Below, one piece after another: positions 1 to 64,000 of a stretch of 64,000 nucleotides of DNA (within the stretch, counting starts at the first letter, position 1; each line of letters opens with the position of its first letter). The notes beneath the pieces were generated by a model that worked only from the letters and a program-made list of their open reading frames with translations, did no database searches and had not been told where the DNA came from. The stretch is from Nostoc sp. (GTDB taxonomy: Bacteria > Cyanobacteriota > Cyanobacteriia > Cyanobacteriales > Nostocaceae), in assembly GCF_036917635.1 (NCBI RefSeq), contig NZ_JBALCW010000082.1, forward strand, positions 16,486-80,485. Reading direction: 5' to 3'. The position numbers were made by a program, and so were the translations under genes.

Positions 1-198
1 TTTACTACGTTGTCTTAAAATTATGAGTTCATCTTGTTGTGGAGTACTGGCACTTATTTTGTCTCTACCTTGAAAATTTCTCCAGTGTAAAGCGAAAATC
101 TTTAAGTCTGGATATATGGTAGGTATACTGTGATAAGCCCAATGTTCACCATCTATAGGTTTTACGTTTTTAGTCCAAATTAATCCATTTAAATCCAT
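1..198 (-). CDS. hypothetical protein, N-terminal part only (ORF runs off the left edge)
   Basis: ATG at complement 198, open through position 1 (66 codons, MDLNGLIWTKNVKPIDGEHW...). Not in the supplied ORF track. No family recognised. Confidence 0.3.
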   Translation of the reverse strand, partial: MDLNGLIWTKNVKPIDGEHWAYHSIPTIYPDLKIFALHWRNFQGRDKISASTPQQDELIILRQRSK

Positions 199-389
199 AA
201 CTATTTTTCAATGCTGTTCTAATAGAGAAGCTATAGCTATAGTTATAGTTTTCCCTGAAATATAGCTCAACTAACAACAATTGTTTTTTGAATATCTTGT
301 TAAAAGTTTAGTAGTCTAACATTATTCCTTGCTACGATAGTCTCATATTGGCTTTTGCAAGCTTCAACATGAAATTTCAATGGTAAGTA

Positions 390-1040
390 ATGGTAACACT
401 TCAATTACGACAATTAAGTGTTCCGCCGGGACATAGAGTAATACTCCACGATGTTAGCTGGCAAGAATTTGAGGCAATTTTAGAAGAACTTGGCGACCAT
501 CGAGCCGCTCGATTGGCTTACAGCAAGGGAACTTTGGAGATGAGAATGCCATTACCAAAGCATGAGAAAGCCAAAGTCATCATTGGGGATTTGGTGAAAA
601 TTCTACTTGAAGAGTTAGAAATTGACTGCGAAACATTTGGCTCAACCACTTTTAAACGTGAAGATATGGCTTTCGGTGTAGAACCTGATGACTCTTTCTA
701 CATTCAAAATCATGCTCAAATGATTGGTAAAGAGCGAATAGACTTGACGGTTGACCCGCCACCTGACCTTGCAATTGAAGTTGATGTTACTTCTAAAACT
801 CAACTGGATGCTTACGAAGTATTGCGAGTTCCTGAACTGTGGCGATATGAAGATGGTAAGCTACAAATTAATATTCTTCAGGATGGCAAATACATTGAGT
901 CTGAAATTAGTTCTACTTTTCCCAACTTGCCCATTATTGAAGTAATTCCCCGATTTATCGAACAAAGCCGAACTTTAGGTAGAAGTCCAACACTTAGAGC
1001 ATTTCGTAAATGGGTAAGAAAGCAAATCACCGAAACTTAA
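390..1040 (+). CDS. Uma2 family (DUF820) putative endonuclease
   Basis: 216 aa. The pattern ...PPDLAIEVDVTSK...ELWRYE... matches the PD-(D/E)XK-like Uma2 proteins that are abundant in cyanobacteria. Confidence 0.8.
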   Translation: MVTLQLRQLSVPPGHRVILHDVSWQEFEAILEELGDHRAARLAYSKGTLEMRMPLPKHEKAKVIIGDLVKILLEELEIDCETFGSTTFKREDMAFGVEPDDSFYIQNHAQMIGKERIDLTVDPPPDLAIEVDVTSKTQLDAYEVLRVPELWRYEDGKLQINILQDGKYIESEISSTFPNLPIIEVIPRFIEQSRTLGRSPTLRAFRKWVRKQITET

Positions 1041-1153
1041 TGTAATTTTTTCTCCATCCGCGCTAAATTTCCTACGCAATGGTCGAGTTGTTTTATTCCC
1101 ACTTTGCTGCTATTTGAATGATACAGTATGAGCGTTGCTAAAAACTGATAACT

Positions 1154-1546
1154 ATGAGCGGCGAGATTGTCGAAAAACTAAAGCAAGCTAGTAGTGGCTT
1201 GTTAATGATGAGCGAATCAGATTACCCTTTTGAGGTTGTTCAGTGGAAAGGTGCTGCACCTGCAACACAGGAGAAAATATTACAGCTAACAGGTTCTCAA
1301 GACTTGCCAGTAGAAATAGTAGACTTAGACTATCTCTTTCGTAATTGTGCATTTGAGCAAGAGTGGCACAATAAATTACAGAAAAAAGATGTAAAAAAAT
1401 TTCAAACACTTATTCAGACGCTTAAAGATAATCTTAGTGACATCAGGGTTTATCGTGTTGGGCAAATAAATATTGACGCCTACATCATAGGACAAACTAA
1501 AGACGGTGACTTAGCTGGAGTAGTAACAAAACTGGTTGAAACCTAA
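1154..1546 (+). CDS. nuiA: nuclease A inhibitor (NuiA family)
   Basis: 130-aa acidic protein, convergent with the NucA-type nuclease gene. Size and sequence recall Anabaena NuiA. Confidence 0.75.
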   Translation: MSGEIVEKLKQASSGLLMMSESDYPFEVVQWKGAAPATQEKILQLTGSQDLPVEIVDLDYLFRNCAFEQEWHNKLQKKDVKKFQTLIQTLKDNLSDIRVYRVGQINIDAYIIGQTKDGDLAGVVTKLVET

Positions 1547-1566
1547 TAAACAGTTTGGAAATTTAT

Positions 1567-1738
1567 CTAAGGGACTTCCAAGAAATAAATTATTCCAATA
1601 AACGAACCACAGAGACAAGGCAGCGCGGTCTTGGGGGTTTCCCCCATGAGCGACTGCCGCACAGAGAACGCAGAGAGAAGAAATAGAGAGAGTTTTTGCG
1701 TCAGTTTTGGAACATTTTTTTATTTGTCAGTCCCTAAA
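1567..1738. mobile_element. MITE-like element with about 30-bp imperfect terminal inverted repeats (CTAAGGGACTTCCAAGAAATAAA... / ...TTTATTTGTCAGTCCCTAA)
   Basis: The inverted termini were read directly. The interior holds the 36-bp palindromic repeat and a CACAGAGAACGCAGAGAG motif that also occurs at 34267-34300. A second element with the same termini lies at 49279-49408. Confidence 0.5.
1621..1656. repeat. 36-bp dispersed repeat CAGCGCGGTCTTGGGGGTTTCCCCCATGAGCGACTG
   Basis: An exact reverse-complement copy lies at 16124-16159. It has an internal palindrome, TGGGGGTTTCCCCCA. Confidence 0.85.
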
Positions 1739-1782
1739 TAAAAGCTTAGTACTCTGTCAACCCCAAAATGACGGGTGAAGGT

Positions 1783-1816
1783 GGGGAGTAGGGAGTAGGG
1801 AGTGGGGAGCGGGGAA
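1783..1816. repeat. STRR heptamer tract (GGGGAGT-like)
   Basis: Tandem 7-bp units read directly. Confidence 0.85.
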
Positions 1817-2036
1817 AGAGTTTTTTCTGTTTCTCAAATGTCTTTATATTCGTCAAAATGTATTTGACAGACTACTAGCCGCACAGATGGCTAGGCTTTC
1901 TCATTTTTGAAATAGATATCTCCAGAAATTAAATATGCGTAACCTGAAACACTTGTAGAGACGCGAAATTGCACTTCGTGCCGCTACGAAGAAAGCGTCT
2001 CTACATTCATTGTCGGAGATGTCTAATTATCCCAAC

Positions 2037-2876
2037 TTATAAATTATCAACTTGCCCTTCTATTACAGACTGAATAGATGTTGAGACTTCTGAGAGAAAA
2101 TTGTATCCAGTTAGGGATTCTAATGAGTCAACGCTAACCCGATAGTTTCTCCAATTCGCTGTTCGCACCCCTTGCATATTGGGAATATTGACAGCAATTA
2201 CTCTTGTGCTGGTTGTCACGCCAGCAAGACCTGAACCTGGATTATCCAGTACAAGAAGAATTTTCCAAGTTGTATTAGGGACTTGAACCCGTCCATTAGC
2301 TATTGTATAGAACCTTCCGTTTGACCCAGTACCGCCCATCCCATATCCACCAGATATGATGTAGAGTTCTTTACCCTGTCCTACTAAAGTTCTGGCATAT
2401 TCCTCTAAGTTTGCCCAAATTCCCTGATTGTTATCTGGGGCTTGAGCAATCATGTTGCTCATTAAAAAGGTGGCAGAATTATTGGTAACACTATTAGTTC
2501 TGTCACCACTAGGTGTCATGTGACCACGATCAAACCCACTTCCACTAAAATCGGTAGATTGAACTTGATAGCACCCAGAAGGAAGTGTTGTATCAGCCCG
2601 AAAATTATCTTGCCTTGGTGTGCTACCTAACCAACTACTATTCAACTGCCAAGACACCCAATTTGCTCTACCTATTGAGCAGTTGTAACCAATTACATAC
2701 TGTGGTTTTACCAGCAAATAGTTATTTAGGCTAGAAGTTCCCGCATTGCTGGGGTTGCCAAGGGTTAGGTGAACACTTACTGATGACTGGGCTGGTACGA
2801 TCTTTCCCAACCCAATTATCAATAAAACTACTACCACAAATGGTATCAGAAACTTGAAAATCTTGGTTTTTTTCAC
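2037..2876 (-). CDS. nucA: secreted sugar-non-specific DNA/RNA endonuclease (NucA, Serratia-nuclease family)
   Basis: 279 aa. N-terminal signal peptide MKKTKIFKFLIPFVVVVLLIIGLG. DRGH active-site motif (FDRGHMTPSGDR). The nuiA partner gene is nearby. Confidence 0.9.
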   Translation of the reverse strand: MKKTKIFKFLIPFVVVVLLIIGLGKIVPAQSSVSVHLTLGNPSNAGTSSLNNYLLVKPQYVIGYNCSIGRANWVSWQLNSSWLGSTPRQDNFRADTTLPSGCYQVQSTDFSGSGFDRGHMTPSGDRTNSVTNNSATFLMSNMIAQAPDNNQGIWANLEEYARTLVGQGKELYIISGGYGMGGTGSNGRFYTIANGRVQVPNTTWKILLVLDNPGSGLAGVTTSTRVIAVNIPNMQGVRTANWRNYRVSVDSLESLTGYNFLSEVSTSIQSVIEGQVDNL

Positions 2877-3336
2877 GTTTTTGTACTTTTGATTGCAAGA
2901 ACAGTGGACGAGTTCTTCACTTCAATATCAAGCATTCAGTGATACAAAAATAAAGATTTTTGTAATGGTAAATATGTAGTGACACAATAGCTGGAAATCT
3001 TTGTTCGGCAAGAGTTAACAATCAACAAATCACTATACCACTAGTTTGATCAGGCAGGAGCGATGTCTACGACGGGCTACGCCTACGCTCAACATTTGGC
3101 ATCCCTATACTAAGATTTATACATCTAATTACCAACACCAATCTTTTTTCTTAGAAGAAATTTAATTAAATGCCTGTAAAACTCAAAAAATTAGGAATGT
3201 CATTCTGAGCGGAACGCAGGGGAGAGAAAAATTTAACCAGATGTTTCGCTCCGCTCAAGATCACAATTTCAGTATTTATGCAAGATTAAGGTAAGTATAC
3301 CTATTGTCTTAATCTTTAATTTTCTCTTTGCAGTCG

Positions 3337-3843
3337 CTATTTAATTACCTTAAAATTCTCAATTGTGAGATATTTTTCTTCATCAGCTATCTGACTATTG
3401 TAATCGATATCAATTTGGGTTGGATAGCCGAATCTAGCATTGTACCGTACATTCAGGCTGAAGGCTTTACGGTTGATAGCATCTTGAATCACATCAAACA
3501 GTTTAGGAATTGTGTTGTAATTTTGAAAGTATTCTCGATTAACTGGTTTACCTGTAGCTACAGAAGTGATGGAAGTTGTTTGACCATTACGTACTTCAAT
3601 TACTACTGGCCCCCTAGCATCGCTTATACAAAAGCAACTATTGCTAAGTTCATAACGATAGTTGGAAATATTTTGCTGATTCCAGAAACGGCGATTAAAT
3701 TCTAATCGCTTTTGTAATTGCTTTAAATTCAAGTTATTCTTCGGTGGCGATTGTGCTATCTCTATGGGAGATTTAGACATTACTGGTAGGTTCAGTCCAA
3801 AAGATAGCAATAATCCGGCACTGATAATCATAGGTAAACGCAT
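3337..3843 (-). CDS. secreted hypothetical protein (DUF6174-like)
   Basis: 168 aa with a signal peptide MRLPMIISAGLLLSFGLNL. Preferred over the overlapping plus-strand ORF 3328-3705, which is low-complexity. Confidence 0.55.
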   Translation of the reverse strand: MRLPMIISAGLLLSFGLNLPVMSKSPIEIAQSPPKNNLNLKQLQKRLEFNRRFWNQQNISNYRYELSNSCFCISDARGPVVIEVRNGQTTSITSVATGKPVNREYFQNYNTIPKLFDVIQDAINRKAFSLNVRYNARFGYPTQIDIDYNSQIADEEKYLTIENFKVIK

Positions 3844-4099
3844 ATCAAGCCCTTGGATTTCAAAAGTATTATGTATGTATTATATATATTAATTCATCTA
3901 CTTATTTAAGGACACTTTATATTTTTATTAAAATTTATCAGTGGTATACAAGGGCAAATAGCAAATTTATGACTCTACGGAACTGGTTGCTGAGTGTAGT
4001 CTATAGCTAAATCAGATCCGATGTAATCGCATACACGCAAGAATATTTTCTCTATGGCGTAAAATTTTTACTGTAAAAAACAAATGTTTTATTTAAAGT

Positions 4100-4285
4100 A
4101 TGAATAAATCACAAAGTTCGTATATTGTCAAGGTTTCTGTTGGTAATTGCGAAATTGTCCCCAGCGAGAAAGTTGGCGACGATAATCTACAGATTATAGA
4201 ACAGTGGGGGCCTTTTAGTTCACAAGAAGAAGCGATCGCTCGGCGTGTCGGACTTATTAGGGCTGGAAAGTGCCAACCAGTTTAA
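4100..4285 (+). CDS. small hypothetical protein
   Basis: 61-aa ORF with no competing ORF. No family recognised. Confidence 0.35.
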   Translation: MNKSQSSYIVKVSVGNCEIVPSEKVGDDNLQIIEQWGPFSSQEEAIARRVGLIRAGKCQPV

Positions 4286-4288
4286 TTT

Positions 4289-4321
4289 AGGAGTTAGGAG
4301 TTAGGAGTTTGGAGTTAAAAG
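4289..4321. repeat. STRR heptamer tract (AGGAGTT)
   Basis: Tandem units followed by inverted TAACTCC units at 4345-4380. Lies between convergent genes, so it may act as a bidirectional terminator. Confidence 0.8.
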
Positions 4322-4384
4322 TTCACAATGATGGTTTTTATTCATAACTCCTCACTATTGACTCCTAACTTTATTCCTAACTTT

Positions 4385-5668
4385 TCATTTTTCTGCTGTG
4401 GCTGCGCCCACAGCAGCAATTTTTTTACCTATTACGTCCACTGCTTTAGCGAATTGGGGATCTGCTAAAGTAGCGAGTTTGTCACGTCCATGAAGCCACA
4501 ATTCCTCCATCTGCGCTTTAGTCAAATCTACCTTCACATCTGGACTAATACCTTTATGATTAATATCTGTACCGTTGGGGGTATAGTAATGAGCAATTGT
4601 TACCGCCAATCCTGAACCATCTTCCAAGGGACGCACTGATTGCACTAATCCCTTACCAAAGGTTTGAGTACCAACCAAAGTAGCACGCTTGTTATCTTGC
4701 AAAGCCCCTGAAAGAATTTCACTTGCACTGGCTGAACCTTTATCTACCAGCACCACCAACGGTTTATTTGTCAAGGCGCGTCCGTTTGCTTCTTCTTTTT
4801 CAGCCTCTCCTTGGCGTTCAACGGTGGAGACAATCTTACCTTTATCTATCCACATCCGGGCAATGTCTACACTGGAGAAGAGTAAGCCACCGGGATTACC
4901 ACGCAAATCCAGGATATATCCAGCTACCTTTTTGCTTTCTAAATCCTTGATAGCGGTTTGCATTTCTTTACCAGCATTGGCGCTGAACTGGTTGAGGCGA
5001 ATGTAGCCAAGATTACCTGCTGGAGTTTTCTTTTGCGAATATTTAAGTGGATGAATTTCAATCCGTGCCCGTTTGATGTCAAACTGTTTTGTCTGACCGT
5101 CACGCTGAATCGTTAAGCTGACTTTCGATCCTGCTTCACCTCTAATCATGGATACTGCCTGATTAGTATCCATCCCTTTGGTATTTTTGCCGTCGATTTT
5201 GATGATGACATCTTTTGCCAAAACACCAGCTTTATAAGCTGGTGTATCTTCGATTGGCGCAATTACAACCAATTGCTTGGTTTTTTCATCCTGGCTAATC
5301 GTGATCCCAATCCCTGTCAATTCTCCAGAGGTATCCACTTGCATATTCTTGAATTCTGCTGGGTCCATAAACCGGGTGTATGGGTCTTCTAGCTTTTTGA
5401 GCATTTCCCGAATGGACTTATACGCTTCCTGCGGATTACTGTAGGACTTGCTCAAGTATTCTTTACGAACAGCTTGCCAATCTACTTGATTAAAAGTACC
5501 GTCTACATATTGGCGTTGAACAATTTGCCAAACTTCATCTACTAATTCTTTGGGACTTGCTTTAAATAAAGCCTGACCTCGGGAATGAATGCCAAGGCTA
5601 GCAACAGCGATGGTGGAGAGTGTCACTGCCGTAGCACCCAAAACAAGCCTACTTTTTGTAATCACCAT
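4385..5668 (-). CDS. carboxyl-terminal processing protease (peptidase S41A, Ctp)
   Basis: PDZ domain plus S41 motifs (GSASASEI, TFGKG). I chose the internal ATG (MVITKSRLVLGATAV..., signal anchor) rather than the track start at 5731. Confidence 0.9.
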   Translation of the reverse strand: MVITKSRLVLGATAVTLSTIAVASLGIHSRGQALFKASPKELVDEVWQIVQRQYVDGTFNQVDWQAVRKEYLSKSYSNPQEAYKSIREMLKKLEDPYTRFMDPAEFKNMQVDTSGELTGIGITISQDEKTKQLVVIAPIEDTPAYKAGVLAKDVIIKIDGKNTKGMDTNQAVSMIRGEAGSKVSLTIQRDGQTKQFDIKRARIEIHPLKYSQKKTPAGNLGYIRLNQFSANAGKEMQTAIKDLESKKVAGYILDLRGNPGGLLFSSVDIARMWIDKGKIVSTVERQGEAEKEEANGRALTNKPLVVLVDKGSASASEILSGALQDNKRATLVGTQTFGKGLVQSVRPLEDGSGLAVTIAHYYTPNGTDINHKGISPDVKVDLTKAQMEELWLHGRDKLATLADPQFAKAVDVIGKKIAAVGAATAEK

Positions 5669-5810
5669 AATGACAGCTGCGTCAGAGGGAAAATATATAG
5701 TCAGTATGCTCAATCTAACACAGGCTACCACTGTAGAGACCGAGTATGTATCCTTAATTTAAACAAAATACTTGACAATCCGGCGAACTTGATGGTTTAT
5801 ACAAAATTTT

Positions 5811-5854
5811 GGGGAGTGGGGAGTGGGGAGTGGGGAGTGGGGAATCGGGATCGG
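5811..5854. repeat. STRR heptamer tract (GGGGAGT x4-6)
   Basis: Tandem units. The complementary CCCCACTCCCC lies at 5922-5940. Confidence 0.85.
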
Positions 5855-5943
5855 CACAGAAGGTAGGAGGCAGAAGTTCTAAAATGTTTGAATTTTGAAT
5901 GCGTGAATTTTGAATTGATTTCTCCCCCCACTCCCCAAACCCC

Positions 5944-7170
5944 TTACGGTTCTACCCAGCGTTCATCTGCCTTAATCAGGTTAATTAATTCCTCTACACC
6001 TTTATCTTCTGGGACTTTTTTAATTTCCTCTCTACCACGATACAAAGAAATGTAACCAGGTGTTTTGCCAACATAACCATAGTCGGCATCCGCCATTTCT
6101 CCCGGACCATTGACAATACAACCCATAACCGCTATGTCAAGACCAGTTAAGTGTTTAGTGGCTTCCCGAACTTTGTGCAGCACTTCCTCTAGGTTAAACA
6201 AAGTGCGTCCACAGGAAGGACAAGCGACGTATTCCACCATAGTTTTTCGCAATCCCAAAGCTTGGAGAATGCTATAACAGACGGGAATTTCTTTTTCTGG
6301 TGCTTCTGTAAGTGACACGCGAATTGTATCGCCAATGCCATCAGCAAGTAAGGTAGCAATACCGGCGGTGGATTTAATTCGCCCGTATTCGCCATCACCG
6401 GCTTCGGTAACGCCTAAATGTAGGGGGTAATCCATACCCAGTTCATCCATGCGCTTGGCGATCAGGCGATAGGCGGCTAGCATCACGGGTACTCGTGAGG
6501 CTTTCATGGAAATTACTAAGTTGCCAAAATCCAGAGATTCACAGATGCGAATGAATTCTATGGCAGATTCCACCATGCCTTCTGGGGTGTCACCGTAGGT
6601 AAATAGCATCCTTTCAGCGAGGGAACCGTGATTTACCCCAATTCGCATCGATTTACCTTGATCGCGCAAAGAAACTACCAGAGGTTCTAAGGTTTCGCGG
6701 ATTTTATCGCCAATTTCGTCAAATTCGGTTTTAGTATACTCGGTTCGATTGACGTTGGGCTTTTCAAAGACATATAACCCCGGATTAATCCGCACTTTCT
6801 CTATGTGCTTGGCAACTTCCACGGCGATTTTTAGTCCGTTGTGATGGACATCAGCCACAATAGGCACGTCTTGGTAAGTTTTAATTAATTTGTGTTTAAT
6901 TTCTGCTAAAGCTTTAGCATGAGCCATACTAGGCACTGTGACACGGACAATTTCGCAGCCTATTTCGTGCAGACGACGAATACCAGCCACGGAACCATCG
7001 ATATCAAGGGTGTCTTCGTTAATCATTGACTGCACCACAACCGGGTAGCCGCCGCCAATGGTGACATTTCCCACCTTTACGGGACGAGTTTTACGCCGCT
7101 TGATAGTTGTATCAAAGGTAGGCTGGCTGGATGTAGTATTTGAAGTATCTACTATGGGCAGAGTTTGCAT
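5944..7170 (-). CDS. ispG: 4-hydroxy-3-methylbut-2-en-1-yl diphosphate synthase (IspG/GcpE)
   Basis: GcpE motifs ([15 protein letters not shown]). Start set at [10 protein letters not shown] (complement 7170). The track start at 7314 adds a hydrophobic, low-complexity extension. Confidence 0.95.
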
Positions 7171-7367
7171 AACCTGATTAGGTAAATTTGCTGTCGTAAA
7201 AATATCAGATTTAATAAATCTCTGTTTCCCAGATTGCCACAGGTGGTGGCTCTTTTGGAAGATTAATATAAAAAAAGGAAAATAAGACAGGCAAAGAAAT
7301 AAAGAGCAATTCAAATATTTTGCTCATTATGAATGTGAAAATTATAATTTTCACCCCTAACTCTGCC

Positions 7368-7426
7368 AATTTTAGATTTGGGATTGAAGTAAAAATCTAA
7401 AATCTAAAATCTAAAATCCAAAATTG
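7368..7426. repeat. STRR heptamer tract (AAAATCT) with an inverted arm
   Basis: ATTTTAGATTTGGGATT followed by AAAATCT x4-5. Confidence 0.85.
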
Positions 7427-7427
7427 A

Positions 7428-8528
7428 ATGACTCCTAACTTGAAAATGGAACGCCCAATTTTATACTTAGTCATAACTAACCACGGATTTGGTCATGCTA
7501 CCCGTATGGCATCTGTAGCTGCGACAATTCAAAAATTATGTCCAGAAGTTCTGCTAATTCTCGTAACTACTGCCCCGCGCTGGTTGCTAGAGTGCTATAT
7601 AGAAGGCGATTTTATCTATCGTCCCCGTGCATTTGATTTGGGTGTGGTGCAAACCGATAGTTTGACAATGGATAAAGTAGCGACTTTAGAAAAGTTGCTC
7701 GATATTAAGAAGCATCAAAATTCGCTCATTGCCTCAGAAGTGAATTTTATCCGCCAAAATCGCGTTAATCTCATTTTGGCAGATATTCCCGGACTCGCTC
7801 CTGGGTTTGCCAAAGGTGCAAATATTCCCTGCTGGATGATGAGTAACTTTGGCTGGGACTTTATCTACCGAGATTGGGGAGGTGAATTTACCGCAGTTGC
7901 AGATTGGATTAGTGATTGGTACTCAAAGTGCGATCGCTTATTTCGTCTCCCCTTCCACGAACCAATGCAAGCTTTTAACAATATCACAGATGTCGGTTTA
8001 ACAGGTGGTTCCCCCCGTCACTCTGCTGATGATTTACGTTCTCTTTGGGGAATAACTGCACCAGTGGAAAAAACTATTTTGTTAACCTTTGGCGGCTTGG
8101 GTTTACAGCAAATTCCCTACGAGAACCTGCAACGATTTCCAGATTGGCAATTTATCGTCTTTGATCAATCTGTCCCTGATTTACCTAATTTAGTTAAAAT
8201 TAGCGATCGCAAATACCGCCCTGTAGATTTTATGCCTATTTGTGGGCGAGTCGTTTCTAAACCTGGTTACAGTACTTTTGCTGAAGCCGCACTATTAGGA
8301 GTACCTATTGTTACTATCCCCCGCGAGGATTTTGCCGAAGCAACTTTTCTCATAGAAGGCATTACTAATTATAACCAGCATCAAATCATTACCCCATCTG
8401 AATTTTTTCAAGGGACTTGGGATTTTCTGTATAAGTTACCTCAATCGCCAAAACAATCTGAACCAATTGCTAAGGATGGTAATGAAGCGATCGCTAAAGC
8501 TATTCTCAATTATTTACACACGAAATAA
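7428..8528 (+). CDS. glycosyltransferase-like protein (GT-B fold, GT1/GT28-like)
   Basis: 366 aa. The N-terminal ILYLVITNHGFGHATR motif is typical of GT-B glycosyltransferase-like proteins. Exact function unknown. Confidence 0.5.
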   Translation: MTPNLKMERPILYLVITNHGFGHATRMASVAATIQKLCPEVLLILVTTAPRWLLECYIEGDFIYRPRAFDLGVVQTDSLTMDKVATLEKLLDIKKHQNSLIASEVNFIRQNRVNLILADIPGLAPGFAKGANIPCWMMSNFGWDFIYRDWGGEFTAVADWISDWYSKCDRLFRLPFHEPMQAFNNITDVGLTGGSPRHSADDLRSLWGITAPVEKTILLTFGGLGLQQIPYENLQRFPDWQFIVFDQSVPDLPNLVKISDRKYRPVDFMPICGRVVSKPGYSTFAEAALLGVPIVTIPREDFAEATFLIEGITNYNQHQIITPSEFFQGTWDFLYKLPQSPKQSEPIAKDGNEAIAKAILNYLHTK

Positions 8529-8710
8529 AGTTATTCAAAACACCATCAATTAATAATGGAATCTCCAGCAATAGATAAAGAAACTTTAGAATTAGCCACC
8601 CAAGATGTGCGTCGAATTCTAGAAATCCAAAAAGAAGAACAGCAAATTTTAATTACTCAGATGAACATTCTATTTGTCACAAACAGCGCTATACTAAGTT
8701 TTTTATTTAA

Positions 8711-9124
8711 ATGACTCACTACCAAAAGCTACTAAAAATTTCCACCACTGGTAAATCTTTTTACAACATCACTGCAAAAATTGCAGCCACAGTTGCAGAA
8801 TCGGGAGTTGAAACTGGTCTTTGTACTCTATTTTTACGCCACACTTCAGCCAGTTTAGTCATTCAAGAAAATGCCGATCCTGATGTCCTTGTGGATTTAG
8901 CTAACTTTATGGCAAAACTCGTCCCAGAATCGGGAAAATACATTCACGATGCAGAAGGGCCCGATGATATGCCGGCACACATTCGTACCGCACTCACCCA
9001 CAGTTCTGAACATATCCCCATTAATCGTAGTCATTTAGTACTGGGAACTTGGCAAGGAATTTATATTTGGGAACACCGCCAGCGGAGTCATTTACGAGAA
9101 TTGGTTGTCCATATTTCTGGATAG
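8711..9124 (+). CDS. YjbQ/UPF0047 family protein (secondary thiamine-phosphate synthase enzyme)
   Basis: 137 aa. Recognisable UPF0047 sequence (...LFLRHTSASLVIQENADPDV...PAHIRTAL...). Confidence 0.85.
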   Translation: MTHYQKLLKISTTGKSFYNITAKIAATVAESGVETGLCTLFLRHTSASLVIQENADPDVLVDLANFMAKLVPESGKYIHDAEGPDDMPAHIRTALTHSSEHIPINRSHLVLGTWQGIYIWEHRQRSHLRELVVHISG

Positions 9125-9173
9125 GCGATTCTCAAGTTTTAAGTAGGTAGACGTAATTAAACATAAGAAAGAA

Positions 9174-9235
9174 CCTCACCCTCAATCCCTCTCCGATGCT
9201 TTGGAGAGGGATTGAGGGTGAGGGTGAGGTTTTAT
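9174..9235 (+). terminator. rho-independent terminator-like hairpin (21-bp perfect stem, 8-nt loop)
   Basis: CCTCACCCTCAATCCCTCTCC / GGAGAGGGATTGAGGGTGAGG, followed by GTGAGGTTTTATATTT. Lies 50 nt after the yjbQ stop. Confidence 0.6.
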
Positions 9236-9522
9236 ATTTAATTTCACCCACTTACTTATTTATTTAAGGTGGAGTCCTGTAGAGTCTAAATACTCTAGTT
9301 ATCCCGCTTAACCTTTGGGTATAATCTGATAAACTCGCGGTGATATACATCTAATAAATTTCGCCGCGATCGCTTTGCCATGAAAATTAATCAAATCCAC
9401 GCTCAAAAAATCGTGTCAATTTGTAAATTCAAAAGTAAAGTTTATTTGTGATTATTAAAAAATCTCCTTGTCTCGATATAAACTAATATTTAGTGTAAGC
9501 TGTATGGGCTATTTCAATTACT

Positions 9523-10272
9523 ATGAAGCAAAAAGTGACACCAACTCATACTTTCCAATTAATTGATAAAATACTTGCCCAACAGTCGATTAATTTATTA
9601 TCACTTAATCCCAATAAAACATTAATTACGAGTTTTGCCGAATTGGAAAATTTAATTACTGAACAAAACACTGATATTGAAATCTTCATAACCCTTCAAC
9701 AAACTCTCGAAAGCATAGTTATTACTCAGTTGCAAAACTTCCCAGAAAACATATTCTGGGATTTTGATTTTTTGGTAAGTAGTATGCTTAGGCAGGCTTT
9801 AGTAGCACATGAAGGTGCTATAGCTTTTTTAAAATTTTTTGGTGAAAAGATGGTTTCTCTTACACAAATGTTCGGAAATAAAACGGAAATGCGCTTCCGT
9901 TACGTTCACGATTTTATGTATGGGTTTGAGTGGGCAAGATGGATACAAAAAGAGCCACAAAAACGCGCACATATAGAGCCTTTTAGTCTGGTTTTTTTAG
10001 ATTATTTGCTCATCAAAGGTAAAGAACTTTTACAACGGATTAATCACGGACAAATCACATCTTATAAGTTATGTGACACAGGCTACCGTAATCCCTTCAC
10101 TTTTTCTCGTGAACCAGAAGATGAATATCGTCTACTAACTTGTCTTGCCCAAGAAGAACTTATCCCAGTAGCAGTGTGGAACTGGAATGCTAGCCCTGTC
10201 TGGAACAAACCTTTCCAAGAAATGCGCCAGCAATTAGCATTAAAATTAAATATTCAACCACAAAGACACTAA
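9523..10272 (+). CDS. conserved hypothetical protein
   Basis: 249-aa ORF with ordinary composition. No family recognised. Confidence 0.55.
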   Translation: MKQKVTPTHTFQLIDKILAQQSINLLSLNPNKTLITSFAELENLITEQNTDIEIFITLQQTLESIVITQLQNFPENIFWDFDFLVSSMLRQALVAHEGAIAFLKFFGEKMVSLTQMFGNKTEMRFRYVHDFMYGFEWARWIQKEPQKRAHIEPFSLVFLDYLLIKGKELLQRINHGQITSYKLCDTGYRNPFTFSREPEDEYRLLTCLAQEELIPVAVWNWNASPVWNKPFQEMRQQLALKLNIQPQRH

Positions 10273-10310
10273 TTAGCAATTAAAATTAAAAATTGCTGAA
10301 GAGAATAGTT

Positions 10311-11099
10311 ATGAAAATTGCTGACTTAATTACTTGGTTTGAAGCATGGGCAAATCCCGCTTGGTGTGAAAGCTGGGATAATTGCGGCTGGCAGATTGAA
10401 CCAGGAGTGTTGCCGGAAAAAGCACGGGTTTTGGTATGTTTGACACCGACTTTGGCAGTAATGCAGGAAGCGATCGCAGAAAATGCTAACCTGATATTTG
10501 CCCATCATCCCTTGATTTTTACTCCTCCTAAATCTTTACGCACTGGGGAAGCGATCGCGGAAATAGTACGGTTATCCTTTACCCACAATATTGGTATTTA
10601 CACTGCTCACACCAATTTCGACCAAGTACAAGATGGTACTGCTGACGTTTTAGCTCAAATTTTAGAACTCAAAGAAGTTACTCCTATACAACCTACACAA
10701 GCAGGGTTAGGATATGGTCGTATTGGTTTGCTAGAGCCATTTTTGACATTACAAGAATTACTCGCAGCCATTCAAACCCGACTTGCTCCCCCTAATTTGA
10801 TTTTTTCCCCAAGTGCTGATTTACAGCAAACAATTTCACGACTTGCTGTTTTGGGTGGTTCCGGGGCTAGTTACATTTCAGCAGTCGCCAAAAGTGGTGC
10901 CCAAGCTTATCTGACTTCTGACTGTAAGTTTCATCAGTTTCAAGAAAGCCGCGATCGCAATCTCATTTTAATCGATGCCGGACATTACGCTACTGAACGT
11001 CCGGCTTGCGATCGCTTGGTGCAAAAATTCCAGTCCTTAAACCTAGACTGGGTGCAATTAAGTCAAAAGGATGAAGATTTCCGCCAGTTTTTTGCTTGA
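10311..11099 (+). CDS. Nif3-like dinuclear metal centre protein (YbgI family)
   Basis: HHPLIF motif and a C-terminal DAGHYATE motif. Start set at MKIADLITWF (10311). Confidence 0.85.
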   Translation: MKIADLITWFEAWANPAWCESWDNCGWQIEPGVLPEKARVLVCLTPTLAVMQEAIAENANLIFAHHPLIFTPPKSLRTGEAIAEIVRLSFTHNIGIYTAHTNFDQVQDGTADVLAQILELKEVTPIQPTQAGLGYGRIGLLEPFLTLQELLAAIQTRLAPPNLIFSPSADLQQTISRLAVLGGSGASYISAVAKSGAQAYLTSDCKFHQFQESRDRNLILIDAGHYATERPACDRLVQKFQSLNLDWVQLSQKDEDFRQFFA

Positions 11100-11384
11100 T
11101 TGCTTATTTTTCACTATATTTTTGGGATACTTTTTAAAAGTTTTTCTATCTTTTAATATTGTGCAATTATCCGTCATCTCAGTACTAACATTTTTTTGTA
11201 ACTATTATCTACGTATATTCATAGATAGATGCACCCAAATCTTATATTGTGAACAAGTTATGTGATCTAAATCACCAATTAAATGTAATTATAATCACAT
11301 GATATTCATGTTCCATATCAATTATTATCAGAGGGAAATGTTCCACACTTGACGTAACAATTTGTTTACTCTGTCCTAACCAAG

Positions 11385-11603
11385 ATGATTCGCACACTCG
11401 TTGAATCTGCTTTTCAAACTGGATATCTTAGTGTTGAATCTGAGGGATTACTCCATCAAGTGCTAGTAACTAAATGCTGGAAGGAAGAGGATTTATCGGA
11501 TCTCGCAGCCCTATACGATGCAGTTCGGGCAGGTAAAATAAAACGAGAAGCATCCTCGTCGAACGTGCTTATGGAATTTCCGCTACCATATAAATCTTGC
11601 TGA
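11385..11603 (+). CDS. small hypothetical protein
   Basis: 72-aa ORF with plausible composition. Confidence 0.4.
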   Translation: MIRTLVESAFQTGYLSVESEGLLHQVLVTKCWKEEDLSDLAALYDAVRAGKIKREASSSNVLMEFPLPYKSC

Positions 11604-12218
11604 TACTCCAAAATAAAAAGGGTAACTTTCTGATATTTCCCCTTATCCCCCCATTTCCTTTGCCCCTGAAGCTTCTCCCCTTATTCCGTTGCCTTTTCCT
11701 TAGCCATCATCAGCCAAAAACCTGCAAAAATCAAAACTATTTAGGTGTTATTGTTGAAAACCATCAAGGTCAGCAAGAGAATGAGTTAAGATCATATACA
11801 CATGGGTAAAAGTAAAACCAAGTCCCCGGACTTCCCAGCAATGCCAATGATTATAAGTAGGCAAGTTAAACAACCGCAATCAACGATTGGTTTGGAGTAT
11901 TGTTTATTACATAATAGTAACAACGACTCACCAGCAAATATCAACCTGGTTACGACAGGTTCCAAATTGTTTGACTTCGATGAAGCAGACATTCCGTAGA
12001 ATGAGCCGGAGGGAGATTGAGTTCATTAGCTAAAACAAGCATTGATTTATGATCCAAAATTTCTCAATATTTGACAACTACAAGCAAGTCTTGGGATTGG
12101 GTGATGAAGCTTGCTTGTTTTCAACAGTGAAATTAACCTCTTAAAGGTGTAATGTAATTGGGTAGAACCCAGATTTTGACAGGTTTAACTACGTTGTTTA
12201 AAAAGGCAGAAACAGTAC

Positions 12219-12530
12219 ATGCTACACCGCAAGATTTATCAACTCTGTTGCGATGGGCGCGAGGTATGTGTTTTCTTGCGGGACCAGCAACGCTGGATTG
12301 AACGCGCCCGCATCATCGACATAGAGGGAGATTTAGTGACTCTACGCTATGAAACAGAAGAAGAGGACGAAGTTTGTTCTTGGGAAGAAATGGTTCGCCT
12401 CGAGAGCATTGGTGCTGTAACGCAAAAACTGGCTTCAGTACCACGCGGTAATGTGGAACCTTTGATGACTGAAGACTGTCCCGAGGCCGAACGCATCCAC
12501 AACCGTTACACTGACTCGAATCCAGAATAA
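12219..12530 (+). CDS. hypothetical protein
   Basis: 103-aa acidic ORF with no competing ORF. Confidence 0.5.
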   Translation: MLHRKIYQLCCDGREVCVFLRDQQRWIERARIIDIEGDLVTLRYETEEEDEVCSWEEMVRLESIGAVTQKLASVPRGNVEPLMTEDCPEAERIHNRYTDSNPE

Positions 12531-12579
12531 TCAGTCATTAGTTAATAGTCATTAGTCATTCGTCATTCGTCATTAATTA
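12531..12579. repeat. STRR heptamer tract (TCATTAG/TCATTCG)
   Basis: Tandem units read directly. Confidence 0.85.
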
Positions 12580-12607
12580 AAAATGACAAAAGACACCGGA
12601 TTAATGA

Positions 12608-14275
12608 CTATTGGCTCTCATTGAAACCTTCAAAAGCAGGACAGTAACCTTCTAGAGTTACCTTAAAGTTATACAACGGGGAAGCTGGATTCCAACATCG
12701 CTGCCCCCTTTGGTGTCGGCAAGTACCGCAACAGTCTACATCTGTCCATGTATAGCGATCGCTACTTTGGTTGAGCAATTCTCGTTGAGACAATCCCCTC
12801 AATACTAGTTCTTCGCCTTGCCAACGAGCTTCGATTAAACCAGTATCGGCAAATTGCCGCCAACGCGGATCGGTAGTAATCACATCGGCTAGGGTGATTG
12901 TGATTACTGTTCCCAACTCTGTCAGTTCGCCTTCGTAATTAGTTTCTGGTGCTGCGGGTTGTAAAAATGTATCGCCGATAGGCAATTCTACTAAAGTATC
13001 AGCCGCCGGGGAATGGACATGGTAGCGGTTTTGTAACTCCTCTAAGCTAGTCAGGTCTGCCAAGTAGGCAGGAGAACCGTGAATAAAAATGACGTGCTGG
13101 GGTCGCAAATTATGAATTAGCTGCGTAGTACCAGGCCCATCACTATGTTGAGCCAAGAGATAGCTTTCAACAGTGGTGGGTGCTAAATATTCTTTGTTAA
13201 CTTTTATATCAATTTTTTCTGGTAACAAGATCAGCCAAGGTCCTGTGTCTAGTTGGCAGTGCTTACCCAAATCATCTGTAGAGTCGGTGAGGACTATACA
13301 AGGTGACTTACCCACAGTAGGACGATGTTCTGGTTGTAAACGACGCACGCGGGGACGCACCCGTTCATCCCAAAATAAGGGTTGATGGCGGGCGAAGTTC
13401 TGTACAGATGGGGGAAGGTGGGGTAACAGTTCTAAGTAGGCATCACACCCAGTAGCGACAGCACCATCTACCCAGATATCTAAATCTCGTCCGGTGAAGT
13501 GGTGATGAGAGCGTAAGAGCATTAATAATTCTTGACCCAATCCTAAAGCAGGGGTGGGAAGAATTACAGAACAATTCTCAGCGATGGCGCGATTAATTCT
13601 TTCTGCTAGTTGATTTTCTTGGTTGCGGCGGTGAGGATGACGGGATGTGCCATAACTGCCTTCAATAATTAGCACATCCAAGTCTAATCCTCGCAGTTCC
13701 TCTAAACGCAAACCTTCTACCAACCGGGAGTTTGACAGGAAAAAATCTCCTGTATACAGTAGCTTGTAAGTACGTTGCTTCGTGGTGTAGGTAAGGAGAA
13801 TTGCCACAGCCCCCGGTAGATGCCCGGAGGGAAATAATTCTGCCACCAAACCATCTTGGAATTCCACAGGCGATCGCAACGGCAAGGCATGACAAAATTC
13901 GGAAATTTTCTCTGGATCTTGGTCTAGCCAATTCAACGGCAGTAACTTGCTGGTTACTTCGCTACCATAAATAGGTAACTTGGGAAAAGCTTTATGCAGT
14001 GCCAGTAAGCCTCTGGCGTGATCTGGGTGGGCGTGACTAATTAAAACCAAATCTGCTGGGGAGGACGAATCAATTCCCCGTACCGACTTACTAAGCCCCT
14101 TCGCCAGCGATGAAATATCTTCCAAACCACAATCTAACAGGATGCGGTGTGGTCCCATCTTCACCAATAAACACACACCCTCATCGTAATGCTGCACACT
14201 ATAGGGCAAACATTCTAATTCACTACCCCCGAACGCAGCATCTACGCCAGAGGATGCCGATAGATTATCCCTCAT
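12608..14275 (-). CDS. MBL-fold metallo-hydrolase (beta-CASP-like) with a Cys-rich C-terminal domain
   Basis: HxHxDH motif (SHAHPDHARG). 555 aa. C-terminal CCGTCRHQRGQRCWNP...CPAFE. Confidence 0.8.
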   Translation of the reverse strand: MRDNLSASSGVDAAFGGSELECLPYSVQHYDEGVCLLVKMGPHRILLDCGLEDISSLAKGLSKSVRGIDSSSPADLVLISHAHPDHARGLLALHKAFPKLPIYGSEVTSKLLPLNWLDQDPEKISEFCHALPLRSPVEFQDGLVAELFPSGHLPGAVAILLTYTTKQRTYKLLYTGDFFLSNSRLVEGLRLEELRGLDLDVLIIEGSYGTSRHPHRRNQENQLAERINRAIAENCSVILPTPALGLGQELLMLLRSHHHFTGRDLDIWVDGAVATGCDAYLELLPHLPPSVQNFARHQPLFWDERVRPRVRRLQPEHRPTVGKSPCIVLTDSTDDLGKHCQLDTGPWLILLPEKIDIKVNKEYLAPTTVESYLLAQHSDGPGTTQLIHNLRPQHVIFIHGSPAYLADLTSLEELQNRYHVHSPAADTLVELPIGDTFLQPAAPETNYEGELTELGTVITITLADVITTDPRWRQFADTGLIEARWQGEELVLRGLSQRELLNQSSDRYTWTDVDCCGTCRHQRGQRCWNPASPLYNFKVTLEGYCPAFEGFNESQ

Positions 14276-14577
14276 GCTCTCCTCCTCCCCTCAAACCTCA
14301 TCATCATGGACATATCCCAAAAGCCAAAAATTACACAAATTTTGGTTTTGTGACTTAGGGGTAAGTTTTATCGTGCGCCCCTACACCCTGAGAATACAGA
14401 TTTTTGATTGGGGAGGACGCCTCCACCGAACCCGCACTGGTTCAGAAAGGTGGACTAACCAGAAGCCATCAAATTACTAGCTCAAGGATGCCTCTTGTTT
14501 ATTTTCCCTTTGCAAGTTCTGAACGCTCTTAACCAACTCACTCTAAGGCAAGTCGCCCAAGCCTTTACAGATTTATC

Positions 14578-14700
14578 TCAATGTGCAGAGCCATTGCCGT
14601 GATAGTTATCTGAATCATAAAATCCATTTTTCGTGCCAAAAAATAAGCACGAAAGCGTAAAGATAACTGTCAATCCAGCTAGAATCAGCTTTACATCCAT
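14578..14700 (-). CDS. possible 40-aa single-pass membrane peptide
   Basis: MDVKLILAGLTVIFTLSCLFFGTKNGFYDSDNYHGNGSAH. A purine-rich AAGGGG lies about 9 nt upstream. Below the size cut-off of the ORF track. Confidence 0.3.
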   Translation of the reverse strand: MDVKLILAGLTVIFTLSCLFFGTKNGFYDSDNYHGNGSAH

Positions 14701-14957
14701 TTTTTTGCTGCCCCTTAGTTTTAAAGACTTTCCTATATTAATTTAGTGCTTCCGCAATTAAACGTAATCACTAGAAAATCTTTACTATGGTTATGTGGAT
14801 TGGGCAATAGGTAAATTTACCGCAATCAGTCAGATTGTAGAACCTTTCGGTTCACCTGTCCATTGATCTAGATTTGACCTTGAAAGGGCTGGTCTTACTT
14901 AATATTAAAAACAGGAGCAATTATTTCCCAACCCCTAAATAAAAATACCTGTGTTGT

Positions 14958-15515
14958 ATGACTATCGAACGAATTCCCCAAAAACACTATCCCAAAGCTG
15001 AAATTGGGCGGCGAGGTATGGCATTAGGGCTTGATTTCCTTGGTGTCTGGTTAGTCAGTTCCCTGCTGGGAGGGGGCGATATCGGGATTCAATTTGTGCA
15101 AATCCTAGTTTTTGTGATCCTTTGGCTGATTTTGCGGGTGGTGGTGGTATACAACAATCAAGGGCAAAGTTTAGGGCGTTGGGCGTTCGATTTAAAGGTA
15201 TTGGAAGTTGAAGATGGGGAAGTAGTCGGCAGAATTCCAGATTTGCTTTCACTGGTGAAGCGAGAGGCGATCGTTGGCTTGAGCGCCCTTTTAGTGTCAA
15301 TTGCCCTGAGCAATATTGGAGCCAATCCCACTGCTATACTGCTAGTACTTCCCTTAGCTATTGATTGTGGGACTGCCTTCTCTGATACCCAGATGCGGCA
15401 GGCTTTACACGATCGCTATTGTGGAACTTTCATCGTTTCATCGCGTCGTGGCTACTCGCTCGATATAAAAGTTAAAAGATTAGTTGATAATATGCGGCGG
15501 AATGTGAGAAGATAG
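14958..15515 (+). CDS. RDD family membrane protein
   Basis: 185 aa with several TM segments. The N-terminal R..G..LD layout is typical of the RDD family. Confidence 0.65.
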   Translation: MTIERIPQKHYPKAEIGRRGMALGLDFLGVWLVSSLLGGGDIGIQFVQILVFVILWLILRVVVVYNNQGQSLGRWAFDLKVLEVEDGEVVGRIPDLLSLVKREAIVGLSALLVSIALSNIGANPTAILLVLPLAIDCGTAFSDTQMRQALHDRYCGTFIVSSRRGYSLDIKVKRLVDNMRRNVRR

Positions 15516-15558
15516 TCATTTGTGTTAATTCTCTTCAGGCTTCACTGTTTGTAAGATT

Positions 15559-15753
15559 ATGGCTAAGAGTAAAGGTGCCCGCATTATTATCACACTAGAG
15601 TGTACTGAGTGCCGGACAAATTCAGACAAGCGTTCTGCTGGTGTTTCACGTTATACCAGCACCAAGAATCGCCGCAACACCACTAACCGGCTAGAACTGA
15701 AAAAGTTCTGCACCCACTGCAACAAACATACCGTTCACAAGGAAATTAAGTAG
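15559..15753 (+). CDS. rpmG: 50S ribosomal protein L33
   Basis: 64 aa with CxxC...CxxC (LECTECRT...CTHCNKHT). Confidence 0.95.
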
Positions 15754-15755
15754 AG

Positions 15756-15971
15756 ATGAGTTATTTCCGTCGTCGCCTTTCTCCGATCAAGCCAGGAGAG
15801 CCAATCGATTATAAAGATGTTGATTTACTGCGTAAGTTTGTCACCGAACGGGGTAAAATATTGCCACGTCGGATTACTGGGCTTACATCTCAGCAACAGC
15901 GAGAGTTGACATTAGCAATTAAACGTTCGCGCATTGTGGCTTTGTTGCCATTTATCAATGCGGAAGGCTAA
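15756..15971 (+). CDS. rpsR: 30S ribosomal protein S18
   Basis: 71 aa (...[26 protein letters not shown]...). Starts 2 nt after rpmG. Confidence 0.95.
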
Positions 15972-15974
15972 AAC

Positions 15975-16041
15975 AATTTTGGATTTGGAATTTTAGATTT
16001 TGGATTATTAAAGAGAATGTCCAAAATCTGAAATCTGAATC
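15975..16041. repeat. STRR heptamer tract (TTTTGGA/TTTTAGA) with an inverted arm
   Basis: Read directly. Confidence 0.8.
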
Positions 16042-16123
16042 AGAGAGTGTAAAATAGATTGCTGCATAAAAAACGGTTGGATTTAGGGATTTAACACCAG
16101 TTATAAAATCCCTTCGGGTTCAG

Positions 16124-16159
16124 CAGTCGCTCATGGGGGAAACCCCCAAGACCGCGCTG
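16124..16159. repeat. 36-bp dispersed repeat (reverse complement of 1621-1656)
   Basis: Exact 36/36 match in inverted orientation. Confidence 0.85.
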
Positions 16160-16165
16160 CTTCAG

Positions 16166-16193
16166 CAAAATCTAAAATCTAAAATCTAAAATT
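16166..16193. repeat. STRR heptamer tract (AAAATCT)
   Basis: Read directly. Confidence 0.85.
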
Positions 16194-16210
16194 ATTAGAG
16201 TGCGAGAGTT

Positions 16211-18271
16211 GTGGAGAAGGGGACGCTAGTTGAATTTAGGGTTCAAGGCGATCGCCGTCTGGGCATCGTAGAACGTCCAGACGGTAAAACCCGCTGGTTT
16301 GTGGTAGACGAACGTGGTCAATCCCACAGCCTCGCGCCTAAACAAATAACTTATACAGTTACCGGACAGACGTACAAGCCCTCAGAGATTGCCAGCTTTT
16401 TGGAGCAGGTAAAGCCTTATTTAGATCCATCTAGCTTAGAAGTGGCTTGGGAACTATTGGTTGAGGATGGGGAAACAGTCACCCCAGACCAAATGGCAAA
16501 TTTGCTATTTTCTGAATCAACAGCCCCTCCTTGTTACGCCGCCCATTGCTTGTTATCAGACGACAAGCTTTATTTCAAGCAAAAAGGAGACGCTTACGAG
16601 CCGCGAACTGCTGCTCAGGTGGCAGAACGCCAGCATCAGATAGAAGTAGAGGCACTAAAAGCTAAGGGACAGCAGGAATTTTTAACTCGTGTAGAGCAGG
16701 CGCTCAAAGGTGAAGCAGTAGAGTGGGGGCGTCACGATCGCCAGCGCTTAGAAGGACTCGAAAAATACGCTGCGTTGATTGCTGACACCGTGCGGACAGG
16801 AGTAAATTATGACTCCTTGGCTCGCGCTTATCCGCCAAGCGCTCCAGTATTAGAAACTATGACCATGCTGGGACGACCCACAACACCCCAGGGAGCCTTT
16901 CAACTGTTGGTGGATTTGGGTTGCTGGAGTCCTTATGAAAACTTGTTCCTGCGTCGTTCTTCAATTCCGATCCAATTTCCTAATAAGGTATTAGAAGTGG
17001 CGCAACAGCGTTTGGATTTCCCGCCGATTGACTCAGATACAAACCGCCTTGATCTGACTCACCTGAAGGTCTACACCATTGATGATGAAACTACCACAGA
17101 GATCGACGATGGTCTGAGTTGGGAAGTACTACCCGATGGCCAAGAACGCCTCTGGGTGCATATCGCCGATCCGACTCGATGGTTAGTACCGGAAGATGAA
17201 TTAGATTTGGAAGCCAGGAAGCGGGGTAGCACAGTTTATTTACCTACCGGGATGATTCCCATGTTCCCGGAGGTATTGGCGACTGGTCCGATGAGTCTGA
17301 TCCAGGGACGGGTTTGTTGCGCCCTCAGTTTCGGAATTATTTTAGGTACAAGTGGGGGAGTAGAAGATTATAGCATTCATACCAGTTTGATTAAGCCGAC
17401 TTATCGTCTCACCTACGAAGATGTAGATGAAATGCTGCAATTACGGGTACAGGCAGAACCGGAAATTGCTGCGATCGCAACTTGGGCGCAGAAGCGCAAA
17501 GCTTGGCGTTACGCTCAGGGGGCAATTAGCATCACCATGCCGGAAGCGATGATCAAAGTCAAAGATGACGAGATCAATATTGACATTTTGGACGATTCCC
17601 CATCACGGCAAGTAGTGGCAGAAATGATGATTGTTGCCGGTGAAGTTGCGGCTCGTTATGGTAAAGCTCATAACATACCTTTGCCCTTTCGCGGTCAGCC
17701 GCAACCAGAATTACCCCCAGAAGAAGAATTGCTGCTACTTCCCCCCGGATTCGTTCGCGCTTGCGCTATGCGTCGTTGTATGCCTAAGAGCGAAATGAGC
17801 ATTACGCCTCTGCGCCATGCTGGTTTGGGTTTGGATACCTACACCCAAGCAACCTCTCCCATCCGTCGTTACAGTGACTTGCTTACCCACTTCCAACTTA
17901 AAGCCCATTTGCGGGGTGAAGTTTTACCATTTACCGCAGATCAGCTTAAAGAAGTAATGATGACTGTCACCAGCATTACCCAAGAGGTGACGATGGTGGA
18001 ACGGCAAACTAATAGATATTATGCTCTAGAGTATTTACGCCGTCATCCAGAGGAAACTTGGGAGGTAACAGTGTTAATGTGGCTGCGAGAAGACAGCAAC
18101 TTGGCTCTAATTTTGTTAGAAGATTTGGGCTTGCAATTACCAATGGTTTTCAAGCGTTCCGTGAAGTTGGGCGAACAGATATTGGTGAAAGTTAGCCACG
18201 CCGATCCGCAAAAAGATATGATCCAGTTTCAAGAAATAGTTTATCAAGAAGCCCAAACAGCAGCGAATTAA
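16211..18271 (+). CDS. RNase II/R family 3'-5' exoribonuclease
   Basis: 686 aa. RNB domain motifs (IDDGLS..., HAGLGLDTYTQATSPIRRYSDL). GTG start as in the track. Confidence 0.9.
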   Translation: MEKGTLVEFRVQGDRRLGIVERPDGKTRWFVVDERGQSHSLAPKQITYTVTGQTYKPSEIASFLEQVKPYLDPSSLEVAWELLVEDGETVTPDQMANLLFSESTAPPCYAAHCLLSDDKLYFKQKGDAYEPRTAAQVAERQHQIEVEALKAKGQQEFLTRVEQALKGEAVEWGRHDRQRLEGLEKYAALIADTVRTGVNYDSLARAYPPSAPVLETMTMLGRPTTPQGAFQLLVDLGCWSPYENLFLRRSSIPIQFPNKVLEVAQQRLDFPPIDSDTNRLDLTHLKVYTIDDETTTEIDDGLSWEVLPDGQERLWVHIADPTRWLVPEDELDLEARKRGSTVYLPTGMIPMFPEVLATGPMSLIQGRVCCALSFGIILGTSGGVEDYSIHTSLIKPTYRLTYEDVDEMLQLRVQAEPEIAAIATWAQKRKAWRYAQGAISITMPEAMIKVKDDEINIDILDDSPSRQVVAEMMIVAGEVAARYGKAHNIPLPFRGQPQPELPPEEELLLLPPGFVRACAMRRCMPKSEMSITPLRHAGLGLDTYTQATSPIRRYSDLLTHFQLKAHLRGEVLPFTADQLKEVMMTVTSITQEVTMVERQTNRYYALEYLRRHPEETWEVTVLMWLREDSNLALILLEDLGLQLPMVFKRSVKLGEQILVKVSHADPQKDMIQFQEIVYQEAQTAAN

Positions 18272-18272
18272 C

Positions 18273-18297
18273 TAATTTGTCATTTGTCATTTGTAAT
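18273..18297. repeat. STRR heptamer tract (TTTGTCA)
   Basis: Read directly. Confidence 0.75.
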
Positions 18298-18394
18298 ACT
18301 CGCCAGAGGCTAGTATTATCAATTACGAATTATTTTAATCTTGCTCTAACCCCTGTCGGTTAGGATATAGGGTAAATGGAATGAGGTAATAGTT

Positions 18395-18679
18395 GTGAAT
18401 ATATCTTTGACCCCAGAACTGGAGCAGTTGGTTAAGGATAAAGTTAGTAGTGGGAAATATCACTCAGTTAGTGAAGTGATGGGTGAAGCATTGAGATTGC
18501 TAGAAGAACGCGATCGCATTCGAGATCAGCGTCTAGCAGAATTGAAAGCTAAAATCCAAGAAGGAATAGAAGCCTCAGAGCGTGGTGAAGTAGTCGATGG
18601 CGAAGAGGTGTTTGCAGAAATTGAAGAAGATATCCGACGCGCTGAAGCCCAAATGCAACAAGCAGAGGCTGCTAAATAA
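18395..18679 (+). CDS. parD: type II antitoxin, ParD family
   Basis: 94 aa with the ParD-like N-terminus SLTPELEQLVKDKVSSGKYHSVSEVMGEALRLLEE. Its stop overlaps the next start (ATAATG). Confidence 0.8.
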   Translation: MNISLTPELEQLVKDKVSSGKYHSVSEVMGEALRLLEERDRIRDQRLAELKAKIQEGIEASERGEVVDGEEVFAEIEEDIRRAEAQMQQAEAAK

Positions 18680-18984
18680 TGAGTCGGTATGTTTTAACAA
18701 TTCCAGACAAGCAAGACCTCAAGGAGATTAATCGCTATATTATCCGCTTTAATCCTGCTGCGGCTCGAAGATTCAATGAAAAATTTAAACAGCAGTGTAA
18801 ATTGCTGGCTGATTTCCCTAACATGGGGCAAAGTTGCGATAATTTTATAAGCGGTTTACGGAGTTTCCCCGTAGAAGATTATTTGATATTCTATCGTCCC
18901 ATTGATGACGGTGTGGAAGTTGTGCGTGTTATCAGTGGTTATCGGGATTTAGAGACAGTTTTCTTAAGTGAGGATATTCCTTAA
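18679..18984 (+). CDS. parE: type II toxin, ParE/RelE family
   Basis: 101 aa. Translationally coupled to parD. ParE-like end ...YLIFYRPIDDGVEVVRVISGYRD. Confidence 0.8.
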   Translation: MSRYVLTIPDKQDLKEINRYIIRFNPAAARRFNEKFKQQCKLLADFPNMGQSCDNFISGLRSFPVEDYLIFYRPIDDGVEVVRVISGYRDLETVFLSEDIP

Positions 18985-18997
18985 AATTGCATTTGAT

Positions 18998-19534
18998 CTA
19001 AGGGTTTTTTCCCATCTCCTCACACCGTGCTTTTGCCATCACAGCCTGGATATAATCATTTTTACCACTAGTATAAGCCTCGCGATCGCTCCGAAAACTT
19101 GCCGCCAAATCGCGTTTTAAAGCTTCATATCGTTTTGCCTCTTCAGGATGTCTCCTCAGATAGTCGCAAAATAGCTTGTGCTTCTCCCAAAATTCGCTGT
19201 CAGCCTCGACTATGTGAACATGATGTGTACGTTGCTTTCCGTATGATGGCATTCCTTTCACAAAAAACATCCGTCCTGGATCTGGGTTTTCACGCCAATA
19301 AACGTATCCCAACGATTCCAATGCCGGAATAGTAGATTTCGCATTTACTAAGGAACGGACTCCTACCATGATGTCAACAACTGGTTTTGCTGCCATTCCT
19401 GGTACTGCCGTACTCCCAATATGTTCAATTTCCACAATCAAGTCATTGCCTACTAGTTGCCAAATCCGCTCGGCTTCTTCTGTAAACAAAGTCTGCCAAT
19501 GTGGGTCATATTCGACTATATTTACTTCATCCAT
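18998..19534 (-). CDS. GrpB family protein
   Basis: IEHIGSTAVPGMAAKPVVDIMVGV motif. Confidence 0.85.
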   Translation of the reverse strand: MDEVNIVEYDPHWQTLFTEEAERIWQLVGNDLIVEIEHIGSTAVPGMAAKPVVDIMVGVRSLVNAKSTIPALESLGYVYWRENPDPGRMFFVKGMPSYGKQRTHHVHIVEADSEFWEKHKLFCDYLRRHPEEAKRYEALKRDLAASFRSDREAYTSGKNDYIQAVMAKARCEEMGKNP

Positions 19535-19647
19535 CGGTGAAATTAATTTTGTCTATAACAGTGGTAATTGGTTAAATAATTTACTTAATTACCATTCAAG
19601 CAATTTTATTAGTATAATAATGGATCGTGTCGAATTAAAGCTAGATC

Positions 19648-19845
19648 ATGCCTAAACTAAAGACTCGTAAAGCAGCGGCAAAGCGATTCCGTGCCACCGG
19701 TACCGGCAAAATCGTCCGTCGTAAAGCGTTCAAAAGCCACCTTTTAGAGCACAAATCTTCCAACAAGAAGCGTAGCTTGCGCCAGAGTACACTTGTACAT
19801 GAACGCGATGAACTTAACGTGCGCTTGATGCTCCCATATTTGTAA
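19648..19845 (+). CDS. rpmI: 50S ribosomal protein L35
   Basis: [27 protein letters not shown]... Confidence 0.95.
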
Positions 19846-19864
19846 GTATTTTAGGAAATAAGTT

Positions 19865-20221
19865 ATGACACGGGTAAAACGCGGTAATGTAGCTCGGAAG
19901 CGCCGCAATAAAATTCTCAAACTAGCTAAAGGTTTTCGCGGTTCTCACTCAACTCTGTTTAGAACTGCGAACCAACAAGTGATGAAGGCGCTACGGAGTG
20001 CCTACCGCGATCGCAAAAAGAAAAAGCGCGATTTTCGTCGCCTCTGGATCACCCGCATCAACGCTGCTTCAAGGCAACACGGCATGAGTTACAGCCAGTT
20101 GATCGGGAACTTGAAAAAAGCTGATATCCAACTAAATCGCAAGATGTTGGCACAATTAGCAGTCCTCGATCCAGCTAGCTTCGGTAAAGTTGCTGAACTC
20201 GCAAATCAAGCTAAAGGATAA
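19865..20221 (+). CDS. rplT: 50S ribosomal protein L20
   Basis: [26 protein letters not shown]... Confidence 0.95.
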
Positions 20222-20233
20222 AGGTGGCAAGGG

Positions 20234-21046
20234 ATGTATAACAGATGTAACAGATGGCAAGTAATTACTCGGTTACATCTGGTATTATCCGCCACTATTT
20301 TTTTGATATCTTGCTTTTCCATAGTGGGGACAGGATTAACTGGATCTGCTGCCGAAATCCCAGAAATTCAGCAGCGAGGCTATCTAACTGTTGCCGTTAA
20401 AGATAACTTGCGTCCGTTGGGATTTAGAGATGCTAACGGCAATTTGCAAGGCTTAGAAATTGACTTAGCACAGCGATTGGCACTTGACTTAGTTGGTACT
20501 AAGGCTGTCAAATTGAAACCCGTAGCGAATAGCGATCGCTTATCTGTAGTCTTAGACAAGAAAGTTGATTTTGCGATCGCTAGGGTAACAGCAACTGAAT
20601 CTCGCAGCCGCATAGTTAATTTCAGTGTTCCCTACTATTTGGATAGCACTGTATTAGTTACAAAAGATCCCTCTGTGCAGAAATTGAGTGATTTTGCAAA
20701 ACAAAAAATTGCCGTACTCAACAACTCCAGCACCATCGCTAAAGTGCGGTATTATGTGTCAAACGCCGAGTTGATAGGAGTAAATTCATATCAAGAAGCG
20801 CGAGATAAAATAGAAAATAATGCAGCCTTTGCCTTTGCCGCAGATGCTAGCGTTCTGAGTGGTTGGGTGCAACAATATCCCCAATATCGGCTACTGCCAA
20901 TTAAGCTATCAACTGAACCCTTGTCTGTAGTTATGCCCAAGGGATTGCAGTACGATAAGTTAAGACGAAATGTGAATCAAGCGATCGCTCGTTACTTAGA
21001 AGAAGGTTGGCTCCAGCAACGTGTTCAATATTGGGGCTTACCGTAA
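20234..21046 (+). CDS. ABC transporter substrate-binding protein (family 3, amino-acid type)
   Basis: 270 aa. Signal/TM segment, then the SBP_bac_3-like pattern (GYLTVAVKDNLRPLGF...IDLA...). Confidence 0.75.
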   Translation: MYNRCNRWQVITRLHLVLSATIFLISCFSIVGTGLTGSAAEIPEIQQRGYLTVAVKDNLRPLGFRDANGNLQGLEIDLAQRLALDLVGTKAVKLKPVANSDRLSVVLDKKVDFAIARVTATESRSRIVNFSVPYYLDSTVLVTKDPSVQKLSDFAKQKIAVLNNSSTIAKVRYYVSNAELIGVNSYQEARDKIENNAAFAFAADASVLSGWVQQYPQYRLLPIKLSTEPLSVVMPKGLQYDKLRRNVNQAIARYLEEGWLQQRVQYWGLP

Positions 21047-21123
21047 GGAAGTTAGGAGTTAGGAGTTAGGAGTTTGGAGTTTGGAGTTTGGAGTTAGGAG
21101 TTTGGAGTTAGAAGTGAAGAATT
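21047..21123. repeat. STRR heptamer tract (AGGAGTT/TGGAGTT, about 11 units)
   Basis: Read directly. This is the longest tract of this unit in the window. Confidence 0.9.
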
Positions 21124-21200
21124 ATCTCCCTCATCTCTCTCATCCCCAATAGGCTGATAATAGATTACAGAAGTAACTTTTAATATTTTTATTTGCAGCA

Positions 21201-21725
21201 ATGGATAACAGTCTAGCCGTTGTTTATCTCTCAGTTTTGGTGGTTATACTCACAATTGCAGCCGTGAGTGTTTTTCGCCAGATTTTAAAAACTCGCAAGA
21301 TTGAAGGCTCCTTTGGAAGATTGCGGAAGAAGTTAGAGAAAGAAAAGGGTACGACTCAAGAATATTATGAGTTAGGCAGTATTTATTCAGACAAAAAAAT
21401 GTATTCCCAAGCGATACTGCTGTTTCAAAAAGCTATCAAAGCTGCCCAAGAAGAGGGAGAAGAAAATATTGCCCCTATTTACAACGGGCTGGGTTATATT
21501 TATTTTATCCAAGAGCAATATGACTTAGCAATTCGTCAGTATAAAGAAGCCCTAAAAGCTAAACCAGACTACGTAACAGGGTTGAATAATCTCGGTCACG
21601 CTTATGAGAAAAAAAAGTTAACTACTCAGGCGTTACAAAGTTACGAAGAAGCACTAAAATTGGCTCCAAATAACCCTATTGCTAAACGTCGTGCTGAATC
21701 TTTACGTCGTTTAGTTTCTGCGTAA
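21201..21725 (+). CDS. TPR repeat protein with an N-terminal TM anchor
   Basis: 174 aa with repeated TPR signatures (...YYELGSIYSDKKMYSQAILLFQKAIK..., ...LGYIYFIQEQYDLAIRQYKEALK...). Confidence 0.8.
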   Translation: MDNSLAVVYLSVLVVILTIAAVSVFRQILKTRKIEGSFGRLRKKLEKEKGTTQEYYELGSIYSDKKMYSQAILLFQKAIKAAQEEGEENIAPIYNGLGYIYFIQEQYDLAIRQYKEALKAKPDYVTGLNNLGHAYEKKKLTTQALQSYEEALKLAPNNPIAKRRAESLRRLVSA

Positions 21726-21868
21726 TTGCTCAAGCGTCAAATAATTTTGGATTTTGGATTTTAGATTTGATGTTGATCCAGTTAACCTCTCTTGATAAAT
21801 TATGAGCTACATCAATTAAACCGCGTCTATCTTGAAACCTGTAGTTCTTTGGTGATGAAAAGGATTTG

Positions 21869-21966
21869 CCCTCATCCCCCAACCCCTTCTCCCAGATTTG
21901 GGAGAAGGGGAGCCAGAACTTCAAAGTCCCTCTCCCATACATGGGAGAGGGATTTAGGTTGAGGGC
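21869..21966. repeat. double-hairpin dispersed repeat (CCCCTTCTCCCA..TGGGAGAAGGGG and CCCTCTCCCA..TGGGAGAGGG)
   Basis: Shares its core with the MITEs at 38961-39121 and 63357-63507 but lacks their GGAGCATCCC termini. Confidence 0.7.
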
Positions 21967-22135
21967 AAAAACTACGGTTCTCAACTTAGATGAGGTTTAA
22001 ATCAAGGAATATATTGGGTTTCATAATTGGGGACACTGTTAGCAAATTAATTTGGCTTTAGCTTTTATATTTTATCGGGTTTCAATCTTAGGCTTGGAAA
22101 TAGATAAATATAAGTCTTTTGTAAAAATATCAAAG

Positions 22136-24115
22136 ATGATTAAGCGGCTACATTTTTTTTGGATAGCTATTACTATCACTGTCGTCATTTCTATCTCACT
22201 AGGACTAATGGGAATATTGACGGCTCAACAGCCTTCGATTTCCCATCCTCTCACTTCGCTAACAGAGGTAGAAATTAGCACAGCTGTTTCGGTCATAAAA
22301 AGAGAAAAAACTTTGAGCCAAATGGCAGTTTTTCCACTTATTGCTTTACAAGAACCAGATAAAGAAGAAGTTCTGAGTTTTACACCGGGTAAAGTCTTCC
22401 AGCGAAAAGCTTTTTTGGTAATCTATGAGCGATCGCTCAATAAAACCTATGAGGGAATTGTTGATCTAACAAGCAAAACCTTAAGTTCTTGGAAAGAAAT
22501 ATCCTCTGTTCAACCTGCGATCGCCAATCCAGAATATGAACTGGCAACTCAGGTAGTTAAAGCCGATCCCCGATGGCAAAAAGCGATGCAAAGGCGGGGA
22601 ATTACTGATTTTAAGCGAGTCAAAATCAGTTCCTGGTCCCCAGGTATCCTGAGTCAACAGGAAGAAGCGGCAGGTAATCGTCTTTGCCGCAGCTTATCTT
22701 ACTACCAGGGCAAAGGCTGGAATTATTACGGTAGTCCTATTGAAGGAGTGATGGCAACGGTAAATTTGAACACAGGTAAAATTGTTAGTTTCGTTGACAA
22801 GGGAAACGTACCTTTCTCTAAAGACAACTGGAACTACGATGTAAAGTCTTTGGGCAAATTACTTTCAGCGCCTAAAGCATTAAAAATTCTCCAACCAAAT
22901 GGTGCAAGTTTCCGAATTAATAACAATGAAATTAACTGGCAAGGTTGGAAGTTTCGGTATTTAATGCATCCTCGGAATGGATTAATGCTGTACCAAGTGA
23001 CCTACAAGGACGGGGAAAATATTCGACCAGTTTTATATCGCGCTGGCCTATCAGAAATGGTAGTTCCTTATGGCGATCCAGATCCCACTTGGTCGTTTAG
23101 GAATGCATTTGATGTTGGAGAATACAACTTTGGTTTGCTAGCAAATACGATGGAGTTAGGTAAAGAAATTCCTGAAAACGGTTTGTTGCTGGATGCTATA
23201 TTTGCTAATGAGCAGGGAGAACCTTATAAGATACCAGGGGTTGTTGGTATCTATGAACGCGATCGCGGAATGCTGTGGAAACACTATGACTACAATACTG
23301 GGCGTAATGATGTCCGTCGCAGTCGAGAATTAGTGATGACGATGACTGCGGCCGTTGACAACTATGATTACAGCCTTAATTGGATCTTTCACCAGGATGG
23401 GACTTTGGAAGTCCAAAATGAACTAACCGGTATCGTACTGGCGCAGGGAACGGCTGCTCAAAAGCAATCTGAGGATGATTCCTATGGTCGGCTAATCGCT
23501 AAGAATATCTTCGGAGTAAATCACCAGCACTTTTTCAACTACCGCCTAGATTTCGATGTCGATGGGCAAGCTAATTCTGTGATAGAAATGAATGTGAAAG
23601 CTTTGCCGATGGATGAGAAAAATCCTTTAGGAAATGCGATCGCAATTACAGAAACCCCACTCACAAAAGAAACGGCTGCTGTGCGCGATTTGGATATGAA
23701 AAGCAGTCGGGAATGGATGATTGTTAGTGCAGATAAGAAAAATCCGCTAGGGGCTGCACCTGGATATATGCTGATGCCTGGTGGTAACTCCATATTTTTC
23801 CCAGTGGAAGGCTCTAACATCCGTCAAAAGGCAGAATTTGCGACTCACCACGTCTGGGTAACAAAATATAAACCTGCTGAACTCTATGCTGGCGGTGATT
23901 ATCCCAACCAGACTCAACCAGGACAGGGTTTACCAAAATATATTGCAGACGATGAATCCTTGACGGGTGAAGATATCGTGCTGTGGTACACAATGGGCGT
24001 AACTCATATTCCGCGATCGGAAGATTGGCCTGTAATGCCTGTTCACCGAGTTGGCTTTAAGCTAGTCCCTAGAGGATTCTTTAGCCGTAATCCAGCGATT
24101 AATTTACCAGAGTAA
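22136..24115 (+). CDS. copper-containing primary-amine oxidase (TPQ enzyme)
   Basis: TPQ consensus T-x-x-N-Y-D-Y (TAAVDNYDYSLNW) and the histidine ligand region HQHFF. N-terminal TM/signal segment. Start set at MIKRLHFFWIAITI (22136). Confidence 0.9.
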   Translation: MIKRLHFFWIAITITVVISISLGLMGILTAQQPSISHPLTSLTEVEISTAVSVIKREKTLSQMAVFPLIALQEPDKEEVLSFTPGKVFQRKAFLVIYERSLNKTYEGIVDLTSKTLSSWKEISSVQPAIANPEYELATQVVKADPRWQKAMQRRGITDFKRVKISSWSPGILSQQEEAAGNRLCRSLSYYQGKGWNYYGSPIEGVMATVNLNTGKIVSFVDKGNVPFSKDNWNYDVKSLGKLLSAPKALKILQPNGASFRINNNEINWQGWKFRYLMHPRNGLMLYQVTYKDGENIRPVLYRAGLSEMVVPYGDPDPTWSFRNAFDVGEYNFGLLANTMELGKEIPENGLLLDAIFANEQGEPYKIPGVVGIYERDRGMLWKHYDYNTGRNDVRRSRELVMTMTAAVDNYDYSLNWIFHQDGTLEVQNELTGIVLAQGTAAQKQSEDDSYGRLIAKNIFGVNHQHFFNYRLDFDVDGQANSVIEMNVKALPMDEKNPLGNAIAITETPLTKETAAVRDLDMKSSREWMIVSADKKNPLGAAPGYMLMPGGNSIFFPVEGSNIRQKAEFATHHVWVTKYKPAELYAGGDYPNQTQPGQGLPKYIADDESLTGEDIVLWYTMGVTHIPRSEDWPVMPVHRVGFKLVPRGFFSRNPAINLPE

Positions 24116-24338
24116 AATATTCGTTTTCTCAAGTTTCCTTGGTTCAGCTTTTTCGCAATCTGTAAACCTGTAACTTGAATGCTGATAAGCTAAAAAACAT
24201 CTAACTTGCATAACCCTTGTTAAATATAACTCTTGTGGGGTGGGCATCCTGTCCGCCCAGCTTATGCAAGTTTATTTGTGGAACAGCTTAAGCTTATCGT
24301 AGTCCAAAAACTGACAGTTTTCATTCATAGGATACCTC

Positions 24339-24908
24339 ATGAATTTTCCAGAAATTAATATTCCCGGTGAAGGCACACTGCACGCTCGTTTAATTACTTC
24401 CTTGGGTCAAATTATAGTTCTTTTGGAGGAAGACAAAACCCCCAACACCGTCAAAAATTTTGTAGGTCTAGCAACCGGGACAATCGACTGGAAAGACCCT
24501 AAGACAGGTCAATCTCAGAAAGGGACTGCTGCCTACGATGGAGTTCGCTTTCACCGAGTCATCCCTGATTTTATGATTCAGTGTGGCGATCCCCTGGCTC
24601 GTTATCCAGATATGGCCAACCGATGGGGTACTGGTGGGCCAGGATATCAATTTGAAGATGAATTTCATCCTGAATTGAAACACTCTAGTGCGGGTATCCT
24701 CTCAATGGCAAATGCAGGACGCGGTACGAATGGTTCGCAGTGGTTTATTACAGAAGGGCCAACGCCTCATCTTGACCGCAAACACAGTGTTTTTGGTAAA
24801 GTTGTCGAAGGTATGGATATAGTCAACCGCATCGCCAATGTGCCTGCGACTAGAGATCGTCCGAATCAAGACGTAGTGTTAGAAAAAGTAGAAATTTTTC
24901 GCCAGTAA
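24339..24908 (+). CDS. peptidyl-prolyl cis-trans isomerase, cyclophilin type
   Basis: FHRVIPDFMIQCGDP and SMANAGRGTNGSQWFIT motifs. Confidence 0.9.
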   Translation: MNFPEINIPGEGTLHARLITSLGQIIVLLEEDKTPNTVKNFVGLATGTIDWKDPKTGQSQKGTAAYDGVRFHRVIPDFMIQCGDPLARYPDMANRWGTGGPGYQFEDEFHPELKHSSAGILSMANAGRGTNGSQWFITEGPTPHLDRKHSVFGKVVEGMDIVNRIANVPATRDRPNQDVVLEKVEIFRQ

Positions 24909-24946
24909 CTAACATCTCTCTAGTATACAAGGCGGAAGTCAAAAGT

Positions 24947-24982
24947 CGTTTGTAGTGAGGACTAAAGTCCTCACTACAAACG
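24947..24982. repeat. 17-bp perfect palindrome (CGTTTGTAGTGAGGACT aa AGTCCTCACTACAAACG)
   Basis: Read directly, 39 nt after the cyclophilin stop. No U-tract follows, so it is more likely a dispersed palindromic repeat than a classical terminator. Confidence 0.6.
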
Positions 24983-25618
24983 AATCTCAAGATTTTTTAC
25001 ATTACAAGTTAGCCGACAAGCGTAAAGCTCAGTCCCTTTATGGCTGAGATACAAGCGATCGCGCAAGTTTTAACCCCATTCAGAATTAATTTTTGGTTGT
25101 TCATTTCAGGGTATGGTATATAGTATTCCGCCACAGGTAGAATAACCGCTAGCACAAATGGATAATCAACCCCAAAACGATTGGCTAGGAAAAAATAATG
25201 GCAAGTGGGTAGTGAATGAACCACTTTAAACATAACTAGGATACCAACGCGTATCTAAATCCAGCAAACTAACTATTTTTCAAAAAACATTAAACGTACC
25301 GTGGGGCACACGGGAACAAGAGAATTCGTTCTCTAACGCTTAGGGAGATGAAGCCCGCTGGGATTATCTAAATTGAACTCGATGCTTGGTTCTATTGAAC
25401 AGGTTTCAGGTTTAAGTACTGCCGCAAGGATAGGTGATTTTAAGGCACGTCGATGAACTAAGAATCTCAGGTCTGAAGACCTGAGAGTGTCAAAAGTCTT
25501 CACTTCTTCAGAGCTACAAGTTTTGAGACAATCAGAAACGATTTAATAATAATCAAGCACTTATAGTCCACTCTTATCGGACTCCGTGTTATTTCTATTG
25601 AAAAGGGAGAACACAAAC

Positions 25619-27145
25619 ATGAAATTAGCTTACTGGATGTATGCAGGACCTGCCCACATCGGCACTCTGCGAATCGCTAGCTCTTTTAAAAATGTGCATG
25701 CGATCATGCACGCCCCCATTGGCGATGACTACTTTAACGTTATGCGCTCCATGTTATCGCGCGAGAGGAATTTCACTCCGGTAACAACCAGTGTCGTCGA
25801 TCGCAACGTTTTGGCACGCGGTTCTCAAGAAAAGGTGGTAGATAACATCGTCCGCAAGGATGCCGAGGAACACCCAGATTTGATTGTGTTAACTCCCACC
25901 TGCACTTCCAGCATTTTGCAAGAGGATTTGCACAACTTTGTCGAACGGGCGCAGTTGGAAGCGAAAGGAGACGTAATGCTGGCGGATGTGAACCACTACC
26001 GCTACAACGAACTGCAAGCCGCCGATCGCACTTTGGATCAAATCGTCCAATACTACATTGAAAAAGCCCGGAAGCGGGGCGAATTGGCACAGGGCAAAAC
26101 AGCAAAGCCCTCAGTTAACATTATCGGTACTACTACCCTTGGTTTCCACAATAATCACGACTGCACCGAACTCAAACGGCTGATGGCTGACTTGGGAATT
26201 GAGGTAAATACCTTAATTCCCGAAGGTGCTTCGGTGAATGACTTGAAGAAGATGTCCCAAGCTTGGTTTAACCTCATACCTTACCGTGAACTCGGTTTAA
26301 CCACCGCTCGTTACCTGGAAGAACAATTTGGCACACCCTATATAGACATTACTCCGATGGGTGTAGTGGAAACTGCCCGTTGTATTCGCAAGATTCAGCA
26401 GGTAATTAACGCTCAAGGTGCAGAAGTTGACTACGAAAACTTCATCAATGAGCAAACCTTGCATGTTTCTCAGGCTGCTTGGTTCTCCCGTTCCATTGAC
26501 TGTCAAAACTTGACTGGCAAAAAAGCTGTAGTATTTGGTGACAATACCCACGCCGCAGCCATTACCAAGATTCTGGCGCGAGAAATGGGGATTCATGTTG
26601 TTTGGGCTGGAACCTACTGCAAATATGATGCAGACTGGTTCCGCGAACAGGTTAGCGAGTATTGCGATGAAGTGCTAATTTCCGAAGATCATGGTGAAAT
26701 TGGGGATGCGATCGCTCGTGTCGAACCCTCTGCCATTTTCGGCACCCAAATGGAACGCCACGTTGGTAAACGTTTGGATATTCCCTGCGGCGTAATTGCT
26801 GCACCAATCCACGTTCAAAACTTCCCCATTGGTTACAAACCATTTATGGGTTACGAAGGGACAAATCAGATTACAGATTTGATCTACAATTCCTTCACTT
26901 TGGGAATGGAAGATCACCTATTAGAAATCTTCGGTGGTCATGATACTAAAGAAGTTATTACTAGGGGAATTTCTGCTGATTCTGATTTGAATTGGACAAA
27001 AGATGGTCAAGCAGAATTGAATAAGATTCCGGGATTTGTTCGCGGGAAAGTGAAGCGTAATACTGAAAAATTTGCCCGCGATCGCGGTTTCAAGGAAATC
27101 AACGCTGAGGTACTATACGCCGCGAAGGAATCTGTCGGGGCGTAG
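25619..27145 (+). CDS. chlB: light-independent protochlorophyllide reductase subunit B
   Basis: [39 protein letters not shown]... (508 aa). Start set at the ATG at 25619 behind AAAGGGAGA. Confidence 0.95.
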
Positions 27146-27172
27146 CTTAACGGGTTAGCGATTTTTAATAAT

Positions 27173-27200
27173 AAAGGGCATATCTTAAGGAATGCCTTTT
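27173..27200. terminator. hairpin between chlB and the convergent vapC
   Basis: AAAGGGCAT..ATGCCTTTT, flanked by A- and T-runs. It could serve both strands. Confidence 0.5.
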
Positions 27201-27208
27201 ATTATTAC

Positions 27209-27634
27209 TTATTCTGACTTCAGCAGACGAATAAAGCCAGCTTGTTCAAAGTGGTGATCTGTGGTTAATGACTCTTTAATACCAAGCTGTTGCATGACTA
27301 TAAAAGAAGTGCTATCCACCAAAGACCAAGCTTTATCTTCTCTAGTTTTGAGTAGCTCCCAAGCTGCTGAATCTATTGCTGGTTCAATATAAATCAAGTT
27401 GATATAAGGAGCGGTTCTGACAGCTTCTACATATTTAAATAACTGCGAACGAGGTACACGTAAAGGGCTATTCAGTAAAGCCACCAGTTCAATCACAACA
27501 TAATTAGTTGTTACCATTGCTTGATTTTGCTGACGTTTATGTTGAAACCACTGCTTTGCTTGTTTATGGTAAGACTCAGTTGCAATAAATAAATTAGCCC
27601 ACCCGGATGTATCTATAAAGACTTTATTCGCCAA
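27209..27634 (-). CDS. vapC: PIN-domain toxin (VapC family)
   Basis: 141 aa with conserved acidic positions (FIDTSGW, LVDSTSF, TTDHHF). Overlaps the upstream small ORF by 11 nt. Confidence 0.8.
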   Translation of the reverse strand: MANKVFIDTSGWANLFIATESYHKQAKQWFQHKRQQNQAMVTTNYVVIELVALLNSPLRVPRSQLFKYVEAVRTAPYINLIYIEPAIDSAAWELLKTREDKAWSLVDSTSFIVMQQLGIKESLTTDHHFEQAGFIRLLKSE

Positions 27635-27881
27635 TTTTTAACTCCTGCTGCAAACTTTGCTGGAGATATTTATCGTGGTTTTCTCCTACATCAGAATTAT
27701 CAAATTTCAATGTACCTAGTAAAGGTAAAATTGGATCGAATTCGGAGATATTTTCCTGTTTAGCTGATTGAGATAAGGATTGTAGAATTAAATCTTCTAA
27801 AGATAGATTCAGTTTTTGCGCCTGAGCAGTTAATTTACTTTCTAAGTCATCTGACAACTGTATTGTTAATATTTTAGCCAT
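27624..27881 (-). CDS. putative antitoxin of the PIN toxin
   Basis: 85-aa acidic ORF, translationally coupled to vapC. Confidence 0.6.
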   Translation of the reverse strand: MAKILTIQLSDDLESKLTAQAQKLNLSLEDLILQSLSQSAKQENISEFDPILPLLGTLKFDNSDVGENHDKYLQQSLQQELKIGE

Positions 27882-28044
27882 TTGATTTACCAGTTACGGA
27901 TGTTTCTAATCCTATTATATGCCCGCATAGCAAGTAGAAAAGAGTAGTTGTTTAGCATGGAAACGATCGCAACTATTTGTAAAATGTGAATTAGAAGTTT
28001 TACGTGCAGTAATAATTTCAGTTAAAAGAATATAAATCTATTGA

Positions 28045-28197
28045 AGCACCAAGAAATTTGCCTGCGATCGCGGTTTCAAAGAAATCAACGCTGAGGTTTT
28101 GTACGCCGCGAAGGAAGCTGTCGGGGCGTAGATTGTGGAGTTAGCGATTATTTAAATTAAAGGGTGTCCTGTATGGATACCCTTTTTGCTTACTTAT
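28045..28197 (+). repeat. displaced copy B of the chlB 3' end (last ~28 codons, stop at 28129-28131) with its own terminator hairpin
   Basis: Hand alignment to 27059-27203: about 6 mismatches in 78 coding nt. Reads ..[27 protein letters not shown]. An in-frame TGA lies just upstream at 28042-28044. Hairpin AAAGGGTGTCC..GGATACCCTTT plus a T-run at 28169-28197. Confidence 0.85.
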
Positions 28198-28330
28198 CCT
28201 TGATTTACTCATGATGTACAAAAAACTGTAGTACATACAGTTTTTTTTTCATGAATTTCATATTTTTACAAAGATTTTATGTTTTTGACTGCTAAATTAT
28301 TACAGAAGAATTAATGTAAATTATATATAA

Positions 28331-28720
28331 ATGAAGATTGAAGAATTTAACTATGAAAAATCAGCTTTAATTGCCGAACTCCTCCAACTTAGCATTAAAC
28401 ACAGTCCTGAGAAAATTGTGCGGATTGCCAAGCAAACTGATGGTAAAATTCTATTTTTAGAAGAGGGAAATGCTGAAGCAGGACTCCAACACATATTGCA
28501 AGAACATTCTTTAGAGTTTGCTGATCAGGGAATCGAGCCAAGCCAGATACCAGATGCAATTATCACCGCAGTAACCCAAGGTAAAATAATTGGTTATCAA
28601 GGAAGAAAAAAAACTCGCACTATTTATGAAGTTAATTTTAATGGCAAAATCCAATACATCTGTGTGACTGTAAGCGATAATGGATATATAGTTGGTGCTA
28701 ATCCCAGAACTTCCTCATAA
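28331..28720 (+). CDS. hypothetical protein, possible small nuclease-type toxin
   Basis: 129 aa. Helical N-terminus, then GLQHILQEH, then beta-rich RTIYEVNFNGKIQYICVTVSDNGYIVGANP. First gene of a tight 3-gene operon. The functional guess is inference only. Confidence 0.5.
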   Translation: MKIEEFNYEKSALIAELLQLSIKHSPEKIVRIAKQTDGKILFLEEGNAEAGLQHILQEHSLEFADQGIEPSQIPDAIITAVTQGKIIGYQGRKKTRTIYEVNFNGKIQYICVTVSDNGYIVGANPRTSS

Positions 28721-28735
28721 TTCGGTGAAGTAACT

Positions 28736-29092
28736 ATGGCAGAAAAAATCAAACTTATGGCTGATTATGGATGCTACCCGCTATGGTGGGCTAGTTCCGA
28801 TAAAGCTGGAGATATTGATCCTCTTATAATGCCATTAAGTCAAGAAACTATTAGCCGTTTAGAAAAATGGGCAGAAGTTTATGATGCAAAGTTAAACTGG
28901 AAAGATCCTAATTCTTCAGGTTTTCACAGTTTAGAGGCTAAAACGGCTTTTGAAGCAGAAGGAATTAGCTTGTGGAAGCGACTGCAAAAAGAACTTGCAC
29001 CCAACTATGAAGTTTTATATTTCAGTGAAATATTACGTAAAGTTGTAACTGATACTAATGAATTAGACTCTTTGCGTACTATCTATGCTTAA
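28736..29092 (+). CDS. hypothetical protein, possible cognate immunity/antitoxin
   Basis: 118-aa Trp-rich acidic ORF that starts 15 nt after the previous stop. Confidence 0.5.
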   Translation: MAEKIKLMADYGCYPLWWASSDKAGDIDPLIMPLSQETISRLEKWAEVYDAKLNWKDPNSSGFHSLEAKTAFEAEGISLWKRLQKELAPNYEVLYFSEILRKVVTDTNELDSLRTIYA

Positions 29093-29118
29093 CTGATAGT
29101 CCACGAAAAAATTAAGCA

Positions 29119-29370
29119 ATGACAACAGCTAGTTTATTTCAGTGGGTAGAACTGAAGCAAGATGTTCCTAATAGCCCTGTAACAGCTGGCAATAGGGGGG
29201 TTGTATTAGATCATCTACGTCCTACTAAAACTCAGCAAGAGCCAGGATATATTTTAGAAGTCTTTAAAGACGGTGAAACTCTAGATGTAGTTAGTGTGCC
29301 TATTTCCTGGGTCAACCTTCTACCTGAAACCTGGGGAAGTATTGAACATGATACAAGACAGACAGTTTAA
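29119..29370 (+). CDS. DUF4926-like small protein
   Basis: 83 aa. The pattern ...VELKQDVP...G.RGVVLDH.....EPGYILEVF.DGETLDVVSV recalls DUF4926. Its stop lies 3 nt before chlB-tail copy C. Confidence 0.55.
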   Translation: MTTASLFQWVELKQDVPNSPVTAGNRGVVLDHLRPTKTQQEPGYILEVFKDGETLDVVSVPISWVNLLPETWGSIEHDTRQTV

Positions 29371-29373
29371 AAC

Positions 29374-29486
29374 ATCGCGGTTTCAAAGAAATCAACGCTG
29401 AGGTATTATACCCTGCAAAGGAGGCTGTCGGGGCTTAATTTAGCGGGTTAACAATATCAGCAGTCAGCCTTGGAAGTTGACTGCTG
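29374..29486 (+). repeat. displaced copy C of the chlB 3' end (stop at 29436-29438) with its own hairpin
   Basis: About 9 mismatches in 65 nt against copy A. Reads [19 protein letters not shown]. Homology starts inside the HIP1 position (ATCGCGG). Hairpin CAGCAGTCA..TGACTGCTG at 29458-29486. Confidence 0.8.
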
Positions 29487-29513
29487 AATTATGATGTGAG
29501 TAGAGCTAGCGAA

Positions 29514-29879
29514 CTACCTAGTCTTTTTGTTTAGTGTTTTGATTAGTTTAGTAATCAACTTTAATTGGATTTGGGAAAAGTAACTCATTGAAATAATGAC
29601 AGCTACTGCAATTCCTCCATCCATCAATATGGGAATTGAAACTGCTGGTGGGACTGGTATTGGAGGATCACTTAGATTGGAAGAAACAAGCATCTCCTGC
29701 TGTTTTTCTACCTTCTCCACTATCTTTTGAGCGTAAAAGTCGTATTCCCATTTTTGGAGAAAAGAGGGTGAAGGCTGGAAAAAACCAATTCCATTCTTTT
29801 TATTCATAGGTTCAAAACCCACTAAATTTATAGTTTTCAGACTAAAGCCTGTTGCTAGTGGGTCTATCAAGTGTGTCAA
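29514..29879 (-). CDS. hypothetical small protein with a C-terminal TM segment
   Basis: 121 aa from a TTG start (or 97 aa from MNKKNG at 29807). TM segment GGIAVAVIISMSYF. Starts 15 nt downstream of the preceding ORF. Confidence 0.35.
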   Translation of the reverse strand: MTHLIDPLATGFSLKTINLVGFEPMNKKNGIGFFQPSPSFLQKWEYDFYAQKIVEKVEKQQEMLVSSNLSDPPIPVPPAVSIPILMDGGIAVAVIISMSYFSQIQLKLITKLIKTLNKKTR

Positions 29880-29894
29880 AGATGTGAAGAATTG

Positions 29895-30719
29895 TTAAGC
29901 AGAATAAGCACCACCCTTGCCAGCAGAGACCTTTGTACCTTTTTTCCAAGCATAAGAGTAGCTTTTTTGCCAGGTAGCTGATTCTCTCTTACGAATTGAA
30001 GTAGCTATATGGTTCTGAAAGTCGTAAAATGCCGTCATAAAGGTATCAAAATTTTCTTTAATCCGTCGATTTGACCTTGCCTCTATCCGACAAAAAGTAA
30101 TAAAAAGAAAGTACCAACGTCTTTCTTTAACAAAATGTTTCTTTTCTAATGATTTATAGTTCTTAACTTCTATTGAATTACGTTGCTCCTCAAGAACTAA
30201 CTTTGTCGTTCCATTTTTATTCTCTACTAGATGAGATTTTTTGCCTGAGTTAATCATTTCCTTGATTTTTGGAAGTGATTTTTCATAATGATTTTGTAGA
30301 CAAGGTAAAAACTCATCTTCTGCTTCTTCTTCCAAAAATGCTAATAACATTTCCAAAGGAGATTGGAAAGGGTACTTAAAAGGTAAGTTTGCTTTTAGAC
30401 ATTTTTCTCTAAATTGCGGTTCAGCAACCTGTACCAATTCCCATAAACCCATCAGATAGTTCATCCATCGTCGGTAGTGTTCACAAGTATGAGCGTTAAT
30501 TTGCTTATTATCAGCAATAACGTCAAATGGATTATGTCGGATAGAATGACTTTCTTTCCAAAATACTGATAGTAATCCATAATTAAGCCTTAACCTCAAC
30601 CACTCGATTCGTTGCTCGTCTGTTTTTGCTTGAGATAGTAGTCTATCGGAAGGTAGTTGGGCTAGATAGTCGCTAATCAAGTGATATTTCTGTTTTTTTG
30701 CGTCCGTAGGTTCATTCAT
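29895..30719 (-). CDS. hypothetical protein (Lys/Glu-rich, no family recognised)
   Basis: 274-aa ORF in an AT-rich block, divergent from the primase-helicase gene. Confidence 0.55.
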   Translation of the reverse strand: MNEPTDAKKQKYHLISDYLAQLPSDRLLSQAKTDEQRIEWLRLRLNYGLLSVFWKESHSIRHNPFDVIADNKQINAHTCEHYRRWMNYLMGLWELVQVAEPQFREKCLKANLPFKYPFQSPLEMLLAFLEEEAEDEFLPCLQNHYEKSLPKIKEMINSGKKSHLVENKNGTTKLVLEEQRNSIEVKNYKSLEKKHFVKERRWYFLFITFCRIEARSNRRIKENFDTFMTAFYDFQNHIATSIRKRESATWQKSYSYAWKKGTKVSAGKGGAYSA

Positions 30720-31084
30720 AGTTGTATACTAAGTACTTAGAAATTTGAGGCACTTATCAATACTGATTTTAGCTAAGACACAATTCTCCAACTAGTCTAG
30801 CTATTATGTTCTGTTAGCGATCGCTGCTGCAACCCCTCAAGCGATCGCACTCCCTAACGCAGAGATTTACTGATAAATAAAAATTAAAATAGAACAAATA
30901 TCACAATACAAAATTATTACTCCGGGGATTTAATAGGCAGAATAACCTACTAAAGCCTTAACCGATGTATCTCCCATAACGAAGTAAAAAAAGCATCATA
31001 AAAGCCTCGCAATATCTCTTATAGAAAAAAAGCAGATGCGTGTTAGTGTTTTAATCTCATCGTCTTTCCTTCGGGTCTTTCCCT

Positions 31085-34000
31085 ATGCATCTGCACTATT
31101 TACACCCCCAACACCTTGAAGAATTAGTCAAGAGTAGTGGTATAGACTTACACTTAGTGCAACTCAATTTTAGGTCACTCCAAGGCGTAACTGCTTATGA
31201 GTACCTATTGATTTCTGAGCTACTCCCTCGCACCAATACCGGAATGGTGAAAGCTGCATGGTTGCAGCGTTATGCTCATATTACTGAAGGTGGTTGGTGG
31301 TGTTCCGGGCTAGACCCTTTGAATAATTGGCAAATGATGGAATGGGGATGCTTTAAGCCAAACCAACCGCGACAGAATCATAATGGTAAGTCCATCAAAT
31401 ACGAGCATCCCCCCAGCACACCAACGCGGGTGTTTTGTTTGCGGGTAACGCTGCAAGTGTGGCAGCAAGTCGCTGGACGTTACAATCTGGTCATGCCTGA
31501 CAATATCACCATTACTGCTGATGGTGAAGCTGAAGGCTTTTGGCAATGGGTGATGCAACAGAATATTTCCCTGATTCTCTGCGAAGGTGTGAAGAAAGCA
31601 GCAACACTTTTGACGCAAGGATATGCAGCTATTGCCATTCCCGGAATTACCAGTGGTTATCGGGTTGTTAAAGATGAATTTGGTAAAGTTACTCGTCGTC
31701 AGCTAATTCCTGATTTAGCAGCATTTGCAATTACAAAGCGTAGCTTTTATATTTGCTTTGATTTTGAAACTCAACCTAAAACAATTGCTGCTGTAAATAA
31801 TGCTATTTCTCAACTTGGTTGTTTATTCCAGCAAGAAAAATGCACTGTTAAAATTATCGAACTTCCAGGAATAGAAAAAGGAGTTGATGAGTTTATCGTT
31901 GCCAAAGGTGCAACTAGTTTCGATAAAGTTTATCGTCAAAGTGTTGATTTAGAAATTTATCTTGCTCAAACCAAACCCCACACTGAGTTAACTATTCCTG
32001 CTGCACTCACCTTGAACCGCCCTTATATAGGTGAAATACCTTTCCCCACTTCTGGATTAGTAGGAGTCAAATCAGCAAAAGGAACAGGTAAAACTACAGC
32101 CCTGCAAGCCGTTGTTCAGCAAGCAAAAATTAGAAATCAACCCGTTTTGTTAATTACTCACAGAATCCTACTAGGAAGATTTTTGTGTGAAAAAATTGGT
32201 ATTCAATGGGGAACACATAAAGAAGATGCGGATAAAAGGATTGATAAAACACTTACCCCCGCTCCTCCCATTCTCCGCTCCCTCTCTCCTCAGCAGTCTC
32301 TTGGATTGTGTGTTGATTCTATTTGGAAACTTAACCCAGAAAATTGGCGAGGAGCAATAGTAATTCTAGATGAAGTAGAGCAATCTTTGTGGCATCTATT
32401 AAACAGTAATACTTGTAAACACAAGCGTGTAAAAATATTAAAATTATTCCAGCAACTTATTTCCATCGTTTTAACAACTGGGGGTTTAGTAATTGCCCAA
32501 GATGCTGATTTATCAGACGTATCACTTGAATATTTACAAGGATTAGCAGGAATTAAATTAACACCTTGGGTAGTTCTCAACCAGTGGAAACCTCAGCATG
32601 GTTGGGACGTAACTTTTTATGATTCACCGAATCCAACACCGCTAATTCACCAACTAGAATTAGATTTACTTGCTGGACGTAAATGTTATGTTACTACCGA
32701 TAGTCGCGCTGGGCGTTACAGTTGTGAAACAATTGAACGTTATCTCAAAGAACGCTTACAAAAATTACGAAGGCAATTTCCCAAAACTTTGGTAGTTAGT
32801 AGTCATACTACAAACACACCTGGACACGAAGCCGTTGATTTTATTACAGCTATCAATCAAAAAATCTCTGAATATGATGGCGTTTTTGTTACCCCTAGCC
32901 TTGGTACAGGAATTAGTATTGATGTGCAACATTTCGACCGGGTTTATGGTATTTTTCAAGGGGTAATTCCTGATTCGGAAGCAAGACAAGCATTAGCGAG
33001 AGTGCGGGATGATGTGCCGCGTGTTGTCTGGTGCGCGAAACGAGGTATTGGTTTAATTGGTAGTGGTAGTACAAATTATCGCTTGCTATCTGACTGGTAT
33101 CAAGAAAATCAAAAAGAAAATTTAGCTTTGCTTAGTCCACTGCATAAAATAGATGTGGATTTACCTTTAGTTCATGATCCGATTCATTTGCGAACTTGGG
33201 CTAAGTTATCTGCACGGGTAAATGCTTCTATCCGCCTCTACCGTCAATCGATGCAAGATGGTTTAATTGCTGATGGGCATCAAATTCAGATGCGGAGTAA
33301 TGCTGTTCACAATAATATTATTCGGGATTTACGCCTTGCATTTTTGGCAACTGACGCTGATGATTTAGCTACCCGCAGAAGATTAGTTTTGGAAATTGTC
33401 AAAGTTCAAAAAGATTGGGCGCAAAGCCGTCAAAAAGCTAAAGAAATTAAACGCAAAATTAAGGATATTAAGCAGCAAAATCAACTATCGGTAGCAACTG
33501 CTGTAGCTAATGCTAAAAATATCGATTATATAGAATATGAGCAGCTATTAGGGAAGCATTCTCTGACTGATGGAGAACGCAACCAAATTAATAAATATAT
33601 TCTCAGACAAAGGTATGGTGTAGAAGTTACTCCTTGGCTGAAATTGCAAGATGACCAAGGATATTATCGTCAATTGTTAATTCATTATTATCTAACTCAC
33701 GAAAGCGAATATTTTCACGTCAGAGATCAGCAAGAATGGCATCAACAATTGTCTTGGGGTGAAGGGAAAGTTTTTCTCCCAGATTTAAAAACTTACACGC
33801 TCAAAGTTGAGGCTATGAGAGCTTTGGGAATGCTTCAGTTTCTCGAAGCAGAAAGAGAATTTACTGAGAGTCATCCAGATTTGATGTTGCTGAAAAATAT
33901 TGTTTTTCAGCATAGTAAGCATATTAAAAGAGCGCTTAGTATTAACTTAATCGGGGAGAAAGAGCAGGTTTCAGCAATCAAAATACTCAGCCGATTGTTC

Positions 34001-34231
34001 AATTTGTTAGGCTTGAAACTAAAGCGGGTAAATGAGGTTTATCAAATCGACCTAGAAACACTTTATGATGGCAGGGAGAGAATATTTACAGTTTGGCATC
34101 AACGGGATGAGTTGATGTTGGCTCATGTTAAGAGTGTTGGCTATGAATTGCCTGATTATTCTTCAGACTGGAAGTTTGAAATTATCCAACCCAAGGCTTA
34201 TACCACAGTAGCTAATATCCTTGACAGCTAA
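31085..34231 (+). CDS. plasmid-type replication protein: Toprim/primase-like (DUF3854) N-terminal domain plus P-loop helicase domain (CyRepA-like)
   Basis: 1048 aa. Toprim-like LILCEGVKKAATLL...GITSG...FDFE. Walker A GVKSAKGTGKT. Walker B IVILDEVEQ. The architecture recalls cyanobacterial plasmid Rep proteins (CyRepA1 family). Confidence 0.7.
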   Translation: MHLHYLHPQHLEELVKSSGIDLHLVQLNFRSLQGVTAYEYLLISELLPRTNTGMVKAAWLQRYAHITEGGWWCSGLDPLNNWQMMEWGCFKPNQPRQNHNGKSIKYEHPPSTPTRVFCLRVTLQVWQQVAGRYNLVMPDNITITADGEAEGFWQWVMQQNISLILCEGVKKAATLLTQGYAAIAIPGITSGYRVVKDEFGKVTRRQLIPDLAAFAITKRSFYICFDFETQPKTIAAVNNAISQLGCLFQQEKCTVKIIELPGIEKGVDEFIVAKGATSFDKVYRQSVDLEIYLAQTKPHTELTIPAALTLNRPYIGEIPFPTSGLVGVKSAKGTGKTTALQAVVQQAKIRNQPVLLITHRILLGRFLCEKIGIQWGTHKEDADKRIDKTLTPAPPILRSLSPQQSLGLCVDSIWKLNPENWRGAIVILDEVEQSLWHLLNSNTCKHKRVKILKLFQQLISIVLTTGGLVIAQDADLSDVSLEYLQGLAGIKLTPWVVLNQWKPQHGWDVTFYDSPNPTPLIHQLELDLLAGRKCYVTTDSRAGRYSCETIERYLKERLQKLRRQFPKTLVVSSHTTNTPGHEAVDFITAINQKISEYDGVFVTPSLGTGISIDVQHFDRVYGIFQGVIPDSEARQALARVRDDVPRVVWCAKRGIGLIGSGSTNYRLLSDWYQENQKENLALLSPLHKIDVDLPLVHDPIHLRTWAKLSARVNASIRLYRQSMQDGLIADGHQIQMRSNAVHNNIIRDLRLAFLATDADDLATRRRLVLEIVKVQKDWAQSRQKAKEIKRKIKDIKQQNQLSVATAVANAKNIDYIEYEQLLGKHSLTDGERNQINKYILRQRYGVEVTPWLKLQDDQGYYRQLLIHYYLTHESEYFHVRDQQEWHQQLSWGEGKVFLPDLKTYTLKVEAMRALGMLQFLEAEREFTESHPDLMLLKNIVFQHSKHIKRALSINLIGEKEQVSAIKILSRLFNLLGLKLKRVNEVYQIDLETLYDGRERIFTVWHQRDELMLAHVKSVGYELPDYSSDWKFEIIQPKAYTTVANILDS

Positions 34232-34393
34232 AGATAGCAGTCCTAAATCATTTGTAAAAATAAATTAACCACAGAGGCGCAGAGAACGCAGAGAGAGGAA
34301 TCGGAGATTTTCACGACTCATTTAAGATTGCTATATCAAGCAAACGGTATGTCTAAAGACAGCCAAGCATTAGTCATACAATTAGCCCAATTT

Positions 34394-34678
34394 CTACTTT
34401 GCCTTCAGCCGCGCCTGCTTCACCATCGCAATTAGAGTTTGATGGGCATCTTCAGCATCTGCTAAAACACGATCAAAGTCAATGCGAACTGGGACAGCTT
34501 CCCCATTTACTTGCGCTGTCAAATCCATCCCTTGTGCATCAATTGACAGCATTTGTGCTGCACTAGCATCTGTGACACCAGCAAAAGCCTTAGCATAAAG
34601 AACTATGGCATCAGCATGATCGTCATTCATGTGCTTGCAGATGCGCGAACTAATATCAGCAGAAAAATCTTTAGACAT
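34394..34678 (-). CDS. DUF2470 domain protein
   Basis: 94 aa (...ICKHMNDDHADAIVLYAK...). Confidence 0.7.
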   Translation of the reverse strand: MSKDFSADISSRICKHMNDDHADAIVLYAKAFAGVTDASAAQMLSIDAQGMDLTAQVNGEAVPVRIDFDRVLADAEDAHQTLIAMVKQARLKAK

Positions 34679-34917
34679 TGTTGAGATAGAAGCAACAGCT
34701 TAAATTTTAAGCTAAGAACGCGAATGAAATTTGGTGATTTTCTTTCTTAGCACTCAAGACTATGCATTTTATCCCATTGCATAATAAATTAATTTTATTT
34801 ATATGGGAATAATTAAATTAAAATAAAACTTATTCAGTATTTCTACCTTCTATTACGGAAACCAGACAGCTTAAACTGTAGCAGAAGTATTAGCCAAACT
34901 ATTGAAGCTAAGAGACA

Positions 34918-35673
34918 ATGAGCGAAACTAGCCCCAGACGAATTGTAATTGGGGATGTGCATGGACACTATGAAGGTTTGATGACATTGCTGGAGGCGAT
35001 CGCCCCCACGTCAGACGATCAAATCTATTTTCTGGGAGACTTAATTGATCGTGGCCCTCATAGCTCACAAGTAGTTAATTTTGTCAAGCGACATAACTAC
35101 CCATGTTTGCTGGGAAATCATGAGCAGATGTTATTAAACATTCTGACCAATCACAGAACTTCCTCCCCGACGATGCAAGCATGGCTGTACAGTGGGGGAC
35201 AAGCTACCGTAGCCAGTTACCACGAGGCTTCAATTCCTGACGATCATCTGGATTGGTTCAAGAGTTTGCCTACATATCTCGACTTGGGGGATATTTGGTT
35301 AACTCATGCTGGTGTTGACCCTTCCAAGTCTGTAACAGAACAAACTGCCGATCAACTGTGCTGGATACGAGAAGAATTTCACAGCATTGAAAAACCCTAC
35401 TTTCCAGATAAGCTCATTATCATCGGTCACACCATTACCTTTACTCTGCCGGGTGTTTCTCCTGGCAAACTGGCACAAGGAGAGGGATGGCTAGATATAG
35501 ATACTGGCGCTTATCATCCCCGGAGTGGCTGGTTGACTGGACTAGATGTCACAAACAACCTGGTTTATCAAGTTAATATTTTTAAAGACTATCACCGTAC
35601 CCTGCCCTTAAAAGATGTAGTGATTAGAGTTGATCCAGCTAAAATCAAAGTCGATCGCCGCAATAAGAATTGA
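34918..35673 (+). CDS. metallophosphoesterase (Ser/Thr phosphatase / ApaH-like)
   Basis: GDVHGH, GDLIDRGP and GNHE motifs. Confidence 0.85.
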   Translation: MSETSPRRIVIGDVHGHYEGLMTLLEAIAPTSDDQIYFLGDLIDRGPHSSQVVNFVKRHNYPCLLGNHEQMLLNILTNHRTSSPTMQAWLYSGGQATVASYHEASIPDDHLDWFKSLPTYLDLGDIWLTHAGVDPSKSVTEQTADQLCWIREEFHSIEKPYFPDKLIIIGHTITFTLPGVSPGKLAQGEGWLDIDTGAYHPRSGWLTGLDVTNNLVYQVNIFKDYHRTLPLKDVVIRVDPAKIKVDRRNKN

Positions 35674-35682
35674 GCAATATTC

Positions 35683-35730
35683 GAGATGAGGGGGATGAGG
35701 GAGACAAGGGGAATAACCAATGCCCAATAC
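35683..35730. repeat. STRR-like tract (GATGAGG, AATGCCC)
   Basis: Read directly. Confidence 0.7.
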
Positions 35731-35740
35731 TTAAATACCC

Positions 35741-36601
35741 TCAAGACCTCACTAATGCTCGCATATTAGCTCTATAACTAGCCTTATCCAAGCCATAATT
35801 TTCCTCACTAGGTTGAGAGTTAATTGCACTTCTGAGGGCTTTAATGCGATCGCTCGTTCCGGGGTGCGTACTTAAAAATGTCGGAGCAGAACCACCCTGT
35901 TTCAGCAGCTTTTGCATAAAAGAAACCATTGCAGACTGGGCGTAACCAGTTCGTGTCAAAGTTCGCAGTCCTCTTTGATCAGCCTCAAATTCATTGCTAC
36001 GACTGCGTGGCAAGTCTCGCGCTAGCTGTACACCAATTTGCACCGCCGTATTCCGGTCTAAGCCAGCAGCTGTTAATAGACCACTTTCCAGTGCTTTTTG
36101 CCGCATCTGTTTAACTACGTGTTTGCCGCCAATGTGACCAATTTCATGGGCGAGTACACTTGCTAGTTCCGCTTCATTGTCTGCGGTTTTCAGCAAACCC
36201 GTGTGGACATATACATAGCCGCCCAAGGTAGCAAAAGCATTAATACTGTCATCCTGAACTACTTGGAAGGTATAGGGGAGATCGGGGCGATCGCTATTAG
36301 CAGCTAAACGCCGACCAACTTGTTCCACATAGCGATTAACTTCTGGATTGCGGTAAAGCCGCACTTCACTACCGACTAATTCTTGATTAATCTGCTTACC
36401 CAGATCAACTTCCTGGCGAGGGGATATATTAGAAAGCTGAAATGCCTGAACTCCTTGGAGTAGAAGAGGCAAGAAATCTAAAGTTCTTCCAGGTAGGGGT
36501 GTACTCAAGCACAGACTCAAGGCAACTATCACTGAAATTAAAGGATAAAACCAGCGACGCCGCGACACACGGTAATTTGCAACAAAATTCCAGTTGAACA
36601 T
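35741..36601 (-). CDS. M48 family metalloprotease
   Basis: HEIGH zinc motif. N-terminal TM segment. Confidence 0.85.
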   Translation of the reverse strand: MFNWNFVANYRVSRRRWFYPLISVIVALSLCLSTPLPGRTLDFLPLLLQGVQAFQLSNISPRQEVDLGKQINQELVGSEVRLYRNPEVNRYVEQVGRRLAANSDRPDLPYTFQVVQDDSINAFATLGGYVYVHTGLLKTADNEAELASVLAHEIGHIGGKHVVKQMRQKALESGLLTAAGLDRNTAVQIGVQLARDLPRSRSNEFEADQRGLRTLTRTGYAQSAMVSFMQKLLKQGGSAPTFLSTHPGTSDRIKALRSAINSQPSEENYGLDKASYRANMRALVRS

Positions 36602-36993
36602 AATAGGCTCTGAAGATTATTTTGGGAGAACATAAAATGATGGGACAAATTATGAGACGGATTTAGAGTATTCTAAGTTGCATTCTTAAATCAAGACCAA
36701 AGGAGTTGTTATACAGCTAATGTTTAGGCAAATCTACCGAATTACTGGGGTTAGAGACTCCCTCTAGAGATAGGCTTAAACACTAGATATTACTTTCTGG
36801 GTGTGTCAATCTTAACTGACAAAAGTTTAAGGGTTAGCTGCCACCCCTGCCAACTTACGAACTCGTGATAAACTGTCGCATAACTGCAACGCCCAGCCGC
36901 TTTGAGTTATTACCAAATAGGGAAAATTACTATTCCCATCGAAAACCTTCTTGCTACAATCAATTACTTCGCTATTAGCTCGGAAAACTTTTT

Positions 36994-37527
36994 ATGGCTA
37001 TTTTAGATTCAAAAGGTCGCTTGTTCGGCAAAATCAACCTCTTAGATTTAGGTGCTGCGCTGGTAACTCTGCTCGTTATATTTGTCGTCTCGTCTAGCAT
37101 CTTGTCTAGCTTGGGTGTTGCCCAAGTTGGTGAGAAAACAGTACCCATAGAAGTAGACCTAGTAGTTCGTGGTTTGAATGTGCGTGACCCGGAACAATTA
37201 TTCAATAACGGATTAAAAAAAGGCGGGAAAACTAATGTGATTATCCGCAATCAACCTCACGGAGAGATTGAGATTAAATCCATTCAACAGCTACCTAGAA
37301 CAATCAATATTCCCCAACCTGATGGCACTGTTAAAGAATTACCAGATCCAAAAACCAACAATTTTAGTACCGATTTGATTTTGACTTTAGATGGCAAAGC
37401 TCAACTGACTGATAATGGCCCCGTTCTCGGTAACAGTAAAGTTAAAATTGGTATGCCATTTGAGTTGGAAGGCTATAACTACAACTTCAATGCAACTGTT
37501 ATTGATGTCAGATTAAAAGACAAATAG
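36994..37527 (+). CDS. DUF4330-like membrane-anchored protein
   Basis: 177 aa. N-terminus MAILDSKGRLFGKINLLDLGAALV with a TM segment. Confidence 0.55.
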   Translation: MAILDSKGRLFGKINLLDLGAALVTLLVIFVVSSSILSSLGVAQVGEKTVPIEVDLVVRGLNVRDPEQLFNNGLKKGGKTNVIIRNQPHGEIEIKSIQQLPRTINIPQPDGTVKELPDPKTNNFSTDLILTLDGKAQLTDNGPVLGNSKVKIGMPFELEGYNYNFNATVIDVRLKDK

Positions 37528-37623
37528 CATTCACATTTTTGCCTTAAAAAAATAATTTGATAAACCGAATTTTATATAATTTCCAAAAACTCGGTTTATC
37601 AGATTAATCAATTGAGGTTAAAA

Positions 37624-38616
37624 CTACTGAGCAGTTTTCGCTTCAAAGATTAAATACGTCCCTCCTAACCCTTCTACAATTGTGCGTGTATTGGCAATCA
37701 TCATTTTCTGATAAGTGTCAGCCTCGGTTCCGGGTTCACCAAGTCCCTCAGCATACAACTTCCTATTAGAAATTTTTACTCCAGCTTGTCTAGCTACAGA
37801 TTGAAGCAAATTAGGGTTAATTGCCGCCTCAGTAAAAATTGTTGGTACTTTAGCCTGTTTAATATTTGTAACCAAAATTTTCACTTTTGCATCTGTCAGG
37901 TTTTCGCCAGTACTAATACCTTGTAATCCCCCTGTTAATGGAATACCGTATGCTTTGGCGTAATAACTCAGTGCATCAGAAGTTGTAACTAATTTCCGTT
38001 CTTTGGGAGGTATAGTGGTAATTCTTGACTTAATCCAGCTATCTAGTTGAGTGAGTTCATTTGTGATTCTTTTGGTATTGCTGGTATAAGCGTCCGCTTC
38101 GCTAGATTCTAATTTTCTCAAGTTACTATTAATTACCTCCACCATCCTGATAGTATTCTTGGTATTGTGCCAAAGATGAGGATTAGTTAGATTATTGTCG
38201 CTTTTCTGAAACTTTTGTGGCTTAGACATTGCAAGTTGACCAACGGCTATTTTTGGTGCAGTGTTTTTAGTCACTTTAATTAATTTGATCAAATTTGGTT
38301 CTAAATTATAGCCACTATAGAGAATAAGATTAGCTTGCTCAATGGCTCTACGATCTTCCAGCTTTGGTTTATAAAATTGGGGGTTAGCACTAGGGTCAAT
38401 TAAGCAGGTGAGGTTAACTGTATTTCCGGCAACTTGTCTGGTTAAGTCACATAATACACTTGTAGTTGCAACGACTCTGGGAAGATTCTCATTTACCTGA
38501 GTGGTTGTCTGAGTGAATGCAGTTCTTGCAGTTTGATTTCCACACCCAACAAATCCAATCGTCAAAGCAACAAGAATAGCTCGGAAGGAATTAGTTGATG
38601 GTAATTTTTTTGACAT
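37624..38616 (-). CDS. metal ABC transporter substrate-binding lipoprotein (ZnuA/TroA cluster 9)
   Basis: Lipobox LTIGFVGC and an NPHLWHN motif. 330 aa. No cognate permease or ATPase gene is adjacent. Confidence 0.85.
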   Translation of the reverse strand: MSKKLPSTNSFRAILVALTIGFVGCGNQTARTAFTQTTTQVNENLPRVVATTSVLCDLTRQVAGNTVNLTCLIDPSANPQFYKPKLEDRRAIEQANLILYSGYNLEPNLIKLIKVTKNTAPKIAVGQLAMSKPQKFQKSDNNLTNPHLWHNTKNTIRMVEVINSNLRKLESSEADAYTSNTKRITNELTQLDSWIKSRITTIPPKERKLVTTSDALSYYAKAYGIPLTGGLQGISTGENLTDAKVKILVTNIKQAKVPTIFTEAAINPNLLQSVARQAGVKISNRKLYAEGLGEPGTEADTYQKMMIANTRTIVEGLGGTYLIFEAKTAQ

Positions 38617-38640
38617 CCTAAACTCCTACTGGATGTGTAG

Positions 38641-38655
38641 AAATAATCATTATCA
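38641..38655 (-). promoter_or_regulatory. Zur/Fur-type operator-like 7-1-7 palindrome
   Basis: The minus strand reads TGATAATGATTATTT, 25-39 nt upstream of the ZnuA-like start codon. It resembles the TGATAATNATTATCA boxes described for cyanobacterial Zur. Confidence 0.5.
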
Positions 38656-38960
38656 GTAACAGATTAGTGAAATACCAAATGGAAGCCTTCGACAAGCAAG
38701 ACGTTAAAGGCAATACGCTTTCCTCCCTAGCCCTCTTTGTTAAGGAAAGAAAAAGAATTAGAGCAAGCCTTTTTAAAGGAAGAAGAATTAATAGATTCTT
38801 TCCTTTTCCCATCGCACGTCCAGCAATTTTTCCTTAGTAAACCCGAAGTGAGGTTTTTGCAGGCAAAATGTTAGTTAAGGTCAGGCGACAGACTGGAAAA
38901 CTGGTAGTGTAAAAGCACAATAATAAAGGTGAGTGATGCTGGGGAGCCTGCGGTAAAGAG

Positions 38961-39121
38961 GGGAGCATCCCGTCAGGTGCAAAAACCTTGATAGCCCTCA
39001 TCCCCTAACCCCTTCTCCCAAACATGGGATTCGGGGAACTAGAATTATGTCTCCCCTCTCCCAAACATGGGAGAGGGGCTGGGGGTGAGGGAAAAGATTT
39101 AAGCCAAGATTGGGATGCTCC
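38961..39121. mobile_element. MITE (161 bp) with termini GGGAGCATCCC / GGGATGCTCC and a 9-bp target-site duplication GGTAAAGAG
   Basis: TIRs and the perfect flanking direct repeat (38952-38960 and 39122-39130) were read directly. Near-identical copy at 63357-63507. Confidence 0.8.
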
Positions 39122-39558
39122 GGTAAAGAGTGTAGTGTAGTTCTCTCACCGTCTGTTGAAGGGGCTATACCATTGTGCTTACATTCCACAAAGGTCGCAA
39201 ATGATCTAGGATTATCAGGTTAAGGAGAGGAACATAGTAATGCTGGGGCTTATTGAGCATACGGGTTGATTTCGCCTTCCCGAGTCGTGAATCTAAGGCA
39301 ATTGTAGCTGTGGTTTTGCGAACTGTGGGCATCTGGGGGTTACAAAATTGGCGAATTGGTGATTTTTTAGCGTTAGACTAAATTTTACCTAGTAAAGCCT
39401 TTCAATAACGCTCAGAGCATCATCTAACTGCTCTTTATTGAATAATATCGGCTGTACTTTGTGCCAGAATTTTTATTTTTTAATTTCTTAATCATTAAAT
39501 AAGAACCAAGTCAAGTATATAGAAAATCCCTCAAAGCTGATATTGGTGAATATAAACA

Positions 39559-39894
39559 ATGGTTATTTTAGTTATCCTCGTTAACACCCTCATTTCACTG
39601 ATACTACTCTATGTGGCTTGGCGAGTGTGGCAACTCAAGCAGCAGTTAGCATACATAGCAGATAGGTTAACCGCCTATGAAAGTTGTACCCATGCAGCAC
39701 TGAATAAAGCACCCGAAAATATTTATCTCAGCCAGGAGAGTATTTATAGCTTACGGCAGAAAAATCAAGTACTACAAATGCAAATCCAACAAGTGCGGCA
39801 AATTATCAGTCTACTTTTGCTAGGACAGCAAATCTGGCAGCGTTATTTTCGTAGGCTACATTTAACACCAGCGAAAAGAACTGTTGGAAAATGA
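39559..39894 (+). CDS. hypothetical membrane protein
   Basis: 111 aa. N-terminal TM segment, then a Gln-rich coiled segment. Confidence 0.45.
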   Translation: MVILVILVNTLISLILLYVAWRVWQLKQQLAYIADRLTAYESCTHAALNKAPENIYLSQESIYSLRQKNQVLQMQIQQVRQIISLLLLGQQIWQRYFRRLHLTPAKRTVGK

Positions 39895-40128
39895 GTTATG
39901 TCAACACATGAACATTTATAATCAGGGGTGACACACTGACGCAGTGACACGATGAGACAAAGACGCGGGGAGTTTTGATTATAAGTAATTAATGATTTTG
40001 ATATTTAATGAATAAAAGCAACTTTTTTGGCTGATATTTTGTCACGATAGATTAACTGAATAAAATCGGTGGAGTCTTACAAGTAGAGAAAACCCACTTA
40101 AAATGGGTGTAAGGAGAGAAAGAACAAG

Positions 40129-40479
40129 ATGTCTAATAACCGTTCTGGAGTATTTTTTGGCGGTTTGATGCTTGGAGCTACCATCGGTGCTTTAACCGGT
40201 TTGCTGGTGGCTCCCCGCACAGGGCGCGAAACGCGTAAAATTTTGAAAAAATCTGCCAATGCTATCCCAGAATTGGCAGAGGATTTATCAACAAGTGTGC
40301 AAATCCAGGCAGATCGTCTATCTGCGATCGCACTACGAAACTGGGATGATACTTTAGATAGATTACAGGAAGCGATCGCAGCAGGTGTAGATGCCAGTCA
40401 GAAAGAAAGCCAAGTCATAAAGCGGCAAACATCTGTTGAAGACTCAAATTCGCTTCTCCAGCAACTAGAACGTTCATAA
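40129..40479 (+). CDS. YtxH domain protein
   Basis: GGLMLGATIGALTGLLVAPRTGRETRK, the typical YtxH N-terminus. Confidence 0.75.
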   Translation: MSNNRSGVFFGGLMLGATIGALTGLLVAPRTGRETRKILKKSANAIPELAEDLSTSVQIQADRLSAIALRNWDDTLDRLQEAIAAGVDASQKESQVIKRQTSVEDSNSLLQQLERS

Positions 40480-40490
40480 ATGACATTACC

Positions 40491-41030
40491 GTGATTGACC
40501 CCCTGTTTTGGTTGGGACTTTCTTTACTCTTAGTCGCCACAAGTTTGACTGCGGTTTTAGTGGCGGCAATACCTGCTTTGCAGGAGTTAGCACGCGCTGC
40601 TCGTAGTGCAGAAAAGCTATTTGATACACTCTCGCGCGAATTACCACCCACTCTAGAAGCTATCCGTGTGACTGGTTTGGAAATCACTGACTTAAGTGGT
40701 GATGTTAGTGAAGGTGTAAAAAGTGCTAATCAAGTCGTGAAACAAGTCGATCAAAGCCTTGATAGTGCAAGAATTCAGGCTCAAAATCTGCAAGTAGGTA
40801 CACGCAGCATATTGGTTGGCGCAAAAGCTGCTTGGAGAAACTTCACGCGCCAAAAACCCACAAGGCGAACACGCGATCGCCTCCCAAGTAACGAACAACC
40901 ACCACCAACGTTGCGAGAACGAGAAATGCCCAGGCAAGAAAATCGCCGCATAAAAACAGAAATATACCGCGCTAATGACGGTTACAACGATGCCCCTAGC
41001 TGGGAAAGCAATTTCGATGACGAAGATTGA
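40491..41030 (+). CDS. DUF948-like membrane protein
   Basis: 179 aa with a GTG start. TM segment plus coiled region. This pairing with a YtxH gene is common. Confidence 0.6.
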   Translation: MIDPLFWLGLSLLLVATSLTAVLVAAIPALQELARAARSAEKLFDTLSRELPPTLEAIRVTGLEITDLSGDVSEGVKSANQVVKQVDQSLDSARIQAQNLQVGTRSILVGAKAAWRNFTRQKPTRRTRDRLPSNEQPPPTLREREMPRQENRRIKTEIYRANDGYNDAPSWESNFDDED

Positions 41031-41113
41031 TCAAAAAAATGGCATGGGGCATTGCTTGTCTTCCTTATGCGGTGTCAAAACGTGCTATTTTTCCAGCTTA
41101 AAAAAAGTGATCT

Positions 41114-41458
41114 TTGTTTATGGATAAACTTTGGCATTGTATCGATCAATTTGGGAAAACGGGTGAAGCATATTTTAATGAAGCTGTCTTTTTAGGAGAA
41201 ATGTGCTTGTTCCCAAATTTCTGTCATGAACCAAGTACATACAAAGTTGTTCATAAATTTGTAAATAGCATCAATAGCCAAGATAAATATTGGGACAGTT
41301 CAATAGGTGATTTAAAAGTATTTGCAAAACCTAGCGGATATCGCAGTTTTGATAAAGGCTACATTCGCACCCATGATGTTGTCAATTTGTGTAACTTCGG
41401 CAAATATTTATATCCAGAGGTTGGACACGAATATCTTCTAAAAATTCTGTCAAGCTAG
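41114..41458 (+). CDS. hypothetical protein (doubtful)
   Basis: 114-aa ORF whose 3' end overlaps the truncated PIN ORF on the other strand. Confidence 0.25.
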   Translation: MFMDKLWHCIDQFGKTGEAYFNEAVFLGEMCLFPNFCHEPSTYKVVHKFVNSINSQDKYWDSSIGDLKVFAKPSGYRSFDKGYIRTHDVVNLCNFGKYLYPEVGHEYLLKILSS

Positions 41459-41624
41459 CCAGATTATTTTCCTTACGTTGGGATTTTTCCATCATGAATG
41501 TCAGTTCACCCTGGACAATTACGCAACTGGCAATGTTATTTTCTCCAACTTCATTCACGCGACGGATAACATTTGGTTCGCCTAAAATAATGGCACTACA
41601 ATGATTTGTATCCAGTAAATACAT
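41382..41624 (-). pseudogene. vapC: truncated PIN-domain (VapC) toxin gene
   Basis: The canonical VapC N-terminus MYLLDTNHCSAIILGEPNVIRRV... stops after 80 aa, which is about 55-60% of the normal length. I did not find the C-terminal acidic residues in any frame downstream. Confidence 0.6.
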
Positions 41625-41944
41625 TATTCAGATAGGTTTTCTTCATCAAATTTAGCTTGACCACGGGTAGCATATACTGCTTGAAGGCATTCTTCAAAGT
41701 CGTCACCTTCCCAAGTGCCAGCGTGTCGAAGAATGGAACGCCCGGAAGCAGGACGATATGTAAGTTGCTCTTTCTCACGAGAAGTTTCTGTAGAATCGCT
41801 TAAATGGATAGGTTCAAGCTTACCTGCTTCCAACTCCTTTTTTGTATAGTTAACCTTAATAGAACGGATCACATTGAGTGCTTCTGTTAGCAATTCGGGC
41901 GGTAAAGTTTCTATTTCTTGGATTAATAATTCTTTGTTAGTCAT
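41624..41944 (-). CDS. putative antitoxin partner of the truncated VapC
   Basis: 106 aa. Its stop overlaps the PIN start. ...RPASGRSILRHAGTWEGDDFEECL... is typical of cyanobacterial antitoxins. Confidence 0.6.
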   Translation of the reverse strand: MTNKELLIQEIETLPPELLTEALNVIRSIKVNYTKKELEAGKLEPIHLSDSTETSREKEQLTYRPASGRSILRHAGTWEGDDFEECLQAVYATRGQAKFDEENLSE

Positions 41945-42289
41945 CTCTCACCTCTAATCATTCCCCTTTTATTGTATGGGGAATTCCGCTATGGCTTAGT
42001 CAAGTTTGAGTTGTTAAAAACTTTGAAGATAATGATAGGAGACGAACGACGCTTACCTCCTACTCCTCTACTGAGCCATAATTATCATTTTTATTCAAGA
42101 TATTTTGCGTCTTATAACTGATTTACAAAATTTACTTTATATGGTAAGTATTTCCCACTACCCAAAAACGCTTTGCTTTGATCCCTTAGATTAGAGTAAA
42201 GTAAACAAGTGTAAAGAACTATCATTTTTCTAGTACTCTTTTAAAACAACTTGTTCACTTCCACCGTTGATATTTGTATAAAAAGGTCT

Positions 42290-43099
42290 ATGCAATCTTG
42301 TTTTTGGCGACGAATTCTCGTATCTATTGCAGTATTTTTCCTGGCTGGGTCAATTTGGGTGATGCATTCTCCCCCAGCACTGGCTTATGACAATCCTGAG
42401 TTACTTCCTAGCACCTTTACCCCAGTTGTAGACTTAGCAAAATCTCTTCCTGTGCTGCAAGAAGAAAAGCTTGTCAAAGATTTAGAGCAGTTTGAAGTTG
42501 ATACGGGCTGGAAACTGCGAGTATTGACCCAATATGACCGTACCCCAGGTCGGGCAGTTATAAAATATTGGGGTTTGGATGACAAAAGCATTCTACTCGT
42601 TGCCGATTCTCGTGGCGGTAACATCCTCAGTTTTAGCGTCGGCGATGCTGTTTATGAACTTTTACCTCGGACGTTCTGGATAGAACTGCAAACCCGCTTC
42701 GGTAATTTGTACTTTGTCCGCGAACAAGGCGAAGACCAAGCCATTCTGCAAGCTTTAGAATCAGTTAAAGGCTGTTTGCTCAAAGGTGGTTGCAATGTTG
42801 TCCCCGGACTGCCACGAGAGCAATGGATTCTCACCTTGATTGCCTCAATTATTGGTGGGGTGATTTGTGGATTTGCAGGTCAACCCCGCGAGAAAGGACA
42901 ATTTTTCGCTTGGCAATGGGCTTTAATTTTCTCACCTTTGTGGGGAATCTTGTTTCTTGCCTTTGGCATTGGGCCAGTAGTGACACGCACAAGCGACTGG
43001 TTACCTCTAGTTCGCAATATCTCTGGGTTTCTTATTGGCGTCTTAGTTGCCTACCTATCTCCTGTTTTCAGTCGGCCTTCTTCGAGTAATGAGTTATGA
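42290..43099 (+). CDS. TPM (TLP18.3/Psb32-type) domain membrane protein
   Basis: Signal/TM segment, a TPM-like domain, then C-terminal TM helices. Start set at the ATG at 42290. Confidence 0.65.
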   Translation: MQSCFWRRILVSIAVFFLAGSIWVMHSPPALAYDNPELLPSTFTPVVDLAKSLPVLQEEKLVKDLEQFEVDTGWKLRVLTQYDRTPGRAVIKYWGLDDKSILLVADSRGGNILSFSVGDAVYELLPRTFWIELQTRFGNLYFVREQGEDQAILQALESVKGCLLKGGCNVVPGLPREQWILTLIASIIGGVICGFAGQPREKGQFFAWQWALIFSPLWGILFLAFGIGPVVTRTSDWLPLVRNISGFLIGVLVAYLSPVFSRPSSSNEL

Positions 43100-43158
43100 G
43101 TGAGGATAGACGCGATTAATCGCGTCTGTACAGGAGTGAGGAGTTTTTACTTAACTTA

Positions 43159-43190
43159 TAACTCCTAACTCCTAACTACTCACTCTCTGA
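43159..43190. repeat. STRR heptamer tract (TAACTCC)
   Basis: Read directly. Confidence 0.75.
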
Positions 43191-43232
43191 AGCTGATAAG
43201 CTGAAAGCTAATATTTGAGAAGCTCAACAAAA

Positions 43233-43862
43233 ATGGAATGGCACCTAACTGATGCTCAAAGTTTAGCAATCATTGATAGTGAAATTGAAAATCATGTCTT
43301 TTCACCCGCAGAGTATGAGATTGTGCGTCGGGTAATATACTCTACGGCTGACTTTGAGTATAAGTCTTTGATTCGTTTCTCTGAGCGTGCCTTGCAAGCA
43401 GGAGCAGCAGCACTAGCCGCGCGTACCACAATTGTGGTAGATGTCCCAATGGTGCAAGTAGGTATTGCCTACGAGATTCAAAACACCTTTGCTAATCCCC
43501 TGTATTGCAGCATGGAAGCTCTGACACGTCCTCAAAAAGAAAAAACTCGGGCAGCATGGGGAATAGAAACCTTAGCAAGGCGTTATCCAGAAGGCATTTT
43601 TGTGGTGGGACAAGCTCAAACAGCACTAACAGCACTGGTGGATTTAATTGAAGCCGAGGAAATTAGACCTGCTTTGATAATTGCGACTCCAGTGGGATTT
43701 GTCGATGTTGATGAAGCGAAGAGGCGCTTACAAGACTCGCTAGTGCCTCACATTACAATTGATAGTCGCAAAGGTAATGCAGTTGTAGCAGCTGCGATCG
43801 TTGATGGATTGGTAGACTTAGCTTGGCAAGCCTATGGACAAGATGGAAATCGCGGCAGTTAG
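43233..43862 (+). CDS. cobH: precorrin-8X methylmutase (CobH/CbiC)
   Basis: 209 aa with a CbiC-like sequence (...EIVRRVIYSTADFEY...GNAVVAAAI...). Start set at MEWHLTD. Confidence 0.8.
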   Translation: MEWHLTDAQSLAIIDSEIENHVFSPAEYEIVRRVIYSTADFEYKSLIRFSERALQAGAAALAARTTIVVDVPMVQVGIAYEIQNTFANPLYCSMEALTRPQKEKTRAAWGIETLARRYPEGIFVVGQAQTALTALVDLIEAEEIRPALIIATPVGFVDVDEAKRRLQDSLVPHITIDSRKGNAVVAAAIVDGLVDLAWQAYGQDGNRGS

Positions 43863-43937
43863 GAACTTGGCTCTATCTGACTCTTTAGGGCAAATACTAT
43901 TTTAAAATACTCAAGATCCCCATATTTTTGTTAATTA

Positions 43938-45386
43938 GTGCCGAGTAAGGAGCCTTTTCTTGTGGGAACTCAACGCTTCCGTTTAATCGCATTTCTTACA
44001 ATTCCCCTGATATTAATTCTTTTGGCAGAGGGAGGAAACATAAAAGTATTTTTAACTCAAAAGGTTCGTCAGGTATCCACTGATGGTCAGGAAAAGCTTG
44101 TATCCAGTAGCAAGCTAATCAGCACTAACAGGACTCTGAAAACATACTATGTTAGCGGTACTGGAAACGACAACAATACTGGAATTTCTTCCTCATCCCC
44201 CTTTAAGACCATTCAAAAGGCAGCAAACCTGACTAATCCTGGGGACACTGTACTTATTATGAATGGAGTCTACACGAATGCAAGCCCGAATGGGCAGGTA
44301 GTATCTATTACTCGTTCTGGAGAAGCAAATGCATGGATTAAGTTTAAAGCATATCCTGGCCACAGTCCGAAAATTCAGCACAATGGATGGAATGGAATTT
44401 TAATTCACAATGGAGCGTCATATATTGAGATAAACGGGCTTGAGGTGATAGGGAACAATGCCAATGTAACTCTTGATTACGCTATGAGTGAGAAAACTAA
44501 CAAATCAAACCCTCTGACAAATGGAAACTGCATCAGCCTCGATGGGCGAAAAAATGGTCATATTCACCATATACGTATTGTCAACAACAAGGTACATGGG
44601 TGTGGAGGAACAGGCATTTCAGCGATTCAATCGGACTATGTGACAGTAGATAATAACGTGGTGTTCGATAATGCTTGGTACAGCGTTTATGGTTGCAGTG
44701 GAATTTCAATGTTGAGCAATTGGAATTTTGACAACAACCAAGGATACAAAATGTTCGTGACCAACAACAAGACCTATAACAATCGTATGTACATTCCTTG
44801 GATTGAAGTCGGAAAGATCACAGACGGTAATGGCATTATTATTGATACTTCAAGAAATGATCGTAATGACGACTCAGAATTGGGTGCATATAAAGGACGT
44901 ACTTTAATTCAAAACAATCTTACATTTAATAATGGTGGTTCAGGTATTCATACATTCTTAAGCGATCATATTGATATTGTAAATAACACTGCTGTTTTAA
45001 ATAATCAGAGTCCAGAACTTAACGAGGGACAAATATTTGCTAATAAATCATCTGACGTGAAAATTTTAAGAAACATTTTTTATGCTTTTCCTGGGAAGAT
45101 TACTAACAGTAATTATAAAAATGAAAGCGTTGTTTATGACTATAATATCTACCTCAATAATTCTAAAGTAAGTGTTAAGGGGGCTGACGATATTGTTGCA
45201 GACTCAGAGTTTTTAAGAAATTATCCTACTCTAGAAAAAATATCTGGCGATTGGAAATCGCGGCTAGATAAACAAAATCCGCCAACGCGGGTTTATGCAG
45301 AACCTAAGTCGGCAGGTTTTGTTTGTGGGTCAGTGACCTATCCTTTGAAGGGGAAACTCATCAAAGTAGGATGTTCCCGTTCGTAA
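43938..45386 (+). CDS. right-handed parallel beta-helix repeat protein (pectate-lyase fold), secreted or anchored
   Basis: 482 aa with a GTG start. N-terminal TM segment. Repeated N-rich beta-helix turns (NNKVHGCGGTGIS, NNLTFNNGGSGIH). Confidence 0.7.
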   Translation: MPSKEPFLVGTQRFRLIAFLTIPLILILLAEGGNIKVFLTQKVRQVSTDGQEKLVSSSKLISTNRTLKTYYVSGTGNDNNTGISSSSPFKTIQKAANLTNPGDTVLIMNGVYTNASPNGQVVSITRSGEANAWIKFKAYPGHSPKIQHNGWNGILIHNGASYIEINGLEVIGNNANVTLDYAMSEKTNKSNPLTNGNCISLDGRKNGHIHHIRIVNNKVHGCGGTGISAIQSDYVTVDNNVVFDNAWYSVYGCSGISMLSNWNFDNNQGYKMFVTNNKTYNNRMYIPWIEVGKITDGNGIIIDTSRNDRNDDSELGAYKGRTLIQNNLTFNNGGSGIHTFLSDHIDIVNNTAVLNNQSPELNEGQIFANKSSDVKILRNIFYAFPGKITNSNYKNESVVYDYNIYLNNSKVSVKGADDIVADSEFLRNYPTLEKISGDWKSRLDKQNPPTRVYAEPKSAGFVCGSVTYPLKGKLIKVGCSRS

Positions 45387-45407
45387 ATCTTTTGATTGCG
45401 GACTAGT

Positions 45408-46094
45408 TTAGTCTTCTGTGCTACGGCGTCGCCGACGCGGCTTTTGTTGTTGGTCTTCACGCAAGCGGCGACCAACTTCGTTAAAGAAATCTCGCCGTAA
45501 ATAAGGATAATCGCTAACCCACAGGTCACGGCTAGGAAAGTATATATCGCTGAATTGTTCAATACTGCTCAAATCTGCGCGATTTGACATCACTACCATT
45601 TCGGCAATTTGACCGCGAGTAATAATTTTGTGGGCAGGACGTAATGGTGCTACAAACTCAATGCTAAATCCTGTTTCATCACCCACCTCTAAGTTAATCT
45701 GTTTTTCTCGATTTTCTACAATTACCAATTCGCCTTTGCTGTTGACTGTTTCAGTTTTACCCATCAACTGGTCTGTAATCCACCAATCTAGCACTCGACC
45801 ACGGAAAAAGCCGCCATACTTATAACGGCGGCATTCCAAATTCCGCATACTTGCTTGAAACACTGGATACCACAGCCAAAAAAAAGCGCTAACTACCCCT
45901 AGCACAAATACTATTGAAGCAAATTCAAGCTTGAAAACGAATGTTACAAGCAAAATAGCAACTACGGCAACTACAGAAATTAATAGCCGTTGCAAAAAAT
46001 TTGAGAACTTACCCCAGTAGTACTTATACTGCAAACCAGTGGCAATTAGGGGGACAACTTGTTCAAATTTCTGGCGAGTCAGTGGTACTAACAT
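45408..46094 (-). CDS. conserved membrane protein of unknown function
   Basis: 228 aa with two central TM helices and a basic C-terminus. Confidence 0.6.
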   Translation of the reverse strand: MLVPLTRQKFEQVVPLIATGLQYKYYWGKFSNFLQRLLISVVAVVAILLVTFVFKLEFASIVFVLGVVSAFFWLWYPVFQASMRNLECRRYKYGGFFRGRVLDWWITDQLMGKTETVNSKGELVIVENREKQINLEVGDETGFSIEFVAPLRPAHKIITRGQIAEMVVMSNRADLSSIEQFSDIYFPSRDLWVSDYPYLRRDFFNEVGRRLREDQQQKPRRRRRSTED

Positions 46095-46112
46095 TAGGCT
46101 GAGTCTTAAAGT

Positions 46113-46949
46113 TTAAAGTATTTTTTCTAATCCATATACTAACGACTTTAACGCTAAGACTTTGCGAATCGCTAGTAGCACTCCTGGCATATAACAAGCG
46201 CGATCGCTCGTATCATGTCGTAAAGTATAAATCTGTCCGGCTGCGCCAAAAATAACTTCTTGATGAGCAATCAACCCTGGCAAGCGCACGCTATGAATTC
46301 TAATCCCTTCATCTGCTATACTACCTCTGGCTCCTGGTAATTTTTCCGTTTCTTCTACAAGAGCAGGGTTAAAAGTTTTACCCAATTCTCCTAGTAACTG
46401 CGCCGTTTGAATCGCAGTACCACTGGGAGCATCAGCTTTTTGGTTATGATGGAGTTCGATAATTTCTACATGGTCAAAATATTTTGAGGCTGCGATCGCA
46501 GCTTGTTGCAATAGCACCATACCAATGGAAAAATTAGGAATAATTAGACAACCAGTGCTAGCTTTATCGGCAAAGTCTGCCAAGTCTTGAATTTGTTGTG
46601 GACTTAACCCAGTGGTGCCAACTACTGGACGAATACCGTAGGCGATCGCACTACGAATATTGTCATAAACTGAATCGGGATGGGTAAAGTCTACAATCAC
46701 TCCTGGAGGTGAGTGTCTGTCGCCAGCCACATACCCCAACATCGGTTCTAATTGATTGGTAATCGGCACTTCCAGGGGTTCGCTTAAACCGGCTAATTCT
46801 CCAGCATCTTTATCTTGATGTTCTAAACTGTGGTCAATTGCACCCACTAGGTTTAAGTCTGGCGCTTGCGCCACCGCCTTAATCACCTCACGGCCCATTT
46901 TACCAGCAGCACCGTTGACAATAACCGGGATAGGAGCTTGATTCGTCAT
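46113..46949 (-). CDS. dapB: 4-hydroxy-tetrahydrodipicolinate reductase
   Basis: [13 protein letters not shown](P) motif and [15 protein letters not shown]. Confidence 0.95.
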
Positions 46950-47554
46950 AGGTCGAGAAATACTTTTTCAGGTAACAAAGGAATTGTAAAGACTTTGGTG
47001 ATCTAGTAGCTAGTTTCTCAAATCTTTGGCTTAATTCCAACTACCCTGATTTATGCAGCTAATCGCTCAATCTTTCTGCTCTCTACAGCAGTTCCGTTCT
47101 CATTTTCATCTCACTATCTTAGCCAGTAACTGTTTTATTTTCCCTACTTCACTCACCACACCTTTAAAAATAATTCCATACTGTCCCTGATAAGTAGTTC
47201 TTATAAATTATATAAGTCTTTTTTTGTCAAGTCTAGTTGACTATTTGTAATATTTCTATTAAATTTAGTTATATAACTTAGCAAAGACTAAACTTAACTC
47301 TCTAGCTGGTATTTGCTAAGAAAAAAGATTTCGGCATCGGTATATTCATCGACATTTGGACTTCTCCCATCTACCTCGGCTATCAAGTCGGGGTTTTTTG
47401 TGTTTTCAATTAGCCTTTAATTTCTTTAACTTTTCTTTAGTCATCTTTGAGATGACTTTCGCTATTAACCGTAGGTTTCTAACCTATGGGGGGTGATGGT
47501 TTCGGCGCGAGATTGGAAATTAGGTATTTGAATAATTGTGGAATATTGGCTTGA

Positions 47555-47770
47555 CAACAAGTCCGCCTCAGAATTCATTCTGAGGCTCATAAGTAGGTAG
47601 GCAAGATAAAACCAAACTATGTAACGAAAAGTAAAATCTTTGTATTTGGCTAGTAGTTGCGCCCTCTTGCGCTAAAGCGCAACTACTAGCCAGTGATGAT
47701 TATTTGCGCCCACTTACTTATCTGCCTTTGTTGATAATCCTTGGAATTAATTCCGAGGCGGGTAGGCGAT
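47555..47770. repeat. cluster of nested palindromes (possible MITE)
   Basis: Hairpins at 47565-47586 (GCCTCAGAA..TTCTGAGGC), 47648-47691 (15-bp stem GGCTAGTAGTTGCGC/GCGCAACTACTAGCC) and 47739-47758. The outer arms are roughly inverted copies of each other. Confidence 0.5.
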
Positions 47771-47963
47771 GTTTAGGACAATCTCCGCTTACGCATTTCA
47801 CACCACTTGCGATACACCAGGGAGTCAGGGAGTATCTGCCGACATTTGAGTATTTATCTCTCCCGATATAATGCCTCATGCGAAGCGTGCCGGTTGGTGG
47901 GAGAATAATAACGAGAAATGATGCAAGCCTGGTGTTGTCTCCAGCCCAAAGGAATCTGTAAAA

Positions 47964-48509
47964 ATGTGGAAACGAATTATATTAATTTTGCTATTGGTGT
48001 TGAGCTTCAGCCTGAGTAATTCTGATGTAGCGGCAGCATCTGGACTCAAAAGCTTTGTAGACACTAGTGATGGCTATCAGTTTTTATATCCTAACGGCTG
48101 GCTGCAAGTTAAAGTCGCCAACGGGCCAGATGTAGTTTTCCACGATTTGATTGAGGTGTCGGAAAATGTTTCGGTTGTGATTAGCCCAGTTCCAGAAGGC
48201 AAAACTTTGTCAGAATTGGGAACCCCAACAGAAGTAGGATATAAGTTGGGAAAAGCGGCTCTGGCACCTCCTGACTCTGGTCGTTCAGCTGAATTAGTCA
48301 ATGCTGTACAGCGAGAAGTAGACGGTAAAATATACTACCTTTTAGAGTATGAGGTTAAACTCGCCAATCAACAGCAACGACACAACATCGCCAGCGTTGC
48401 TGTTAGCCGTGGTAAACTTTTTACGCTCAACGCCTCAATTCCTGAAAAACGCTGGCAGAAAGTTAAACGAATGATTGATGAGGTTGTAAATTCTTTTTCT
48501 GTTTATTAA
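47964..48509 (+). CDS. psbP: PsbP-family protein (CyanoP)
   Basis: 181 aa. Signal peptide, then the PsbP domain (DGYQFLYPNGW...). Confidence 0.85.
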   Translation: MWKRIILILLLVLSFSLSNSDVAAASGLKSFVDTSDGYQFLYPNGWLQVKVANGPDVVFHDLIEVSENVSVVISPVPEGKTLSELGTPTEVGYKLGKAALAPPDSGRSAELVNAVQREVDGKIYYLLEYEVKLANQQQRHNIASVAVSRGKLFTLNASIPEKRWQKVKRMIDEVVNSFSVY

Positions 48510-48510
48510 T

Positions 48511-48590
48511 TGGGGACTGGGGAGTGGGGATGAGGGAGCAGGGGGAGCAGGGGGAGCAGGGGAAGCAGGGGAGGTAAGGGAAGAAAAATT
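48511..48590. repeat. STRR tract (GGGGAGT/GGGGAGC units)
   Basis: Read directly. Confidence 0.85.
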
Positions 48591-48664
48591 ATTGATTAAT
48601 GACCAATGCCTAATGTACAGTGACCCATGCCCAATACCCAATTACAAAGTTTGTCATAAATATC

Positions 48665-49258
48665 ATGAAAATTCCACCTTTTGTACTTGCCTCAGCTTCC
48701 CCAGCCCGACGCCGCTTGCTGCAAACTGTTGGTATTGAACCGATAGTTAAACCAAGTGATTTTGATGAGTCGCAAATTGAATTAAGTGAACCAGCAGAAT
48801 TGGTCAAAACTCTTGCTCAATACAAGGCGGAAACTGTAGCCCCACAGTTTGAATCGGCTTTGATTATGGGTTGTGATTCGGTTTTGTCGATGAATGGTGA
48901 AATTTACGGCAAACCACCAAATACCTCTGAAGCGATCGCCCGTTGGCAGATAATGCAAGATAACTTTGGTGACTTGTACACAGGTCACGCCTTAATTGAT
49001 ATAGCTCAAAATCGTAGTATAGTCAAGTCTCAAGTTACAAGAGTTTACTTTGGTCAAATGAGCGATCGCGCAATTCTTGCATACATTGCCACAGGTGAAC
49101 CCCTTAAGTGTGCTGGAGCCTTTGCAATTGAAGGTTTTGGTAGTTTCTTCGTCGAAAAAATTGAAGGCTGTCACACTAATGTAATTGGACTCAGTTTACC
49201 GCTACTACGGCACATGCTAGGAGAACTAGGATACGATGTCATTGATTTCTGGCAATAG
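48665..49258 (+). CDS. maf: Maf-like nucleoside triphosphate pyrophosphatase
   Basis: [12 protein letters not shown] motif. Start set at [10 protein letters not shown] (48665). Confidence 0.85.
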
Positions 49259-49278
49259 CTTAGATTAGTCATTAGTCA

Positions 49279-49408
49279 TTAGGGAACTCCAATAAATAAA
49301 TTATTCAATCTTGTGGGGTGGGCATCTTGCCCGCCCAATTCACAGGACGGGCAAGATGCCCATCCCACAAGAAATATTGTGATATTTTATTACTTGGAAG
49401 TCCCTTAG
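49279..49408. mobile_element. MITE-like element of the same terminal family as 1567-1738
   Basis: Termini TTAGGGAACTCCAATAAATAAA / TTTTATTACTTGGAAGTCCCTTAG. The interior is a long palindrome, CTTGTGGGGTGGGCATCTTGCCCGCCC..GGGCAAGATGCCCATCCCACAAG. Confidence 0.55.
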
Positions 49409-49410
49409 TG

Positions 49411-49447
49411 AATGCCCAATGCCCAATGCCCCATGCCCCATGCCCAT
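49411..49447. repeat. STRR heptamer tract (AATGCCC)
   Basis: Read directly. Confidence 0.85.
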
Positions 49448-49461
49448 CAAGTATTTAGAAT

Positions 49462-50199
49462 ATGTCATTTACTTCTATACCCTCGCTACGTGAACAACAA
49501 CATCCCCTAATTCGTCAGCTAGCTGATTGCATTGAGGCAGTTTGGCATCAGCATTTGGATCTATCACCCTACCATTTGCCTGATGAGTTGGGGTATGTGG
49601 AAGGTAGACTAGAAGGCGAAAAACTGACGATTGAAAACCGTTGCTATCAAACGCCCCAGTTCCGAAAAATGCACTTAGAACTAGCAAAAATCGGAAATAT
49701 GCTAGATATTTTGCACTGCGTCATGTTTCCCCGTCCAGAATACAACCTGCCGATGTTTGGTTGCGATTTAGTTGGGGGTAGAGGACAAATTAGTGCAGCG
49801 ATCGCAGACCTTTCTCCTATCCAATCAGAGCGCACTTTACCAGAATCTTATACTTTTGCACTGACACAGTTAACAGTGCTTAACTTTTCCCAACCCCGTG
49901 AATTACCTGAATGGGGAGATATTTTTTCGGATTTTTGTATCTTTGTGCGTCCCAGTTCCCCAGAAGAAGAAACAATGTTTCTCTCGCGGGTGCGAGAATT
50001 TTTAGATATTCATTGCACCCAAGCGATCGCCTCACATCCTGTTTCACCTGAACAAGTTACACAAAATCTCGCCGGACAACACAACTACTGCACCAAACAG
50101 CAGCAAAACGATAAAACCCGCCGCGTACTAGAAAAAGCCTTTGGCCTAGCTTGGGCAGAAAATTACATGACCAAAGTTTTATTCGACCTCCCAACTTAA
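49462..50199 (+). CDS. pcyA: phycocyanobilin:ferredoxin oxidoreductase
   Basis: 245 aa (...[28 protein letters not shown]...MFGCDLV...). Confidence 0.95.
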
Positions 50200-51066
50200 T
50201 CATCCCCTCATCTCCCCCATCTGTAGGCTCTGTTACGTTTTCGCGTAATGGATAAATGTAGAATTCATTCAACGAGAGTTTAATGGAGTCCCAAAACAGC
50301 AACAGGGAGAATAGTAAGGTCTTTGAAGCGAATATCACAAAATGGTTTGCTGTCTTGGTAGGTGCAAGCAACTAGCCCTACTAAGTCATTGACCAGAAAG
50401 TTAAGGAAACTCTAATGTTAGAAATGCTCAAGTTGACAGATATTTTTTAGTTAATTAATCCTTGATTCACTTAAGGAAGACTAACTTTTTTACCAAGATT
50501 GTACCCAGCAAAGGCAACAGTCTATTTTTGACGTTTCTTTTCGATTTTGTGACTAACTATAGCCCTAGTTAATCTAGCAGTAAAGTACCGCATCATACCA
50601 ATTTGGGATTTTGTGTAGAGAGATGAGATATCGCGTCTCTACATCTAGATTCATACTGCTTGTAAATTCTGCTAACTTCCATTGCACTCATGTCTCAATA
50701 ATACTCAGAGTTATTGAATAGCCCCCTACTATAGCGTTTCTCAGTATCAATACAGACCTAACAGGAACAGCCCCAACCCTTGTAGCGTTGGGGAGTAAGT
50801 AAGCTTCAAAGCCTCTCTCCTTAAAGCAAGAGAAAAATGGAAGTAAGGTCAAAATGTGTTGCATACAAACAAGCGACGCCGAATAGCCCGTCATAGACAT
50901 CGCTATAAGAAAACACTATTTTGTCAAACCATAGTGTTAAGCGTTCATCACACAATGGATTTTAAGCTTTAAACCACTGTTGTTTGTCCTAAGCGGCTGG
51001 CTGTTGATTAAAAACCTTTTTATTTTTACTTCCATCAGCACAATTCAGGTAAATGGGCAACATACT

Positions 51067-52491
51067 ATGTCAAGGGTGACTGAAAAGCCAAAGCCAACTG
51101 AGCAGGCATTTAATCAAGAACAACCTAAGATTTGGTGGGGTATCGCTGTAGCTGTGCCAATAGTAATCGCGGCTGGGATACTAGGTACAGCTAAAATCGA
51201 GCAGCTCAAGAAACTAACTACATCTGTTCCTGTAATGCCATCTACCAATAGCATTAGTGCTGTAGGGCGTTTGGAACCGCGAGGCGAAGTTGTTAAATTG
51301 TCTGCCCCATCATCAGGATTAGCACCATCGTCACGAATTCAGCAACTTTTGGTGAGAGAGGGTGAACAGGTAAAGCAAGGCCAAATTGTCGCAATTTTAG
51401 ACAACCGCGATACCCAAATCGCCGGACTACAAGAGGCAAAAGCCAAAGTCCAAGAAGCCCGTGCGAATTTAGCGCAAGTCAAAGCCGGATCTCCAAGAGA
51501 TATTCAAGCTCAAAGAGCGGTTATTGCTCGCCTACAAGCGCAGTTAATTGGGGAAAGCAATGCTCAAAAAGCGACGATCGCACGGATTGCAGCCCAGTTA
51601 AGTGGTGATAAACTTGTCCAACAAGCAACTGTGAATCGCTTAGAAGCTGAACTCAGTGGGCAAAGAGATACTCTTAGAGCAACGCTTACACGTACTCAAG
51701 CCGAACAGCGCAATGCTCAAGTCGATGCCGGACGTTATGATTATTTATACAAAGAAGGTGCTATTTCTCAGCAAGAGCGCGATAGAAGACGCTTGAGTGC
51801 AGTAACTTCTAATCAACAGGTGGCCGAAAGCCAAGCTACCTTAAAGCAAACATTGGCAACTCTACGACAGCAACTTGCCGAAGCCAGAGCTACCCAAATA
51901 CAAAATTTAGCAACTTTGCAACAGCAGCTAATCGAAGCCAAAGTTAACCGTGATAAAACTGTAGCAACTTTGCAAAGACAAATCGATGAAGAAAAGGCCA
52001 AACTGAGCAGAATTTTAGATGTTAGTCCTACCGATGTGCAAGTAGCGCAAGCCCAAGTTAGTAATGCGATCGCAAATATCAGAAAAGCCGAAGCACAACT
52101 AAGGTTAAGCTACGTTCAAGCACCAATCGCTGGAGAGATTTTAAAGATTTATACCAAATCAGGCGAAGCGATCGGTGCAAATGGCATTGCTGAAATTGGA
52201 CAAACTAGCCAAATGTTTGTGATTGCTGAAGTCCCTGAAGACAGTATTGGTAAAGTGCGTATTGGTCAAAATGCCACTATCAGCAGCGATAATGAAGCAT
52301 TTAGCGGCGAATTAAAGGGAACTGTTACTGAAATTGGCAGAAAAATTGGCAAAAAAGATGTATTGAATACAGATCCAGCAGCAGATGTCGATGCCAGAGT
52401 TGTAGAAGTGAAAATTGCTCTACCTCCAGCAGATAGCCAGAAAGTTTCTGGTTTAACTTACGCCAAAGTTGTTGTCGAAATTAATAATTAA
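51067..52491 (+). CDS. devB: ABC exporter membrane fusion protein, DevB family (HlyD-like)
   Basis: N-terminal TM segment, a long Gln/Ala coiled coil and a beta-barrel end. Start set at MSRVTEKPK (51067). Which DevB paralogue this is cannot be told from the sequence. Confidence 0.8.
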   Translation: MSRVTEKPKPTEQAFNQEQPKIWWGIAVAVPIVIAAGILGTAKIEQLKKLTTSVPVMPSTNSISAVGRLEPRGEVVKLSAPSSGLAPSSRIQQLLVREGEQVKQGQIVAILDNRDTQIAGLQEAKAKVQEARANLAQVKAGSPRDIQAQRAVIARLQAQLIGESNAQKATIARIAAQLSGDKLVQQATVNRLEAELSGQRDTLRATLTRTQAEQRNAQVDAGRYDYLYKEGAISQQERDRRRLSAVTSNQQVAESQATLKQTLATLRQQLAEARATQIQNLATLQQQLIEAKVNRDKTVATLQRQIDEEKAKLSRILDVSPTDVQVAQAQVSNAIANIRKAEAQLRLSYVQAPIAGEILKIYTKSGEAIGANGIAEIGQTSQMFVIAEVPEDSIGKVRIGQNATISSDNEAFSGELKGTVTEIGRKIGKKDVLNTDPAADVDARVVEVKIALPPADSQKVSGLTYAKVVVEINN

Positions 52492-52524
52492 TTACGAATT
52501 ACGAACTACGAACTACGAATTATT
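52489..52524. repeat. STRR heptamer tract (ACGAATT/ACGAACT)
   Basis: Read directly, between devB and devC. Confidence 0.85.
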
Positions 52525-52549
52525 TGAACTCTGCTTGGATGCCTATAAA

Positions 52550-53704
52550 ATGACTCAAAAAATACCTCTGTCGTGGCTACAACTGACAAGAGAAAAAACT
52601 CGCCTAGCTGTAGCTTTAGCAGGAATTGCTTTCGCTGATATCTTAATGTTTATGCAACTCGGCTTCCGAGATGCTTTGTATTATAGTAACGTTCGATTCC
52701 ATAACAGCTTGCAAGGCGATATTGTTTTAATTAACAGTCAATCTAGCGCTATCCTGGCGATGAGGGGTTTTTCTCAACGGCGGTTATATAAAGCTTTAGA
52801 GTTACCCGCAGTCCAATCAGTACATCCAATATATTTGGACTTTACAATCTGGAAAAATCCTGTAACAGGCCGTCCTCGCAGTATCTTGATATTTGGCATG
52901 AACCCAGAAAGTAATCTAGTTAATTTACCTGGAGTTCCAGAAAATTTAAATAAACTTAAATTACCTGATGTAGTTTTATTTGATCGTTCTTCTCGGCTAG
53001 AATATGGGCCAATTGTTACTAATTATGAACAAGGAAAGACTGTAACAGCAGAAGTGCGAAGGCGGCGAATTAAAGTAGAAGGACTATTTACATTAGGTGC
53101 ATCATTTGGTGCAGATGGAAATTTAATTACAAGTGATATTAACTTTCTGCGAATATTCAGCAATCGTCAACCAGGATTAATTGATATCGGACTGATTAGA
53201 TTAAAACCGGGGGCTGATGCTAACATTGTTGCCCAAGAACTACGAAAGTATTTACCTAAAGAGGTCAATGTTTTAACTAAGCAAGAATTTATTGATTTTG
53301 AGCGGAATTATTGGGCAAATAGTACAGCTATTGGGTTTATTTTCACATTAGGGACTGTCATGGGTTTCATTGTGGGGACTGTGATTGTTTATCAAATTCT
53401 TTATACAGAAGTTGCAGATCATTTAGCTGAATACGCTACTCTCAAGGCAATAGGTTACACACAAAAATATTTATTAACAGTCATTCTTCAAGAGGCTTTG
53501 CTGTTAGCCATTTTAGGATATTTTCCTGGGATAGTTTTTGCTTTTTTTATGTATGACAGCGCTAAAAAGGCAACACTTTTACCAGTTTTTATGAGTTTTG
53601 ACCGAGCGGTAATGGTGTTAATTTTGACTATACTAATGTGCATTATTTCTGGAGCGATCGCAGTCCGAAAATTAAGTTCTGCCGATCCAGCAGATATATT
53701 TTAA
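52550..53704 (+). CDS. devC: ABC exporter permease, DevC family (FtsX-like)
   Basis: 384 aa. N-terminal TM segment, a large periplasmic loop and three C-terminal TM segments. Start set at MTQKIPLSWLQ (52550). Confidence 0.85.
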   Translation: MTQKIPLSWLQLTREKTRLAVALAGIAFADILMFMQLGFRDALYYSNVRFHNSLQGDIVLINSQSSAILAMRGFSQRRLYKALELPAVQSVHPIYLDFTIWKNPVTGRPRSILIFGMNPESNLVNLPGVPENLNKLKLPDVVLFDRSSRLEYGPIVTNYEQGKTVTAEVRRRRIKVEGLFTLGASFGADGNLITSDINFLRIFSNRQPGLIDIGLIRLKPGADANIVAQELRKYLPKEVNVLTKQEFIDFERNYWANSTAIGFIFTLGTVMGFIVGTVIVYQILYTEVADHLAEYATLKAIGYTQKYLLTVILQEALLLAILGYFPGIVFAFFMYDSAKKATLLPVFMSFDRAVMVLILTILMCIISGAIAVRKLSSADPADIF

Positions 53705-53843
53705 TTAATTTAATCTTAATTAAAATATATTTTCTAAAAAACCTAGTTTACAATTAACAATAAATAAAAATTTATTCTGATTAGGTACTACAGTTAAAAT
53801 TAAAATAAAACTCAAAAATGCTAAAGTTATAAGTAATAAAAAC

Positions 53844-54554
53844 ATGATCAAAAAACAACCTGTAATTGCCATTAAAAATCTCAACCACTACTATGGCAAA
53901 GGCGCACTGAGAAAACAGATATTATTTGACATCAACCTAGAAATTTATCCAGGTGAAATTGTAATTATGACCGGGCCATCAGGTTCAGGTAAAACCACAT
54001 TACTGAGCTTAATTGGGGGTTTGCGGTCTGTACAAGAGGGAAGTTTAAAATTTTTAGGTGAAGAACTCGTTGGCGTCAGTCAAAACAAACTGGTGCAGAT
54101 GCGACGCAACATTGGTTATATTTTCCAAGCTCACAATTTGCTAGGGTTTTTGACAGCAAAACAAAATGTGCAAATGGCGGTAGAATTGAATGATAATATT
54201 TCTCAAGCAGAAGCAGTGGCTAAATCAAAAGCCATGCTGGGGTCTGTTGGTCTAGAAAAACGAGTTGATTACTATCCAGACAATCTTTCTGGTGGACAGA
54301 AACAAAGAATTGCGATCGCCCGCGCCTTAGTTAATCATCCCCCACTGGTGCTAGCAGACGAACCAACAGCAGCATTAGACAAACAATCAGGACGCGATGT
54401 CGTGGAAATAATGCAAAGTTTAGCCAAAAATCAAGGAACTACTATCTTATTAGTGACACACGACAACCGCATTTTAGACATAGCCGATCGCATCGTAGAA
54501 ATGGAAGATGGTCTTTTAACCCGTAATTCCCCCAATGCAGCTATTGGGTCATGA
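53844..54554 (+). CDS. devA: ABC exporter ATP-binding protein, DevA family
   Basis: Walker A GPSGSGKT, signature LSGGQKQR, Walker B LVLADEPT. Confidence 0.9.
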   Translation: MIKKQPVIAIKNLNHYYGKGALRKQILFDINLEIYPGEIVIMTGPSGSGKTTLLSLIGGLRSVQEGSLKFLGEELVGVSQNKLVQMRRNIGYIFQAHNLLGFLTAKQNVQMAVELNDNISQAEAVAKSKAMLGSVGLEKRVDYYPDNLSGGQKQRIAIARALVNHPPLVLADEPTAALDKQSGRDVVEIMQSLAKNQGTTILLVTHDNRILDIADRIVEMEDGLLTRNSPNAAIGS

Positions 54555-54620
54555 TTTTAGTCATTAGTCATTTATCCTTTGTGAATGACCGAATTTTAGA
54601 TTTTAAATTTTGGATAATAG
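54554..54620. repeat. STRR tracts (TCATTAG, then TTTTAGA/TTTTAAA)
   Basis: Read directly. Confidence 0.8.
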
Positions 54621-54682
54621 AATTGAAGATTCAAAATCCAAACTTTAAAAAGGGTTACAAGCCCCCGAATTTAAACGCGCAA

Positions 54683-54731
54683 ACAAATCTAAAATCCAAA
54701 ATCTAAAATTGTTTGACCAATGACTAATAAC
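54683..54731. repeat. STRR tracts (AAAATCT, then CTAATGA-type), inverted relative to 54554-54620
   Basis: Read directly. Confidence 0.8.
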
Positions 54732-54740
54732 AACCATAAT

Positions 54741-55559
54741 TTATTGTCTAGCCGAGCCTGATTTTTTCATTCCAGGTGGGTTTGGCGGAATTGGGGTATT
54801 TGGTTGGCGACTAGTACGAAAAGTCACATTAACGCCTTCATTTGATTGCTCCAGCACCAGTAGAGGCGTAGGTTTAGCTTTTTGATCCCAATGCATAGTA
54901 GCAATCCGACCTTGAATTGTTGGTTGCCAACTATCTTCGTTTTCTGTGGGGCTTAGGTAAGTTTCTATACAGTCAATAATTTGACTAATAGTTGCAGAAG
55001 TCGCTTGCGTCGGTAACTTCATTAACCGGATTTGAATCCGAAAAAGTACTCTTTTAGCACAGTTCGGCGGAGTACCAGTTTCATACTCTACATCAAAAAT
55101 TTCATCTACTTGCCGTGCAGCGTTATTAGCAATTCCGACTGAGCCAAGTTGTGCTTGATTTGGACGCAGGGCTTGAGTAACTTTTTCTTTGATCTGAATC
55201 TTCACTTGATTAAGGATTGCAAAATGAAACACTTCTTCTGCCATTCGCATTCGCAGATAATCCAGGTTAAAGTCCCGTGAGTTGACCAAATCGGGATTGG
55301 TTTCCATTTTGCGAATCGTTTCCAGCGCCAGCTTAAATTTTTTATCTAATTCTCGCGCACGGAATTGTTCAAACTTAAGTTTTTTCTCCAGCTTATTCAT
55401 CTGGAGCTTACTATACACTATCATTGCAATCACCGCTAAAGCCAGTCCTCCAGAAGTTGCCAGCAATAATACTGGTATTTGAGGATTACTTGCTGGCACT
55501 TCCTGGGATGCGTTTTTAGGCTTTCCTGGGGTTTGGGCAAGAAATATCGAAGTGGACAT
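54741..55559 (-). CDS. conserved hypothetical membrane-anchored protein
   Basis: Start set at MSTSIFLAQ (complement 55559). One TM segment, then a coiled-coil region. Confidence 0.6.
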   Translation of the reverse strand: MSTSIFLAQTPGKPKNASQEVPASNPQIPVLLLATSGGLALAVIAMIVYSKLQMNKLEKKLKFEQFRARELDKKFKLALETIRKMETNPDLVNSRDFNLDYLRMRMAEEVFHFAILNQVKIQIKEKVTQALRPNQAQLGSVGIANNAARQVDEIFDVEYETGTPPNCAKRVLFRIQIRLMKLPTQATSATISQIIDCIETYLSPTENEDSWQPTIQGRIATMHWDQKAKPTPLLVLEQSNEGVNVTFRTSRQPNTPIPPNPPGMKKSGSARQ

Positions 55560-55663
55560 GATTGGAAACTGAAAAACTTGACTCCTGATGTTTAGGATGC
55601 CCAAATCTTCAATCCCATCTTGCTGTATGATTAATATTTTTTACAGCCTTTTACAAATTACGT

Positions 55664-56461
55664 ATGTCCAGACACCAGAGCATCCCTGCCCTGCCTGAGT
55701 TTTCATCTACAAGCTTTCTTCATATTCGTCTGATAGCCACAGATATGGATGGCACCCTGACTAGACGAGGAAAATTTACTCCCGCACTACTGCAAGCTTT
55801 AGAAGATTTAGCCGCAGCTAACATTAAGGTGCTAATTGTCACAGGACGTTCTGCTGGGTGGGTGAGTGGATTAAGTGCGATTATGCCAGTCGCAGGTGCG
55901 ATCGCCGAAAATGGCGGTTTGTACTTTCCACCTGCGAACCACAAACCAGTAATTTTAACACCCATTCTTGATTTAGCTCAACATCGCCAGCACTTGGCTA
56001 CAACTTTTGAAAATTTACAAACCAAATTTCCCCAAATTCAAGAATCTGCTGATAATCGCTTTCGCATCACTGACTGGACTTTTGATGTAGCTGGTTTGGA
56101 TCAAGATCAACTACAAACCCTAGACAATCTCTGTCAACAAATGGGTTGGGGATTTACCTATAGCAACGTGCAGTGTCACATTAAACCTCAAGGGCAAGAT
56201 AAAGCTGTAGGATTGTTGCAGGTATTGCGCGAATATTTACCCCAGTACTCACCAGAACAAATTATTACTGTTGGCGATAGCCCCAATGATGAAAGTTTAT
56301 TTGATCGGCGTTATTTTCCTATTTCTGTAGGCGTGGCGAATGTTCTGGAATATGTGAATCAGTTGAAATATCACCCTGCTTACATTACCACTGCTGCCGA
56401 AGGGGAAGGATTTTGTGAGTTATCTAGTTATATTTTGAAAAGCTTGCACATTTCAACTTAG
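55664..56461 (+). CDS. HAD-IIB family hydrolase (sugar-phosphate phosphatase type)
   Basis: DxD motif IATDMDGTL, plus GDSPNDESLF. Confidence 0.8.
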   Translation: MSRHQSIPALPEFSSTSFLHIRLIATDMDGTLTRRGKFTPALLQALEDLAAANIKVLIVTGRSAGWVSGLSAIMPVAGAIAENGGLYFPPANHKPVILTPILDLAQHRQHLATTFENLQTKFPQIQESADNRFRITDWTFDVAGLDQDQLQTLDNLCQQMGWGFTYSNVQCHIKPQGQDKAVGLLQVLREYLPQYSPEQIITVGDSPNDESLFDRRYFPISVGVANVLEYVNQLKYHPAYITTAAEGEGFCELSSYILKSLHIST

Positions 56462-56511
56462 ACAGAAGTAGAGTTATTCTACAATAATCTTGTAGCACTG
56501 ATTTTACAACC

Positions 56512-57279
56512 ATGACGGCTACTTTACCAGTTAGTGTCGAATCAGAAATTTTCTATCCCAGTGCTGATGGTCAACCAGTGGCAGAAACCTATGACCACCT
56601 TTATGCCTTGCTAACTACCTTGGAAGTCCTAAAACAGTATCTGGCAAATCGTCAGGCAACAGTATTGGGAAATCAATTTCTTTACTATGCACAAGGCTTT
56701 CCCAAGTTGCGGGTAGCCCCAGATGTGATGGTGATTTTTGATGTTGCACCTGGTGGTCGGGACAACTATAAAATCTGGGAAGAGGGTCAAGTACCTATAG
56801 TTATTTTTGAAATGACATCCTTTGCTACTAAGGGACAAGATGAAATCTTCAAAAAGACTCTCTATGAGCAGCTAGGTGTCAAGGAATACTGGCTATTTGA
56901 CCCTAAAGGTGAGTGGGTGGAACAACAGTTACGTGGCTATCGCTTGCGGGGAGAAATCTACGAACCCATACAGGATGGACGCAGTGAACCGCTACAACTG
57001 CGCTTGGTGATTGAGGGAAGGTTAATTGGGTTTTACCCTGAGGATACAGGGGAAAAATTACTCATCCCTGATGAACTGGTACAGGTTTTACAGCAGGAAG
57101 TTTTAGCAAGACAACAAGCAGAAGTACTTGTAGAACAAGAACGCCAAAGAGCAGAACAAGAACGCCAAAGAGCAGAACAGGCAGAATTGCAGATAGAACA
57201 GTTAAAGGCAAGGTTGCGTTCGCCCTTGGCGTTGGCGCAGCCATCGCTCAATGTAGACCCTGATACTATTCAGCTATAA
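56512..57279 (+). CDS. Uma2 family endonuclease with a C-terminal coiled-coil repeat extension
   Basis: Uma2 core (APDVMVIFD...IVIFEMTS...EYWLFDP), followed by EQERQRAEQERQRAEQ encoded by a 21-bp tandem duplication. Confidence 0.8.
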   Translation: MTATLPVSVESEIFYPSADGQPVAETYDHLYALLTTLEVLKQYLANRQATVLGNQFLYYAQGFPKLRVAPDVMVIFDVAPGGRDNYKIWEEGQVPIVIFEMTSFATKGQDEIFKKTLYEQLGVKEYWLFDPKGEWVEQQLRGYRLRGEIYEPIQDGRSEPLQLRLVIEGRLIGFYPEDTGEKLLIPDELVQVLQQEVLARQQAEVLVEQERQRAEQERQRAEQAELQIEQLKARLRSPLALAQPSLNVDPDTIQL

Positions 57280-57399
57280 CTCTTCCAAATATGCTAACCT
57301 AGTATGGTTAACTAATCTCGCACATCTGAGAATTCGGGTGTTTCCCAATTGGGAAATGCACTTGGATGGAGGTTTAACCCGAATCGGAGTTAAAAATAT

Positions 57400-58194
57400 A
57401 TGCCAGTAGTTTCATTGGCTCAAATGATGGAGTCAGGGGTTCACTTTGGGCATCAGACCCGGCGTTGGAACCCAAAAATGTCTCCTTACATTTATACTTC
57501 CCGCAATGGTGTGCATATCATCGACTTGGTGCAAACTGCCCAATTGATGGATAATGCCTATAACTACATGCGATCGCACGCAGAACAAGGGAAGAAATTT
57601 CTTTTCGTCGGCACCAAGCGCCAAGCAGCCGGAATTATTGCCCAAGAAGCCAGCCGTTGTGGTTCCCACTACATTAACCAACGCTGGTTGGGCGGAATGT
57701 TGACCAACTGGGCAACCATCAAAACACGGGTAGACCGTCTGAAAGATTTAGAACGCCGTGAAGAAACTGGCGCACTAGATTTATTACCGAAAAAAGAAGC
57801 ATCAATGCTACGTCGGGAAATGACGAAGCTTCAGAAATACTTAGGCGGCATTAAAACAATGCGAAAAGTCCCCGATATCGTGGTAATTGTAGACCAACGG
57901 CGGGAATATAACGCAGTTCAAGAATGCCAAAAGCTGAATATTCCCATTGTGTCTATGTTGGATACAAACTGTGACCCAGATGTAGTAGATATCCCCATCC
58001 CAGCAAACGACGATGCTATCAGGTCAATTAAGCTGATAGTCGGAAAATTGGCGGATGCCATTTATGAAGGTCGTCACGGTCAGCTGGAGGCTGAAGAGGA
58101 TTACGAAGATTACGACGGTGGTGAGTATGACGAAGACTACGAAGAAACCGAATATACTGACGCCGTAATTCCCGACGAGGAAACAGAAGAATAA
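57400..58194 (+). CDS. rpsB: 30S ribosomal protein S2
   Basis: [27 protein letters not shown]... with an acidic C-terminal tail. Confidence 0.95.
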
Positions 58195-58414
58195 GTAAAG
58201 CAGGGGTCAAGGAACTGCTCCGTTGGAGGGCGGTGGCTGGCACAGTAGCAGCAAGCCGCCCTACAAAAACGGCAAATCGGAGGCTAAGGTAGAGGCAAAA
58301 AAAAGTCATACCTTATAACTTGATTATTTTTTCTACCCCACCCCTGAGTAAGATAGAAATACTCAACACCCGTGAGCGATTACAACTCGAGGTCAAGTTA
58401 GGAATTGAGGCAAC

Positions 58415-59359
58415 ATGGCGGAAATATCTGCAAAACTCGTCCAAGAGCTACGCCAAAAAACTGGTGCCGGCATGATGGACTGCAAAAAGGCGCTGATAGA
58501 GACTGAAGGCAACGTAGAAGAAGCCGCAGACTGGCTACGGAAAAAGGGCATCTCTAAAGCGGGGGCAAAAAGCGATCGCATTGCGGCAGAAGGTCTAGTA
58601 GACACTTACATTCAGCCCGGTGGTCGAGTTGGTGTACTGATCGAAGTCAACTGCCAAACCGACTTTGTTGCTCGTAATGAGGCTTTTAAAGCTTTAGTTA
58701 AGAATCTAGCAAAGCAAGCAGCTACTGCTAATAGTGTTGAGTCTTTGTTGGCTCAACCCTATATTGATAATGAAAATGCGACTGTAGAAGAATTCATCAA
58801 GCAAACCATTGCCACCCTCGGTGAAAACATTCAAGTGCGTCGCTTTGTCAATTTTGCACTAGCAGAAGGCACGCAAGGTGTAGTAGACAGCTACATTCAC
58901 ACTGGCGGTCGAGTTGGTGTATTGGTAGAACTGGGTTCTCAAACTGAGTCAGCCGCTACCAATCAAGAGTTCCAAACCTTGGCACGGAACACTGCAATGC
59001 AAGTTGCGGCTTGTCCAAATGTCGAGTATGTGAGCGTAGACCAAATTCCCCCCGAAGTTGCCCAAAAGGAAAAAGATATTGAAATGGGCAAGGATGATTT
59101 GGCGAACAAGCCAGATAACATCAAAGAAAAAATTGTTCAGGGACGAATTGAAAAACGCCTGAAAGAATTGACTTTGATCGATCAGCCTTACATTCGCGAT
59201 CAAAGTATTTCTGTGGAAGACCTCTTGAAGCAAGCAAAGGCTCAATTAGGCGAAGAGATTCATGTGAGCCGTTTTGTCCGCTACATACTGGGCGAAGGCA
59301 TTGAAAAGCAAGAAATTAGCTTTGCTGATGAAGTCGCTGCACAAATGGGTACTAAGTAA
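58415..59359 (+). CDS. tsf: translation elongation factor Ts
   Basis: [27 protein letters not shown]... Confidence 0.95.
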
Positions 59360-59360
59360 T

Positions 59361-59433
59361 ATTAGTTAGGAGTTAGGAGTTAGGAGTTAATAGGAAGTTG
59401 CTTCATAATTCATAACTCATAATTCTTAACTGC
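59361..59433. repeat. STRR tracts (TTAGGAG, then inverted ATAACTC-type)
   Basis: Read directly. Confidence 0.85.
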
Positions 59434-59593
59434 TTAAAGAACAGGTCAAGCAAATAGCCTGACCTGTTTTTTTTTAGTAGAGACACGAAATATCGCATTT
59501 AATTTAAAATATAAAATCCTCTGGAAAGTTCTTATAAAATAAAATTGTACATTTGTACTATGTAATAGTTCACATGGGCAAGAACGAAAAGAT

Positions 59594-60412
59594 ATGGCAA
59601 GAGCAATCGAGCGAATTGAACGGGATATTGCAGGAATAAAAGAAGCGATTAGGGCGATCGCAGTAGAACTACAAAACGCTTATGCTAGTTATCTAAACAC
59701 CCTGGGGCTAGCTGTACGAAAACAGTTGATTCTGGCGAGTTACCACCTTTGTACTCAGGGGTATCCTGAAAACTTTCTGCATTTGTCATTGAATCAGCGC
59801 CAGCAATTGCAACAAGCTATCCGTAAGTTAGGGCAAGTGGCGGCAGAGCAGTTGCTTGCTTGTATTAAAGTTGGGGGAGATGAGGGGGATGAGGGAGTAA
59901 CATCCTCTTTATCTTCTGGGCTTCTGGATACCTCTAATTCTCAATCTTTGGGCGCCGACACCTCTAATCCTATAGAACTAGTAAAATGGCAACAGAATTT
60001 AGAAGAGGTCACGCAAGATATACTGAAAAAACTTTCGCATGATGCTAATATTTTAATCCAAAAATCTGGGGTATTACCTAAAAAACTACCAGAACCGATT
60101 TTAGCAGCTGCGGCTGCGGCGGCATCAGAAGCCTCTGGTGAGGTTATGCCAGGGCCACCCAACTTATTAAACTTAGTAATTGAAATTGAAAATGAGCAGC
60201 AGTCAGAAGATTCTGGACTGACGCAAGTTATGGCTATTAACCTGCGGCTAGGAGAAATTGAATTTGCTGATGTAACACTCTCATCTGAGCGCAGGCAAAT
60301 CCGCAGTATTTTAGTTCAGGTAAACAAGCTAGGACGGGAGTATCAAAAGAAACATAGAGAAAGAGCGATCGCTGAAGCTGAAGCTGCATGGCGTGCTAGT
60401 TGGTTTGAATAA
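59594..60412 (+). CDS. conserved hypothetical protein
   Basis: 272 aa. Contains an STRR-like coding insert (GGDEGDEG, 59872-59900) and an Ala run. Confidence 0.6.
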   Translation: MARAIERIERDIAGIKEAIRAIAVELQNAYASYLNTLGLAVRKQLILASYHLCTQGYPENFLHLSLNQRQQLQQAIRKLGQVAAEQLLACIKVGGDEGDEGVTSSLSSGLLDTSNSQSLGADTSNPIELVKWQQNLEEVTQDILKKLSHDANILIQKSGVLPKKLPEPILAAAAAAASEASGEVMPGPPNLLNLVIEIENEQQSEDSGLTQVMAINLRLGEIEFADVTLSSERRQIRSILVQVNKLGREYQKKHRERAIAEAEAAWRASWFE

Positions 60413-60536
60413 AGTTATGAGTTATGAATTATGAATTATGAGTTATGAGTAATTTATTCCTAACTCCTAACTTCTGACTCCTAACTCCTAACTTCTGACT
60501 CCTAACTCCTAACTTCTGACTCCTAACTCTGCTGAC
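60413..60536. repeat. STRR block with higher-order structure (AGTTATG units, then a 21-bp unit CCTAACTCCTAACTTCTGACT x3)
   Basis: Read directly. It fills the whole spacer before recG. Confidence 0.9.
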
Positions 60537-60538
60537 CA

Positions 60539-63016
60539 ATGACTAATGAAAAACCAGATTGGATAAGATTGCACAAAGCCTTGGCAATAGAAGCTGAACG
60601 CGGCTTTACAGACTTGATGGGCAGAGAATACCGTTTCAGTGAATTTTTAAGCCTGACTTTGGGCAAATTTCCAACAGGCTTACCCCAAACTGAACGCCGC
60701 CGTTGGCAAGGACTAGCGGTGCAATTTGCTAGTTATCCACATCTAGCACTGGAAGAAAGACAACATTTAGTAGCAGAGACTCGTAGATATCTCTCCCAAC
60801 TACAGCAGGAGGAACAGGGGAGTAGAGGAGCAGAGGAGCAGGGGAAAATTAATCACTTCAAAATCCCAAATCCCAAATCTCCAATTGTTGCTGAGGTGAG
60901 TCGGAGGCTTGCACCGAGCATTGAGCAAAAACTCAGCGATTTACCAGAAATAGGCTTCAAAAAAGCTGATAATTTGGCACGGCTTGGTTTACACACCGTC
61001 CGCGATATGCTTTTCTACTATCCTCGTGACCACATTGATTATGCGCGTCAGGTGAATATCCGCGAGTTACAGGCGGGTGAGACGGTGACAATAGTGGCTA
61101 CAGTGAAGCGTTGCAACTTCTTTACTAGCCCTAAAAATCAGAAATTATCAATTTTAGAACTGGTCGTAAAAGATAACAGTGGTCAAATCAAAATTAGTCG
61201 TTTTTACGCAGGTACGCGCTTTAGTAGTCGCGCTTGGCAAGAAAGTTTAAAACGCCGTTATCCAGTAGGTAGTATTTTGGCGGCGTGTGGGTTGGTGAAA
61301 GAAAGTAAATACGGCTTGACACTGGATAACCCAGAACTAGAGGTTTTGGGAAATCCAGGAGATTCGATTGAGTCGCTGAATATTGGGCGGGTAGTGCCAA
61401 TTTATGGACTGACTGAAGGCGTGGTGGCGAATACAGTGCGACAGGCGGTAATTACTGCTTTACCTGCTGCGGCTAGCCTGAAAGACCCCTTGCCAAGTGG
61501 TTTGCGACAAAAGTATGGTTTGATGGAATTGAAAGATGCGATCGCTAACATTCATTTTCCCAGCGATAGTGACGCTTTAAAAGTTGCCCGTCGTCGCCTA
61601 GTTTTTGATGAGTTTTTCTACCTACAACTTGGTTTACTACAACGTCAACAGCAAGCAAGGGCGATTCAAACCAGCGCCATCCTCGTTCCACGCGGTCAAC
61701 TTGTAGAGAAATTCTACGAAATACTGCCTTTTCAACTCACTGGCGCACAGCAACGAGTCCTCAACGACATCCTCAACGATTTACAAAAACCTGCACCAAT
61801 GAATCGTTTAGTCCAAGGTGATGTCGGTTCTGGTAAAACGGTCGTTGCCGTGCTAGCTATCCTCGCAGCAATTCAATCTGGCTACCAAGCGGCGCTGATG
61901 GCTCCTACAGAAGTTTTGGCAGAACAACATTATCGCAAGTTAGTTAGTTGGTTTAACCTATTGCATTTACCAGTGGAATTACTGACAGGCTCCACCAAAA
62001 CTGCTAAACGAAGACAAATACATTCTCAGTTAGCAACTGGTGAATTACCTCTGTTAGTGGGAACCCATGCATTGATTCAAGACCCTGTAAACTTCCATCA
62101 ACTTGGGTTAGTGGTGATTGATGAACAGCATCGCTTTGGGGTAGAACAACGGGCGCGTTTGCAGCAAAAAGGTGAGCAACCCCATGTGTTGACTATGACA
62201 GCTACTCCGATTCCCAGAACCTTAGCACTGACGATACACGGGGATTTAGATGTCAGCCAGATTGATGAGCTACCGCCAGGACGACAAAAGATTCAGACAA
62301 CAGTATTATCAGGTCAGCAACGCAACCATGCTTACGACCTCATCCGGCGAGAAATTGCCCAAGGTAGACAAGTTTATGTGGTTTTGCCCTTGGTGGAAGA
62401 ATCAGAAAAACTGGATTTGCGATCGGCTGTTGAGGAGCATCAAAAGTTACAAGAAAGCGTTTTTCCCGACTTTCAAGTGGGGCTACTGCACGGTCGCATG
62501 AGTTCAGCCGATAAGGACGAATCTATTACCAAATTTCGTGATAACCAAACGCAGATTCTAGTTTCGACTACTGTTGTTGAAGTTGGTGTAGACGTACCTA
62601 ATGCTACAGTAATGCTCATTGAAAATGCAGAGCGATTTGGCTTATCGCAACTCCACCAACTGCGGGGGCGTGTTGGTCGTGGCGCGGCTCAGTCTTACTG
62701 TCTGTTGATGAGTAGTTCCAGAAGTCCTGATGCTCAACAACGCTTGAAGGTGTTGGAACAATCTCAGGATGGTTTTTTCATCTCCGAAATGGATATGCGT
62801 TTTCGTGGCCCTGGGCAAGTATTGGGAACTCGTCAATCAGGAGTGCCAGATTTTACTTTAGCGAGTTTGGTTGACGATGAAGAAGTTTTACTTTTAGCGC
62901 GGCAAGCAGCAGAGAAAATTATAGAGATGGATGCAACTTTAGAGCGTTGGTATTTGATGAAAGAAGAGTTGAAGTATCGATATGAGCGATTGATGGGTGG
63001 GGCGATTTTGACATAA
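60539..63016 (+). CDS. recG: ATP-dependent DNA helicase RecG
   Basis: Walker A GDVGSGKT, DEQHRFG, QLHQLRGRVGRG. 825 aa with a cyanobacterial N-terminal extension. Confidence 0.95.
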   Translation: MTNEKPDWIRLHKALAIEAERGFTDLMGREYRFSEFLSLTLGKFPTGLPQTERRRWQGLAVQFASYPHLALEERQHLVAETRRYLSQLQQEEQGSRGAEEQGKINHFKIPNPKSPIVAEVSRRLAPSIEQKLSDLPEIGFKKADNLARLGLHTVRDMLFYYPRDHIDYARQVNIRELQAGETVTIVATVKRCNFFTSPKNQKLSILELVVKDNSGQIKISRFYAGTRFSSRAWQESLKRRYPVGSILAACGLVKESKYGLTLDNPELEVLGNPGDSIESLNIGRVVPIYGLTEGVVANTVRQAVITALPAAASLKDPLPSGLRQKYGLMELKDAIANIHFPSDSDALKVARRRLVFDEFFYLQLGLLQRQQQARAIQTSAILVPRGQLVEKFYEILPFQLTGAQQRVLNDILNDLQKPAPMNRLVQGDVGSGKTVVAVLAILAAIQSGYQAALMAPTEVLAEQHYRKLVSWFNLLHLPVELLTGSTKTAKRRQIHSQLATGELPLLVGTHALIQDPVNFHQLGLVVIDEQHRFGVEQRARLQQKGEQPHVLTMTATPIPRTLALTIHGDLDVSQIDELPPGRQKIQTTVLSGQQRNHAYDLIRREIAQGRQVYVVLPLVEESEKLDLRSAVEEHQKLQESVFPDFQVGLLHGRMSSADKDESITKFRDNQTQILVSTTVVEVGVDVPNATVMLIENAERFGLSQLHQLRGRVGRGAAQSYCLLMSSSRSPDAQQRLKVLEQSQDGFFISEMDMRFRGPGQVLGTRQSGVPDFTLASLVDDEEVLLLARQAAEKIIEMDATLERWYLMKEELKYRYERLMGGAILT

Positions 63017-63356
63017 TAAACTTCTTTTTTGTTGAAGTTAATCAACTTATACAGTTAAATTATAAATTAAACTCTTGTATATACGCGATTTCAAGCGTCC
63101 GGTTGTTACAGTGTTAATCAGATGACAAATTAAAAGCATCTGAAAGGTTTTTGAGAACAGACTCTATAAGAATACAAATACAAAACAATAGATAAGCGAT
63201 CTGCGGGTTAACAAAATTCGGAATTTATCCAGGAGAGACTGCAACCGTGAAAAGGCATGGCTTGCTAAATAAGTCTTACATTCTGTGACTACGATGCTTG
63301 TTTAGCTCAACGTTAATATTGTATTGCTGTTAGAGAGTGAAATTGTCTCAATTATC

Positions 63357-63507
63357 GGGAGCATCCCAAATGTGCAAAAACGTTGATAGCCCTAACCCCT
63401 TCTCCCAAAGATGGGAGAAGGGGAACTAGAATTATGTCTCCCCTCTCCCAAATATGGAAGAGGGGCTGGGGGTGAGGGAAAAGATTTAAGCAAAATTGGG
63501 ATGCTCC
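63357..63507. mobile_element. MITE (151 bp), second copy of the GGGAGCATCCC/GGGATGCTCC family
   Basis: Near-identical to 38961-39121 apart from a ~10-bp indel. Flanked by TCAATTATC (63348-63356) and ACAATTATC (63508-63516). Confidence 0.8.
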
Positions 63508-63625
63508 ACAATTATCAAGCAATAAATTTGAAATTTACTAAGAGGTTGTTTGAAAAGTCCTCTTGCCAGTATTAAAAGTTTTAGATCCCTCTAAATCCCT
63601 CTTAAAAAGGGGGACTTTGATTCCG

Positions 63626-63988
63626 TTGAATTTCAGCGCAGTGAAGGAACTTAACGATGAGGTGGCTACTACCTGTAGTGGTGGCATTACTTACCAGGGA
63701 AGCAACGACCCAGATATAATTTTATACAACGATCCAAATGGACAAGGGAGGAGTCTAAATATCAATGCATCGATAGGTGATGGCGATCCCAACATTGGGA
63801 TAGATAACGAAGGCAGTATTAACAATTTCAACGATCAAGCCTCGTCTATTCTGATTATACGGGGTAGTTGGAATTTCTTTCAGGACTCAGGTTTTAGAGG
63901 ACAGGCTACTGGTATTCTCGGTCCAGGAGTTTTATATAATCTTGGGGCTAATAACGACGCAATCACTTCCGCGTTCCGTGTAGGGTAG
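63626..63988 (+). CDS. double-glycine-leader peptide fused to a microbial beta/gamma-crystallin domain
   Basis: A TTG at 63626 lies behind AAAAAGGGGGA and gives MNFSAVKELNDEVATTCSGG, then about 100 aa with the Greek-key signature FQDSGFRG and Ca-binding-type motifs FNDQASS and NNDAITS. The track start at 63563 lies inside a dispersed repeat. Confidence 0.5.
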   Translation: MNFSAVKELNDEVATTCSGGITYQGSNDPDIILYNDPNGQGRSLNINASIGDGDPNIGIDNEGSINNFNDQASSILIIRGSWNFFQDSGFRGQATGILGPGVLYNLGANNDAITSAFRVG

Positions 63989-64000
63989 ATTTGACTTAAG

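Follow-up and report, generated by a model that had tools for sequence, protein, structure and literature searches.

The DNA downstream of chlB is organised in Nostoc as a tandem array of small cassettes, each of which comprises a chlB tail stretching from HIP1 as far as the stop codon, a trailer of ~20 nt, a hairpin of its own, cargo genes and a conserved right end. The array forms the chlB-proximal part of an island that extends from chlB to a gene of the CyRepA1 family, evolves fast and carries toxin-antitoxin, toxin-immunity and defence genes. The cassette adjoining chlB completes the gene, and the tails further down are redundant and decaying. On balance we favour the view that this is a homology-anchored cassette array with a single origin of the repeat, in which cassettes are exchanged most likely by general recombination via short or circular intermediates.

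Organisation of the chlB tails and cassettes

In the window, by which we mean the whole 64-kb stretch of DNA analysed, three copies of the chlB 3' end lie in direct orientation where the earlier note had placed them. A 26-nt core, GGTTTCAARGAAATCAACGCTGAGGT, is present at 27086, 28072 and 29379, with 0 matches expected from 100 shuffles, and a repeat search recovers both an 82-nt family (27081-27162; 28067-28148, 88%; 29374-29455, 84%) and a 133-nt pair common to copies A and B (27068-27200 and 28054-28186, 81%). The differences counted by hand, 6 of 78 positions between A and B and 9 of 65 between A and C, proved exact, and they involve all bases. Against ChlB of 80 genomes the window protein shows 92-99% identity, and the sources confirm the gene name. 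As had been proposed, each displaced copy runs on to a stop without interruption, at the same register; the chlB frame upstream of copy B is closed, and copy C has an Ala-to-Pro change. Folding bears out that each copy, after its trailer of ~20 nt, has its own stable hairpin of different sequence (Table 1); a simple terminator scan called none of the three. The homology of copy C does begin inside HIP1, as noted previously. Copy C is 99% identical to the second copy of locus L023, in which HIP1 is complete and the conserved right end is present, and a longer version of copy C lies behind the same 83-aa gene in L033. Since these two loci retain longer versions, the start of copy C looks like a secondary truncation.

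The interval between A and B, said by the earlier note to hold only vapBC, does hold a VapC/antitoxin-like pair, to which a fossil right end of roughly 70 nt has to be added. The VapC-like ORF matches the NCBIfam VapC subfamily TIGR00028 weakly, below the cut-off (E 1.6e-4; 21.9 bits vs 73.6), and the 85-aa antitoxin-like gene is the partner of the PIN gene in every case. The interval between B and C consists, as described, of three ORFs, all on the + strand, the first two of which match a solved CdiA-toxin/CdiI-immunity pair. The toxin ORF, which also has a weak Pfam PBECR1 nuclease match, starts at its own ATG 200 nt downstream of the chlB fragment and is never fused to it, and the last gene, c4, is paired with DUF6883 in other arrays. 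The terminal unit beyond copy C directly follows the native chlB end in L021 and L028. The CyRepA1-type protein (NCBIfam NF042913, 392 bits vs a cut-off of 200; family described in PMC10079941) is encoded by the conserved chromosomal gene that forms the distal boundary of the variable region and is syntenic in ~43 genomes. GC content is 33-39% in the island and 42-49% in the flanks.

Table 1. Features of the region from chlB to the CyRepA1-type gene (positions in the window)
Feature	Position	Strand	Remarks
chlB (light-independent protochlorophyllide reductase subunit B)	25619..27145	+	ORF, 508 aa; last ~22 codons are part of copy A
Copy A	27059..27165	+	In-frame chlB tail, stop 27143-27145, ~20-nt trailer
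34-nt exchange block of copy A	27078-27111		GCGATCGCGGTTTCAAGGAAATCAACGCTGAGGT; HIP1 at 27078-27085; invariant
Hairpin A, type H1	27166..27207	.	Fold -18.5 kcal/mol, z -3.8; between convergent chlB and vapC
VapC-like PIN-domain toxin, cassette 1 cargo	27209..27634	-	Pfam PIN E 4e-9
Antitoxin-like ORF, 85 aa, cassette 1 cargo	27624..27881	-	Overlaps vapC start; weak Arc-like repressor match
Conserved right end of cassette 1	27986..28063	+	Alignments; pattern match 28027-28059
Copy B	28064..28151	+	Displaced chlB tail and trailer; exchange block 28064-28097; pseudo-stop 28129-28131
Hairpin B, type H3	28159..28185	+	Fold -23.9 kcal/mol, z -5.6; U-run after it
Stand-alone CdiA-CT-like toxin domain, family c1, 129 aa	28331..28720	+	PDB 7m5f chain C 'Toxin CdiA', E 2.2e-33
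CdiI-like immunity protein, family c0, 118 aa	28736..29092	+	PDB 7m5f chain A 'CdiI', E 3.5e-22
DUF4926-like ORF, family c4, 83 aa	29119..29370	+	Closes cassette 2; Pfam DUF4926 match under the cut-off (E 2.9e-4)
Copy C	29374..29455	+	Displaced chlB tail, left end truncated inside HIP1 (ATCGC); pseudo-stop 29436-29438; trailer
Hairpin C, type H7	29457..29486	.	Fold -21.5 kcal/mol, z -4.3; linked to terminal unit
Terminal unit, 121-aa (c15) and 274-aa (c22) ORFs	29514..30719	-	No assigned function
CyRepA1-family plasmid-replication-type protein, 1048 aa	31085..34231	+	DUF3854/Toprim-like domain and P-loop helicase region; Pfam DUF3854 E 4e-49

Polymorphism in the Nostoc clade

Two to four tail copies, spaced by 66 nt to 2 kb, are present in 34 of 46 Nostoc-clade loci, and a single copy in all 35 genomes of other genera. 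The Nostoc-clade arrays contain at least eight cargo types in differing orders. The comparison with relatives suggested by the earlier note yields the states that it had named, namely empty sites, one or two copies and different cassettes, and three- and four-copy states besides. One and the same unit of tail, hairpin and cargo may be fused in frame to chlB in one genome and take second or third place in another, which makes for abundant presence/absence polymorphism. Three nested series of native and displaced units can be followed (L021/L028, L023 and the window; L029, L001 and L041; L004 and L030/L062). VapBC is first in the window, L010, L017, L020, L030 and L062 and second behind c9 in L025 and L038, and the H13 unit is first in L029, second in L001 and third in L041. 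Hairpin type H1 always accompanies VapBC cargo, its linkage to c7/c8 cargo being seen in 15 units, and H7 has an 11-nt loop that is inverted relative to that of type H12 in L021/L028. The tail and H3 hairpin of copy B recur as the native chlB end in L027 (91%) and L006 (89%), and copy C is matched by native ends in L028 (86%) and L021 (80%). Given this polymorphism and these native matches, the outcomes named beforehand as fatal to the idea of inserted cassettes, among them a uniform arrangement in all relatives coupled with a lack of native tails resembling B or C, were not found. Several paralogous toxin/immunity pairs per array occur in L016, L020 and L035. Even where the flanking CyRepA1 gene is 95-96% identical, every genome has a different array; the genomes compared all belong to different species, and hence no recent cassette event was caught.

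Throughout the 46 loci the native ChlB tail peptide has one variable residue only (Ala or Ser, ..AAKE[A/S]VGA), whatever cassette follows, and the displaced tails have accumulated missense changes, in-frame stops, frameshifts and truncations. Discrete cassettes bring a replacement chlB end, trailer and hairpin, as serial insertion had been taken to imply; the order of insertion that it also implied has no readable direction, since recombination between tails can remove a cassette as readily as add one.

A common junction at the right end

Nearly all displaced copies have one and the same junction in alignments, in which a fossil of the 3' end of a gene of the CdiI-like family c0 is followed by a spacer and then by chlB-derived sequence. 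In cassette 1 the fossil lies at ~27986-28019, the spacer ends in ..AGAATATAAATCT at 28039 and the chlB-derived leader is ATTGAAGCACCAAGAAATTTGCCT; the VapBC cassette, in other words, retains a non-coding c0 fossil, and the c0 3' end recurs likewise as part of the right end in other cassettes. At least 45 nt of the right end are conserved across at least five cargo types, and the spacer is homologous to the sequence downstream of c0 in L047, a genome without a tail copy. A metagenome scan did not find the right end outside chlB arrays, and no plasmid, phage or free copy of right end or cassettes was found.

Since nearly all displaced copies have this junction, the alignments point to a single ancestral duplication, which would then have been propagated with replacement of cargo inside its frame; the suggestion that the copies are independent tails from different lineages is contradicted by the common junction. 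The c1-c0 pair and the H0 trailer/hairpin are ancestral, because in other genera they directly follow an unduplicated chlB. The duplication may have placed the region that follows this ancestral CdiA-CT/CdiI-like pair next to chlB sequence lying ~20-30 nt upstream of HIP1, the cargo being exchanged later inside the duplicated frame.

The probable exchange block

Trailer and hairpin type track the right-hand and not the left-hand cargo. For the segment +26 to +56 relative to GGTTTC, the distance is 0.137 within and 0.174 between right-cargo classes (p<0.001; displaced copies alone, p=0.005), and the left class gives p=0.79. Because sites linked to the left cargo end at -10/-9 and linkage to the right cargo begins at +26, the switch lies within an invariant 34-nt block with the HIP1 palindrome inside it. 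The block is without polymorphism by which a crossover point could be placed, and the sites just left of it are in mixed states: the four nucleotides left of HIP1 in displaced copies read AATT, GCCT, GTCT or ATCT, and native-like GCCC in 3 copies, which fits variable conversion end-points. Synonymous sites of the block hardly vary within the Nostoc clade but do vary in other genera. The chlB sequence just upstream is unlinked to cassette type, as would fit an intermediate carrying tail homology only. A perfect 12-nt palindrome centred on HIP1, CCGCGATCGCGG, is present at the native chlB junction, and in a comparison by eye with Xer/dif-type sites, which are 28 bp long with two inverted 11-bp arms and a 6-bp spacer, it is the only dyad symmetry seen.

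Possible mechanisms of exchange

The observations to be covered by any mechanism are the anatomy of the array, its polymorphism, the linkage pattern, the common junction and the decay of displaced tails, all without a local recombinase; the enzyme and the circular or short intermediate are what we infer from them. General (RecA-type) homologous recombination is the likeliest mechanism. Crossovers in the common tail, mainly in the invariant 34-nt block (GCGATCGCGGTTTCAARGAAATCAAYGCTGAGGT), would add, remove and reorder cassettes both within and between Nostoc lineages. A cassette would be set free or deleted when two tails undergo unequal exchange or loop-out, and inserted when a cassette circle (or short fragment) recombines with any tail by a single Campbell-type crossover. 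Every feature seen can in principle be accounted for in this way, and none demonstrates site-specific integration. Against general recombination stands the shortness of the common homology (34 nt perfect, ~65-130 nt at 85-95%), and the clean replacement of earlier cargo by very different cargo, for example opposite-strand VapBC, is unexplained by the model. Sharp loss of linkage on either side of a short block is, moreover, a prediction of site-specific crossover, and near-invariant synonymous sites and a conserved right end are also what a protein-binding attachment site would lead one to expect.

A serious rival, to which we give tentative credence, is that the cassettes could be miniature integrase-less integrative elements (CIME/microCIME-like, cargo-only satellites or Xer-dependent modules) moved by a site-specific recombinase acting in trans, with the 34-nt block and its palindrome as attachment site and the right end as arm site. 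Confinement of the linkage switch to a single invariant block, the near-constancy of its synonymous sites in the Nostoc clade alone, the conserved right end, upstream chlB that does not hitch-hike with cassette type and the palindrome at the native junction all argue for it, as do the integrase-less, decayed, att-flanked elements common in other bacteria (PMC7563491) and the serial integration that pushes older elements down the island in tycheposons. However, no integrase, transposase or other recombinase was found among the ORFs of the 46 arrays or in the 64-kb window, in keeping with the earlier remark that the cassettes encode none, and no integrase-bearing relative was seen at chlB in 80 genomes. 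Nor were free, plasmid or phage copies found, or, by eye, a dyad-symmetric core with a 6-8 bp spacer besides HIP1; the mixed states left of HIP1 suggest variable end-points, and the right end is accounted for by descent, because it has the non-coding fossil of a gene 3' end inside.

The single origin of the junction, the fact that deletion between tails can give 'empty' states and the rough agreement of cassette identity with flank identity could also be read as local tandem duplication of the chlB tail and its neighbour with later divergence and vertical descent, in which genomes would differ by deletions alone and cassettes would never move between positions or lineages. This is improbable: the same cassette (VapBC, the H13 unit) occupies different ranks behind different neighbours, arrays differ in all the genomes with CyRepA1 genes 95-96% identical, cargo types are mutually unrelated and on either strand, and a history of deletions only would need an ancestor with every cassette in every order. 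We regard as least credible the idea of a CyRepA1-type defence plasmid integrated by single crossover via a captured chlB fragment, the tails being leftovers of repeated integration and excision. A Rep gene of this family does bound the island in ~43 genomes, the cargo is typical of plasmid addiction or defence and the island is lower in GC than its flanks, but the tails are confined to the upstream side of the Rep gene, whereas integration of a whole plasmid by the Campbell route would leave one beyond it, the Rep gene is 85-96% conserved, like a vertically inherited chromosomal gene, and PLSDB holds no similar plasmid.

Comparison with known systems

Elements of the ICESt1/ICESt3 type integrate in the 3' end of fda. 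Streptococcal elements of this type, one of them named ..._fda, have been described together with integrase-less CIMEs integrated in tandem and with CIMEs at tRNA-Lys in S. agalactiae (PMC7563491); tandem accretion at a protein-coding target is thus already known, and the chlB target is not the departure from the known pattern that the earlier note took it to be. As in ICE/IME/CIME accretion, successive elements lie between direct repeats from a gene 3' end, the target gene is restored by the newcomer (the cassette supplies a replacement 3' end, and the ChlB tail is intact in 46 loci), decayed members lack a recombinase and the order of elements varies among strains. Unlike the chlB arrays, the ICE/IME family has an integrase-bearing member that does the work and elements of kilobases to tens of kilobases, compared with cassettes of 0.07-2 kb, nearly all of which have one fossil junction at their right ends. 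Tycheposons, the tRNA-linked islands of Prochlorococcus, in which newcomers push older elements down the island (bioRxiv 10.1101/2020.12.28.424599), are likewise cyanobacterial islands with repeated insertion at one site and partial copies of the target gene scattered through them, but they depend on a tRNA target and tyrosine recombinases, neither of which is present in the chlB arrays; no tRNA or tmRNA was found in the 64-kb window.

Chromosomal integrons resemble the array in their small promoterless or TA-bearing cassettes, arranged in tandem with a hairpin-containing repeat beside a conserved platform. They differ in that the chlB array has neither intI nor attI, its repeat is the tail of a coding gene and not attC with paired R''/L''-L'/R' boxes, and its hairpins, which are linked to the cargo that comes after them, resemble ordinary stem-loops of the terminator type. 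An integron was rejected, there being no integrase in the window or arrays, and, as read by eye, trailers (GTTAGCG / GTTAACA) that misfit the core GTTRRRY (inverse core RYYYAAC) and no paired boxes around the hairpins. A diversity-generating retroelement was rejected likewise, with no reverse transcriptase and repeat differences that are not adenine-specific.

Orphan toxin/immunity modules downstream of cdi loci have reportedly been described by Poole et al. in 2011. Like the orphan arrays of Rhs/CDI systems, the chlB array has tandem toxin/immunity pairs, including CdiA-CT/CdiI homologues (the PDB 7m5f matches), and a displaced fragment of the upstream gene before each module, which would provide homology for RecA-type swapping of the joined module. 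Such modules are also known downstream of rhs loci (PMC3967940). There it is a piece of the toxin-delivery gene that is repeated, and recombination alters the exported toxin, whereas the chlB fragment comes from the end of a housekeeping gene unrelated to toxin delivery, still has its stop codon and does not occur fused to the toxin. Tandem accretion at gene 3' ends and orphan toxin/immunity arrays are both known kinds, of which the chlB array is a variant.

Three chlB tails in the window

The three-copy arrangement reported in the earlier note was confirmed in every detail. The 26-nt core of the chlB tail, GGTTTCAARGAAATCAACGCTGAGGT, recurs at 28072 and 29379 against 0 occurrences expected from 100 shuffles, and automatic repeat finding recovered an 82-nt family in three copies, together with a 133-nt pair formed by copies A (the native, in-frame end) and B (displaced) and continuing through hairpin A. 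The differences counted by hand (6 of 78 positions between A and B, 9 of 65 between A and C) are correct, both displaced copies reach a stop codon in a shared register, and about 20 nt of related trailer behind every copy lead into a stable hairpin of distinct sequence (z -3.8, -5.6 and -4.3). A simple terminator scan called none of the three hairpins, for which direct folding was used instead, and known RNA families gave no credible match in 26900-31100. Hairpin C and the hairpin behind the native chlB end of the relatives' loci L021 and L028 (about 11560-11590) have a common 9-bp stem (CAGCAGTCA/TGACTGCTG) and 11-nt loops that are exact reverse complements (GCCTTGGAAGT, ACTTCCAAGGC); the loop is flipped between inverted repeats.

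Features of the window around the chlB tails
Feature	Position	Strand	Length	Match or remark
chlB	25619-27145	+		
A-B interval: PIN/VapC gene		-		
A-B interval: antitoxin-like gene		-	85 aa	overlaps the VapC gene
B-C interval, gene 1: stand-alone CdiA-CT-like toxin domain	28331-29092 (with gene 2)	+	129 aa	own ATG; CdiA toxin domain, PDB 7m5f chain C, E 2e-33
B-C interval, gene 2: CdiI-like immunity gene	28331-29092 (with gene 1)	+	118 aa	CdiI immunity partner, PDB 7m5f chain A, E 3.5e-22
B-C interval, gene 3		+		weak DUF4926 likeness
Hairpin C	29457-29486			
Two genes downstream of copy C		-		no assigned function
Conserved segment upstream of the CyRepA1-type gene	30815-31084		270 nt	
CyRepA1-family plasmid-replication protein	31085-34231	+	1048 aa	NCBIfam 392 bits (cut-off 200); Pfam DUF3854
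Uma2-family putative endonuclease genes	390-1040; 56512-57279			
Direct repeat (..AATTTTGGATTTGGAATTTTAGATTT)	15959-16000; 21727-21768		42 nt	81% identical; two intergenic regions, 5.8 kb apart

The G+C content falls to 33-39% in the island from 42-49% in chlB and the flanking housekeeping genes, and the 64-kb window holds no integrase, resolvase or transposase gene. A tRNA-linked island is ruled out by the absence of any tRNA from the window, a diversity-generating retroelement by the lack of a reverse transcriptase and by differences that are not adenine-specific, and an integron attC by the box consensus and the absent intI. Displaced 3' ends of other genes were neither found in the window nor evident in 1.6 Mb of related flanks, where the repeats lie within TPR-like genes, are short and dispersed, or result from the duplication of paralogues.

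Arrays downstream of chlB in relatives

A scan of relatives at one genome per species gave 80 chlB loci with 10-kb flanks. Two to four tail copies, spaced from 66 nt to about 2 kb apart, are present in 34 of the 46 closest loci (those of the window, L001-L044 and L062, nearly all of them Nostoc), against a single tail in each of the 35 loci from other genera (Anabaena, Dolichospermum, Nodularia, Cylindrospermum, Calothrix and others). The cargo between tails comprises VapBC, the CdiA-CT/CdiI-like pair with or without DUF4926, DUF6883 with DUF4926, a membrane protein of roughly 100 aa, and a TPR protein with an antitoxin. Past the last tail lie YefM/YoeB, DUF2281 with MazF/PemK, GmrSD, AbiTii and Schlafen/AlbA_2, as well as WYL-WCX, HEPN with DUF5343, a UDG-like gene and others. 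No recombinase gene occurs in either position in the 46 arrays. The cassettes were not found in plasmid and phage collections, and a metagenome scan with a 31-nt right-end pattern returned only two matches, each of them an ordinary chlB array, and revealed neither a free or circular form nor a different gene context. The literature searched (chlB, Nostoc, toxin-antitoxin, direct repeats) yielded no description of the chlB array.

The CyRepA1-type gene, of a plasmid-replication family (PMC10079941), is chromosomal, combines a DUF3854/Toprim-like domain with a helicase region and adjoins the variable region; it is the syntenic neighbour in about 43 loci, at 1.1-6.2 kb from the chlB stop, and its nucleotide identity is 85-96% in about 43 Nostoc-clade genomes. 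The CdiA-CT-like/CdiI-like pair also lies just downstream of chlB in loci of several Nostocales genera (L047, L054, L061, L064, L076), and neither cdiB nor full-length cdiA was found near it; it may serve as a toxin-antitoxin system instead of in contact-dependent inhibition. Two Nostoc genomes, L024 and L053, carry a 780-800-aa ORF (family c35) some 1.1-3.7 kb behind chlB, and the N-terminal region of this ORF appears by eye to resemble a two-partner-secretion domain of the filamentous haemagglutinin/CdiA type. Aphanizomenon flos-aquae and Cronbergia (L069 13265-14713, L078 12405-14340), from genera that lack chlB tail copies, have another direct repeat (280-400 nt, TAATCATTGAGTCCGTTTTAACGGACTTCG..., 92-95% identical) between the CdiI-like genes that follow chlB, and such genera may have built cassette arrays on this different repeat.

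Exact-protein look-ups for a near-identical strain with a different array gave no record for ChlB and only short Logan contigs for VapC and the CdiI-like protein, and two additional ChlB relatives brought more arrays and no within-species pair. The Logan contigs (L083, L084; SRR28386280), of 1.8 and 1.3 kb, encode the window's exact VapC and CdiI-like proteins and end at chlB tails. Since the tail repeats break assemblies, arrays may be under-reported in draft genomes.

The cassette unit and its varying position

When hairpin types are defined as clusters of the 75 nt behind each stop codon, the trailer and hairpin prove to be linked to the right-hand cargo and not to the left-hand cargo. For example, type H1 always stands ahead of VapBC, and its left neighbour is chlB, a c9 cassette or a DUF6883 cassette. 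Three nested series show one and the same unit of tail, hairpin and cargo fused to chlB in frame in certain genomes and in a displaced position elsewhere. With T for a displaced tail, c1 and c0 for the toxin and immunity genes, c4 for the DUF4926-like 83-aa ORF and c15 and c22 for the terminal ORFs, the first runs from chlB-[c15 c22] (L021, L028) through chlB-[c1 c0]-T-[c15 c22] (L023) to chlB-[VapBC]-T-[c1 c0 c4]-T-[c15 c22] in the window. In the second, chlB-[GmrSD unit] (L029) gains one cassette ahead of the GmrSD unit in L001 and two in L041; in the third, chlB-[H5 unit], named for its hairpin type (L004), has VapBC ahead of it in L030 and L062. The unit of copy B matches the native chlB ends of L027 and L006 at 91% and 89% identity; for copy C the values are 86% and 80% against the native ends of L028 and L021, and 99% against a displaced copy in L023. 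Presence/absence polymorphism is abundant and native ends matching B and C exist, so the earlier note's reading withstands the refutations that it had set for itself. Its proposal that each cassette brings a replacement chlB end was correct.

The native tail peptide is constant in 46 of 46 loci except for Ala/Ser at one position (..AAKE[A/S]VGA). Of the displaced tails, about one in three still encodes it; the remainder show missense changes, in-frame stops, frameshifts or truncations. Often the copy at the end of an array has been shortened, at arbitrary points. Displaced tails are former or potential gene ends, now without selection. At L035 11468-11600 two tails stand in immediate tandem, 66 nt apart (..GGGGCTTAGGTTCGC joined to GGTTTCAAAGAAGTT..), and so make up an empty cassette, whose junction may have formed via microhomology of the trailer (GCGGGTT) with the start of the tail (GCGGTTT).

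A conserved right end and a proposed single origin

Nearly all displaced copies, whatever the cargo, are preceded by one common sequence, ..GTGAATTAGAAGTTTTACGTGCTATTCAGCAATGATTTCACGTAACAGAATATAAATCTAGTGCAGCACCAAGAAATTTAATT followed by GCGATCGC GGTTTC.., with the right-end motif AGAATATAAATCTAGTGCAGCACC. The CdiI-like gene's 3' end forms the distal part of this sequence, and the window's VapBC cassette retains a non-coding fossil of that end at about 27986-28019. The right-end spacer is homologous to sequence behind the CdiI-like gene in L047, a genome without a tail copy; this homology stops at ..AAATCT, from where the sequence is chlB-derived. In the chlB frame a stop codon lies ahead of the displaced tail, and CGC has become TGC just before GATCGC. 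In Anabaena, Dolichospermum, Calothrix and Aulosira the CdiA-CT/CdiI-like pair, with the trailer and hairpin type H0, stands unduplicated directly behind chlB, and we infer from these sequences an ancestral state chlB-H0-[toxin, immunity]. A single duplication would have made the right-end junction, from which all later cassettes would descend with the cargo swapped inside this frame. Cargo replacement is caught in the act in L012 and L023, where the fossil 3' end of a second CdiI-like gene stands behind a complete one.

Nearly all displaced copies share one junction. The earlier note's interpretation is supported in part: its view of the copies as independent tails from different lineages was not borne out, nor was the site-specific integration that it implied. 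A single-origin, homology-anchored array is the better reading. The start of copy C inside the HIP1 octamer, recorded in the earlier note, is a shortened form of the same junction, the longer right end being kept behind the same 83-aa gene in L033.

Exchange block and proposed mechanism

Positions are numbered here from the G of GGTTTC. Among displaced copies, linkage of sites to the left-hand cargo reaches as far as -10/-9 (p=0.000 for positions -12 to -10 in a per-site permutation test). Over the segment +26..+56 the distance is 0.137 within right-hand classes versus 0.174 between them (p<0.001; p=0.005 for displaced copies only), and is unrelated to the left class (p=0.79); the per-site test alone was underpowered inside the tail, and the pooled distance test resolved the linkage. 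Since left linkage ends at -10/-9 and right linkage is present in +26..+56, the switch lies in the 34-nt block GCGATCGCGGTTTCAARGAAATCAAYGCTGAGGT, which is almost invariant in the Nostoc clade, synonymous sites included, and variable in other genera. In native chlB the block opens with the perfect palindrome CCGCGATCGCGG. HIP1, which the block contains, is an abundant cyanobacterial palindrome that is not known to have an established function. The four bases left of HIP1 are mixed (AATT, GCCT, GTCT, ATCT; native-like GCCC in three copies).

On balance, the cassettes are probably exchanged by homology-driven (general) recombination, whose enzyme and intermediate we infer from sequence. Crossing-over within the shared tail can produce every feature seen. 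Loop-out or unequal exchange between two tails would delete or release a cassette. Insertion would take one Campbell-type crossover, in which a released cassette, or a short fragment acquired from a relative, recombines with any tail; the left cargo would then keep the right end, and the right cargo the trailer and hairpin, as in the observed linkage. The mixed bases left of HIP1, a right end explicable by descent, the lack of recombinases in the 46 arrays and that of free, plasmid or phage copies all favour homologous recombination. The chlB sequence just upstream of the block gave no signal of association with the first cassette, in a test weakened by the age of the cassette classes, and the absent hitch-hiking of the chlB body fits an intermediate with tail homology alone.

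General recombination is weakened by the shortness of the shared homology, and one invariant block at which linkage is lost sharply on both sides is also the expected look of an attachment site. A putative site-specific recombinase acting in trans to move the cassettes is the less likely reading but a serious competitor, with the same mixed bases, the right end's descent and the recombinase-free arrays counting against it. We regard as rather unlikely an integron-like, dedicated exchange platform in the chlB 3' end, where a trans-acting enzyme would recognise the HIP1-containing 34-nt block and insert and excise recombinase-less toxin-antitoxin and defence cassettes, each with a spare chlB tail.

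Significance and relation to known systems

As the array shows, selfish toxin-antitoxin and toxin-immunity modules can settle alongside a gene that is indispensable and highly conserved, and because they bring a spare copy of the gene end, chlB stays intact through every insertion, deletion and swap. As a natural gene-cassette array without a visible recombinase, the site is a clean system for asking what minimum portable homology suffices for cassette exchange and whether HIP1 palindromes promote recombination; if the HIP1-containing block were a true recombination site, HIP1 would gain a demonstrated role in site-specific recombination and the interest would be considerably higher. Differing among all Nostoc species compared, the array may provide a sensitive strain marker. 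Short-read assemblies break within it, the Logan contigs for instance ending at its tails, and it may offer a ready-made neutral landing pad for Nostoc engineering.

In form, the closest known system is tandem accretion at gene 3' ends. Elements of the ICESt1/ICESt3 type integrate in the 3' end of fda. Decayed CIMEs that lack an integrase are on record for the ICEs and IMEs of streptococci, among them an element named ..._fda, and for the S. agalactiae tRNA-Lys site (PMC7563491); however, streptococcal accretion sites hold integrase-bearing relatives, of which none was seen at the chlB arrays. In logic, the closest are the orphan rhs-CT/rhsI and cdiA-CT/cdiI arrays, in which a displaced piece of the upstream gene supplies the recombination homology (PMC3967940, for Rhs). 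Part of the chlB-array cargo is truly CdiA-CT/CdiI-like, as in orphan CDI arrays, but here the repeat is a fragment of an unrelated housekeeping gene, never fused to a toxin. In Prochlorococcus tycheposon islands older insertions are likewise pushed down, but at tRNA genes and with tyrosine recombinases, and with integrons there is a common array form without any defining integron part.
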